DNA from: a virus
UHGV virus genome: UHGV-0204626
DNA: 39,893 bases
Strand: one strand, 5' to 3'
The notes beneath the pieces were generated by a model. The model was not told the DNA's origin. It saw nothing but the letters and a program-made list of their open reading frames with translations, and made no database searches. Both the position numbers and the translations under genes were made by a program. Below, one piece after another: positions 1 through 39,893 of this stretch; the first letter of the stretch is position 1, and every line of letters starts with the position of its first letter.

Positions 1-9
1 ATATTATTT

Positions 10-1188
10 ATGGCTATAAGCGACACAAAACTGCGTACTATTTATGGTAAACCATATTCGGGCCCACAAGAAGTGGCTGATGCCGATGGCCTCAGCGTAC
101 GAATTTCACCGAAGGGGGTCATCCAGTTCCAGTACCGCTATCGCTGGCATGGCAAGCCTAATCGACTTGGGCTTGGTCGATACCCATCCCTGTCTTTGAA
201 GGACGCCAGACAGATCACTGCTGACTTGCGAAAGCTCTATTTCTCAGGAACGGATCCACGCACCTATTTTGAAGAGAAGGTGGAGAACTCCATGACGGTC
301 GCCCAGTGTCTCGACTACTGGTTCGACAACTACGTCTCTACAACTCTCAGAGAAAAGACCCAGGCACTTTACCGATCAACGGTTATGAAGCGCATGCATG
401 ACGCCTTTCCTAATCGTCCGGCATCTTCTATCACGGTTAAGCAATGGGTTGACCTGCTTACCGAAGAAGAAAGAGATAATCCACGCCGAGCAAGGCAGGT
501 GCTAAGTCAACTAAGATCAGCAATAAGTTGGTGCATGCGGCGTCAGTTGATAGATAGTTGCGCAATTATGAGCATCCAGCCAAGGGACTTCGGCTCACGC
601 GCTGAGGTAGGGGATCGGGTACTGTCGTATCACGAACTGGCTAAGATTTGGCTTGCTATTGAAAGAAGCCGTGCGTCTACGTCAAATAAGCTACTTCATC
701 AGATGCTTATGCTGTGGGGGGCGAGGCTCTCAGAGCTTAGGCTGGCAAAAAAGACAGAATTTGACCTGCTGGAAAACGTATGGACCGTACCGAAAGAGCA
801 TAGCAAGATGGGTAATGTTATCCGCCGTCCAATCTTCGAACAAATTAAGCCTTTCCTCGAAAAGGCCATGACAACGTACAATGATGTTCTTTTCCCTGGA
901 GAAGACATAAACAAACCGATCAGCATCGCTGCAGCCAACCGATTCGTAAATAGAATAAGGGGAGGGATGGATCTGGGTTACTGGCGAACACATGATTTCA
1001 GAAGAACGCTTGTTACACGTCTGTCCGAGATGAATGTCGAGCCTCATGTTACTGAGCGAATGCTCGGTCATGAACTTGGCGGGATAATGTCCGTGTACAA
1101 TAAACACGACTGGATAGAGGCTCAGCGCAAAGCGTATGAGCTTCACGCTGATAAATTGTTCTGGCACATCAGGAGCATTTCTGATTAA
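10..1188 (+). CDS. int: Tyrosine integrase (P4-like, with N-terminal arm-type DNA-binding domain)
   Basis: 392-aa ORF; N-terminus has the arm-binding domain pattern (GLSVRISPKG...FQYRYRWHGK...LGLGRYPSLSLKDAR) and the C-terminus has catalytic-domain motifs (HDFRRT...MLGHE...Y). It is the first gene in the window, as expected for a prophage or phage end. Confidence 0.9.
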   Translation: MAISDTKLRTIYGKPYSGPQEVADADGLSVRISPKGVIQFQYRYRWHGKPNRLGLGRYPSLSLKDARQITADLRKLYFSGTDPRTYFEEKVENSMTVAQCLDYWFDNYVSTTLREKTQALYRSTVMKRMHDAFPNRPASSITVKQWVDLLTEEERDNPRRARQVLSQLRSAISWCMRRQLIDSCAIMSIQPRDFGSRAEVGDRVLSYHELAKIWLAIERSRASTSNKLLHQMLMLWGARLSELRLAKKTEFDLLENVWTVPKEHSKMGNVIRRPIFEQIKPFLEKAMTTYNDVLFPGEDINKPISIAAANRFVNRIRGGMDLGYWRTHDFRRTLVTRLSEMNVEPHVTERMLGHELGGIMSVYNKHDWIEAQRKAYELHADKLFWHIRSISD

Positions 1189-1360
1189 CGCCACCGTTAA
1201 GAATCCACCCTTCAACAGCTTCACGAAGGTATGATTTGGGGTGGGTTCTGACTGGCTTCGGAAATCCGTGCCGTTTGGTATAGTTCCAGATTGTCTGACG
1301 TGATGAAACACCGAGCTTATTCATCACTTCTTTCTCAGGAATCAGGCTGGTATCGGTCAT
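1169..1360 (-). CDS. xis: Excisionase / AlpA-like helix-turn-helix DNA-binding protein
   Basis: 63-aa ORF convergent with int; the ...RHGFPKPVRTHPKSYLREAVEGWI pattern resembles AlpA/Xis-family HTH proteins. The true start may be the internal Met (MNKLG...). A hairpin plus T-run follows at about 1372-1395 on the minus strand. Confidence 0.55.
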   Translation of the reverse strand: MTDTSLIPEKEVMNKLGVSSRQTIWNYTKRHGFPKPVRTHPKSYLREAVEGWILNGGVNQKCS

Positions 1361-1460
1361 CTTAATTCTCCAGGCAAAAATAAACCGCCATATAGCGGCT
1401 CTATCAGATATGTACAGGCCTCATCGAGTGTGAGGCGGTGTGATTTCTTTATTTCCACTC

Positions 1461-1676
1461 TTAATGTTTGTCAGTGAATGGTTTCTCCATCTCCATTAAT
1501 GCCTTATTCATCTCATTTCGTAACTCTATAGCCATCCTGACGGCTTCAACTTGTGCAGGATGTCGGTTAATTGCTGGAGAATATCGTCGGGAGCGAAGGA
1601 TTGAGAAAACAAAGATAATGCAAGCAACTATCTGAATTGCATTGCATATTATTGATACAATGTGGATTGCAGCCAT
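1461..1676 (-). CDS. Hypothetical small membrane protein
   Basis: 71-aa ORF with a hydrophobic N-terminal segment (AAIHIVSIICNAIQIVACIIFVFSIL) and a charged C-terminus; weak ribosome-binding site. The call is uncertain. Confidence 0.3.
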   Translation of the reverse strand: MAAIHIVSIICNAIQIVACIIFVFSILRSRRYSPAINRHPAQVEAVRMAIELRNEMNKALMEMEKPFTDKH

Positions 1677-1702
1677 CTACTACCCCAAATAAAAAACCGC
1701 CA

Positions 1703-1870
1703 TCAGGCGTCTTGGTGTTCTTTCAGTTCTTCAATTCGAATATTGGTTACGTCTGCATGTGCTATCTGCGCCCATATCATCCAGTGGTTATAGCAGTCGT
1801 TGATGTCCTCTGCTTCGATAACCCTGTCGAATGGCTCTCCATTCCATTCACCTGTGACTCGGAAGTGCAT
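1703..1870 (-). CDS. Hypothetical small protein (55 aa)
   Basis: ORF below the 60-aa cutoff of the supplied track, found by manual translation (MHFRVTGEWNGEPFDRVIEAEDINDCYNHWMIWAQIAHADVTNIRIEELKEHQDA). It is followed on the minus strand by a hairpin and T-run (about 1683-1702). Confidence 0.35.
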   Translation of the reverse strand: MHFRVTGEWNGEPFDRVIEAEDINDCYNHWMIWAQIAHADVTNIRIEELKEHQDA

Positions 1871-1970
1871 TTATCATCTCCATAAAACAAAACCCGCCGT
1901 AGCGAGTTCAGATAAAAGAAATCCCCGCGAGTGCGAGGATTGTTATTCACCTTTAACGGCAAGTTGCAGG

Positions 1971-2681
1971 TTAGCCACGGTTAACCTCCTGCGGCGGTTC
2001 TGGTAGCGGCATCCAGTGTGACGGTTTCCACGACGCACCAGGAATTATCCAACCATCATTAGCGTCAGGATGCCCCGGTATGTAAGTCGCCCATTTCATT
2101 CGCCAGTCACCTTTCCTGTCAAACTCCCTGGCAACAAGAACGGCTGTTTTGCTATCCGGCATTCGCTCACTACAGCTTATCCAACCATCCGGAGTTACCG
2201 GATAGTTGCCAGCCAGTCTACGCAAAACAGCCTTAACAGCCTCAATACGCTCATCATCGCAACTTTCTGCAGTATCTATGCGGTCGAGCATGATGATGGC
2301 GTTATCAATATCAGGATTGCCGGTCCACTCATTACCGCGATTGGATTCGGCAGCCTGGTTGCGCATAATCTCAGGCGTAAGCTCTTTGTAAGCATAAGCA
2401 AGAGGCTCTGATGCATTATCCGGCACAACCGACGCAGGCGCGGCAGCATAAACAGGAATAACGTCCGGTTGCTCTTTATTGCTTTCATCCGTTAAAGCCC
2501 AGAATAATTTCCCGGCCGGATGTTTGAAAATATAAGCAACTGGTTCTGCTTCCAGCGATGCCAGAGCAATTCGTGCCAGTTCTTCCGCTTCTTCTGCTGG
2601 CAGTACAACGTTGCTACCAGGTCCGTATGTTTCGCGCCACTGCTTGATTGTCAGTAGTCGATCTTTGGTAATAGTGGTCAT
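1971..2681 (-). CDS. Early-region phage protein, DUF551-like C-terminus
   Basis: 236-aa ORF; the C-terminal stretch DGWISCSERMPD...VLVA...W...GWIIPG...SHWMPLPEPP is the pattern I associate with DUF551 prophage proteins. Confidence 0.65.
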   Translation of the reverse strand: MTTITKDRLLTIKQWRETYGPGSNVVLPAEEAEELARIALASLEAEPVAYIFKHPAGKLFWALTDESNKEQPDVIPVYAAAPASVVPDNASEPLAYAYKELTPEIMRNQAAESNRGNEWTGNPDIDNAIIMLDRIDTAESCDDERIEAVKAVLRRLAGNYPVTPDGWISCSERMPDSKTAVLVAREFDRKGDWRMKWATYIPGHPDANDGWIIPGASWKPSHWMPLPEPPQEVNRG

Positions 2682-2683
2682 AG

Positions 2684-3427
2684 CTATTTCACCTTAATCT
2701 CAACATTTCGCAGCTTTAGCTCTACTGGCAGGTCTGACTTTCCTGTTAATGCTAATGCGAGATTTTCTGGAGTAATGAGAGCAGTTATTGTTTTCCCCCT
2801 CGCCAGACGAATAATCATTCGTATCTCGCAATCGTCACATGCTCCCGGTCGAACAATTGATATTTGTCCATTCATCTCACTCTCCTTTGATGCGAAGCCT
2901 GTTGCAATGCTGCTTATGATGCTGTCAGTGCATGGTGTAGAAAGCTGGGCATCTCCAGCAATTTTCATGACCTCAACATCTGCATATCGAATACCGAGGT
3001 GTATCAGACCGGCTATGCCTGACTTAAGCCGAGCATTTTCCATAAACAGATCCTTTGCCCGCTGTTTTTCTGCCTCAAGCTCAACGCGCAGCTTCCCTAC
3101 CGTTAGCGCAATATCCTCGTTCTCCTGGTCACGGCGTTTGATGTATTGCTGTTTTCTTTCCAGCTCATCCAGCAGCGCCAAGACGGTAGCCGGATTGGCT
3201 GCGGCGATGAATTCAGCATTGGCCTGCTGTTCCATTTGGAAATCTTCATAGAAACGGCTTTCTGGATGCGCTCCTTCAATTCTGCAAATGGGAATATATC
3301 CAGCAACTTCACGATGAATTAGCGCATCATCACCATCAAATCGGCCCTCTCCATATTCGAGCGACCACACACCACACGTTGCTTTTTCTGCCTTAGCACG
3401 CAGTGCCTGATAATCAATCTTGCTCAT
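2684..3427 (-). CDS. Ead/Ea22-like early protein
   Basis: 247-aa ORF; N-terminus MSKIDYQALRAKAEKAT...ANAEFIAAANPATVLALLDELE followed by a coiled-coil stretch, typical of Ead/Ea22-family lambdoid early proteins. Confidence 0.65.
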   Translation of the reverse strand: MSKIDYQALRAKAEKATCGVWSLEYGEGRFDGDDALIHREVAGYIPICRIEGAHPESRFYEDFQMEQQANAEFIAAANPATVLALLDELERKQQYIKRRDQENEDIALTVGKLRVELEAEKQRAKDLFMENARLKSGIAGLIHLGIRYADVEVMKIAGDAQLSTPCTDSIISSIATGFASKESEMNGQISIVRPGACDDCEIRMIIRLARGKTITALITPENLALALTGKSDLPVELKLRNVEIKVK

Positions 3428-3428
3428 G

Positions 3429-3749
3429 TCACATCACCCTGAATCCGTTGCATTTACGTAAAAAATCGCAGATATAGCCCTTCATTTTTTCATGCCAATC
3501 TCGATCATTCCCATTGCACCAACCATCAGGTGGAGTCCAGTTTTCTATCAGAGCAGCCATTTTCTTTGCTTTCGCCGGAGTAGCTGTTGCGGTATCGCAG
3601 TAATGACGAGTGTCAACCAACGCATCCATACCATCGATATCAAGTACGCAAAACCATGTGTGATTCGGAATTCCTACAGGTGGTATTTGTTGCCCACGTC
3701 GACGTTTATCAATAAGATATACACTCACTGCTTGCCTCCTTTGCGCCAC
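3429..3749 (-). CDS. Hypothetical early protein
   Basis: 106-aa ORF in the leftward early operon, tightly packed with its neighbours. Start is uncertain because it overlaps the upstream ORF. Confidence 0.45.
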
Positions 3750-3925
3750 ATCGCATTCAGATATTTGTTTTGATTTACTGACGGAAAAGAATTTCTCTTA
3801 AGCAATTCCTCTCTCGATGGCATTGGCTTTACGCGTTGGCGAATAATCATTTCTGCCGGAAGAATGCCGGGATTGTATGCAAGTCCTCTCATTGTAAATT
3901 CCTCAGTCATTACTGATAGCGCCAT
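3725..3925 (-). CDS. Hypothetical early protein
   Basis: 66-aa ORF in the operon, overlapping neighbours at both ends; context only. Confidence 0.3.
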
Positions 3926-4199
3926 AGCGTGAGCGGTAATTACGCAGGCGCGGGTCGATATATTCAGGGAAGTGGGTATATGTGGATTTGCGGAATGGTC
4001 GGATTGATGTTTCGTTTATTCGGTCTTTTTCCTGTTTTTCTGCGAGTTGTATATCGCGTCGGTACTTCCGTTCTTCTTTTGTTTCTGGTGGCAGAGCAAG
4101 AAACGCGTCGAGATTATTCTTGATATTTTCCAGCACCTCAGATATGGAATTGCCGGAACAGCGGCGCGGGTCGTCCGCACCATATAGAGGCGCTGGCAT
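3903..4199 (-). CDS. Hypothetical early protein
   Basis: 98-aa ORF in the leftward operon, charged and lysine/arginine-rich. Confidence 0.45.
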
Positions 4200-4215
4200 G
4201 GTTTTCTCCTGTTGA

Positions 4216-4764
4216 TTATTTAGCTAACTTTTTCCAGATCGCTGAAACGTATTTGGCTTGGTGGATGGCATCATCAAGCGCGTTGTGGCGAGTTCCTTTG
4301 AATGGCATATCTCGCTTAGGATCGAATCCTATTACCTTCCCAAGTTCGACGATTGTTCTTACGTCGCGGTCATTCCACCACTGCCACGGAACTGGCTGCC
4401 CTGTCAGCGAATAACTGTTGCGGAGAATAACGCAGTCAAATGATGCTCCATTCCCCCAAACCTGAACGAGTTTGTGGTTGGCGTTCTTTATGATGAATTC
4501 AGATAACCATGAAAGAGCCGTTGAAAGCTCCTGAGTGTTGCTGGTTAGCGATTTTCTGGCTTCTTCACTCTGTTCCAGCCACCATAAAATCGTTGAAGCG
4601 TCAGGACGCGCCCGATATCGCATTGATGACTCAAGCGAGATATTTACCGAGAACTCTTCTCCTGTTTCTCCGGTATTCGGGTCAAAGAATACCGCCCCAA
4701 TAGAAATAACTGGCGCGTATGGCCCGTTGCCCATTGTTTCAAGGTCAACCATCAAGTGATTCAT
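4216..4764 (-). CDS. 3'-5' exonuclease (DnaQ-like / DEDD family)
   Basis: 182-aa ORF; N-terminal MVDLETMG motif (Exo I-like acidic DxE) and C-terminal H...D motif (TRHNALDDAIHQA) typical of DEDDh exonucleases found in prophage recombination modules. Confidence 0.75.
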   Translation of the reverse strand: MNHLMVDLETMGNGPYAPVISIGAVFFDPNTGETGEEFSVNISLESSMRYRARPDASTILWWLEQSEEARKSLTSNTQELSTALSWLSEFIIKNANHKLVQVWGNGASFDCVILRNSYSLTGQPVPWQWWNDRDVRTIVELGKVIGFDPKRDMPFKGTRHNALDDAIHQAKYVSAIWKKLAK

Positions 4765-4772
4765 GTAAGTCC

Positions 4773-5279
4773 TTAAATTGCGTGAATAGCGTGACGAGGG
4801 AAGGGGAGAGTTACTGGTGCAAAGGGTATATCGTCGTCAAAATCCATCGGAGGTTCGTTGTGTTGTGCTGGTGATGATTGCTGCTGTGGCTTCTGCGATT
4901 GCCTGCTGGCTGCTTGTTGTTTGCTGTCGCCAATTCCGCCAAGCATTTGCATCACGCCATTAATTCCGACATGAACCTCGGTTGTGTAACGGTCTTGCCC
5001 TGACTGGTCTTTCCACTTTCTGGTTCTCAGCATTCCCTCGAAATAAATCTGATCACCTTTTTTCACATACTGCCCCACGACCTCAGCCAGTTTCCCGGAT
5101 ACAGCAACACGATGCCATTCAGTCAATTCCTTTTGCTCGCCAGTATTTTTATCTCGCCATTGTTCTGACGTGGCTATTGTCAGGTTAGCGAACGCTGTTC
5201 CTGATGGTGAGTATCGAACTTCCGGGTCTTGTCCTACCCGACCAAGGATAATCACCTTATTTACGCCTCTGCTTGCCAT
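4773..5279 (-). CDS. ssb: Single-stranded DNA-binding protein
   Basis: 168-aa ORF; OB-fold SSB signature ([18 protein letters not shown]...TEWHRV...) with a Gln/Pro-rich linker and acidic C-terminal tail ending DDDIPF. Confidence 0.92.
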
Positions 5280-5987
5280 TTATGCCGCCTGTTTTAGCTC
5301 GTTAACTCTGATGTTCATTACCTGAACGCATTTAGCCTGCGCCTCCTCGTTGCCAGCCATTAATTGCCAGTCACGATGATAACGCTCGATGAGTTTTTTC
5401 TTGTCAGTTTCTGTTGACGCATAATCGCTGAAGTCTTTCAGGATTTGTTCGCAGTCAACCGATGGAGATTTCTGGTTGGTATTTTCTGGTGATGGTTTGT
5501 TATCTGATGCTGGGATTGCCCATCCCGGCAGCGATGGAGGGAGCCAGTAAAATCCTGTTCCATCCTTGAGTTTTGCCCTGTGCCATCCCTGCTTTTTATC
5601 GAGAGATGTTTGTGCAAAACCTTCCTCAAGGTTATACAGATACCGACCGATTCCCCACTGAACGGCAGCGCGCTTCATTGCACCGGAACGACCACCTTTG
5701 ACGGCTTCTACCTGCGTGTTTTCAGCAGCATCCCATTTGGTTACCCATTCGGAATCAATCTTTATTGATATGCCGCATTCAACGCCGCCGTTGTTGGGAA
5801 TATCGCGGTATTCATTGCGCCATCCTGCTTTGCCGCAAACATCGTCCAGGCGTTTCATGATTGCCCGGTTCGTGACATAAGCCAGCACCATAGCCCACAC
5901 TTTGCCATCGCGTGTTTTACCGCTTTGCTGTATTCGCCATTCGATATCTTCAGGGCTGAATGGCTCATCGAATTTATTCAAATCCAT
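5280..5987 (-). CDS. ssDNA-annealing recombinase with an Erf-like C-terminal domain
   Basis: 235-aa ORF directly upstream of ssb in the recombination module. The C-terminal ~55 aa (CEQILKDFSDYASTETDKKKLIERYHRDWQLMAGNEEAQAKCVQVMNIRVNELKQAA) match my recollection of the P22 Erf C-terminus; the N-terminal domain looks like a different annealing-protein family. Confidence 0.75.
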   Translation of the reverse strand: MDLNKFDEPFSPEDIEWRIQQSGKTRDGKVWAMVLAYVTNRAIMKRLDDVCGKAGWRNEYRDIPNNGGVECGISIKIDSEWVTKWDAAENTQVEAVKGGRSGAMKRAAVQWGIGRYLYNLEEGFAQTSLDKKQGWHRAKLKDGTGFYWLPPSLPGWAIPASDNKPSPENTNQKSPSVDCEQILKDFSDYASTETDKKKLIERYHRDWQLMAGNEEAQAKCVQVMNIRVNELKQAA

Positions 5988-5995
5988 AATTCACC

Positions 5996-6166
5996 TCAGA
6001 ATGGACATGGCCCAAGGAAATAACGCTGATTTAATACTTCAGTCTTTGCCGCATTCAAAAATACGCGAACACCTTCACGATCTCCCTTCTGGCGATACAT
6101 TAACGCCTGCTGCGTGTACATGCGCCTCTGTAACTTGCTCTCCTTCACTGTGGTTGCAAGTGACAT
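5996..6166 (-). CDS. Hypothetical small protein (56 aa)
   Basis: Manually found ORF with a strong ribosome-binding site (GAAGGAGATATTC-ATG), between kil and the recombinase. An alternative overlapping ORF in another frame (6075-6245, MSFTDNWSDEEF...) is coupled to the kil stop; only one is likely real. Confidence 0.3.
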   Translation of the reverse strand: MSLATTVKESKLQRRMYTQQALMYRQKGDREGVRVFLNAAKTEVLNQRYFLGPCPF

Positions 6167-6241
6167 GAATATCTCCTTCGTTACCGATTAATTCTTTCAT
6201 CTGACGAATGAATTCTTCGTCTGACCAGTTATCTGTAAAAC

Positions 6242-6394
6242 TCATTTCCTGCGATACCATGGAAGGTTGATAGCTGATTTCATCTCTTTATTTGCTTCAA
6301 GCCACATTTTGGAATCACCAATAAATCTGGCTATTACTGCTTTGTTTTGTGCCGCACGAAGCATCTGGTGATTGATGGCTATTTCATTGCGCAT
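6242..6394 (-). CDS. kil: Kil-like host-killing / cell-division inhibitor protein
   Basis: Manually found 50-aa ORF; the segment AAQNKAVIARFIGDSKMWLEA resembles the lambda Kil core (…FTIATFIGDEKMFREA…), and it sits immediately downstream of cIII as in lambda. Confidence 0.5.
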   Translation of the reverse strand: MRNEIAINHQMLRAAQNKAVIARFIGDSKMWLEANKEMKSAINLPWYRRK

Positions 6395-6510
6395 AATAAG
6401 ACCTCAACTCTTTTCCATCCGTCACGTAATTTACGGGTGATTCGTTCAAGTAAAGATTCATTTAGTTGGAAGGCACCCATGCGAGCGCCTCCCGCGATTG
6501 CGTAAATCAT
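6379..6510 (-). CDS. cIII: cIII-like protease inhibitor (FtsH inhibitor)
   Basis: Manually found 43-aa ORF (MIYAIAGGARMGAFQLNESLLERITRKLRDGWKRVEVLLCAMK) carrying the conserved cIII core ESLLERITRKLRDGWKR; ribosome-binding site AAGGAA upstream. Confidence 0.75.
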   Translation of the reverse strand: MIYAIAGGARMGAFQLNESLLERITRKLRDGWKRVEVLLCAMK

Positions 6511-6534
6511 GGGTGGTTCCTTATGTTGGTTTTA

Positions 6535-7500
6535 TTAGTAGGTTATTTTTGTTGCGAATACTTCGCCTTTTACGATGGCTGTTATGATATTTTTAGCAAC
6601 ATCTTCTGATGCGACAACCTTGATAAGGTCAGCAAGTATTTTGTTATTTACTTCTTTCCGGTGAGCTTTATCCTTTGCTCTACGCTCTTCTTCGTCCTTG
6701 ATTCTTTTTTCTTCTGCTATTCTGGCTTGCTCTTTTGCTTCAGCCTCGCGCAGGATTCGTTCTGCCTCCTCCTGTGCTTTACGGCGTTCTGCTTCAATTG
6801 CCGCATGCTTTTCTCTTTCAGCTCGTTCTGCCTCTTTTGCTTCGCGCTGTGCTCGTTGCTCGGCTTCAATGCGTTCACGCTCTGCACGTTCCGCTGCGGC
6901 CTTAGCTTCTGCTTCTCGCCTTGCTGCTGCTTCAATTTCGGCTTTTGCCTTTGCTTCGGCTTCAGCTCTGGCTTTCTCTTCAGCTTCTCTTTTTAAGCGT
7001 TCTTCATGCTCTCGCTTTTCCTGCTCAGCTTTGAGTCTTGCCTCTTCTCTTTGGCGGTCAAATTCTCGATCCATCAAAATCGCTATTTCATGGTCAGACT
7101 CAATTTGCTTTGCGAGAGCTTCGGCTGCTGCCTTAGCTTCTTCTTCGGCTTTAATCCGCGCCTGTTCCTCTTCATAATCAGTAAGAGGCTGGCGTGCCTT
7201 GGCTTTCAGTTCATCAAGGCGATCGCGCACTGTCTTGCGGTTGTTATCAATTAGCTTTGGAATTTCCTTCAGTTCAGCAACAAGGTCTTTGCCAAGACCA
7301 TCGAGATATGTTTTCGTCTGCGCAACTTTATACGCCAGAGAAGCGATCTCCTTTCTGCCCTTTGCCGTTGTGATATCAGGCACAAAGGACATAACTTCAC
7401 GTTCAACCTTTTGAAGGATTTCTTCAATCTGGTCGGCAGACTGAAATACAGTCATTGCATTTGCTTTTTCAATAACAACTAAATCTGTTACTTCACTCAT
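6535..7500 (-). CDS. ER/K-rich coiled-coil protein of unknown function
   Basis: Long ORF (6535-7554 in the track); the likely start is the Met at 7500, preceded by GGAGGA. A structured N-terminal ~130 aa is followed by ~150 aa of near-pure E/A/K/R repeats (EAKAKAEIEAAARREAEAKAAAERAERERIEAEQRAQREAKEAERAEREK...) and a short C-terminal domain. Confidence 0.7.
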   Translation of the reverse strand: MSEVTDLVVIEKANAMTVFQSADQIEEILQKVEREVMSFVPDITTAKGRKEIASLAYKVAQTKTYLDGLGKDLVAELKEIPKLIDNNRKTVRDRLDELKAKARQPLTDYEEEQARIKAEEEAKAAAEALAKQIESDHEIAILMDREFDRQREEARLKAEQEKREHEERLKREAEEKARAEAEAKAKAEIEAAARREAEAKAAAERAERERIEAEQRAQREAKEAERAEREKHAAIEAERRKAQEEAERILREAEAKEQARIAEEKRIKDEEERRAKDKAHRKEVNNKILADLIKVVASEDVAKNIITAIVKGEVFATKITY

Positions 7501-7643
7501 ATATCCTCCGTCAAAAAAATTGCCCTCACACTGGAGGGCAAAGAAGATTTCCAATAATCAGAACAAGTCGGCTCCTGTTTAGTTACGAGCGACATTGCTC
7601 CGTGTATTCACTCGTTGGAATGAATACACAGTGCTTACTCGTA

Positions 7644-8114
7644 CTAATAAAATACCCAATTTTCTGTTTCTTGGTTGTGCCCAAAGTTATATTCAATATC
7701 TGGTGTTGATGTATCAATATTCTTCATCCCATCAACAAGAGTTGATACAACAGCCAAATCTTGTTTGATTCTCATCAAATGGTATTTCTTCCGGCGCAAT
7801 AAACTTTCAATGGCAAGTTTCTTCGTCGGGAATGCAAAAGATCTTTCTGCATTTTTTGCTACTTTCTTAATTGCATATCTATTTCTCCTTTGTTTCCATT
7901 CCTGTAACCACTGATTTGGTGCTGGTTTAAAATTAACAATCCAATGCGCAGGAACCAACCATGCATAATGCTCTGTCTGATGAAAAGCTATATATTGAAG
8001 TGCGAATATTTTGATTCCATCTTCTTCAACTGTCGCTTGGAATCTCCAGAAAACAGGCATTCCATCATGTTCAGTTTCTGATTCAGGAAAAGGTACGCTC
8101 CATGATTTTGTCAT
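7644..8114 (-). CDS. Hypothetical protein (156 aa), accessory gene in the ral/sieB position
   Basis: ORF immediately downstream of the N-like gene in the leftward operon, with ribosome-binding site GAGGTGA. The local DNA is visibly AT-rich compared with its neighbours. I do not recognise the protein. Confidence 0.7.
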   Translation of the reverse strand: MTKSWSVPFPESETEHDGMPVFWRFQATVEEDGIKIFALQYIAFHQTEHYAWLVPAHWIVNFKPAPNQWLQEWKQRRNRYAIKKVAKNAERSFAFPTKKLAIESLLRRKKYHLMRIKQDLAVVSTLVDGMKNIDTSTPDIEYNFGHNQETENWVFY

Positions 8115-8122
8115 ATCTCACC

Positions 8123-8422
8123 TCAAATAAGTGGTTTGCTGCCTAATTTCATTTTCTGGCGACCAACACAAGTCACACCCATTTCACTGCGTGGCTTGCG
8201 GTAGTAAATACGGTTCTGTTTACGCTCGACTTCTTCTGCCTTCTTGCAGCGAAGGCTTCCGAGTGATGCTGCTTTATCTGCTCTGACGCAACCAGAGAGC
8301 TTTAGCGCAATTTTTCGCGCCAGTCGCTGTTCTTGCATCGCCTGTTCACGTTGAGCCTGTCTGCGTGCTCTGCGGCGATTTCTGGTGTTATCGTCAGCCA
8401 GATATGTAATGACTACTGTCAT
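8123..8422 (-). CDS. N: N-like transcription antitermination protein
   Basis: Arginine-rich motif near the N-terminus (DDNTRNRRRARRQAQREQ) like the lambda N RNA-binding motif. Start placed at the internal Met (MTVVITYLADD) preceded by GGAGGT; it is the first gene downstream of nutL. Confidence 0.7.
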   Translation of the reverse strand: MTVVITYLADDNTRNRRRARRQAQREQAMQEQRLARKIALKLSGCVRADKAASLGSLRCKKAEEVERKQNRIYYRKPRSEMGVTCVGRQKMKLGSKPLI

Positions 8423-8462
8423 GTTGACCTCCGGGTAGGTGCACATCCTTGTGTGTCGATGA

Positions 8463-8582
8463 TTATTTGTTTTTGCGTTGCCACATCCAGTCATCTACTT
8501 CAGACCAGATAGTGAAACCGAAGCCGATGGCGAATGTGGTAACTAAACCACCGAGAATTGGGTTGGTCATGATGTCTAACAT
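8463..8582 (-). CDS. Hypothetical small hydrophobic peptide (39 aa)
   Basis: Manually found ORF (MLDIMTNPILGGLVTTFAIGFGFTIWSEVDDWMWQRKNK) with ribosome-binding site GAGGA 7 nt upstream; predicted single transmembrane segment; lies between nutL and N. Confidence 0.3.
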   Translation of the reverse strand: MLDIMTNPILGGLVTTFAIGFGFTIWSEVDDWMWQRKNK

Positions 8583-8752
8583 TTTCTGTTCCTCAGATGA
8601 TTAGCTTTGGTGGTGTGGTAGGTGGGAGACCCATTTCGACCCGCTTCGTCCGACTTCAATTCGGCAATAGTCCCGCAGGCCTCGCCGCTTTACGTGCGAC
8701 ATATTCCCGTCCATGAACCCTTCACCACACCCCAAAGCCAACTACTCTTTGG

Positions 8753-8796
8753 TTCCCGCATTTCGGCGGGACAATCCCATCAATGTTAAAGAGCCT
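8753..8796 (-). promoter_or_regulatory. nutL (boxA plus boxB hairpin)
   Basis: On the minus strand: boxA-like GCTCTTTAACA, then 13 nt, then the hairpin CCCGC-cgaaat-GCGGG. The same boxA and an identical boxB occur at nutR on the plus strand. Confidence 0.6.
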
Positions 8797-8834
8797 GCCA
8801 ATCTGTTCCGTTTGGCTTCCAGCGTCCTGCTGAT

Positions 8835-8905
8835 GGCTTAAATTTAAGATCTCTTTAATTAATGGTCAAGGGTATTTTTGAAGAAAACTTAAATTTTCTT
8901 TCGTA
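8835..8905 (-). promoter_or_regulatory. Probable OL/pL operator-promoter region
   Basis: Contains near-palindromic ATTTAAGA...CTTTAAT sites resembling those between c2 and cro; it lies upstream of nutL and N. Exact -35/-10 not resolved. Confidence 0.4.
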
Positions 8906-8930
8906 ACTTAAGTTTGGCTTTGATTTTTAA

Positions 8931-8958
8931 AGGAAATAAAAAAAGGGGCGAATGCCCC
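8931..8958 (-). terminator. Rho-independent terminator after c2
   Basis: GGGGC-attc-GCCCC hairpin followed by a T-run on the minus strand, immediately after the c2 stop codon. Confidence 0.6.
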
Positions 8959-8959
8959 C

Positions 8960-9610
8960 TTATGGAAGGTTTGCTAGTTTTGCATCGACAACTACGCCGA
9001 TGATTTTGCAGTTTCCGTTGATCTCGATCATCGGATATTGTGGGTTAAGTGGTTTTAGAAACTTCCTGCCTGCATCAATAACTAACTTCTTGAAAGTTGC
9101 CTCGTTTTCTCCTTCGAGCTTTGCAACTACCAGTTTCCCGTTACGCGGCTCTACTTCAGGATCGACGAGTATTATCATTCCTTCAGGGATACTGAGACCG
9201 GCCGGAGCCGTCATTGAGTCTCCCTTCACGTCCAACCAAAACGAATCTTCTGAACAGTCTACGGTTGTATCGTACCAGTTATCTATTGCACGCTTATGAT
9301 ATGGTTCTACAGCTTCCATCCAGCATCCTGCGCTCACCCAGCTAATCAGAGGGTATGACCCTCTTGGATCATGCCTACTGTGATAGGCAATGTTTGAAAG
9401 ACTTTCCTCTCCTTTCATCAGATAGTCAGGGGAACACTTCAACGCATTAGCCAGGGCGAGAAGATTCTCTCCATTTGGCTCTGTCTCAGAGCGTTCCCAC
9501 TGAGATATGGCAACATTAGACACGCCGACCATCTTTCCAAGTGCGGACTGCCTGATCTTGAGTTCTTTTCTCCGAGCGCGAATGCGCTCTCCCATCAATT
9601 GAGTTTTCAT
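8960..9610 (-). CDS. c2: c2 (CI-type) repressor, LexA/S24-family
   Basis: 216-aa ORF that matches my memory of the P22 c2 repressor almost residue for residue: N-terminal HTH (IRQSALGKMVGVSNVAISQWER) and C-terminal self-cleavage domain (...GDSMTAPAGLSIPEGMIILVDPE...KLANLP). Confidence 0.95.
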   Translation of the reverse strand: MKTQLMGERIRARRKELKIRQSALGKMVGVSNVAISQWERSETEPNGENLLALANALKCSPDYLMKGEESLSNIAYHSRHDPRGSYPLISWVSAGCWMEAVEPYHKRAIDNWYDTTVDCSEDSFWLDVKGDSMTAPAGLSIPEGMIILVDPEVEPRNGKLVVAKLEGENEATFKKLVIDAGRKFLKPLNPQYPMIEINGNCKIIGVVVDAKLANLP

Positions 9611-9690
9611 AGTTAAGACATCTTAAATAAACTTGACTTAAGATTCCTTTAGTGGATAATTTAAGTGTTCTTTAATTTCGGAGCGAGTCT
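9611..9690. promoter_or_regulatory. OR operator region with divergent pRM/pR promoters
   Basis: Palindrome TTAAGAcaTCTTAA (9613-9626) and near-palindrome ATTTAAGtgttCTTTAAT (about 9657-9677); candidate pR -35 TTGACT (9633-9638) and -10 GATAAT (9655-9660); sits between divergent c2 and cro. Confidence 0.65.
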
Positions 9691-9876
9691 ATGTACAAGA
9701 AAGATGTTATCGACCACTTCGGAACCCAGCGTGCTGTAGCTAAAGCGTTAGGCATTAGCGACGCAGCAGTCTCTCAGTGGAAGGAAGTCATCCCAGAGAA
9801 AGACGCCTATCGACTGGAAGTCGTTACAGCTGGCGCCCTGAAGTATCAAGAAAGCGCTTACCGCAAAGCGGCATAA
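9691..9876 (+). CDS. cro: Cro repressor
   Basis: 61-aa ORF (MYKKDVIDHFGTQRAVAKALGISDAAVSQWKEVIPEKDAYRLEVVTAGALKYQESAYRKAA), near-identical to my memory of P22 Cro; divergent from c2. Confidence 0.95.
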   Translation: MYKKDVIDHFGTQRAVAKALGISDAAVSQWKEVIPEKDAYRLEVVTAGALKYQESAYRKAA

Positions 9877-9883
9877 GCAAATT

Positions 9884-9926
9884 GCTCTTTAACAGTCATG
9901 GTCCTCATTCCCGCCGAAATGCGGGA
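9884..9926 (+). promoter_or_regulatory. nutR (boxA plus boxB hairpin)
   Basis: boxA GCTCTTTAACA (9884-9894) then boxB hairpin CCCGC-cgaaat-GCGGG (9910-9925), directly after the cro stop. Confidence 0.65.
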
Positions 9927-9984
9927 ATACAACGCGCATAAGTTGATGCGCATAACTTCTTATTTGTTAAGGAAATACTTACAT

Positions 9985-10263
9985 ATGGAACTTACAAGTA
10001 CTCGCAAGAAAGCGAATGCAATTACAAGCAACATCCTGAATCGAATTGCTGTACGTGGTCAGCGAAAGGTTGCCGACGCGTTAGGGATTAATGAATCGCA
10101 AATTTCGCGATGGAAAGACAGCTTCATCCCAAAAATGGGAATGCTTCTGGCTGTTCTTGAATGGGGTGTTGAAGACGAGGAGTTGGCTGAACTGGCTAAG
10201 AAAGTAGCCAGAATGCTGACAAAAGAAAAAGCCCCGAAGAACGGCGAATTCTTCGAGGCCTGA
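9985..10263 (+). CDS. cII: CII-type transcriptional activator (P22 c1 equivalent)
   Basis: Internal Met of the 9898-10263 ORF, preceded by AAGGAAA; the protein carries the lambda CII motifs ...SQISRWKRDWIPK / MLLAVLEWGV... in the form ...ESQISRWKDSFIPKMGMLLAVLEWGVEDEE. Confidence 0.85.
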   Translation: MELTSTRKKANAITSNILNRIAVRGQRKVADALGINESQISRWKDSFIPKMGMLLAVLEWGVEDEELAELAKKVARMLTKEKAPKNGEFFEA

Positions 10264-10297
10264 TGTAGAAAGACTGGATCAATCCACAGGAGGAATT

Positions 10298-10453
10298 ATG
10301 ACAAAACGTCGTAAGAAATACCAGGAAAAAGAAGAGATTCGACACCCTGATTCACCTGAGGGATTAGTGGTAGCCGCAGCAAATAACAGGGCGTTCGCAG
10401 AGCGCCTTGTTGGTGTTTACAGACTAGCCAAAGCAGGAGTGAAACATGGGCGT
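10298..10453 (+). CDS. Hypothetical small basic protein (51 aa)
   Basis: Manually found ORF with a strong ribosome-binding site (ACAGGAGGAATT-ATG) between cII and O (MTKRRKKYQEKEEIRHPDSPEGLVVAAANNRAFAERLVGVYRLAKAGVKHGRR). Confidence 0.4.
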
Positions 10454-10508
10454 CGTTAAGTTAGCTGATTACAGGCATAACCCTGTACAACATCAGGAGG
10501 CATCCAGT

Positions 10509-11336
10509 ATGGGGTATGTCTCTATACACCGCCAGTTTATGGACAGCAGGCTCTATAAGGACTCTCAGGCAGTACATCTTTGGCTTCACTTAATCCTCAA
10601 GGCTAATCACGAATCTACTGTCGTCAATACGGATATCGGTCCGATAACTGTTGATCGCGGTCAGATGATAACTGGACGCCCGTCGCTGGTCAGAGAAACA
10701 TTCATCCCCGACAACAAAGTTCGGAGCTTATTACGGACTTTTGAGTCGAAAGGGATGCTTAATATTTGCTCGATGGGGAAGAAATTTAGCCTGTTTACAA
10801 TCGTTAAATATGACGATTTTCAGGCAAAAAATTGTCCAACGGTTGTCCAACGGTTGTCCAACGCAAACACCAGTAATGGCGCGGCTCTCAGCGGAGATTG
10901 TCCAACGGTTGTCCAACTGTTGTCCATAAACAATAATATAAATAATATCTCTAATACTGACGTATTAGAGAGTGCCACAGCAGACAAAAAGTCTGACAAG
11001 AAAAAACCTTCCGTTAGCTGTCAGGATGTTGTCGATGCTTACCACGAAATCCTTCCTGAAGCGCCAAGAATCCGCGCACTGAATGACAAGCGTAAAAACC
11101 AGATCCGAACGTTCTGGCGCAAAGCCGGAGTGATAACCCGCCAGCTTGACGGGCATGGGTTCACGATGCAGGACTGGAGAAATTATTTGAGCTACGTAGG
11201 CGAAAATTGCCGATGGATGTTCGAAGAACGCCCAAACCATCAACGCGGAACCGTCTGGCACAAAAAGGGATTTGATTTCCTGCTTAACGACAATACCTAC
11301 CTGAAAGTTCGTGAGGGTGAACACGATGACCGATAA
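10509..11336 (+). CDS. O: Replication initiator O (P22 gene 18 equivalent)
   Basis: ORF containing the origin iterons and AT-rich region inside its coding sequence, as in lambda O. Start placed at the Met preceded by CAGGAGG; an alternative upstream start exists at 10446. Confidence 0.8.
   Translation: MGYVSIHRQFMDSRLYKDSQAVHLWLHLILKANHESTVVNTDIGPITVDRGQMITGRPSLVRETFIPDNKVRSLLRTFESKGMLNICSMGKKFSLFTIVKYDDFQAKNCPTVVQRLSNANTSNGAALSGDCPTVVQLLSINNNINNISNTDVLESATADKKSDKKKPSVSCQDVVDAYHEILPEAPRIRALNDKRKNQIRTFWRKAGVITRQLDGHGFTMQDWRNYLSYVGENCRWMFEERPNHQRGTVWHKKGFDFLLNDNTYLKVREGEHDDR
10832..10965. repeat. Origin of replication: six 11-bp iterons plus AT-rich region
   Basis: TTGTCCAACGG repeated three times in tandem (10832-10864) and three more near-copies (about 10898-10930), followed by AT-rich DNA (AAACAATAATATAAATAATATCTCTAATA). 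Confidence 0.8.
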
Positions 11337-12762
11337 TTTTTATGCGCCGCCCCATAGCATCGAGGCAGAGCAGGCGGTTATTGGTGGATTGCTTCTGGAT
11401 GATGACAGCAGTGAGCGCGTCCGGAAAGTTCTGGCGATGCTGAAGCCTGATTCATTTTACAGCCGACCACACAAAATCATTTTCGATGAAATAACCAGAA
11501 TGCACCGGGAGCAAAAGCCAGTAGATGGGCTGACGCTTTTCGATGAACTGGAGCGCAAATCATTAACGGCGTCTGTTGGCGGTTTTGCTTATATCGCTGA
11601 GATCGCAAAGAACACGCCAAGCGCCGCAAACATCGTTGCCTATGCAATGCAGGTTCGTGAAACCGCAATGGAACGCTACGCCATCAACCGCATGACTGAA
11701 GCGACGGAATTGCTCTATTCCCGCAACGGAATGACTGCAACGCAGAAGTACGAAGCTATTCAGTCGATTTTCACGCAACTGACAGACCATGCAAAAACCG
11801 GATCGCGTCGCGGCCTTCGTTCATTTGGTGAGGTCATGGAAGACTGGGTTAGCGACCTTGAGAAGCGATTTGACCCATCAGGCGAACAACGGGGAATGAG
11901 CACAGGGATCCCATCGCTGGACAGGATGCTGTCACCGAAAGGTCTGGTGAAAGGCTCTCTGTTTGTCATTGGCGCTCGCCCTAAGATGGGGAAAACGACG
12001 CTATACAGCCAGATGGCAATCAACTGCGCAGTGCATGAGAAAAAGCCCGCTCTGATGTTCAGCCTTGAAATGCCCGGTGACCAGATACTGGAAAAACTGG
12101 TAGGGCAGAAGTCAGGTGTGAACCCGAATATTTTTTACCTTCCGGCGACAAATGACGCTGATGACGGCTATCAGGGTGATTACGATGGTGACTTCAACAG
12201 GGCGATCGAGACAGCCAATCGCTTGAGTGAAATCGACCTGCTTTACATCGACGACACGCCGGGATTATCTCTGGCTCAAATCGTCAGCGAAAGCCGTCGA
12301 ATCAAACGAGAAAAAGGATGCGTTGGCATGATTCTGGTCGATTACCTGACGCTAATGACCGCTGAAAAGGCCGATCGCAACGACCTTGCATACGGCATGA
12401 TCACCAAAGGACTGAAGAACCTTGCCAAAGAGCTTGATTGCGTTGTTGTGCTTCTGACACAGCTTAACCGCGCATTGGAAAGCCGAACCAATAAACGCCC
12501 ATTACCAAGTGACTCGCGCGATACAGGGCAGATTGAACAGGATTGCGATTACTGGGTGGGGATCCATCGGGAAGGTGCTTTTGATGACAGTGTTCCACCT
12601 GGTGAAACCGAACTAATCCTTCGTCTCAATCGTCATGGCAATACCGGCACGGTGTATTGCATTCAGGCAAATGGCGCTATTTATGACACAGACCAACAGT
12701 CTGCTGAAATGCGCCGACGTGAACGCGAGGAACCGCAGTCCAAGAAGAAAGGGGGATTCTGA
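11326..12762 (+). CDS. DnaB-family replicative helicase (P22 gene 12 equivalent)
   Basis: About 479-aa ORF; DnaB N-terminal domain motif (PHSIEAEQAVIGGLLLD) and Walker A (GARPKMGKTT) in a RecA-like domain. Start placed at MTDNFYAPP, overlapping the O stop. Confidence 0.9.
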   Translation: MTDNFYAPPHSIEAEQAVIGGLLLDDDSSERVRKVLAMLKPDSFYSRPHKIIFDEITRMHREQKPVDGLTLFDELERKSLTASVGGFAYIAEIAKNTPSAANIVAYAMQVRETAMERYAINRMTEATELLYSRNGMTATQKYEAIQSIFTQLTDHAKTGSRRGLRSFGEVMEDWVSDLEKRFDPSGEQRGMSTGIPSLDRMLSPKGLVKGSLFVIGARPKMGKTTLYSQMAINCAVHEKKPALMFSLEMPGDQILEKLVGQKSGVNPNIFYLPATNDADDGYQGDYDGDFNRAIETANRLSEIDLLYIDDTPGLSLAQIVSESRRIKREKGCVGMILVDYLTLMTAEKADRNDLAYGMITKGLKNLAKELDCVVVLLTQLNRALESRTNKRPLPSDSRDTGQIEQDCDYWVGIHREGAFDDSVPPGETELILRLNRHGNTGTVYCIQANGAIYDTDQQSAEMRRREREEPQSKKKGGF

Positions 12763-13031
12763 TGAATAAAAAACAATTAGCCATTCTCGAAAAGGCATGG
12801 GATGCACAAATATCATGCGCTTTGAAAGAACAGGCACTACCAATAATCCAGACCAAATCGAAAATAGCCAGGCAGTTATGCGATGACGGATTCCTGAACG
12901 AAGTTGAGATTACGCGCCAGATGGTAACGTTCAAAGGGTATGAGATAAATCATCATGGTATAGCGGCGTATTGCTCCCATCTTCCTGATGACGTTGACAT
13001 TGATGAAATGGAAAGGGAGATGAAGCAATGA
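12762..13031 (+). CDS. Hypothetical nin-region protein
   Basis: 89-aa ORF whose start overlaps the helicase stop (ATGA). Confidence 0.55.
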   Translation: MNKKQLAILEKAWDAQISCALKEQALPIIQTKSKIARQLCDDGFLNEVEITRQMVTFKGYEINHHGIAAYCSHLPDDVDIDEMEREMKQ

Positions 13032-13057
13032 CCATCTACATCACTGAGATAATAACA

Positions 13058-13087
13058 GGGGCTATTTACACAGTAGCCCTTTTTTAT
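13058..13087 (+). terminator. Rho-independent terminator (tR2-like) in the nin region
   Basis: GGGGCTA-tttacacag-TAGCCC hairpin followed by TTTTTTATT; position matches the terminator that lambda carries between P and the nin genes. Confidence 0.6.
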
Positions 13088-13109
13088 TGGATTAAGAACG
13101 AGGGGGATC

Positions 13110-13325
13110 ATGATGGACACTGTTAACGGAATGTGTTCAGACGCACCGCGTGCCAAAAAATGTAAATGCGGAAAATCACCGACAATATTTGACATGGAGA
13201 ACGGGTGCCAAATCTACTGCGCTAACCACGCCGCTGTGGCGGCCGCGAATTATCGCAGTGCGGTAACGGAGTGGAATAACCTGAAATCTGTTAGAGAGGG
13301 AAGTCATGAAAAAACTAACCTTTGA
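13110..13325 (+). CDS. Hypothetical small Cys-rich protein
   Basis: 71-aa ORF with a strong ribosome-binding site (GAGGGGGATC-ATG) and a CKCG...C...C cysteine cluster (possible zinc ribbon). Confidence 0.55.
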   Translation: MMDTVNGMCSDAPRAKKCKCGKSPTIFDMENGCQIYCANHAAVAAANYRSAVTEWNNLKSVREGSHEKTNL

Positions 13326-13746
13326 AATTCGATCTCCAGCACATCAGCAAAACGCTATTCACGCAGTACAGCAAATCCTTCCAGACCCAACCAAACCAAT
13401 CGTAGTAACCATTCAGGAACGCAACCGCAGCTTAGACCAGAATCGAAAGCTTTGGGCCTGCCTTGGTGACGTCTCTCGTCAGGTTGAATGGCATGGTCGC
13501 TGGCTGGATGCAGAAAGCTGGAAGTGTGTGTTTACCGCAGCATTAAAGCAGCAGGACGTTGTTCCTAACCTTGCCGGGAATGGCTTTGTGGTAATAGGCC
13601 AGTCAACCAGCAGGATGCGTGTAAGCGAATTTGCGGAGTTATTAGAGCTTATACAGGCATTCGGTACAGAACATGGCGTTAAGTGGTCAGACGAAGCGCG
13701 ACTGGCTCTGGAGTGGAAAGCGCGATGGGGAGAGCGGGCTGCATGA
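13306..13746 (+). CDS. ninB: NinB (Orf family recombination mediator)
   Basis: 146-aa ORF (MKKLTFEIRSPAHQQNAIHAVQQILPDPTKP...) that matches my memory of lambda NinB nearly exactly. Confidence 0.9.
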   Translation: MKKLTFEIRSPAHQQNAIHAVQQILPDPTKPIVVTIQERNRSLDQNRKLWACLGDVSRQVEWHGRWLDAESWKCVFTAALKQQDVVPNLAGNGFVVIGQSTSRMRVSEFAELLELIQAFGTEHGVKWSDEARLALEWKARWGERAA

Positions 13747-14270
13747 CTATCAAATCAAATACGCCAGCACACGACAAGGACTGCTGGCAAACGCCGCTTT
13801 GGCTTTTTGATGCACTGGATATTGAGTTTGGATTCTGGCTGGATTCGGCAGCGAGCGACAAAAATGCTCTGTGTGCTCACTGGCTAACTGAGGCCGACGA
13901 CGCGCTCAATTCTGAGTGGGTAAGCCACGGTGCAATCTGGAATAACCCACCGTACAGCAATATCAGGCCGTGGGTGGAAAAAGCCGCTGAGCAGTGCATA
14001 CAACAGCGACAGACGGTAGTTATGCTTGTGCCAGAGGATATGTCAGTCGGATGGTTCAGCAAGGCTCTGGAGAGTGTCGACGAAGTTCGCATTATCACTG
14101 ATGGACGGATTAATTTTATCGAACCATCGACAGGGCTGGAGAAGAAGGGAAACAGCAAAGGCTCCATGCTGCTGATTTGGCGACCGTTCATCAGTCCTCG
14201 ACGGATGTTTACTACCGTATCCAAAGCGGCATTGATGGCGATCGGGCAGGGCGTCAGGAGGGCGGCATGA
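13743..14270 (+). CDS. dam: Phage DNA N6-adenine methyltransferase (Dam-type)
   Basis: Start overlaps the ninB stop (ATGA); contains the catalytic NPPY motif (IWNNPPYS) and the CWQTP motif typical of phage N6A methyltransferases. Confidence 0.85.
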
Positions 14271-14443
14271 GGCGACAGCGACGAAGTATCACCGACATAA
14301 TCTGCGAAAACTGCAAATACCTTCCAACGAAACGCTCCAGAAATAAACGCAAGCCAATTCCAAAAGAATCTGACGTAAAAACCTTCAACTACACGGCTCA
14401 CCTGTGGGATATCCGGTGGCTAAGACATCGTGCGAGGAAATGA
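14267..14443 (+). CDS. ninE: NinE
   Basis: Internal start coupled to the methyltransferase stop; [58 protein letters not shown] matches my memory of lambda NinE. Confidence 0.8.
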
Positions 14444-14805
14444 CAATGGATTATTCACAGTTAAGTGATTTTGAAATTAACGTGGCGGTATTCGAAGCCA
14501 TTCATAACGGATCACCGGATTACAAAGAAGGTGAGAATGGCGCGATGGTGTTTATCTCATTTGAGGGAGACATTGTAAACGGAGACGCAGTTGAAGTAGA
14601 AGTTGAGCGCGGATCCTTTAACCCATGCGCAAACCCAGCAGACGCATGGCCGATTATTGAAAAATACAGGATTAGCATTATCAATCTCGATGAAGACGAG
14701 TGGGGTGCACGCGGTGTGGCCTACTGTAAATCTAAGCGAGCTATACATGAAAATCCCCTCCGCGCCGCCATGATTGTCTTTCTCATGATGCAGAGAATCC
14801 AATAA
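14440..14805 (+). CDS. Hypothetical nin-region protein
   Basis: About 121-aa ORF starting at MTMDYSQ, translationally coupled to the ninE stop. Confidence 0.6.
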
Positions 14806-14981
14806 TGCTTAGCCCATCCCAATCCATTCAATACCAGAAAGAAAGCGTCGAGCGAGCTTTAACGTGCGCTAACTGCGGTCAGAAGCTGCATGTGCTGGAA
14901 GTTCACGTGTGCTCAGATTGCTGCGCAGAACTGATGAGCGATCCGAATAGCTCAATGTACGAGGAAGAAGACGATGAATGA
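14805..14981 (+). CDS. ninF: NinF
   Basis: Manually found 58-aa ORF ([58 protein letters not shown]) that matches lambda NinF; the Cys4 pattern suggests zinc binding. Confidence 0.7.
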   Translation: MLSPSQSIQYQKESVERALTCANCGQKLHVLEVHVCSDCCAELMSDPNSSMYEEEDDE

Positions 14982-15699
14982 GTTAATAAATGGCAATGCC
15001 ATCAAAATGACAAGCATTGAAATCGCTGAGTTGGTAGAAAGCCGCCATAGCAATGTAAAAGTATCCATAGATAGATTGGTGAAACGTGGCGTTATCAAGC
15101 CTCCTGCATTGCAGCACACTAACATAATCAATGATTTAGGTGTTATTACCGGGAAGCGTGATTTCTACGTCTTCGAGGGCGAACAAGGTAAGCGAGACAG
15201 CATTATTGTCGTCGCTCAGTTGTCGCCGGAATTCACCGCTCGTCTTGTTGACCGTTGGCGAGAGCTTGAAGAAGCTGCGGTTAATATCCCCAAAACGCTA
15301 CCAGAAGCGTTGCGCCTTGCTGCTGATCTTGCTGAGCAGAAAATGCAACTGGAAAACCAGCTCGCAATTGCCGCACCTAAAGTTGAGTTTGCCGATCGCG
15401 TTGGCGAGGCCAGCGGAATTTTGATTGGAAACTTTGCAAAGGTTGTTGGAATTGGTCCAAACAAACTGTTTGCGTGGATGCGCGATCACAAAATCCTTAT
15501 TGCTTCAGGTTCCCGGCGCAATGTGCCAATGCAGGAATATATGGATCGCGGCTATTTCACAGTGAAAGAAACAGCGGTCAACACAAATCACGGAATACAG
15601 ATATCGTTCACCACAAAAATCACCGGGCGTGGTCAACAGTGGCTGACCAGAAAGCTGCTCGATAACGGAATGCTGAAAGTAACAGGGGAGGCTGCTTAA
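14974..15699 (+). CDS. Rha-family regulatory protein with a KilA-C/ANT-type C-terminal domain (antirepressor-like)
   Basis: 241-aa ORF; N-terminal Rha-type region and a C-terminal domain of the kind found in antirepressors. Domain assignment is from memory, not a profile search. Confidence 0.7.
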   Translation: MNELINGNAIKMTSIEIAELVESRHSNVKVSIDRLVKRGVIKPPALQHTNIINDLGVITGKRDFYVFEGEQGKRDSIIVVAQLSPEFTARLVDRWRELEEAAVNIPKTLPEALRLAADLAEQKMQLENQLAIAAPKVEFADRVGEASGILIGNFAKVVGIGPNKLFAWMRDHKILIASGSRRNVPMQEYMDRGYFTVKETAVNTNHGIQISFTTKITGRGQQWLTRKLLDNGMLKVTGEAA

Positions 15700-15989
15700 T
15701 GGCTAACCTACGCAAAGAAGCACGCGGCAGAGAATGCCAGGTACGTATTTACGGCGTATGCAATGGCAATCCTGAAACTACAGTTCTGGCACATTACCGG
15801 ATGGCTGGAATTTGCGGAACGGGAATGAAGCCTGACGACCTGATCGGCGCATGGGCTTGTAGTGACTGCCACGCGGAGATCGACCGACGCACCCGGATTC
15901 TCGACAACAAAGACGCCAGACTTTACCACCTCGAAGGCGTGATCAGGACGCAGGCGATACTGCTGAAGGAGGGGAAGATTAAGTCATGA
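15699..15989 (+). CDS. YbcO-like putative nuclease (DUF1364)
   Basis: 96-aa ORF with the conserved Cys/His pattern RECQVR...VCNGNPET...CSDCH seen in YbcO-family prophage proteins. Confidence 0.7.
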   Translation: MANLRKEARGRECQVRIYGVCNGNPETTVLAHYRMAGICGTGMKPDDLIGAWACSDCHAEIDRRTRILDNKDARLYHLEGVIRTQAILLKEGKIKS

Positions 15990-16348
15990 ACGAATATCAG
16001 TTTGTGCTTCCATACCCGCCGTCGGTGAATACCTACTGGCGAAGACGGGGAAGCCAATATTACATAAGCGATAAAGGCCAGAAATACCGAAAAGACGTTC
16101 AGCAAATCATCCACCAACTCAAGTTAGATATTTTCACCAAATCACGACTCCGCATCAAAGTCATCGCAGACGTTCCAGACTCCCGCCGCCGCGACCTCGA
16201 TAACATCCTGAAAGGTTTACTCGATTCCCTTATCCACGCCGGATTTGCGGAAGACGACGAGCAATTCGATGACATTCGCGTAATTCGTGGTGTGAAAGTA
16301 CCAGGCGGACGGCTTGGAATAAAAATCACCGAACTGGAGAACGCATGA
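15986..16348 (+). CDS. rusA: RusA Holliday-junction resolvase
   Basis: 120-aa ORF with RusA-like features (PPSVNTYW...DLDN...) in the nin region. Confidence 0.88.
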   Translation: MNEYQFVLPYPPSVNTYWRRRGSQYYISDKGQKYRKDVQQIIHQLKLDIFTKSRLRIKVIADVPDSRRRDLDNILKGLLDSLIHAGFAEDDEQFDDIRVIRGVKVPGGRLGIKITELENA

Positions 16349-16533
16349 ACGCCACAATTCAAACGATACCAGAGCTTCTTATCCAGACACGAGGCAATCA
16401 GACCGAAGTGGCGAGGATGCTTTCCTGTGCAAGAGGAACAGTGCTCAAGTACAACCGAGACAGCAAAGGCGAGCGTCATGTAATAGTTAACGGCGTCCTG
16501 ATGGTCAAACAGGGAAAGAGGGGAAGACGATGA
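16345..16533 (+). CDS. ninH: NinH-like protein
   Basis: 62-aa ORF with the core GNQTEVARML.C.RGTV.KY, as in lambda NinH. Confidence 0.75.
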   Translation: MNATIQTIPELLIQTRGNQTEVARMLSCARGTVLKYNRDSKGERHVIVNGVLMVKQGKRGRR

Positions 16534-17048
16534 GCATAAGAGAACTAAACCTCACCAAAGAACAGCACGATTGGCTGAATGGCTGGCTTGAACTGTGGGG
16601 CGCATGGGTTTATTCAGGCCGCCTGGAAAAGCGCATGAGCAGCGTAATAGCGAAATTCATGGAGAGCGTAGAGCCGGGAAGAGTTATGACAAGGCCAATG
16701 TGTAATGATGATGATGGAATGTTGATTTCTCAGGTCGTCGATTCCGTCATGTGCATTGACAAGAAAGCCTTTGGCATCCTCCTCAGCTACTACGCTCATG
16801 GTTCATCTAAGCGAGCAATTGCATCCTACTATCACGCGACTGCAAAGCCACGCAAGATGTGTGGACGTGGTGGCGAGGGATGGAGAAAACCTTCACTGGC
16901 AACCTGTAGAAACGAAATTGACGACATCCTGAAAGCGTCATTATTTGTTTTATACCAGCCGATGCAAAATGCTTTCAAAATGCGTAAACGTGTTGAGAAA
17001 GTTAAGCATGTTGCTGTTAAAAGCCTTGACATGCAATTAGCCATTTAG
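16530..17048 (+). CDS. Q: Late-gene antiterminator Q
   Basis: 172-aa ORF, last gene of the nin/early-right operon, immediately upstream of a promoter-terminator pair and the lysis cassette; Cys-containing; called by position and general resemblance to Q proteins. Confidence 0.7.
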   Translation: MSIRELNLTKEQHDWLNGWLELWGAWVYSGRLEKRMSSVIAKFMESVEPGRVMTRPMCNDDDGMLISQVVDSVMCIDKKAFGILLSYYAHGSSKRAIASYYHATAKPRKMCGRGGEGWRKPSLATCRNEIDDILKASLFVLYQPMQNAFKMRKRVEKVKHVAVKSLDMQLAI

Positions 17049-17056
17049 CCATAATT
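17026..17056 (+). promoter_or_regulatory. Candidate late promoter pR'
   Basis: -35 TTGACA (17026-17031) and a -10-like CATAAT/ATAATT (about 17050-17056) overlapping the end of Q. Confidence 0.45.
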
Positions 17057-17067
17057 AGAAGGTAAGC

Positions 17068-17107
17068 TGCCGTTAGTGACTCTTAAGTTGCAACGGTGGC
17101 TTTTTTA
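17068..17107 (+). terminator. Candidate tR' terminator (target of Q antitermination)
   Basis: Imperfect hairpin (GCTGCCGTT ... AACGGTGGC) followed by TTTTTTATTT just downstream of the candidate pR'. Confidence 0.45.
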
Positions 17108-17194
17108 TTTGCACAACAGGTAAGAGCATTGAACCCGCAGACCTCGCGGAATTGGCGGAAGGTGCCGCGCAGTGCTCTTATCGTTGTGGTGAAG

Positions 17195-17313
17195 CTCAAT
17201 GGCGAGCTAGCAGATAGGCGATAGTGAAAATACTAGTCATGTAGCTGACCGCCGCGCGTACTGCAATCGGCAGCGCACCGATGGAAGCCGGTTCGATTCC
17301 GGCCGCCACAACC
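17195..17313 (+). other. tRNA-like element (acceptor stem, D-arm and T-arm present; anticodon region aberrant)
   Basis: 5' strand TGTGGTG pairs with 3' strand CGCCACA; D-arm GCTC-aatggc-GAGC; canonical T-arm GCCGG-TTCGATT-CCGGC; but about 69 nt lie between the D-arm and T-arm instead of an anticodon/variable arm. Confidence 0.3.
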
Positions 17314-17556
17314 CAAACTGAGCCGTAGCCACTGGCTATCCTAGATTCATCAGTGATAGTTATGCTGCGGCCTTCTAAACATGACCTTCGTGAAAGCGGG
17401 TGGCAAGAGGCTGCGCTAACAACCTCATGCCGTTTTGCTCGTGCATATCGGTCACGAACAAATCTGATTACTAAACACAGTAGCCTGGATTTGTTCTATC
17501 AGTAATCGACCTTATTCCTAATTAAATAGAGCAAATCCCCTTATTGGGGGTAAGAC

Positions 17557-17880
17557 ATGAAGATGCCAGAAAAACATGACCTGTTAGCCGCCATTCTCGC
17601 GGCAAAGGAACAAGGCATCGGGGCAATCCTTGCGTTTGCAATGGCGTACCTTCGCGGCAGATATAATGGCGGTGCGTTTACAAAAACAGTAATCGACGCA
17701 ACGATGTGCGCCATTATCGCCTGGTTCATTCGTGACCTTCTCGACTTCGCCGGACTAAGTAGCAATCTCGCTTATATAACGAGCGTGTTCATCGGCTACA
17801 TCGGTACTGACTCGATTGGTTCGCTTATCAAACGCTTCGCTGCTAAAAAAGCCGGAGTAGAAGATGGTGGAAATCAATAA
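17557..17880 (+). CDS. S: Holin (lambda S type, class I, with dual-start MKM motif)
   Basis: 107-aa ORF essentially identical to my memory of lambda S ([39 protein letters not shown]...). Confidence 0.95.
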
Positions 17881-18340
17881 TCAACGTAAGGCGTTCCTCG
17901 ATATGCTGGCGTGGTCAGAGGGAACAGATAACGGACGTCAGAAAACCAGAAATCATGGTTATGACGTCATTGTAGGAGGAGAGCTATTCACTGATTACTC
18001 CGATCACCCTCGCAAACTTGTCACGCTAAACCCAAAGCTCAAATCAACAGCAGCCGGACGTTACCAGCTTCTTTCCCGTTGGTGGGATTCCTATCGTAAG
18101 CAGCTTGGCCTGAAAGACTTCTCTCCGAAAAGCCAAGACGCTGTGGCATTGCAGCAGATTAAAGAGCGTGGCGCTTTGCCGATGATTGATCGCGGTGATA
18201 TCCGTCAGGCAATCGACCGTTGCAGCAATATCTGGGCTTCACTGCCGGGCGCTGGTTTTGGTCAGTTCGAGCATAAGGCTGACAACCTGATTGCAAAATT
18301 CAAAGAAGCTGGCGGAACGGTCAGAGAGATTGAGGTATGA
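17864..18340 (+). CDS. R: Endolysin (lambda R-type lytic transglycosylase)
   Basis: 158-aa ORF essentially identical to my memory of lambda R ([53 protein letters not shown]...). Confidence 0.95.
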
Positions 18341-18774
18341 GCAAAGTAACCGCGATTATCTCCGCTCTGGTTATCTGCATCATCGTTTGCCTGTTATGGT
18401 CTGTTAATCATTACCGTGATAACGCCATCGCCTACAAAGAGCAGCGAGATAAAGCCACATCCACAATCGCTGACATGCAGGAGCGTCAACGTGATGTAGC
18501 AGAACTTGACGCCAGATACACAAAGGAGCTTGCTGATGCTAACGCGACTATCGAAAGTCTCCGTGCTGATGTTTCTGCTGGGAGTAAGCGCCTGCAAGTC
18601 GCCGCCACCTGTGCAAAGTCAACGACCGGAGCCAGCAGCATGGGCGATGGAGAAAGCCCAAGACTTACAGCAGATGCTGAACTCAATTATTACCGTCTCA
18701 GAAGTGGAATCGACAGGATAACCGCGCAGGTTAACTACCTGCAGGAGTACATCAGGACTCAGTGCCTGAAATAA
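18337..18774 (+). CDS. Rz: Rz i-spanin
   Basis: 145-aa ORF with an N-terminal transmembrane segment ([31 protein letters not shown]) and periplasmic coiled coil; homologous to lambda Rz. Confidence 0.9.
18536..18721 (+). CDS. Rz1: Rz1 o-spanin (lipoprotein embedded in the +1 frame of Rz)
   Basis: ORF nested within Rz; ribosome-binding site AGGAG 8 nt upstream; signal peptide with lipobox ([20 protein letters not shown]) followed by a proline-rich mature peptide. Confidence 0.8.
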
Positions 18775-18805
18775 TTTTTTTGCAAATCACAAAGTCCATT
18801 TAATG

Positions 18806-18830
18806 AGCCTCGCGATGCGGGGCTTTTTTA
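18806..18830 (+). terminator. Rho-independent terminator after the lysis cassette
   Basis: AGCCTCGC-gat-GCGGGGCT hairpin followed by TTTTTT. Confidence 0.55.
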
Positions 18831-18976
18831 TGTCCGCAGTAAACGCGCTTCACACGCGCGACTTATGAACACAGAGCCTTTCAGGATGACCCTTGAGGAT
18901 GCCGGTTTGGTTATCGGTGCCTTTCTGTGGGCCGGAATCCTGTGTGACAAGGTTCATCACTAAAAGGTAATTACCG

Positions 18977-19519
18977 ATGAATTATCCAACTATCGTTGAC
19001 GGCATTGATTTCAAAGAACTGGTTTTTATTACCAACAATGACCCTGTCACCGATTCATTTATGGTGGCGAAAGCATTTCGTAAGCGACATGACAACGTTG
19101 TGCGTGATGTAGAAAGAACTATCGCTGCTTGTCCTGAAGAGTTTGATACAAAACTCAATTTTGAGGTTTGCTATAAAAACAATGAGTTACAGAATGGTAA
19201 GCCACAAAAATTCTATCGGCTACGTAAGGATGGGTTGATGCTTTTGGTTATGTCCTACACCAAAAAAGAAGCAATGCGTATCAAAATTGCTTACATCAAC
19301 GCATTCAACTGGATGTACGCCATGCTTCAGGTTGGTAATCGTCAATTTGAAGAAGAGCGAAATTCCGTAATGCTGGAGTACATGAAAGAGAAGGATGTTG
19401 CCAGCATGTCAGGTCGCCTGCTTAATCGCTGGGGAAAAATTAAGAAGCCTCAGCTACTGGCGAGAATTGAACGCCTTGAACAGCACGGGCAAACCGTAAT
19501 CCCCGGACTCACTAATTAA
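18977..19519 (+). CDS. Rha-family phage regulatory protein
   Basis: 180-aa ORF between the lysis cassette and terminase; the N-terminal region resembles the Rha family. Assignment is from memory, not a profile search. Confidence 0.65.
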   Translation: MNYPTIVDGIDFKELVFITNNDPVTDSFMVAKAFRKRHDNVVRDVERTIAACPEEFDTKLNFEVCYKNNELQNGKPQKFYRLRKDGLMLLVMSYTKKEAMRIKIAYINAFNWMYAMLQVGNRQFEEERNSVMLEYMKEKDVASMSGRLLNRWGKIKKPQLLARIERLEQHGQTVIPGLTN

Positions 19520-19746
19520 CGGCAGTACCACGAAGCAACCCAAGCCAGTAAGTGGGGAAATAACACTGGCAGCCACTGAAAGATGAACATCCTGCCTTAT
19601 GGCAAAAAAGATTCTTTGTGGTGGCGGACTGATGGAAAGACATCGGTTATTGCAGAGACCATTCAATGAGTGGTCTCGACAATGGCTTATACCCTACACG
19701 GGATAACTTAACTGATATCCCTTTTAACGGATAAACGGAGCCAACA

Positions 19747-19989
19747 ATGGCAGAGATTATTCCCATGACTGAAGAACAGAAATTCCAGTTAGAGATTTAC
19801 AAACTGGTCATGAACCAGAACGCAGCCGCAGAAGAAGCATTTCAATTCATTGGCACTGACGAACTGAAGCTTGAGCTATTCAAAATTCACTTCCAGTCAG
19901 GTGGCGCTAATTCAGATATCACGATCCGCACATTTGAAGCGGTGCGTAAATCGAAGGAAGCGTTAGACCTGTTCACCACCGGAGCATAA
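19747..19989 (+). CDS. Hypothetical protein upstream of terminase
   Basis: 80-aa ORF with ribosome-binding site (AACGGAGCCAACA-ATG), directly preceding the small terminase gene. Confidence 0.5.
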   Translation: MAEIIPMTEEQKFQLEIYKLVMNQNAAAEEAFQFIGTDELKLELFKIHFQSGGANSDITIRTFEAVRKSKEALDLFTTGA

Positions 19990-19991
19990 AC

Positions 19992-20432
19992 ATGGCGCGC
20001 CCAACAAAGTATCAAGAGGCGTATGCCGAACAGGCACGCAAACTGTGCTTGCTGGGCTACACCGATGCAGAGCTTGCTGATTTCTTCGAAGTCAGTGAGT
20101 CAACTATTAACAAGTGGAAGCTTGATTATCCTGAGTTTTCGGAGTCCATAAAAAAGGGTAAGGCCGTCGCTGATGCAGAAGTTAGTGATCGTCTTTATCA
20201 ACGCGCTATGGGCTTCGTGGCTCCAGACATCGATATTCGTGTTATTGAAAACAGAATTGTCGAAACTCCGCTTGAGAAGTATTACCCGCCTGATACAACC
20301 GCCGCCATCTTCTGGCTTAAGAACCGACAGAAGGATAAATGGCGCGATAAGGTTGATCACGAGCTAACAGGCAAAGACGGCGGCGCAATCCAGATTGAAA
20401 CATCACCGATGAGCACTCTATTCGGAAAATGA
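19992..20432 (+). CDS. Terminase small subunit
   Basis: 146-aa ORF; the C-terminal LTGKDGGAIQIETSPMSTLFGK matches my recollection of the Sf6-type small terminase tail; coupled to the large subunit gene. Confidence 0.8.
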   Translation: MARPTKYQEAYAEQARKLCLLGYTDAELADFFEVSESTINKWKLDYPEFSESIKKGKAVADAEVSDRLYQRAMGFVAPDIDIRVIENRIVETPLEKYYPPDTTAAIFWLKNRQKDKWRDKVDHELTGKDGGAIQIETSPMSTLFGK

Positions 20433-21844
20433 CCTCGATTAATCCTATCTTTGAACCGTTCATTGAGGCGCATCGCTATAAAGTCGCCAAAGGCGGTCGA
20501 GGTAGCGGTAAGTCATGGGCAATCGCGAGGCTGCTTGTTGAAGCGGCGCGTCGGCAGCCGGTGCGTATTCTCTGCGCTCGTGAACTGCAAAACAGTATCA
20601 GCGATTCGGTAATCCGGTTGCTTGAAGACACCATAGAGCGGGAAGGGTATTCGGCTGAGTTTGAAATTCAGCGTTCAATGATTCGTCATCTCGGAACGAA
20701 TGCTGAGTTCATGTTCTACGGCATCAAAAACAACCCGACGAAGATTAAATCGCTCGAAGGCATTGATATCTGCTGGGTGGAGGAAGCGGAAGCGGTAACG
20801 AAGGAATCATGGGATATCCTGATACCAACCATCCGCAAGCCATTTTCCGAAATATGGGTGAGCTTCAACCCGAAAAACATCCTCGACGATACCTATCAGC
20901 GATTCGTAGTAAACCCTCCCGATGATATTTGTCTGCTGACGGTGAACTACACCGACAACCCGCACTTTCCTGAAGTTCTCTGTCTGGAGATGGAAGAGTG
21001 CAAACGCAGAAATCCGACACTGTATCGTCACATCTGGCTTGGTGAGCCGGTAAGCGCAAGTGATATGGCAATCATCAAACGTGAATGGCTTGAAGCTGCT
21101 ACCGATGCGCACAAGAAACTCGGATGGAAAGCGAAAGGTGCGGTTGTCTCTGCGCACGACCCATCAGATACAGGGCCGGATGCCAAAGGTTATGCATCGC
21201 GCCACGGTTCGGTAGTTAAGCGCATTGCCGAAGGTCTGCTGATGGACATCAACGAGGGTGCTGACTGGGCTACTTCGCTGGCGATTGAAGACGGCGCTGA
21301 CCACTACCTGTGGGATGGTGATGGTGTTGGTGCCGGGCTACGCAGGCAGACAACGGAAGCGTTCTCCGGCAAGAAAATCACCGCCACGATGTTCAAGGGC
21401 AGCGAATCGCCATTCGATGAAGATGCGCCATATCAGGCCGGAGCATGGGCTGATGAAGTCGTACAGGGCGACAATGTTCGCACTATTGGCGATGTATTCC
21501 GCAATAAGCGAGCGCAATTCTATTACGCGCTGGCTGACAGGCTGTATCTGACATATCGGGCGGTTGTCTACGGTGAGTATGCAGACCCAGACGACATGCT
21601 GAGTTTCGACAAAGAAGCGATAGGCGAGAAGATGCTGGAGAAGCTGTTTGCAGAACTGACGCAGATTCAGCGCAAATTCAATAATAACGGGAAGCTGGAG
21701 CTAATGACTAAGGTCGAAATGAAGCAGAAGCTCGGTATTCCATCTCCTAACCTGGCTGATGCGTTGATGATGTGTATGCATTGCCCGGAGTCGGCTGCGC
21801 AACCCGACTATTCCAGTTACTCAATTCCTTGTGGTGTAGGTTGA
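20429..21844 (+). CDS. Terminase large subunit
   Basis: 471-aa ORF with N-terminal Walker A (KGGRGSGKS) and a C-terminal nuclease-like domain, followed by the portal gene. Confidence 0.9.
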   Translation: MTSINPIFEPFIEAHRYKVAKGGRGSGKSWAIARLLVEAARRQPVRILCARELQNSISDSVIRLLEDTIEREGYSAEFEIQRSMIRHLGTNAEFMFYGIKNNPTKIKSLEGIDICWVEEAEAVTKESWDILIPTIRKPFSEIWVSFNPKNILDDTYQRFVVNPPDDICLLTVNYTDNPHFPEVLCLEMEECKRRNPTLYRHIWLGEPVSASDMAIIKREWLEAATDAHKKLGWKAKGAVVSAHDPSDTGPDAKGYASRHGSVVKRIAEGLLMDINEGADWATSLAIEDGADHYLWDGDGVGAGLRRQTTEAFSGKKITATMFKGSESPFDEDAPYQAGAWADEVVQGDNVRTIGDVFRNKRAQFYYALADRLYLTYRAVVYGEYADPDDMLSFDKEAIGEKMLEKLFAELTQIQRKFNNNGKLELMTKVEMKQKLGIPSPNLADALMMCMHCPESAAQPDYSSYSIPCGVG

Positions 21845-21845
21845 T

Positions 21846-24044
21846 ATGGCAGAAAAAAAGATGACTGACTGGCATCGCAAGGTGCTGTGCAACTTTGATA
21901 ATGCCTGGTCAGCAACGCAGGATATGCGTGAGCAGATTATAGAAGCTCAACGTTTCGTCCGGGTGTCCGGCGCACAGTGGGAAGGCAGCACAAACGCTGG
22001 TTACTCATTTGATGAAGGCAGGTTTGAGCATTACCCGCGCTTTGAACTGAATAAGATTGCCCGTGAATGTGATCGCATCATTGGCGAGTATCGACAGAAT
22101 CGCATCAGCGTTAAATTCAGGCCGAAGGATGACAAGGCATCGGAAGCGTTAGCCGAAAAGATGAACGGCAAATTCCGCGCTGACTATCAGGAAACATCCG
22201 GTGGCGAAGCGTGTGATAACGCATTTGATGATGCTGTAACGGGCGGATTCGGTTGTTTCCGCATGTGTGCCGATTACGAAGATGAAATGGATCCGAGTAA
22301 CGAGCAGCGACGCATCAGCCTTCTTCCTGTTTACGACCCAGCGACATGCGTCTTCTTCGATCATGACAGCAAGCAATATGACCGTTCTGATGCTATGTGG
22401 GCTATGGAAATGTTCTCCATGACGCCTAAAGCGTTCGAGGCTGAATACCCTGATTCCATCGCGGCAAGCCTTTCTCGTTATGACACTGGCACTCAATATG
22501 ATTGGTCAACGCCTGATGCCATCTATGTTGGACGCTACTACGAAGTTCGCATAGAGAAGGTGAAGCTCACAGCATGGCGTAACCCTGTTAGCGGAGAAAC
22601 GGCAATCTATGATGAAGAGCAAATCAAAGATATTGTTGACGAGCTAACCGATGGTGCATTCGAGCTGATCGGTGAGAGGACAGTGAAGAAACGCAGAGTT
22701 TATTGCGGTCTTCTGTCTGGCGCTGAATGGCTGGAAGAACCGAAGCGTATTCCGGGTGAACATATTCCTCTCATCCCGGTATATGGGCGTCGCTCATTTG
22801 TTGATAATCAGGAGCGAATCGAAGGCCACGCAGCAAAAGCGATGGATGCACAGCGTCTTGAGAACCTGATGGTTTCCATGATTGCAGATAACGCTACTCA
22901 GGCTGGCGGTGATGGCATTCCTATCGTGGATGTTGATTTCATTCCCGGCCCATTAATGAATCACTGGGCAGAGAGGAATAAGAAAAGACCTGCAGTTCTT
23001 CCCATGACCAGCAAGAAGGACAAAAACGGAACGGTCATTTCAGAGGCTCAGGTTGCTGGCTGGACACCTCCGACACAAATGCCTCCTGCTCTTGCCGGGC
23101 TATTGCAGTACACCGGAACGGCTATTCAGCAAATTACAGGTGCGTCGCAGCTTGAGAACATGCCGAGCAACGTCGCTACCGATACCGTTGATAGCATCTT
23201 TAACCGGATGGACACGCAGTCCTATATCTACATGGACAACATGGCTAAATCCATGCGCCGTGCTGGCGTCGTGTGGCTTTCTATGGCTCGTGAAGTCTAT
23301 GGCAGTGATACGCCGATGCGTATCGTTAATGAGGACGGCAGCGATGACGTGGCGCTGATGACTGGTGAAGTGGTTGACCGTCAGACAGGGCAGGTTATCG
23401 CGCTTAATGACCTTTCGCAGGGTAACTATGAAGTGACTGTCGATGTTGGCCAGTCGTTCGCTACTCGCCGTGATGCAACGGTTAAGTCGTTACTTTCCAT
23501 GCTGGCACTTATCCCACCAGGAACTCCGAAGCACGACCTTGTATCGTCGATGATTCTCGACAATATGGACGGCGAAGGGATGGACGACCTGAAAGAATAC
23601 AACCGCAATCACTTGCTTCTGTCTGGCGTTATCAAGCCGAGAACGCCTGAAGAGCAGCAGATGGTTGAACAGGCGAAACAACAACAGGCCAGTCAGCCAG
23701 ATCCGGCTATGGTTGCAGCGCAAGGTCAGCTTCTTGCTGGTCAGGCTGAATTGCAGAAAGCGCAGAACGAACAGGCAGCCATTCAGGTTAAAGCATTCCA
23801 GGCACAGACTGATGCTCAGGTTGCAGCGGCAAATGTTGTGAAAATACTCGCATCTGCCGATAGCCAGCAGAAATCTGATATCCGCGAGGCTCTGAAACTG
23901 CTCGGACAGTTCCAGCAACAGCAAGGAGACAATGCCCGTGCTGATGCAGAGCTTGTCCTGAAAAGTCAGGCACAGGGCCATGCGCAGCGCATGGACATCA
24001 GCAGCATCCTGCAAAAATCAACCCGGCAACAACCACAGCAGTAA
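21846..24044 (+). CDS. Portal protein (P22 gp1-like)
   Basis: 732-aa ORF in the P22 size range, with a long Gln/Ala-rich helical C-terminal tail as in the P22 portal barrel; positioned after terminase. Confidence 0.9.
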   Translation: MAEKKMTDWHRKVLCNFDNAWSATQDMREQIIEAQRFVRVSGAQWEGSTNAGYSFDEGRFEHYPRFELNKIARECDRIIGEYRQNRISVKFRPKDDKASEALAEKMNGKFRADYQETSGGEACDNAFDDAVTGGFGCFRMCADYEDEMDPSNEQRRISLLPVYDPATCVFFDHDSKQYDRSDAMWAMEMFSMTPKAFEAEYPDSIAASLSRYDTGTQYDWSTPDAIYVGRYYEVRIEKVKLTAWRNPVSGETAIYDEEQIKDIVDELTDGAFELIGERTVKKRRVYCGLLSGAEWLEEPKRIPGEHIPLIPVYGRRSFVDNQERIEGHAAKAMDAQRLENLMVSMIADNATQAGGDGIPIVDVDFIPGPLMNHWAERNKKRPAVLPMTSKKDKNGTVISEAQVAGWTPPTQMPPALAGLLQYTGTAIQQITGASQLENMPSNVATDTVDSIFNRMDTQSYIYMDNMAKSMRRAGVVWLSMAREVYGSDTPMRIVNEDGSDDVALMTGEVVDRQTGQVIALNDLSQGNYEVTVDVGQSFATRRDATVKSLLSMLALIPPGTPKHDLVSSMILDNMDGEGMDDLKEYNRNHLLLSGVIKPRTPEEQQMVEQAKQQQASQPDPAMVAAQGQLLAGQAELQKAQNEQAAIQVKAFQAQTDAQVAAANVVKILASADSQQKSDIREALKLLGQFQQQQGDNARADAELVLKSQAQGHAQRMDISSILQKSTRQQPQQ

Positions 24045-24134
24045 TTAACCCATAACGTGCAATGGCTGTCTTTATGAGGCCTGGCACGCTATTGCCTTCC
24101 GATGGGCTGAACATCGAGTAAACAGGGGTAACAA

Positions 24135-25031
24135 ATGGACCAGATGGCAGAAAACACACCAGAAGTTGAAATCGAAACCGACGCGTCAGAGCAGATTCCT
24201 GATGATGTCGAACTGGCTGAAGAAGTCGAAACAGAAGATGGCAGTGAGTCCTCTGGCAATGATGCAGAGGAAGCTACTGAAACTGATGACGACGAATCAG
24301 AACAGGAATTCTACTTTGGTGACGAAAAGCTGGATTCGCCAACCAGCGAAGATAGCGCAGAGCATGGACTGGTAAAACACCTGCGCAAGACGATTAAAGA
24401 GAAAGATCGCGAGCTGAAAGAGCTGATGCGTCAGTCTCAGAAACCCGTCGAGCAGCAGCCGGTAATCACTCAACCACCGCGAATGCCAAAACTGGATGAT
24501 GAGGACATCGGTTTCGATGAAGAAATCTATCAGCAACGCATGGCTAAGTGGGCAGAGGATAACGGAAAGTACCAGCAACAGGAGATGGCTCGCAAGCAGA
24601 AGGAGCAGGAGCTTCAGGCTGCTTATCAAGAGCGATTATCCAAATATCAGCAACGTGTTAAGGCTCTCAAGGTTCCTGGCTATCAGGAAGCAGAACAGGC
24701 CGTACTCGAGGAAATCCCCATCGAGACACAAAACGCGATCCTGTTTGAGTCAGAGAAGCCGGAAATCGTTGTTCTGGCGCTTGGTCGCAACGCTGAACTG
24801 CGCAAGCAACTGGCAGAAGCTACCAACCCCGTAGCAATTGGTCGTCTGCTGGAACGTATCGAATCGAAGGCCAGAATCATGCCAAAAGCAAAAACCACGG
24901 CAGCCACAACCCCGACAGTTAAGGGGAGCAACGGCGCAGTAATCAATAACCTCGACAAACTTCTCGAAAAAGCACGCGACACCGGTGATTACACCGAATA
25001 CCGGGCGGCGAAGAACAAAGCTAAAAAATAA
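24135..25031 (+). CDS. Scaffolding protein (P22 gp8-like)
   Basis: 298-aa ORF, highly charged with an acidic N-terminus, between portal and coat. Confidence 0.85.
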   Translation: MDQMAENTPEVEIETDASEQIPDDVELAEEVETEDGSESSGNDAEEATETDDDESEQEFYFGDEKLDSPTSEDSAEHGLVKHLRKTIKEKDRELKELMRQSQKPVEQQPVITQPPRMPKLDDEDIGFDEEIYQQRMAKWAEDNGKYQQQEMARKQKEQELQAAYQERLSKYQQRVKALKVPGYQEAEQAVLEEIPIETQNAILFESEKPEIVVLALGRNAELRKQLAEATNPVAIGRLLERIESKARIMPKAKTTAATTPTVKGSNGAVINNLDKLLEKARDTGDYTEYRAAKNKAKK

Positions 25032-25051
25032 TCCATCGGAGCTAAATACCT

Positions 25052-26311
25052 ATGTCTAACCAGTTAACCAAAGACCTCGAAATCCTCTTTGAGAGCGTCA
25101 TTGATAGTTTTGAGGCGTCCAATGTCGTTTCCCGCGAGTGCAGCAAGTTCCGACCGGGCGACATTGAAATGCAGCGCGCTGGCGACGTTGTTTATCGCCC
25201 TCAGGGCTACCACCTGAAAACCGTGAGCGGACTTGATCTGACTTCGGCCACTGCAAACTCACTCGTTCAGCGTCAGGTGCCTGCTCGCTTCCGCGAGCCA
25301 GAGAACGTCATCTACGAACTGGACGCAAAAGAAATGCGCGATCCGTGGCACAAAGAGCAGGCTGGCAAGGCGGCGGGTCGCCAGTTGGCGGCGTGGGTTG
25401 ATAACATGATCGTCGATGAGGTGGTCGCTCGCTCCACCAACGTGGTCACCATTAAATCGGCGTCCACCGGTAGCACTCTCGGCGAAGAACTCTGGAACGC
25501 ATCGGCTGACGTTGATGCAATGATGCTGTCCATTGGTGTGCCTCAGGGTGGTCAGCGCAAGGCGTTCTACAACCCGTTCAACTACAAAGACCTGGCTAAG
25601 GAGCTTGGCTCTCGCGCATATGCGGTCGGTGCAACTCTGACAGCCTATGAGAAAGCTCAGATTCCACCTGTGGCATCCTTCGACAGTTTCCGCGTTGATT
25701 ATGCTGGCGCAATGAAGGCTGGTTCAGCTACCGCTGTAACTCTCGGCGGCGCAGTAAAACACAAAGTTACCGCGATGGATTCCAACGGCGCGCCTACCGA
25801 TAACCGCCAGGGTGACATCACCGTATCCACTGCTGGCGTACTGGCTGTCGGCGATGCATTCACTATCGCAGGCGTTAACAGTGTCCACATGATCAAGAAG
25901 GTGGATACAGGTAAGCCGCAGGTATTCCGCGTCCTGGCAGTAAATGGCACTACCGTTACCATCAGCCCGAAAATTCTGCCACCAGACAACGCGGATAAGG
26001 CGTCTATTCCTTACCAGAACGTTACCGCCAATCCGGTGGCAAACGCGGCGATCACCATCCTCAACAAGAAGGCTGCGGCTTCCAACATCTTCTTCGCTGA
26101 GGGTTCTGTTGAGCTGATGTATGGCAAGTTGGCATTCCCTACCGGCCAGGGTCCGCAGGTTATGACCGCAAGGACCGAGCAGGGTGCGACCATCATCATG
26201 GCTTACCAGTTCGACGCTAAATCTGGCAAAACGTGGACTCGCTTCACCACGCTGGCTGGCGCAAGCGTACTGGTCCCGGAATTCACCGGCCTGGTACTGG
26301 CTAACCAGTAA
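25052..26311 (+). CDS. Major capsid (coat) protein
   Basis: 419-aa ORF in the P22/Sf6 coat size range at the conserved position, followed by a strong terminator. Confidence 0.9.
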   Translation: MSNQLTKDLEILFESVIDSFEASNVVSRECSKFRPGDIEMQRAGDVVYRPQGYHLKTVSGLDLTSATANSLVQRQVPARFREPENVIYELDAKEMRDPWHKEQAGKAAGRQLAAWVDNMIVDEVVARSTNVVTIKSASTGSTLGEELWNASADVDAMMLSIGVPQGGQRKAFYNPFNYKDLAKELGSRAYAVGATLTAYEKAQIPPVASFDSFRVDYAGAMKAGSATAVTLGGAVKHKVTAMDSNGAPTDNRQGDITVSTAGVLAVGDAFTIAGVNSVHMIKKVDTGKPQVFRVLAVNGTTVTISPKILPPDNADKASIPYQNVTANPVANAAITILNKKAAASNIFFAEGSVELMYGKLAFPTGQGPQVMTARTEQGATIIMAYQFDAKSGKTWTRFTTLAGASVLVPEFTGLVLANQ

Positions 26312-26316
26312 TCCAA

Positions 26317-26341
26317 GGGGCTTCGGCCCCTCTTTTTTTTT
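26317..26341 (+). terminator. Rho-independent terminator after the coat gene
   Basis: GGGGC-ttcg-GCCCC hairpin followed by an 11-nt T-run. Confidence 0.75.
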
Positions 26342-26350
26342 GGAGATCGA

Positions 26351-26540
26351 AATGTCTCAAATCATGCTTTATAAGCCGGGAACGATGATCACCTGCGGCC
26401 CCCACTCGCTGGATTACATCATCGTTGATGACGAAGAAGTTAAATCTCACCTGAAAAAAGGCTGGGTAAAAACTCCTGAAGAAACCGCAACGAAGCAAAA
26501 AGTGGCTAAGGCGGAAGAAGATGGCGAAAACGAAGGGTGA
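26351..26540 (+). CDS. Hypothetical small protein
   Basis: 63-aa internal ORF with GGAG ribosome-binding site (MSQIMLYKPGTMITCGPHSLDYIIVDDEEV...), between coat and gp4. Confidence 0.45.
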
Positions 26541-26982
26541 TCTCGTTCTAAAGGCTTTACGAAAAGCCGGGCTGTATTCCAATGCCACGTTGACAGATGC
26601 TGACCCTCAGGCAATTGAAGATGCCATTAATGACCTCGAAGACATGATGGCAGCATGGCAGGCTAAAGGTATCGAGCTTGGATATCAGTTTGCTGATACA
26701 GAAAACGGCATCATGCCGTTACCTGACGATGATTCAGGTATCCCTGCATGGGCAAATGATGGCGTCGCTTTGAAACTCGCTGTGCAAGTGTGCATGGATA
26801 ACGTCATTCAGCCGTCAGACGCTCTCCTTACCGCTGCTGACAGTGCATATCAAACAATCTGTATCGCTTTAACCAAAATACCACCACTTGAGCGACGAAA
26901 TGATATGCCTCGCGGGGCGGGGTTAAAAAGCGCGTTTACGTGGAATCGGTTTTACATCGAGAAAGATGATCCGAGTACGTGA
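26521..26982 (+). CDS. Head-to-tail connector / tail accessory factor (P22 gp4-like)
   Basis: 153-aa ORF at the conserved position after coat in the P22 gene order. Confidence 0.75.
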   Translation: MAKTKGDLVLKALRKAGLYSNATLTDADPQAIEDAINDLEDMMAAWQAKGIELGYQFADTENGIMPLPDDDSGIPAWANDGVALKLAVQVCMDNVIQPSDALLTAADSAYQTICIALTKIPPLERRNDMPRGAGLKSAFTWNRFYIEKDDPST

Positions 26983-26991
26983 GGTGAATAA

Positions 26992-28410
26992 ATGCCGATT
27001 CAGCAACTTCCGCTTATGAAAGGTGTCGGCAAAGACTTTAGAAACGCCGACTATATCGACTATCTGCCAATGAATATGTTGGCTACACCCAAAGAAATCC
27101 TGAACAGCAGCGGATATCTTCGCTCATTCCCTGGCATTGCCAAACGCTCTGATGTGAACGGTGTATCTCGCGGCGTCGAGTACAACATGGCGCAGAATGC
27201 TGTTTATCGCGTGTGTGGTGGCAAGCTCTACAAAGGCGAAAGCGAAGTAGGTGACGTCGCCGGAAGTGGTCGCGTATCAATGGCGCATGGTCGAACATCT
27301 CAGGCTGTAGGCGTTAATGGTCAACTGGTCGAGTATCGCTATGATGGCACGGTTAAAACCGTCTCAAACTGGCCTACAGACAGTGGATTCACGCAGTATG
27401 AGTTAGGCTCAGTCCGCGACATTACGCGCTTGCGTGGGCGTTATGCGTGGTCAAAAGACGGCACTGATTCATGGTTTATCACTGACCTTGAAGACGAATC
27501 TCATCCTGACCGCTACAGCGCACAATATCGCGCAGAATCGCAGCCTGACGGCATCATCGGCATCGGAACATGGCGAGACTTCATCGTATGCTTTGGTTCA
27601 TCAACGATTGAATATTTCTCCCTGACTGGCGCAACCACCGTTGGTGCCGCGTTGTATGTCGCACAGCCATCACTGATGGTGCAGAAAGGAATTGCCGGAA
27701 CCTACTGCAAAACGCCGTTTGCTGATTCGTATGCGTTCATCAGCAATCCGGCAACGGGTGCGCCGTCTGTGTACATCATCGGTTCCGGTCAGGTGTCACC
27801 AATCGCCAGCGCGAGCATTGAGAAAATCCTCCGCTCCTACACTGCTGATGAACTGGCTGATGGCGTGATGGAATCGTTGCGCTTTGATGCTCATGAGTTG
27901 CTGATTATCCACCTTCCGCGCCACGTCCTAGTATATGACGCATCTTCAAGCGCTAATGGTCCGCAATGGTGTGTGCTGAAAACAGGCTTGTATGACGATG
28001 TGTACCGCGCTATCGACTTCATTTACGAAGGCAATCAGATAACGTGCGGAGATAAGCTGGAATCGGTTATCGGCAAATTGCAGTTCGATATCAGCAGCCA
28101 GTATGGGCTACAGCAAGAACACCTGTTGTTTACACCACTCTTCAAAGCTGAGAACGCCAGATGTTTTGATCTGGAAGTTGAATCATCGACTGGTGTCGCT
28201 CAGTACGCTGACCGCCTGTTCCTCTCTGCAACCACTGACGGCATCAATTACGGACGTGAGCAGATGATTGAGCAGAATGAACCGTTCGTTTACGACAAAC
28301 GCGTTTTGTGGAAGCGAGTAGGGCGCATCAGGAAAAATGTCGGCTTCAAATTGCGCGTTATCACGAAGTCACCTGTCACTCTGTCTGGCGCTCAGATAAG
28401 GATCGAGTAA
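26992..28410 (+). CDS. Tail hub protein (P22 gp10-like)
   Basis: 472-aa ORF, the same length as P22 gp10, in the conserved order. Confidence 0.8.
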
Positions 28411-29111
28411 TGGCTGATTCGAATCTCAACACCCCTGTTATTGTGCAGGCGACGCGGCTCGATACATCAATCCTTCCACGCAATATATTCAGCCAGTCTT
28501 ACCTGCTGTATGTCATTAATCAGGGGGCTGATGTCGGCGCAATTGCCGGGAAGGCAAATCAGGCTGGTCAGGGCGCTTACGATGCTCAGGTGAAAAACGA
28601 TGAACAGGATGTCGAACTGGCTGATCACGACGCAAGAATCACCGCAAACACAAAAGCGATAAATCTCCTTGAGGTCAGGTTAACAACCGCCGAAGGGAAG
28701 ATAGTCGTACTGCGTAGCGATGTTGATTACTTGCTGGATGAGGTTATCGATATTCAGGGGCATCTGGTCACTGTTGACCAAAGACTGGATGACGTAGAAA
28801 ACGATGTCTCTGGCATTAAGAGTGATTACGTATCGAAAACCGTAACAGAATCGCAGTCTCTTGCGTCACCGCTGGATGTAAAAACATCATATTCAGTTGA
28901 TGGAATTCAGGTCGTTGGAGCAAGGCAGACCGGATGGACAGCGGCCACAGGCACACCACTTCTTGGCTCATTCAACGCTAACCAGTCATACACGGTCGGC
29001 ACTACGTACACACAATCCGAAGTCGCAGCTATCGCTACAGGTTTGGAGCAGGCGCGGCAGCGTATTCTGGCGCTTGAAACAGCACTTAGATTACATGGGC
29101 TGATTGACTGA
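28410..29111 (+). CDS. Tail needle / plug protein (P22 gp26-like)
   Basis: 233-aa product from the internal Met ([27 protein letters not shown]...), coupled to the gp10 stop; heptad-repeat coiled-coil core. Confidence 0.85.
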
Positions 29112-29566
29112 TGATTACATTCAAACCAACGCGAAACATCGACCTGATAGAAGCAGTCGGAAATCACCCTGACATTATTGCCGGGAGCAACAACGGTGAT
29201 GGATACGACTACAAGCCTGAATGCCGTTACTTTGAGGTTAACGTGCACGGTCAGTTCGGCGGAATTGTTTACTATCAGGAGATTCAGCCGCTGACCTTTG
29301 ATTGCCACGCCATGTACCTGCCAGAGATTCGCGGATTCAGCAAGGAAATAGGGCTGGCGTTCTGGCGATACATTCTGACTAACACCACTGTTCAGTGTGT
29401 CACATCGTTCGCTGCGCGCAAATTCCGCCACGGGCAGATGTACTGCGCAATGATTGGCCTTAATCGTGTAGGAACCATCAAGAAATACTTCAAAGGCGTG
29501 GATGACGTGACATTTTACAGCGCCACACGCGAAGAACTAATCGACTTCCTGAATCACGGGAGATAG
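29111..29566 (+). CDS. Head assembly / ejection-associated protein (P22 gp14-like)
   Basis: 151-aa ORF at the gp14 position (26-14-7-20-16 order). Confidence 0.6.
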   Translation: MITFKPTRNIDLIEAVGNHPDIIAGSNNGDGYDYKPECRYFEVNVHGQFGGIVYYQEIQPLTFDCHAMYLPEIRGFSKEIGLAFWRYILTNTTVQCVTSFAARKFRHGQMYCAMIGLNRVGTIKKYFKGVDDVTFYSATREELIDFLNHGR

Positions 29567-29568
29567 CC

Positions 29569-30261
29569 ATGTTATATGCATTTAAGCTGGGCAGAAAACT
29601 GCGCGGCGAGGAACCTTGGTGCCCTGAAAAAGGCGGGAAAGGTGGTAGCTCTGATAAAAGCGCAAAGTATGCAGCAGAAGCCCAGAAGTATGCCGCAGAC
29701 CTGCAAAATCAGCAGTTCAACACCATCATGAACAACCTGAAGCCGTTTACTCCTCTGGCTGATAAGTATGTCGGCAGCCTCGAGAACTTATCGTCTCTGG
29801 AAGGGCAAGGTCAGGCACTTAACCAGTATTACAACTCTCAGCAGTACAAAGATCTTGCTGGTCAGGCTCGCTATCAGAGTCTGGCGGCAGCGGAAGCAAC
29901 AGGTGGATTGGGTTCCACTGCAACCGGTAATCAGTTAGCAGCAATCGCACCAACGCTTGGTCAGCAATGGCTATCTGGACAAATGAACAATTACAACAAC
30001 CTGGCAAATATCGGTCTTGGCGCTCTTCAGGGGCAGGCAAACGCCGGGCAAACATATGCCAACAACATGAGTCAGATTTCACAGCAAAGCGCGGCGCTGG
30101 CTGCGGCAAACGCCAACCGACCGTCAGCATTGCAGCAGGGTGTTAGTGGTGCTGCATCCGGTGCGCTTTTGGGTGGTGGCATAGCCAGTGCTCTCGAGCT
30201 ATCAACTCCGTGGGGTGCTGGTATTGGTGCTGGTCTTGGTCTGCTTGGCTCGTTGTTTTAA
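29569..30261 (+). CDS. Ejection (internal virion) protein gp7-like
   Basis: 230-aa ORF, the same length class as P22 gp7; Gln/Ala/Gly-rich low-complexity with a hydrophobic Gly-rich C-terminus. Confidence 0.85.
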   Translation: MLYAFKLGRKLRGEEPWCPEKGGKGGSSDKSAKYAAEAQKYAADLQNQQFNTIMNNLKPFTPLADKYVGSLENLSSLEGQGQALNQYYNSQQYKDLAGQARYQSLAAAEATGGLGSTATGNQLAAIAPTLGQQWLSGQMNNYNNLANIGLGALQGQANAGQTYANNMSQISQQSAALAAANANRPSALQQGVSGAASGALLGGGIASALELSTPWGAGIGAGLGLLGSLF

Positions 30262-30271
30262 GGGGTAATCA

Positions 30272-31621
30272 ATGGCTACGTGGCAACAGGGTATTAATTC
30301 TGGTGGTTTTCTGGCTGGCATCGGTACGCAAAATGAGAATGCGCCAAAGGCAAGCGACATTAACGCAACGCTTGGTCTGATCCGCGAAAACAATGAACTG
30401 GCTCGCTCAGGTGCAAATAACGTTGGCCTGACCGCGTTACGTGGTCTGGCTGGAGTTGCTGATATTTACAATCAGGAACAGCAACAGAAAGCGATTAATG
30501 CGTTCAATAAGGTTCATGCTGATGCATGGGCTTCTGGTGATCCATCGGGACTATTTAAGTTTGCCCAGGAAAATCCAGCGTTTGTTGCACAGGCACAACA
30601 GGCGTTTTCCGGTCTTAATGAGCAGCAACGCAACGATATGGGCGATTTAGCCATGAGGGCTAACGTCGCTCTTTCTCAGGGACCGGAAGCCTACAGTAAA
30701 TTCATTACTGATAACAAGGACAGGTTAAATCGCGTGGGGGCGAATGCTGACTGGATGATTCAGACAGGTATCCAGAATCCAGAGCAGCTATCACACATGT
30801 TGACTACTATGTCTCTCGGTGCACTTGGGCCAGAAAAGGCGTTTGCTGTTCAGGATAAGATGGTTGGTCGCCAACTAGAGAAAGGGCGATTGGATGAAAG
30901 CATCCGTCAGGCTGATATGGAGAATGCGAGAGGATGGGCAAATATCCAGAACGCTCAACTAGACAGGACTCAGCGGGCACAAATGCATAATGATAACGTA
31001 GCCCTGAAGTTGCAGGAATTAGGGATGAAACAACAGGAAAGCGGAAAGATTGACCCAAAACTTGTTCGAGATCTGAATAGTGATATTAATGGGTTCTCAA
31101 AGAATTATTCTGCAATGCGCAGTGCTTCTGACAACCTACAAGCCCTTGGGAAGCGCAACACTCCAGCCGCGCAGTTGGGAATGATTTTCAACTATATGAA
31201 ATCGCTGGATCCGCAATCTGTGGTACGCGAAGGTGAGCAAGTGCAGGTAAAACGCACTGATGGAATATTCGGCACACTTGGTAACTATGTTAGCCAATTA
31301 TCTAACGGCAAGATGCTGAATAATGAGCAAGTCCAAGACTTAATCAACACCTCAAAACTGATGGCAAATACTGAAGGCGAAAAGTTTAACCAGCAAATGG
31401 ATGATTATCTTTCAACTTATGGAGATTCTCTCCCCAGCGGACTAACTAAGCAATTGCAATCCAGAAAAGCCAAGCTGTATGAAGATATTCAGCAGCCTGC
31501 GCAACAACAGACACAACAAGCAACATCTGGCGGTCAAACATTTCGAGAAGGTATGACCGCGAAAAATCCTAAAACTGGTCAGAAAATTATTTACAGGAAC
31601 GGACAATGGCAACCAATGTAG
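30272..31621 (+). CDS. Ejection protein gp20-like
   Basis: 449-aa ORF at the conserved position, Gln-rich. Confidence 0.8.
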
Positions 31622-33759
31622 GTTTACCAGAGGGGTTTGTTCTTGATGAACAGCCTGATAACTCACAGCTTCCTGATGGCTTTGTGCTTGATTCCCAACC
31701 AGAACAGCAGCAATCTCCTTTGGTTTCACCAGAGGAAAATTCCAGACAGGAAAACGTGGTTAATAAAGCCAACGGTTTCGACCGTTTTATGTTTGGCGTT
31801 CTCAGTGGGTTGATGGATGTTGGTAAAGGTGTTGGCCTATTTCAGGATATGACACCAGAAGAGCAAGCCGCAATTCAGTCTCTACAGCAGAAGTTAGCGG
31901 CAAAACCATCAACCGCACAAGATGTTGGTGAGTTTGTTGGACAAGCAGCACCATTTGTTAGTGGTGGTGGGATTATTTCTCAGGTTCCGAAAGGGGCGGC
32001 AAGGCTGGCTGCCGCCGCAGGGCTTGGTGCTGGAGAAGGGGCTATTGTAGCCAATGGAACAAATAGCGATGTTGCTTCCGGCGCTGCTATTGGCGCTGTG
32101 GCTGGCCCCGTAGCCGAGATTGTTGGTCCAGCGCTTGGGAAGATTGCAGGAAAAATTAAAAATAGTGCCGGAGATATTTACCGCTCATCCGTAGGGATGG
32201 GTAGTAAATCATCTAAAGCAACGTTAAAGAAAGCTGCTGGCGCAATGGATAATAAATTTATTGGCGGGCAACGAGCTATTCAAGATTTCGCCGATGAAGT
32301 TAATCCTGATTTTAACGCGATAAATGCTATTCGTGAGCTAGAACTGGAAAATTATGCCACTCCAGGCATGATCTCTAATAATCCTGCTGTCAGGGCTCTT
32401 GATAATGCAGTGGCAAGTCTTCCTGGAACAGAGATTAGTGAGGCGCATAAGCGTTTTATTACTGAATTAGGAAGAAAAGCTGATGAAATGATAACTTCAT
32501 TTGGGGGAAGCCTTGATAAGCAACTGGTTTCTGACAGGCTTGCAGATAATTTTGATAAAACCATTTCATCATTACAAAATCAGTCAGATAACATCTACAA
32601 CAAAATTGCCGAAAAGGTTCCGGTAAGAGACCGGATTGAGGCCACTAATACGTTGAATTTTTTAGAGGATTTTGCTGATGACATAGGGGGAATTGATGAA
32701 TTATCTCCAATAATGAAGCGGACATTGAACCGACTTGATCCAAACACCTTGCCAACGTATGGGCGTTTAGATCTCGCCAGAAAGCAGGTTGGGCAAGCTA
32801 TTGGCAAAGGCTCTGGCCCATTCAAGGATGAAGAAACAGGTGTTCTTAAAAAGTTATATGCAGCTATAACAGATGACCAACAGGCTGTCGCAGAAAAATA
32901 TGGCGCAGGGGAGTTATGGACGCTTGGTAAGGAGTTGGTAAAAAAACGAAAATCCATTGAAGATGATGCCGTAACCGTTTTGGGTAGAAAACTTCAGCAA
33001 TCAGCAATTCCAAAAGTTGAAAGTGCCGTTGTTAATATGGCAAAAGGAAACGGTGGTGACTTTAGGCAATTAATGAAGTCAATTCCAAAGGATATGCGGC
33101 AGGAAGTTGCGCTCACTTCAATGAATAAAGCATTTACCAGCTATGCTAAATCACCAGGTCAGCAATTAGGGGTTGATGGATTTGTAAAATGGTATAACGG
33201 AATGTCACGCAATGGGGCCAATATGAAGGCTCTCCGTGATGCTATTGGCACAGATGCATCAAAGCGCCTTGATACGATTTATCAAGCAGCCAAGGCTATG
33301 AATAGACTCAATACTGGTAAGCAGTATGCTAGCAGCCTTGTGGATCAGCAAGTTAATAACTTTCTGAAGGAAAAGGGTAGTCTAGCAAAAATTTATGGAA
33401 TAGCCTCAAAAGCTGCTGCGGCGGAAGGTGTTACAAGCTTATCTGGTCTTCCTGGTGTAGGTGCAACAGGGGTGATAACGTCCGCATTGATGTCAGGGAA
33501 AACAAGCAGGATAAAGGCTGCTGATGCTCTACTGTCTTCTCCTGAGTTTAAATCAATGCTATTTCGCCTGCAAAACGCACCAGTAGACAAAGCAGAAGTG
33601 AGACGCGCAATAGAAAGGAAACTGATGCAATCTGGGGCATTTAAGAGATGGGAGAAAACCCTATCAACAGATGAAGCAAAAACCATAGCTCGCACTGGCA
33701 TTATTACATGGTTATCTCAGCAAGATACTACAGCCAGTGACGGCGACCAAAAGATGTAA
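31606..33759 (+). CDS. Ejection protein gp16-like
   Basis: 717-aa ORF, the last structural gene before the immI-like region; contains Gly/Ala-rich hydrophobic stretches. Confidence 0.8.
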
Positions 33760-33819
33760 CAAGGAACGAGATAATCCAACCAGCCGTTACCATGTTAATC
33801 CCCATAAAGCCAAGGATGG

Positions 33820-34026
33820 CTATCTGTCAACTAAAGGACAATTGCTAATCCCCATGATCCCATTATCCGAGTACCAATAATTTCTGGAGAATTTTCCAGA
33901 AGCGCTTAGGTATTTACATTCAATCTTGTTACCGTCAGTTATTGATGAATATTTAACCCCATAACCAGTAAATGCAGACAAAACAAGTAAAAAGATTGCA
34001 AATAACCCAATAGTAAATTTTTTCAT
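33820..34026 (-). CDS. Hypothetical small secreted protein (signal peptide)
   Basis: 68-aa ORF with a classical N-terminal signal peptide (MKKFTIGLFAIFLLVLSAFTG); AT-rich gene. Confidence 0.5.
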   Translation of the reverse strand: MKKFTIGLFAIFLLVLSAFTGYGVKYSSITDGNKIECKYLSASGKFSRNYWYSDNGIMGISNCPLVDR

Positions 34027-34036
34027 ATCAACATCC

Positions 34037-34426
34037 TTAGCATTTTCTTTTTACTTTTCCAACAAAAGCTTTGGTTGAATCCATATTCCCATAACCAGAA
34101 ATGGTTTTCGACATTAAAACTGTTCCATTAGGATGTATTACCCATGAGTCGATAACTCGTTGAGTTTCGCCATTCGCGCCGATTCCAATGATGGAGTTTT
34201 TAGACAATGCTTTGTAAGCCATGCCGCCCGCATCTGTCCCAGAATATGTGATGCTGGCATCTTCACCGCTTGTCTTAATGATGAATGTTCCACTAAAACC
34301 ATCTTCTTCCGGATGGAAATTATTTCGTTCTGAATAGCTTATTCCGCGCATATCTCCAACGACCCAGCACTCTGCTGTAGCCCCAAAAGATATGAATAAG
34401 AACATAGCAGCAAGAAATTGCTTCAC
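34037..34426 (-). CDS. Hypothetical secreted / periplasmic protein
   Basis: Probable GTG start preceded by AAGAGG, giving the signal peptide (V/M)KQFLAAMFLFISFGATA; the six-frame ORF extends upstream to 34498. AT-rich; I do not recognise the protein. Confidence 0.55.
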   Translation of the reverse strand: MKQFLAAMFLFISFGATAECWVVGDMRGISYSERNNFHPEEDGFSGTFIIKTSGEDASITYSGTDAGGMAYKALSKNSIIGIGANGETQRVIDSWVIHPNGTVLMSKTISGYGNMDSTKAFVGKVKRKC

Positions 34427-34643
34427 ACCAACCTCTTTAGTTTTTCTAGTTACTTTGTCACGATAGGATATGCGAATTGATAAAACTAAATTGCGCACAT
34501 GATAACTCAGTAATAATTGTTAATGAAAACATGATCACCTATATTGCACAAGGCGAAACAGGAAGCATAATCTGGTTTCATGAGTGTGATCACGTTTGGG
34601 TAAATCAAAGTCAAGAGGAAATACTTGAAATTATCAAAAATAA

Positions 34644-35225
34644 CTATCTAAACGTTGCACACGACTCATCTATCCATTTTTCATAAAATTGTATACCGAG
34701 ATAGGCAAGAACAGATGGATGTATATCAACAAGCTTTTCGCCAAGATGTTCTGTTGGAGGTGGATAATCTTTGCCTTGGTTTCTTACGGTTATAGGCATA
34801 GTTGTTGCTGGATGAAACTCAACTATCATAGGGTCGCCTTCGTATTTTGCTATTTTCCCTGTTGAATCAATGATTAACTCTTTAATATAATGGCTTCTTG
34901 CTCCCGGAAATGCCCCAAGAGTAGTATAAGGAGGTTCAAGTTTTGAGATTTCCATAGTGGAATGATGATCAGCATTTCTTGCTTGGTGAAGGTAAGCAAG
35001 TGTTTTGTCTGTTTTTCTAAGCATGAACTTTTGGTTGAAGTGGCTGCTAAATTTTCCACTAACCGGCTTTGTTGCACAGAGCAACTTACTGAAAGACTTT
35101 TCTATATGCCCAAGACATTCTCGCCAGTGCATCTCAAAATCATCATGGTTTGTAGATGATTTCATCTGCTCTAGGCACTTTTTAGCTGCGATGATTTCTT
35201 TTTTTGCTGGGTTGTAATCGATCAT
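34644..35225 (-). CDS. Hypothetical protein (193 aa) co-transcribed with mnt
   Basis: Start ATG overlaps the mnt stop (ATGA), so translational coupling is likely; no signal peptide; AT-rich; I do not recognise the protein. Confidence 0.65.
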   Translation of the reverse strand: MIDYNPAKKEIIAAKKCLEQMKSSTNHDDFEMHWRECLGHIEKSFSKLLCATKPVSGKFSSHFNQKFMLRKTDKTLAYLHQARNADHHSTMEISKLEPPYTTLGAFPGARSHYIKELIIDSTGKIAKYEGDPMIVEFHPATTMPITVRNQGKDYPPPTEHLGEKLVDIHPSVLAYLGIQFYEKWIDESCATFR

Positions 35226-35470
35226 TTTGCATCCTTGCCATACATGGTTTTCAGCGTCTCAAGCAGCGCCTCTTTGAATTTATCAGCTTCTTGGTTAGCG
35301 AATCCTTCAAGTGAGCGAGAGCCATCAAGATTATCAACATGTTTTTGAAGGATAAGCACAATCTCTGAGTTCATTGATCTGCCGTTTTTATCCGCTTCTT
35401 GCTGAATGCGTTTCTTTAAATAGTCTGGAATCCTAATCCCCAATGGACTGATATCTCTTGCACCTTTCAT
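35222..35470 (-). CDS. mnt: Mnt-like ribbon-helix-helix repressor
   Basis: Internal Met start preceded by AGGAGGAGA; N-terminal RHH motif (...PLGIRIPDYLKKRIQQEADKNGRSMNSEIVLILQKH...) close to the P22 Mnt/Arc motif; divergent from the arc-ant pair. Confidence 0.75.
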   Translation of the reverse strand: MKGARDISPLGIRIPDYLKKRIQQEADKNGRSMNSEIVLILQKHVDNLDGSRSLEGFANQEADKFKEALLETLKTMYGKDAK

Positions 35471-35495
35471 TTCTCCTCCTGCACGCTGTGCGTAG

Positions 35496-35565
35496 CTACA
35501 CAGTGTAGGCAAAAAATTTTTGACTTTAAATAAACACGGTGTAGTATTTAGTTATCACGGTGTAG
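35496..35565. promoter_or_regulatory. immI-like operator/promoter region
   Basis: Perfect 13-bp palindrome CTACACAGTGTAG (35496-35508); candidate -35 TTGACT (35520-35525) and -10 TAGTAT (35542-35547); two direct repeats CACGGTGTAG (35535-35544, 35556-35565) that share the GTGTAG half-site. Confidence 0.55.
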
Positions 35566-35579
35566 CAAGTGAGGTGGAA

Positions 35580-35720
35580 ATGAAAGTTAGAGACATCGCT
35601 CCATTAGGGATTCGTATCCCGCCAGAGATTAAAGAAAAATTGAAGGAAAAGGCTAAGGAGGAGGGCAGGTCTTTAAATTCAGAAATAGTGCAGCGTCTTA
35701 TTCGCAGCCTAAAAAGTTGA
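35580..35720 (+). CDS. arc: Arc-like ribbon-helix-helix repressor
   Basis: 46-aa product from the internal Met (MKVRDIAPLGIRIPPEIKEKLKEKAKEEGRSLNSEIVQRLIRSLKS), preceded by GAGGTGG; RHH motif GRS.NSEI. Confidence 0.75.
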   Translation: MKVRDIAPLGIRIPPEIKEKLKEKAKEEGRSLNSEIVQRLIRSLKS

Positions 35721-35783
35721 AGCCCCAACTGCTGGAACAGTCAGGGCTTCGGTATCGTAAAACCACGCATAGGAATTAACGAC

Positions 35784-36707
35784 ATGAAAAGTATAGCAAC
35801 AGCAGTATCTACTATCAATGTACCATTCCACGGCGCAGAGCTTTATGTTGTCAATCACAACGGCGAACCGTATACCCCAATGAAACCTATCGTTGAGGGA
35901 ATGGGTATGGATTGGGCTTCACAGTTTACAAAGTTAAAACAAAGATTTGCTAAAGGTATTGTGGAAATCGCAATACCTTCAGTTGGCGGTGTGCAGACCA
36001 TGATTTGCCTTGCTTTACGTAAACTGAATGGCTGGTTGCAAACCATCAGCCCTAACAAAGTCCGCCCTGAAATCCGCGACAATGTAATCCAGTATCAAGA
36101 AGAGTGTGACGATGTGCTATACGAGTACTGGACTAAAGGCCATGTAGTTAACCCACGCAAAGCTAAAAAGGCGTTGCCTGGTAAAATCACTACTGAACAG
36201 CAGGAAGCCATTAAACAACTCGTCATGAGTCGCGGTCAGTCTCTGCCAAAAGAAAAACAGGCTAAGGCGATGATCACCATGTGGTCGTCACTGAAATCCC
36301 ATTTTGGATGTTCGTACAAAGAAATCAGTGAGGAGCAGTTTACCGAAGCACTGTCACTTGCAGCTCGAGTTCCGCTTGAAGGTGAGTTCATCGGCAAACA
36401 AGAGAAGAAAACCAACGAGCTTTCTGCAAAAGAAGCAAACAGCCTTGTATGGTTATGGGATTATGCCAACCGCTCACAGGCATTATTCCGCGAACTGTAT
36501 CCGGCGCTAAAACAAATTCAATCGAACTATTCCGGCAGATGTCATGACTGCGGTTATGAGTTCTCCCGTATTATCGATATAGCGAGAGATGTTTTAATCA
36601 ATCACACACGAGATGTTGATATCAATGAGCCAGACGGACCAACGAATCTTTCCGCATGGATGAGACTTAAGAATAAAGAATTACCTCCTTCAGTTCATAA
36701 CTACTGA
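35784..36707 (+). CDS. ant: Antirepressor Ant
   Basis: 307-aa ORF downstream of arc, in P22 immI arrangement and the P22 Ant size range; Cys/His motif near the C-terminus (CHDCGYEF). Confidence 0.8.
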   Translation: MKSIATAVSTINVPFHGAELYVVNHNGEPYTPMKPIVEGMGMDWASQFTKLKQRFAKGIVEIAIPSVGGVQTMICLALRKLNGWLQTISPNKVRPEIRDNVIQYQEECDDVLYEYWTKGHVVNPRKAKKALPGKITTEQQEAIKQLVMSRGQSLPKEKQAKAMITMWSSLKSHFGCSYKEISEEQFTEALSLAARVPLEGEFIGKQEKKTNELSAKEANSLVWLWDYANRSQALFRELYPALKQIQSNYSGRCHDCGYEFSRIIDIARDVLINHTRDVDINEPDGPTNLSAWMRLKNKELPPSVHNY

Positions 36708-36726
36708 CAGATAACCAACGCAACGA

Positions 36727-36749
36727 CCCAGCTTCGGCTGGGTTTTTTT
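36727..36749 (+). terminator. Rho-independent terminator after ant
   Basis: CCCAGC-ttcg-GCTGGG hairpin followed by a 7-nt T-run. Confidence 0.7.
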
Positions 36750-36807
36750 ATGCCCAAAATTCACCGTAGCCCCGCTGCGGCGATTCCTTGTATCTGGAGC
36801 AAATTAA

Positions 36808-39225
36808 ATGACAGACATTACAGCCAATGTGATCGTATCAATGCCTTCGCAACTCTTCACTATGGCGCGTTCTTTTAAAGCAGTAGCCAATGGCAAAATT
36901 TATATCGGTAAAATTGACACTGACCCGGTAAATCCTGATAACCAGATTCAGGTCTATGTTGAGAACGAAGATGGTTCTCACGTTCCTGTTGCACAGCCAA
37001 TCGTCATCAATGCCGCTGGGTATCCAGTATATAACGGACAGATTGCCAAATTCGTAACTGTGCAAGGCCATTCTATGGCTGTTTATGATGCGTATGGTGC
37101 GCAGCAGTTCTATTTTCCTAATGTGCTGAAGTATGACCCTGATCAGTTACGTCAGCAATTAGAAGACCCATATGGTGCGGAAAAATACCCTGAATTACAA
37201 ATAGCCAGATGGATAGATGATGGAGATGTAAGGGGGTGGGGGTTAAAACCAGGCTATTATTTTGATAATAGTTCTGTATGGGAAAATCTGTTAAATTCTG
37301 GACGCAAAGATTTTGTTGTGCCTTCTGGTGTTTTCAGATTTTCTAACGGAATTGATATACCAGGAGACTTTAGATTTATAGGGCAGGGCTCTCCTATTCT
37401 TGGTTTTGGCACAGATGATGATAAGCATTTTTTGTCTGAAGGAATTAAGCAAAACATGCCGGGTTCATCATTTATATTTTCTGGAAAAGGGACAAAAGAA
37501 GCCACGGCGTACAATCGCAATGACCAATTTTCAAGCGTAAGGTATTGTGTGCGAGTTATGTCACCAGAGTATGGTTCTAGTGGAGCCGTATTACGTGGTA
37601 TTGCAATAATTCAGGACATGGTCTGCTTTGATGGTGATGGTATTCCAACAACCCCTAATAATGATATGCGTTCAGATTATGAGTGTGGTGTTTATTACGA
37701 CGACTCTGCAAGAAATCTTCAGGAGGATGTTTGTGTATTCGGATACTTTTCAAAAGCAGGTACAATAATTCAGTCAAAGCAAGGAAACGATGACCCTGAT
37801 TACAATACCATTACTGGTGGGTCAACTATGGGGAGAGTCGGTTTAGCAATTCTTGGTTCAAACACTGGGCCTGCAAGTTATGGTCTCAGCGGAACTAGAG
37901 TAGATAAATGTGGTATTTATACCCTTGATCACCACAGTCGTGCATCAATGTCTCATGAAGGGCTTGTTTCTTATTACTCTAGCGCAAACACATGGCGATG
38001 CCTTTATATAGATGGTGATGTTAATGCGACATCCGCTGAAATAAATGGGCATTACTTTTATGGCTGTGAGTTTAGAACCAGAGCTAATCATGCATTAGAA
38101 TTTGATCACGCATCCAACATCCAGTTTTATGGTGGCGTGGTAGAGCAATCCCCTTATGGTATTACAAATTCAGATATTCCGACTTTTATTGGTTCTGAGA
38201 ATGTAAAGAGAGGCGTTGGTTTTTATGGCGTGCGCATGAATTATATTTCTCAGATATTTAATGACAATTTTGCTGGAGTGATTCCTGTAAAAATAATAGT
38301 TTCAGGCGATCCGCTAAACGGTAGATTTGGAGTTGTAGGTAAAGACCCAGCAGGCGGTTATACCGTTGCAATTCTTGGCTCTGATGGGAATATTGGTGAC
38401 GCATCAATTCAGTTTACGAAGAATGCTGCTGATGGGTCTACAGGATGGAAAGTGATGATGGATGCAAGCTCCGACAGACTATTGGTCAGCAAGGATGGAG
38501 AAACCATGACGTCACTCACTGAGACAGGAATGTACACTGTATCGGCTCCATCTGGTTCTGATGCTATGCTTGGCCTGCTCAGTAATGGCAACGCTACATC
38601 TTGGTTCATGAGAACACAATACAACAGTGTAGGTCAATTACAGTTCAGACATGGTGGGTCTGGAGCTACTCCAGCAATGCAAATAGCAACATCAGGGGGA
38701 ATCACTCCTGGAGCTGATGCCACTTCAAATATAGGTAGCGCATCACTACGATATAACATTGGTTATTTTGCCGGAGGAACCCAGTCAAGCTCTGATGCAA
38801 GACTTAAGGATCCGATAAGAGAAATGACAGATTCTGAAAAGTCAGCAGCTAAAGAAATAGGAGAAATGATTGGGTTTTGGACATGGATTGATGATGACTC
38901 AAAGCGTTTGCATGCAGGAATAACAGTTCAATCAGTTATATCTGTATTAGAAAAACATGGATTAAATTGGAAGAATTATTCATTTATAGGTTTTGATGAA
39001 TGGGATGACATATATGATGATGTAGTTAAAGACATCGAAGTTGAAGATGCGAATGGTAATAAAAAAATAATATCGGTTAATTCTGGAGAGAAAAGGCTTG
39101 TAAAAAAAGCAGGGAATCTTTTTCAATTTAGAGACCAAGAATTAGACAGATTTATAATGAGAGGGTTATCAGAAAGGATATCTGATATTGAAGATTTATT
39201 GATTAAAAAAGTTATTAAACAATAA
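36808..39225 (+). CDS. Tailspike protein (P22 gp9-type head-binding domain, divergent receptor-binding domain, C-terminal chaperone-like domain)
   Basis: 805-aa ORF; the first ~110 aa ([43 protein letters not shown]...[13 protein letters not shown]...NVLKYDPDQ) match the P22 tailspike head-binding domain; the central region is Gly-rich (beta-helix-like); the C-terminal ~145 aa begin with [10 protein letters not shown]. Confidence 0.9.
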
Positions 39226-39278
39226 TACAACAACAAAGCTTTGCACTGGATTGCAAGGCTTTGTGCTCTTCGATAGTT

Positions 39279-39300
39279 AAGGTGGATCACTCCACCTTTT
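39279..39300 (+). terminator. Candidate terminator after the tailspike gene
   Basis: GGTGGA-tcac-TCCACC hairpin followed by TTTT (short T-run). Confidence 0.45.
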
Positions 39301-39597
39301 CATCAATCCAGTCCGCCCACCATTGCATCATTTCTCTGCGCTTAACGTAGCGGATGCCTCACTATCACACGGTGATGGTTCATTACTGCTTTGTAGAATG
39401 GATAGAGAACTGAGGATAAAAAGATATCCCAAAACCCCAAAATCTCATCTTTAGGATTTGCAGAAAGGGAGGTGTGAACAGATACCTGCGCATGAAGACG
39501 GAACTAGTCCAGATGTGATATTTGTGGTGATCACATACATCATCAACGATGCTCGTTATGGTGAGTTTGATGACTACCCGCTGAAGTGAAAATTGTG

Positions 39598-39893
39598 TTG
39601 TGTACCAAATTGCGTACCAAACTAAAATCACAAATCATGAAATCCTTGTTCATGGCGGTTCTCAGGGGTGTTGCGCGTAATCGTGAAAGAGGAAGGTAGG
39701 TTGCTTATCTGTGTCTGTCATTGTCTAGCATTGTCCACTGTAGTTAATTAACTGTCTGTTATAACTCGAAAAACAACCCTTTTTTCACCTGAGTATGTCT
39801 ACGAACGTCAAATATAGTTGTTTACTGTGCGCTGTTGTCCATGTGATATTGTGTACCAGATGTGTACCAAACCATTATTTCTGAGCGTACCAA
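39598..39893. repeat. Clustered 11-12 bp direct repeats TGYGTACCARA (candidate integrase arm-type sites / att region)
   Basis: TGTGTACCAAAT and TGCGTACCAAAC in tandem (39598-39621); TGTGTACCAGA, TGTGTACCAAAC and GCGTACCAA (39850-39893, running to the window edge). Confidence 0.5.

Follow-up and report, generated by a model that had tools for sequence, protein, structure and literature searches.

The window, by which we mean the whole stretch of 39,893 nucleotides of viral DNA that was analysed, is a nearly complete P22-like genome, and the closest phage is the Escherichia coli K1 prophage CUS-3, with 94.6% identity over 65% of the query formed by positions 15000-39893. An integrase is encoded at positions 10-1188. 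Near the other end, the tailspike gene occupies the place usual for P22-like phages, downstream of the immI arc/ant genes and at the end of the late operon; an Arc-like gene (35225-35512, minus strand) and Ant (35784-36707; P22_AR_N/C) precede it, and injection proteins are encoded upstream of the spike. Two ORFs of the immI region, at 34040-34498 and 34647-35225 (both minus strand; 153 and 193 aa), and a 717-aa ORF at the position of an ejection protein (31606-33756, plus strand) had no Pfam match at E <= 1e-3. The features of the tailspike gene, all on the plus strand, are as follows:

36808-39225, plus strand: tailspike precursor gene, stop codon included; 805 aa, 88.0 kDa (from the ORF list)
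36808-37146, plus strand: P22-type head-binding domain, residues 1-113 (full Pfam model PF09008; PDB matches to Sf6 and P22)
37147-37242, plus strand: neck/linker, residues 114-145, common to CUS-3-type tailspikes (DNA and protein identity to CUS-3)
37237-38559, plus strand: central right-handed parallel beta-helix, residues about 144-584
37687-38790, plus strand: recently exchanged patch, codons 294-661 (sliding identity to positions 7321-9906 of L002, an E. coli tail fibre locus described below)
38560-38790, plus strand: distal stalk, residues 585-661, on the mature spike, homologous to T5 pb1 residues 1187-1263 (ungapped phmmer alignment to 4uw8)
38716-38718, plus strand: codon for Asp637, aligned with T5 Asp1239 (oxyanion-hole partner)
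38749-38751, plus strand: codon for Arg648, aligned with T5 Arg1250 (folding sensor from the neighbouring chain)
38788-38793, plus strand: predicted scissile bond Ser661/Ser662, with Ser662 as the nucleophile, aligned with T5 Thr1263-Ser1264
38791-39222, plus strand: predicted intramolecular chaperone/Peptidase_S74 domain, residues 662-805, 16.6 kDa (Pfam PF13884 on residues 662-719)
38806-38808, plus strand: codon for Lys667, putative general base of the Ser-Lys dyad, aligned with T5 Lys1269

The N-terminal part is that of the P22-like (Lederbergvirus) tailspikes. PF09008 (Head_binding) matched residues 1-113 with an E-value of 4.8e-66, the N-termini of the Sf6 and P22 tailspikes were retrieved from the PDB (E 1e-64 to 1e-44), and residues 1-102 are about 94% identical, as counted from the alignment, to the N-terminus of Sf6 gp14 (PDB 7sg7); an earlier, sequence-only reading of this DNA had placed a head-binding domain of this type in the first ~110 aa. 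In P22-like tailspikes this domain docks on the gp4/gp10 tail hub. In GenBank, the exact protein is present as DAJ78897.1 ('MAG TPA: tail protein [Caudoviricetes sp.]', from a 39.9-kb contig), and alleles 98-99% identical to it, named 'phage tailspike protein', are found in E. coli strains 1506 (WP_250952583.1, 99%) and C4.

The central beta-helix is predicted to be a polysaccharide depolymerase and receptor-binding domain. A megablast search against phages gave no DNA-level match to this region, only the N-terminal 341-435 nt of the gene being matched; the central 440 aa had no match among the PHROGs, and the whole protein matched no NCBIfam model. The description of the central domain as divergent, made from the sequence, was therefore a fair one, and the specificity of the spike is not inferable from named families. 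An endosialidase (GH58) tailspike was considered and rejected: the catalytic part of the CUS-3 protein is a sialidase (PF12217/12218/12195), whereas none of PF12217, PF12218 and PF12195 matched the present protein, whose central domain is a parallel beta-helix and which resembles the CUS-3 endosialidase only in its N-terminal and chaperone parts. Homologues of the beta-helix (P0022-P0038; 44-55% identical to residues 144 to about 580-660) carry other C-termini, without Peptidase_S74, among them a roughly 50-aa tail ending in GNTGWVAK and a roughly 105-aa module; thus, the same catalytic domain is combined with different endings. A paper on the E. coli O104 tailspike makes no mention of a chaperone.

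A scan for promoters and terminators inside the tailspike gene gave nothing above shuffle expectation. Outside the gene, a terminator-like hairpin is present between ant and the start of the tailspike gene (36725-36744; GACCCAGC-TTCG-GCTGGGTT, then TTTTT), and the tailspike gene may rely on read-through or on a promoter of its own. A second, GC-containing hairpin, with a stem of 8 bp, is found 54 nt past the tailspike stop codon (39279-39300; AAGGTGGA-TCAC-TCCACCTT, then a short T run) and is a possible late-operon terminator; it was missed by the consensus scan because its T tract is short.

Identity and catalytic site of the C-terminal domain

The protein ends in a segment of 144 residues, counted from Ser662, that begins with the motif S-D-A-R-L-K (residues 662-667, nt 38791-38808); the sequence-only reading had drawn attention to it as a segment of ~145 aa resembling an autoproteolytic intramolecular chaperone, for which it proposed a profile search and a structure prediction. 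In the profile search, the complete Peptidase_S74 model (PF13884, 'chaperone of endosialidase'; 1-58/58) aligned with residues 662-719 at 35.2 bits (E 1.6e-8), above the gathering cutoff of 22 bits, and the 144-aa fragment, used as the sole query, was matched with an E-value of 7.7e-10. The best solved relative, as found by phmmer against the PDB, is the C-terminal part of the tail fibre pb1 of phage T5 (4uw8; E 2e-26 over residues 585-798); weaker matches were obtained to 7y5s (a Klebsiella phage fibre), to 9vvr and 6eu4 (tailspikes), and to the neck-appendage chaperone of GA-1 (3gud; E 3.7e-5 by sequence). In a tblastn comparison, the 144-aa domain shared 40% identity with the C-terminus of T5 pb1 over 137 aa, and 53-57% with the ends of tail fibres from several E. 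coli phages; C-termini of PHROG tail fibres also match it (E 1e-17 to 1e-23). A word-indexed homologue search with a 169-aa C-terminal query returned only three matches, the family being seen instead through an exhaustive search of cluster representatives, which gave 4598 representatives at E <= 1e-3 and 1458 at E <= 1e-10.

In 149 of these relatives, whose host proteins differ widely in length, the S74 domain is followed by a median of one residue, and it lies almost always at the extreme C-terminus; in the spike it reaches the stop codon, and a beta-rich stalk (residues 496-634 in the model) lies upstream. Moreover, comparison of the chaperone domain with a diverged allele gave a pN of 0.22 and a pS of 0.83, which indicates that the domain is under purifying selection. 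At the level of the sequence, the protein has every feature by which members of the S74 family are recognized. We consider that residues 662-805 are an intramolecular chaperone auto-processing domain of the T5 pb1 type, carried on a P22-like tailspike, and assign to this reading a probability of roughly 0.85.

In T5 pb1 the scissile bond is Thr1263-Ser1264; the nucleophile, Ser1264, is activated by Lys1269 and leaves with the released chaperone, and the oxyanion hole is formed by Arg1250, from the neighbouring chain, together with Asp1239, an arrangement that makes cleavage dependent on the correct folding of the trimer (PMC4690869). The phmmer alignment, which has no gaps across the catalytic region, maps Asp637, Arg648, Ser661/Ser662 and Lys667 of the spike onto Asp1239, Arg1250, Thr1263/Ser1264 and Lys1269 of T5 pb1 (the structure 4uw8 is that of the S1264A mutant and has Ala at the position aligned with Ser662). 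Ser662 and Lys667 also align with Ser818 and Lys823 of the CUS-3 endosialidase. The S-x4-K spacing is thus in register with experimentally defined sites, in agreement with the suggestion that SDARLK is a Ser-Lys dyad motif, and, as judged from the alignment, the upstream Asp and Arg residues appear to have their counterparts in Asp637 and Arg648.

All four catalytic-site residues are conserved in the family. When the query was aligned with 149 diverse representatives (n=150), taken from the search that yielded the 4598 cluster representatives, Lys667 was found in 150/150 sequences, Ser662 in 148/150, Arg648 in 138/150 and Asp637 in 134/150; other positions are near-invariant, namely Asp663 and Gly643 (both 150/150), Gln708 and Trp732 (both 149/150) and His702 (147/150). 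The residue before the nucleophile, here Ser661, is Thr in 131 and Ser in eight of the 150. On the N-terminal side of the predicted cut, the homology to T5 pb1 extends over another 77 residues, as far as residue 585 (nt 38560). The SDARLK start at 38791 is therefore correct as the beginning of the domain to be released, but the functional self-processing module exceeds the interval first drawn for it (38791-39225) and starts further upstream, because the codons for Asp637 and Arg648 (nt 38716-38751) precede position 38791.

An AF2 model of the monomer has a mean pLDDT of 82, with low confidence at residues 690-703 and at residues 638-660, around the predicted cleavage site. It shows the beta strands of the stalk (587-634), helices at 675-687 and 707-716, a long beta hairpin at 735-766 and a terminal helix at 776-804; the order of helices, hairpin and terminal helix is that described for T5, in which the counterpart of residues 638-660 is interdigitated between the chains (PMC4690869). 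In this monomer model, which has some low-confidence loops, the helical body and the long beta-hairpin 'tentacle' of the S74 fold can be recognized, as can the terminal helix, which would take part in the trimeric coiled coil. As the proposed structure check would have it, Foldseek retrieved chaperones of the family with this model, namely T5 pb1 (4uw8; E 1e-10), the endoNF (K1F endosialidase) chaperone (3gw6; E 2.5e-5) and the GA-1 domain (3gud; E 6e-4).

Mosaic structure and base composition of the gene

The tailspike gene is a mosaic with at least four junctions. The first, near residue 145, closes a segment (gene nt 1-435) common to CUS-3 and to many E. coli prophages; the spike is 85% identical to the CUS-3 protein over residues 1-163, but the similarity is lost after about residue 145. 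Beyond this point, the spike was compared with L002, an 861-aa tail fibre of E. coli JNE25-003 and relatives (WP_157912201.1, 'tail fiber domain-containing protein'). L002 has the same type of chaperone and is 85% identical to the spike over residues 144-795, but it starts with a different N-terminal adaptor, of 200 aa, and belongs to another type of prophage, in which holin and GH19 endolysin genes come next. The identity is unevenly distributed. At the nucleotide level it is about 65-70% over codons 144-293, rises to 98-100% over codons 294-661 (17 of 1096 nt differ; 99% identity at the protein level), and returns to about 65% from the last base of codon 661 (gene nt 1983) onwards, the chaperones themselves being only 67% identical. 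The 3' end of this patch (37687-38790, matching L002 8377-9480) and the predicted self-cleavage site are no more than one codon apart.

The two flanks of the patch are equally diverged from L002, with a dN of 0.266 for residues 144-293 and of 0.267 for the chaperone; dS is saturated in both flanks and 0.05 in the patch. Equal divergence of the flanks, together with near identity of codons 294-661, implies that the recently exchanged segment is the core and not the chaperone. The simplest reading is that two genes, both of which had a chaperone already, recently swapped a specificity core of 1.1 kb; that the chaperone was acquired separately is less probable. A recombination boundary does lie at codon 661/662, but the modular acquisition proposed earlier for the C-terminal segment probably does not name the part that moved.

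The same segment had been described as noticeably AT-rich, and it does lie in the 435-nt region of lowest GC in the window. Positions 38791-39225 have a GC content of 30.8%, whereas the central part of the gene has 41.9% and the window as a whole 47.0%. A value this low is reached by just 0.08% of the 435-nt segments in the window, the lowest of which (30.3%) begins at 38799. The chaperone has a GC3 of 0.19, whereas 0.32 would be expected if its codons were chosen as in residues 144-661, so that amino-acid composition explains the drop only in part: the shift is due partly to a sequence rich in Lys, Asp, Ile and Glu, and partly to synonymous sites. Along the gene, GC3 falls stepwise, from 0.42 in the head-binding domain to 0.27-0.31 in residues 114-661 and to 0.19 in the chaperone; six structural genes of the phage have a GC3 of 0.49, to which the head-binding domain comes close. 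The whole receptor-binding part, and not the chaperone alone, thus has a composition foreign to the phage backbone. Low GC does not characterize the family in general, since the chaperones of L002, T5 and CUS-3 have 38%, 44% and 46% GC, respectively; it is specific to this allele.

Several of these observations could also be accounted for if the AT-rich chaperone had been acquired alone, from an AT-rich donor phage, and grafted at the cleavage motif: the segment has the lowest GC in the window, its GC3 is under expectation, the low GC is peculiar to this allele, and the nucleotide identity to L002 breaks exactly at codon 661/662. However, the chaperone and residues 144-293 are equally diverged from L002 on either side of near-identical codons 294-661, for which an exchange of the core is the simpler reading. 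In addition, no donor was found, and the search for chaperones more than 67% identical to that of the spike found none outside E. coli strains 1506 and C4. Finally, junctions are also present at other places, at about residue 634 (in the comparison with the M172-1 prophage tailspikes; see below) and, in homologues that have other C-termini, at about residues 580-585. We regard the acquisition of the chaperone alone as unlikely, and favour the exchange of the core.

A broader proposal is that recombination at the scissile bond exchanges specificity cores or chaperones between the fibre genes of unrelated phage types, by way of the conserved stretch around the cleavage site, and that the AT-rich allele came from an unsampled lineage of AT-rich phages; we regard it as speculative and unlikely. 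The scissile bond as a general module junction was rejected, on account of the junctions at about 634 and at about 580-585; beta-helix homologues with other C-termini diverge from the spike at about residues 580-660. Module swapping in tailspikes of this kind has been reviewed (PMC5380687).

Predicted self-processing of the spike and known systems

By analogy with T5 pb1 and the K1F endosialidase, three 88-kDa precursor chains would join through the C-terminal domain, that is, through its helical and hairpin elements and its terminal coiled-coil helix, and this association would template the folding of the interdigitated stalk (residues 585-661) and of the beta-helix. Only in a correctly formed trimer would Arg648, from the neighbouring chain, and Asp637 build the oxyanion hole; Lys667 would then activate Ser662 for attack on the carbonyl of Ser661, and the Ser661-Ser662 bond would be cut. 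The 16.6-kDa domain, Ser662 included, would be released after folding, and a mature spike of 661 aa and 71.4 kDa would dock on the tail through the head-binding domain (residues 1-113). Trimerization, chaperone activity, cleavage and the exact bond are all transferred by us from the well-studied proteins; for cleavage, we infer it from homology to biochemically studied examples with which the identity is moderate (40% for T5, about 24% for CUS-3). A mature length of 661 aa, as first predicted from the position of SDARLK, agrees with the aligned T5 scissile bond, Thr1263-Ser1264.

It is conceivable that the domain is an S74 homologue that is no longer cleaved and is kept on the virion as a distal knob for trimerization or receptor contact; the uncertainty of the AF2 model around residues 638-660 would be consistent with this, as would the Ser, rather than the commoner Thr (131/150 as against 8/150), that precedes the nucleophile. 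However, all four catalytic-site residues are present, together with Gly643, Asp663, His702, Gln708 and Trp732. The K1F endosialidase, too, has a Ser ahead of its nucleophile (Ser910-Ser911), which counts against the uncleaved form. In the case of T5, the cleaved fibre blocks infection by competition and the uncleaved fibre does not (PMC4690869), from which retention of the domain would probably be costly. Taken with the conserved site, this makes a permanently uncleaved spike improbable. A chance occurrence of SDARLK at the end of an ordinary tailspike is ruled out by the Pfam match above the curated cutoff (E 1.6e-8), the PDB match (E 2e-26), the 1458 representatives at E <= 1e-10 and the structural matches.

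A P22-type head-binding domain and a self-cleaving C-terminal chaperone are known to occur together in the CUS-3 endosialidase (siaK1, ABQ88383.1; the CUS-3 record cites PMID 16689790), where they flank a catalytic domain in the same way as they flank the beta-helix here, but the CUS-3 chaperone is only about 24% identical to that of the spike and has 46% GC, compared with 31% here. The same architecture is also known in many E. coli prophage tailspikes, and the mechanism is common and well characterized; in precomputed Pfam annotation, PF09008 and PF13884 occur together in many clusters of E. coli tailspikes. Among these are P22-type tailspikes of 832/833 aa encoded by E. coli prophages (L005; WP_239794992.1, strain M172-1), whose head-binding domain is essentially identical to that of the spike and whose C-terminal module, of the same T5 type, is 58% identical from residue 634 and has an identical motif, although the central domain is unrelated.

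T5 pb1 has the Asp, Arg, Ser and Lys residues of the catalytic site in register with those of the spike but differs from it in several respects. It is a siphovirus fibre of 1396 aa, whereas the spike is a podovirus tailspike of 805 aa with the module placed behind a beta-helix; it has a Thr before the nucleophile, where the spike has a Ser; and its mature tip, a 'bullet' domain without enzymatic activity, binds polymannose. More distant within the same autoprocessing family is the GA-1 gp12-type chaperone of the Phi29/GA-1 neck appendage (3GUD); in phi29, the body of the domain is folded differently and the hairpins are shorter (PMC4690869). The ICA domain of MYRF is homologous to the phage tailspike chaperones and self-cleaves as a trimer, but it is a distant, eukaryotic relative, and what it releases is a transcription factor.

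For the use of the spike, the protein in the virion is predicted to be 661 aa long and not 805 aa. When the receptor-binding part is put to use, for example in fusions to pyocins or tailocins, in producing the depolymerase or in changing the host range, residues 585-805 must be kept during expression, because without them the spike may not fold. Chimeric spikes could be joined at the breakpoints, which lie near residues 145, 293, about 580-634 and 661/662.

Follow-up and report, generated by a model that had tools for sequence, protein, structure and literature searches.

A phage 2851-type attachment site with putative integrase arm sites at the right end of a P22-like phage genome

At the right end of the 39,893-nucleotide genome UHGV-0204626, the whole of which we call the window, positions 39599-39893 together with position 1 very probably form the attachment site (attP) of a P22-like temperate phage carrying a 2851-type integration module. 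On this account the site would serve core exchange, binding of the integrase (Int) to repeated arm sequences, autoregulation of int and the rebuilding of the interrupted host gene sbcB. The site is real but ordinary, since an attP of this kind, the 'phage 2851 / sbcB' type, has been published before. Five direct repeats lie on the two sides of its core and, judged from their sequence, are most likely arm-type integrase sites. Binding by Int, autoregulation and the assignment of excisionase and promoter elements are what we infer for this module. The features on which the argument draws are listed here.

39338..39589, plus strand: decayed umuD-like (S24 peptidase) pseudogene, from translation, tblastn and the annotation of homologues
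39512..39541, no strand: the 'inverted repeat' GATGTGATATTTGTGGTGATCACATACATC of the original prediction, corresponding to codons PDVIFVVITYII of the umuD-like remnant
39599..39609, plus strand: P1, putative arm-type integrase site TGTGTACCAAA, from a pattern scan
39611..39621, plus strand: P2, putative arm-type integrase site TGCGTACCAAA, 12 bp after P1, from a pattern scan
39676..39688, plus strand: core (crossover identity) CGTAATCGTGAAA, 13 bp, common to host sbcB, a single exact match in the window
39689..39721, minus strand: phage-borne replacement sbcB 5' end, with its ATG at 39721-39719, encoding MTDTDKQPTFL
39797..39842, plus strand: GTYYAY-like direct repeats (GTCTAC, GTCAAA, GTTTAC, GTCCAT), candidate AlpA-like excisionase sites
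39836..39850, plus strand: conserved box TGTCCATGTGATATT, directly upstream of P'1, with the form GTCCATG.GATATTG in relatives
39850..39860, plus strand: P'1, putative arm-type integrase site TGTGTACCAGA, from a pattern scan and comparison
39861..39871, plus strand: P'2, putative arm-type integrase site TGTGTACCAAA, 11 bp after P'1, from a pattern scan and comparison
39884..39893, with the last base at window position 1, plus strand: P'3, putative arm-type integrase site AGCGTACCAA, from a shorter-pattern scan and comparison
10..1188, plus strand: tyrosine integrase of 392 aa with an N-terminal arm-binding domain, from Pfam
1169..1360, minus strand: AlpA/HTH_17-like small protein, probable excisionase (RDF), from weak Pfam hits and the annotation of relatives

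Attachment site, core and host gene

The stretch 39226-39893 follows the tailspike gene and leads into int across the window junction. In mEp234, the last repeat runs through 'atattattt' into the int start codon without a break; the junction being contiguous there, the window represents a circularly permuted genome that has been cut 9 bases ahead of int. The original prediction, which placed an attP region at the window end on the premise that the genome is circularly permuted at this point, is thereby borne out, and the start of int at position 10 was confirmed as well. By megablast, the region shows 94-97% identity with attP DNA of EC.P3, E212, mEp234 and Sf101, and its right-hand 370 bases are also found in HK140, HK544 and APC_JM3.2. 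The assignment of 39590-39893 as the attP region of the integrase is supported.

The core, CGTAATCGTGAAA, has one repeat cluster on either side and 205 bases between it and the window end; it does not lie across the window junction, a place that had been thought possible. The same 13-bp core has been published for phages 2851 and Sf101 (PMC4159516), and a 13-bp feature is annotated 'prophage attachment site (type 2851)' in the records of mEp234 and HK544. In the record of Stx2 phage 1717, the same 13 bp appear as the duplication of a prophage insertion, followed by host dacD. K-12 MG1655 contains the core once, at nucleotides 37-49 of sbcB, which constitutes attB, and this one 13-bp identity is common to attB, attL, attR and attP. 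The suggestion that the core would prove to be a tRNA 3' end gave way to this match to sbcB: a search of the whole window with ARAGORN gave neither a tRNA nor a tmRNA gene and, with sbcB as the target, a tRNA target was dropped. An Rfam search of 39150-39893 returned no family match, with one meaningless sub-threshold hit.

Host junctions were sought by comparing the int-proximal 254 bases with 5426 complete E. coli genomes. Of these, 586 carry this int-proximal arm fused to sbcB, and the match covers at least 80% of the 254-base query in 582. Among the matches listed, the match begins at query base 37, equivalent to window position 39676 and thus the first base of the core, under the sbcB annotation; the P arm together with the core was found beside dacD, that is, on the attR side. 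Because host DNA in lysogens starts only beyond the core (39676/39688), the repeats are phage DNA, and the possibility that they are host-derived flanking DNA, which the original prediction had named as grounds for rejecting it, is excluded. The joining of the window ends and the comparison with host genomes and prophage junctions that it had proposed yielded the 13-bp sbcB core, attL at 39676 and attR by dacD. Integration at sbcB is shown for near-identical modules, and from the closeness of sequence we infer it for the present phage.

Three E. coli chromosomes (NZ_CP040107.1, NZ_CP038309.1 and NZ_CP173115.1), two of which are labelled O157:H7, carry a complete attP-like sequence (99% coverage) plus junction copies, at four places in each record, which points to prophages in tandem or side by side at sbcB.

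In Pfam searches, Int shows an Arm-DNA-bind_3 domain at residues 4-85 (E = 8e-18) and a Phage_integrase domain (E = 1e-16), and over its first 77-85 residues it can be aligned with the solved arm-type binding domains 3jtz and 3ju0 (E = 2e-11 and 1e-7). Since it joins Arm-DNA-bind_3 to a catalytic domain and matches 3jtz and 3ju0, Int is taken to be heterobivalent and to need arm sites. It is 98.7% identical over 392 aa to the Int of phage 2851 (NC_049943) and 100% identical to the Int of a Stx2c phage. On the opposite strand, the AlpA-like gene converges on int so that their 3' ends overlap by 20 nt (1169-1188), an overlap also kept in mEp234, HK544, Sf101 and SEN34. The weak Pfam hits of its product lie below curated cut-offs (Phage_AlpA, E = 0.003); its counterparts in mEp234, HK544 and SEN34 bear the annotation 'AlpA family' or 'similar to excisionase'.

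The five repeats and the constancy of their arrangement

A pattern scan of the whole 39.9-kb window for TGYGTACCARA gave four matches, starting at 39599, 39611, 39850 and 39861, against 0.02 expected, and four or more matches occurred in 0 of 100 shuffles. Shortening the pattern to GYGTACCA brought in a fifth copy at 39885-39892 (GCGTACCAA being 39885-39893), which, when set in register with the others, extends by one base across the window junction to position 1. All five repeats are direct and on the plus strand (5/5). The original prediction of five copies of a motif in two clusters about 240 bp apart agrees with these four plus one copies and with the 239 bp measured, start to start, between the inner members P2 and P'1. 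The copies of GYGTACCAA thus stand on both sides of the core, two on one and three on the other, and are unlike the core in sequence. Measured at the GTAC, the P-arm sites stand to the left of the core start by 74 bp (P1) and 62 bp (P2), and P1 is 301 nt upstream of the start of int; on the other arm, the GTAC precedes the int start by 50 nt in P'1 and the start codon by 16 nt in P'3.

To follow the repeats among relatives of Int, loci were drawn from annotated phages, from a set in which a single genome stood for each species (80 loci, 42-100% identity) and from viral contigs. Within the 110 nt before int, a 5-mer present three times at spacings of 10-12 and 21-26 nt was found in 70 of 84 loci, compared with 1.0 loci in shuffled controls and none of 83 windows taken inside the int coding sequence. 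Counted from the start codon, the three P' GTAC sequences fall in nearly all loci at about -50, -39 and -15. The DNA around the sites diverges while their geometry stays, and the motif switches by clade between GTACC, GTACA and GTCC: GYGTACCAA is found in the present phage, Buttiauxella, some Pantoea and Tatumella; RAGTACA or GTGTACAGG in SEN34, argW-targeting Stx2a phages, Xenorhabdus, Providencia and others; and TGYGTCCAAA in Photobacterium and Vibrio. When 23 diverged P' arms from the sbcB-targeting group were aligned, 16 of the 32 columns within the P' sites, every GTAC included, proved at least 90% conserved. Columns conserved to this degree number 0 of 12 in the spacer between P'2 and P'3 and 3 of 114 in the remaining arm; in the box upstream of P'1 they number 5 of 14.

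Among Photobacterium, Vibrio and Aliivibrio loci (L064-L080; Int 46-49%), the three-site layout is kept with TGYGTCCAAA in place of the GTAC sites, and the first two sites are spaced 12 bp, not 11. A comparison of 90 distinct N-terminal domains showed that Int position 39 (window 124-126) is Q, L, N or R in company with GTACC and mostly T, S or A in company with GTACA. Residue 39 may be a specificity residue; it is the best position found, discriminates only partially and is confounded by phylogeny, and we regard it as a lead only.

The P-arm pair is 12 bp apart wherever an uninterrupted attP or attR is available. P1 and P2 lie at about -301 and -289 from the int start in the present phage, L094, SEN34, L120 and L148, and across four other attP forms the GTAC site in the P1 position, clade-specific in its sequence, ranges from -300 to -302 and that in the P2 position from -288 to -290. 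The integrases of these forms are related to the present Int at 61% identity in SEN34, which has the same core, 73% in L120 and 62% in L148, which has a different core. In the attR of VT2phi_272 and the right end of Kp4873-4, the pair is found at -77 and -65 from the core. Each element uses one motif, that of the P arm being that of the P' arm (GTACC here and GTACA in the other available forms), with the exception that P2 reads GTACT in VT2phi_272 and Kp4873-4. Because the same motif occurs on both arms in a fixed geometry with divergence between, arm-type integrase sites are the best reading of the repeats. Of the original claim that such sites flank a core, the part that concerns the sites stands, their position, number and cross-species conservation being as expected for putative arm-type sites; the accompanying guess about the location of the core does not.

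The viral contigs L148, L153, L159, L161 and L172 carry a sister integrase (~62%) with the positions of P1, P2 and P'1-P'3 unchanged. This L148-type integrase is associated with another core context, TTCGTAATCTTCGGCAAGG, and with another host gene at the junction, and the group looks like a target switch within one arm architecture.

The P' arm, a proposed mechanism and its rivals

Immediately right of the core, the phage carries a start for the gene that it interrupts. Read on the minus strand, 39689-39721 is ATG ACA GAC ACA GAT AAG CAA CCT ACC TTC CTC, after which the core follows, so that the substitute N-terminus with the core (...FHDY) is MTDTDKQPTFLFHDY, as against the native MMNDGKQQSTFLFHDY. 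In the lysogen NZ_OZ040539 (L173 422-1846), PGAP annotates a full-length sbcB, of which the first 46 nt are phage-derived. Across many genera, 27 loci are arranged alike, their FHDYET motif lying 204-222 nt away from the start of int. The phage rebuilds the 5' end of the interrupted sbcB and necessarily supplies the upstream region too; the expression of exonuclease I in such lysogens depends on sequence inside the attachment site. A substitute sbcB start lies beside related integrases (L010-L088) in Escherichia, Buttiauxella, Erwinia, Pantoea, Tatumella and Rosenbergiella, and was also seen in Xenorhabdus, Rahnella, Citrobacter, Gilliamella and Aeromonas, among others.

Further along the P' arm, the GTYYAY-like repeats become clearer in relatives, where by eye and by alignment they are phased at 10-11 bp (GTTCAC/GTTCAT/GTTCAT/GTTCGC/GTCCAT in L012; also L013 and L014). 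By analogy with described excisionase sites they could be sites for the AlpA-like protein, an assignment that we make with low confidence. The conserved box that follows is, from its sequence, a candidate for either an extended -10-like element of an int promoter (TGnGATATT) or the last excisionase site. A sigma-70 consensus scan of the P' arm found no promoter, and an IHF consensus scan found no site between the arms and the core; with up to one mismatch allowed, the IHF pattern WATCAANNNNTTR matched only at a place overlapping P'2, the background being 1.2 such matches per kb.

In the mechanism that we propose, strand exchange would take place within the 13-bp core at 39676-39688, which is identical to codons 13-17 of sbcB (exonuclease I). 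The Arm-DNA-bind_3 domain of Int would bind P1 and P2, 62-74 bp left of the core, and P'1-P'3, which lie 165-200 bp right of the core and end about 10 nt before the int start codon. With its C-terminal domain bound to the core, Int would shape the DNA into an intasome of the kind known from lambda, P4 and KplE1. As the P' sites would lie over the presumed promoter and 5' leader, int is probably negatively autoregulated, by analogy with KplE1 intS. Integration would exchange the first 11 codons of sbcB and the upstream region for the phage copy, leaving the gene intact.

An unlikely but not negligible alternative is that the repeats bind not the integrase but the AlpA-like excisionase (RDF) or some other regulator of int. 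RDFs of the AlpA-like type do bind several phased direct repeats near int, TorI having five sites in KplE1 attL (PMC3509656), and the AlpA-like gene always adjoins int and hence covaries too, so that covariation alone cannot fully separate Int sites from excisionase sites. Yet characterised RDF sites are confined to one arm, whereas the present repeats occur on both, as two plus three copies of the same motif; the GTYYAY family, phased at 10-11 bp and located between the core and the box like the TorI sites of KplE1, is a better RDF candidate; and Int is equipped with an arm-binding domain of its own, for which such sites are required. We consider it more improbable still that P'1-P'3 are only a transcriptional operator for int and the rebuilt sbcB, with a fortuitous P-arm pair and no architectural role. 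All three P' sites do fall within 50 nt before the int start, and autoregulation through such sites is documented (PMC2951348), but the P-arm pair is about 290 nt from int, across the core, and its position and motif are kept in seven independent attP or attR forms whose flanks cannot be aligned. That the repeats are chance matches, host flanking DNA or an assembly artefact of the window end, as their place at the very edge of the window might suggest, is refuted by the four matches against 0.02 expected and the absence of an Rfam family match, by the presence of the same sequence inside the genomes of mEp234, E212, Sf101, HK140 and HK544, and by host DNA in lysogens beginning only at the core. 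Arm-type integrase sites remain our preferred reading.

Left flank and relation to known systems

The right end, which had been called a non-coding region, is in part of coding origin: 39338-39589 is a decayed umuD-like gene. About 45 N-terminal codons of this remnant are missing, an in-frame stop lies at 39452-39454 and its own stop lies at 39587-39589, the translation in frame 2 being ...GDGSLLLCRMDRELRIKRY...HL*...PDVIFVVITYIINDARYGEFDDYPLK*. By tblastn, residues 46-129 of the intact UmuD-like protein of HK140 align across the stop codon of the remnant at 55% identity, and the label given in RefSeq and GenBank to the homologous stretch is 'S24 family peptidase', 'HumD family' or 'UmuD-like'. 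The pseudogene borders the functional attP and is no part of it. Its end lies 10 nt before P1, where HK140 and Klebsiella phage Kp4873-4 have intact homologues. The series of umuD-like gene, attP, int and AlpA-like gene looks like a travelling cassette.

The inverted repeat that the original prediction had placed at about 39510-39540 is the string GATGTGATATTTGTGGTGATCACATACATC at 39512-39541, which aligns to RPVFGVITYII of the HK140 protein. It comprises five plus three pairs round a 4-nt bulge, as well as an 8-bp palindrome, GTGATCAC. Its DNA fold of -4.4 kcal/mol is at chance level (z = -0.29; 69 of 200 shuffles fold at least equally well), and a repeat search did not report it. With a fold energy at chance and a coding origin, it was rejected as a hairpin or binding site and is not meaningful. 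The umuD-like remnant has an ORF of 82 aa antisense to it (39383-39631, minus strand), annotated in Sf101 as a hypothetical protein; this ORF is without family support and was treated as probably spurious.

Further left, the tailspike gene (36808-39225) matches Pfam Head_binding and Peptidase_S74, so that the tailspike is a P22-type head-binding domain joined to a C-terminal Peptidase_S74 intramolecular-chaperone domain. After its stop, 39233-39298 contains the hairpin repeats ACAAAGCTTTGCA/TGCAAGGCTTTGT and AAGGTGGA-tcac-TCCACCTT, the latter followed by TTTT. These hairpins are probably the terminator of the late operon; a terminator scan made no call there. Taken as a whole, the window is mosaic. 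CUS-3 and E212 come closest to it, and when the 24.9-kb segment 15000-39893 was searched, coverage stayed below 80% in every record.

The attP and its core are already known, and the module is a member of the published 'type 2851'. The type 2851 attP sites (Stx2c phage 2851, Sf101, mEp234, HK544, HK140 and Stx phage 1717) have the identical core CGTAATCGTGAAA, with Int 98.7-99.2% identical and attP DNA 94-97% identical to those of the present phage. They share the gene order of attP, int and a convergent AlpA-like gene, and the mEp234 sequence, like the present one, shows all five repeats. The present module differs in its setting, a P22-like (CUS-3/E212-like) mosaic genome in which it directly follows the tailspike gene, and in the decay of the umuD-like gene left of the site, which is intact in HK140. 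The type 2851 records and PMC4159516 name only the core (in HK140, a 147-bp 'putative attP') and not the arm repeats.

A more distant parallel is the KplE1/HK620 module (IntS, TorI and attL at argW). There, the arm-type P' sites overlap PintS and repress it (PMC2951348), and five TorI sites lie in attL between the core and PintS (PMC2951348, PMC3509656). In both modules int reads away from att, with the promoter region, here presumed, in the P' arm, and KplE1 has the same order of core, phased repeats, promoter region, P' sites and ATG (PMC2951348). The distance from core to int is about 213 nt here and 208-228 nt in autoregulated integrases (PMC2951348). The present geometry resembles that of autoregulation, with sites 16-50 nt before the start codon and a TGnNATATT-like box just upstream; no consensus promoter was found. 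The relationship is nevertheless remote: CUS-3-type argW integrases are about 22% identical to the present Int, and the arm motif differs, the P' sites of KplE1 sharing TAAA. The target in KplE1 is a tRNA 3' end and the target predicted here is the 5' end of a protein-coding gene.

Resemblance also extends to better-known tyrosine integrases. The attP of lambda divides its five arm-type sites between the arms as two and three. Lambda and the present module share a heterobivalent tyrosine integrase, a 2 + 3 set of arm sites and a short core common to attB, and Int aligns with the lambda Int structures 5j0n and 1z1b (E ~1e-6 to 1e-7). The present module departs from lambda in its arm-binding family, Arm-DNA-bind_3, which it shares with P4, HPI and CP4-57, in having int next to attP and directed away from it, and in its arm lengths; nor was an IHF consensus found. 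With the integrases of the HPI/HAI7 (CP4-like) islands (3jtz, 3rmp, 3ju0), only the arm-binding domain is common to Int, and those elements use tRNA genes.

The repeats were not described in the searchable literature: full-text matches came only from unrelated AFLP/MSAP adaptor papers, and a search on P4-like arm sites gave nothing on this module. What the analysis adds to the published type is the five-site map, the conservation and motif switching of the sites across a broad integrase clade and the substitute sbcB start in the P' arm. At the level of the genome the gain is routine, fixing the place of recombination in the host (sbcB), the permutation of the window and the identity of the 'non-coding' right end. 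For a system of a known kind, the comparison across relatives adds modestly to this. It does offer a testable arm-site consensus and a fixed geometry for a widespread clade that includes many Stx-converting phages, and natural specificity variants that are usable to study or re-engineer arm recognition by Arm-DNA-bind_3 domains.

A wider proposal seems to us possible, if rather doubtful. The repeats could be the arm-site code of a large clade of sbcB- and argW-targeting elements in Enterobacterales, Vibrionaceae and others, rigid in its 2 + 3 arrangement, with its motif switching possibly through beta-sheet residues of Arm-DNA-bind_3 such as position 39, and the P' sites could double as the operator of a divergent control region for int and the rebuilt sbcB. 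If this is true, prophage recombination proteins would set the expression of exonuclease I in about one in ten E. coli strains.
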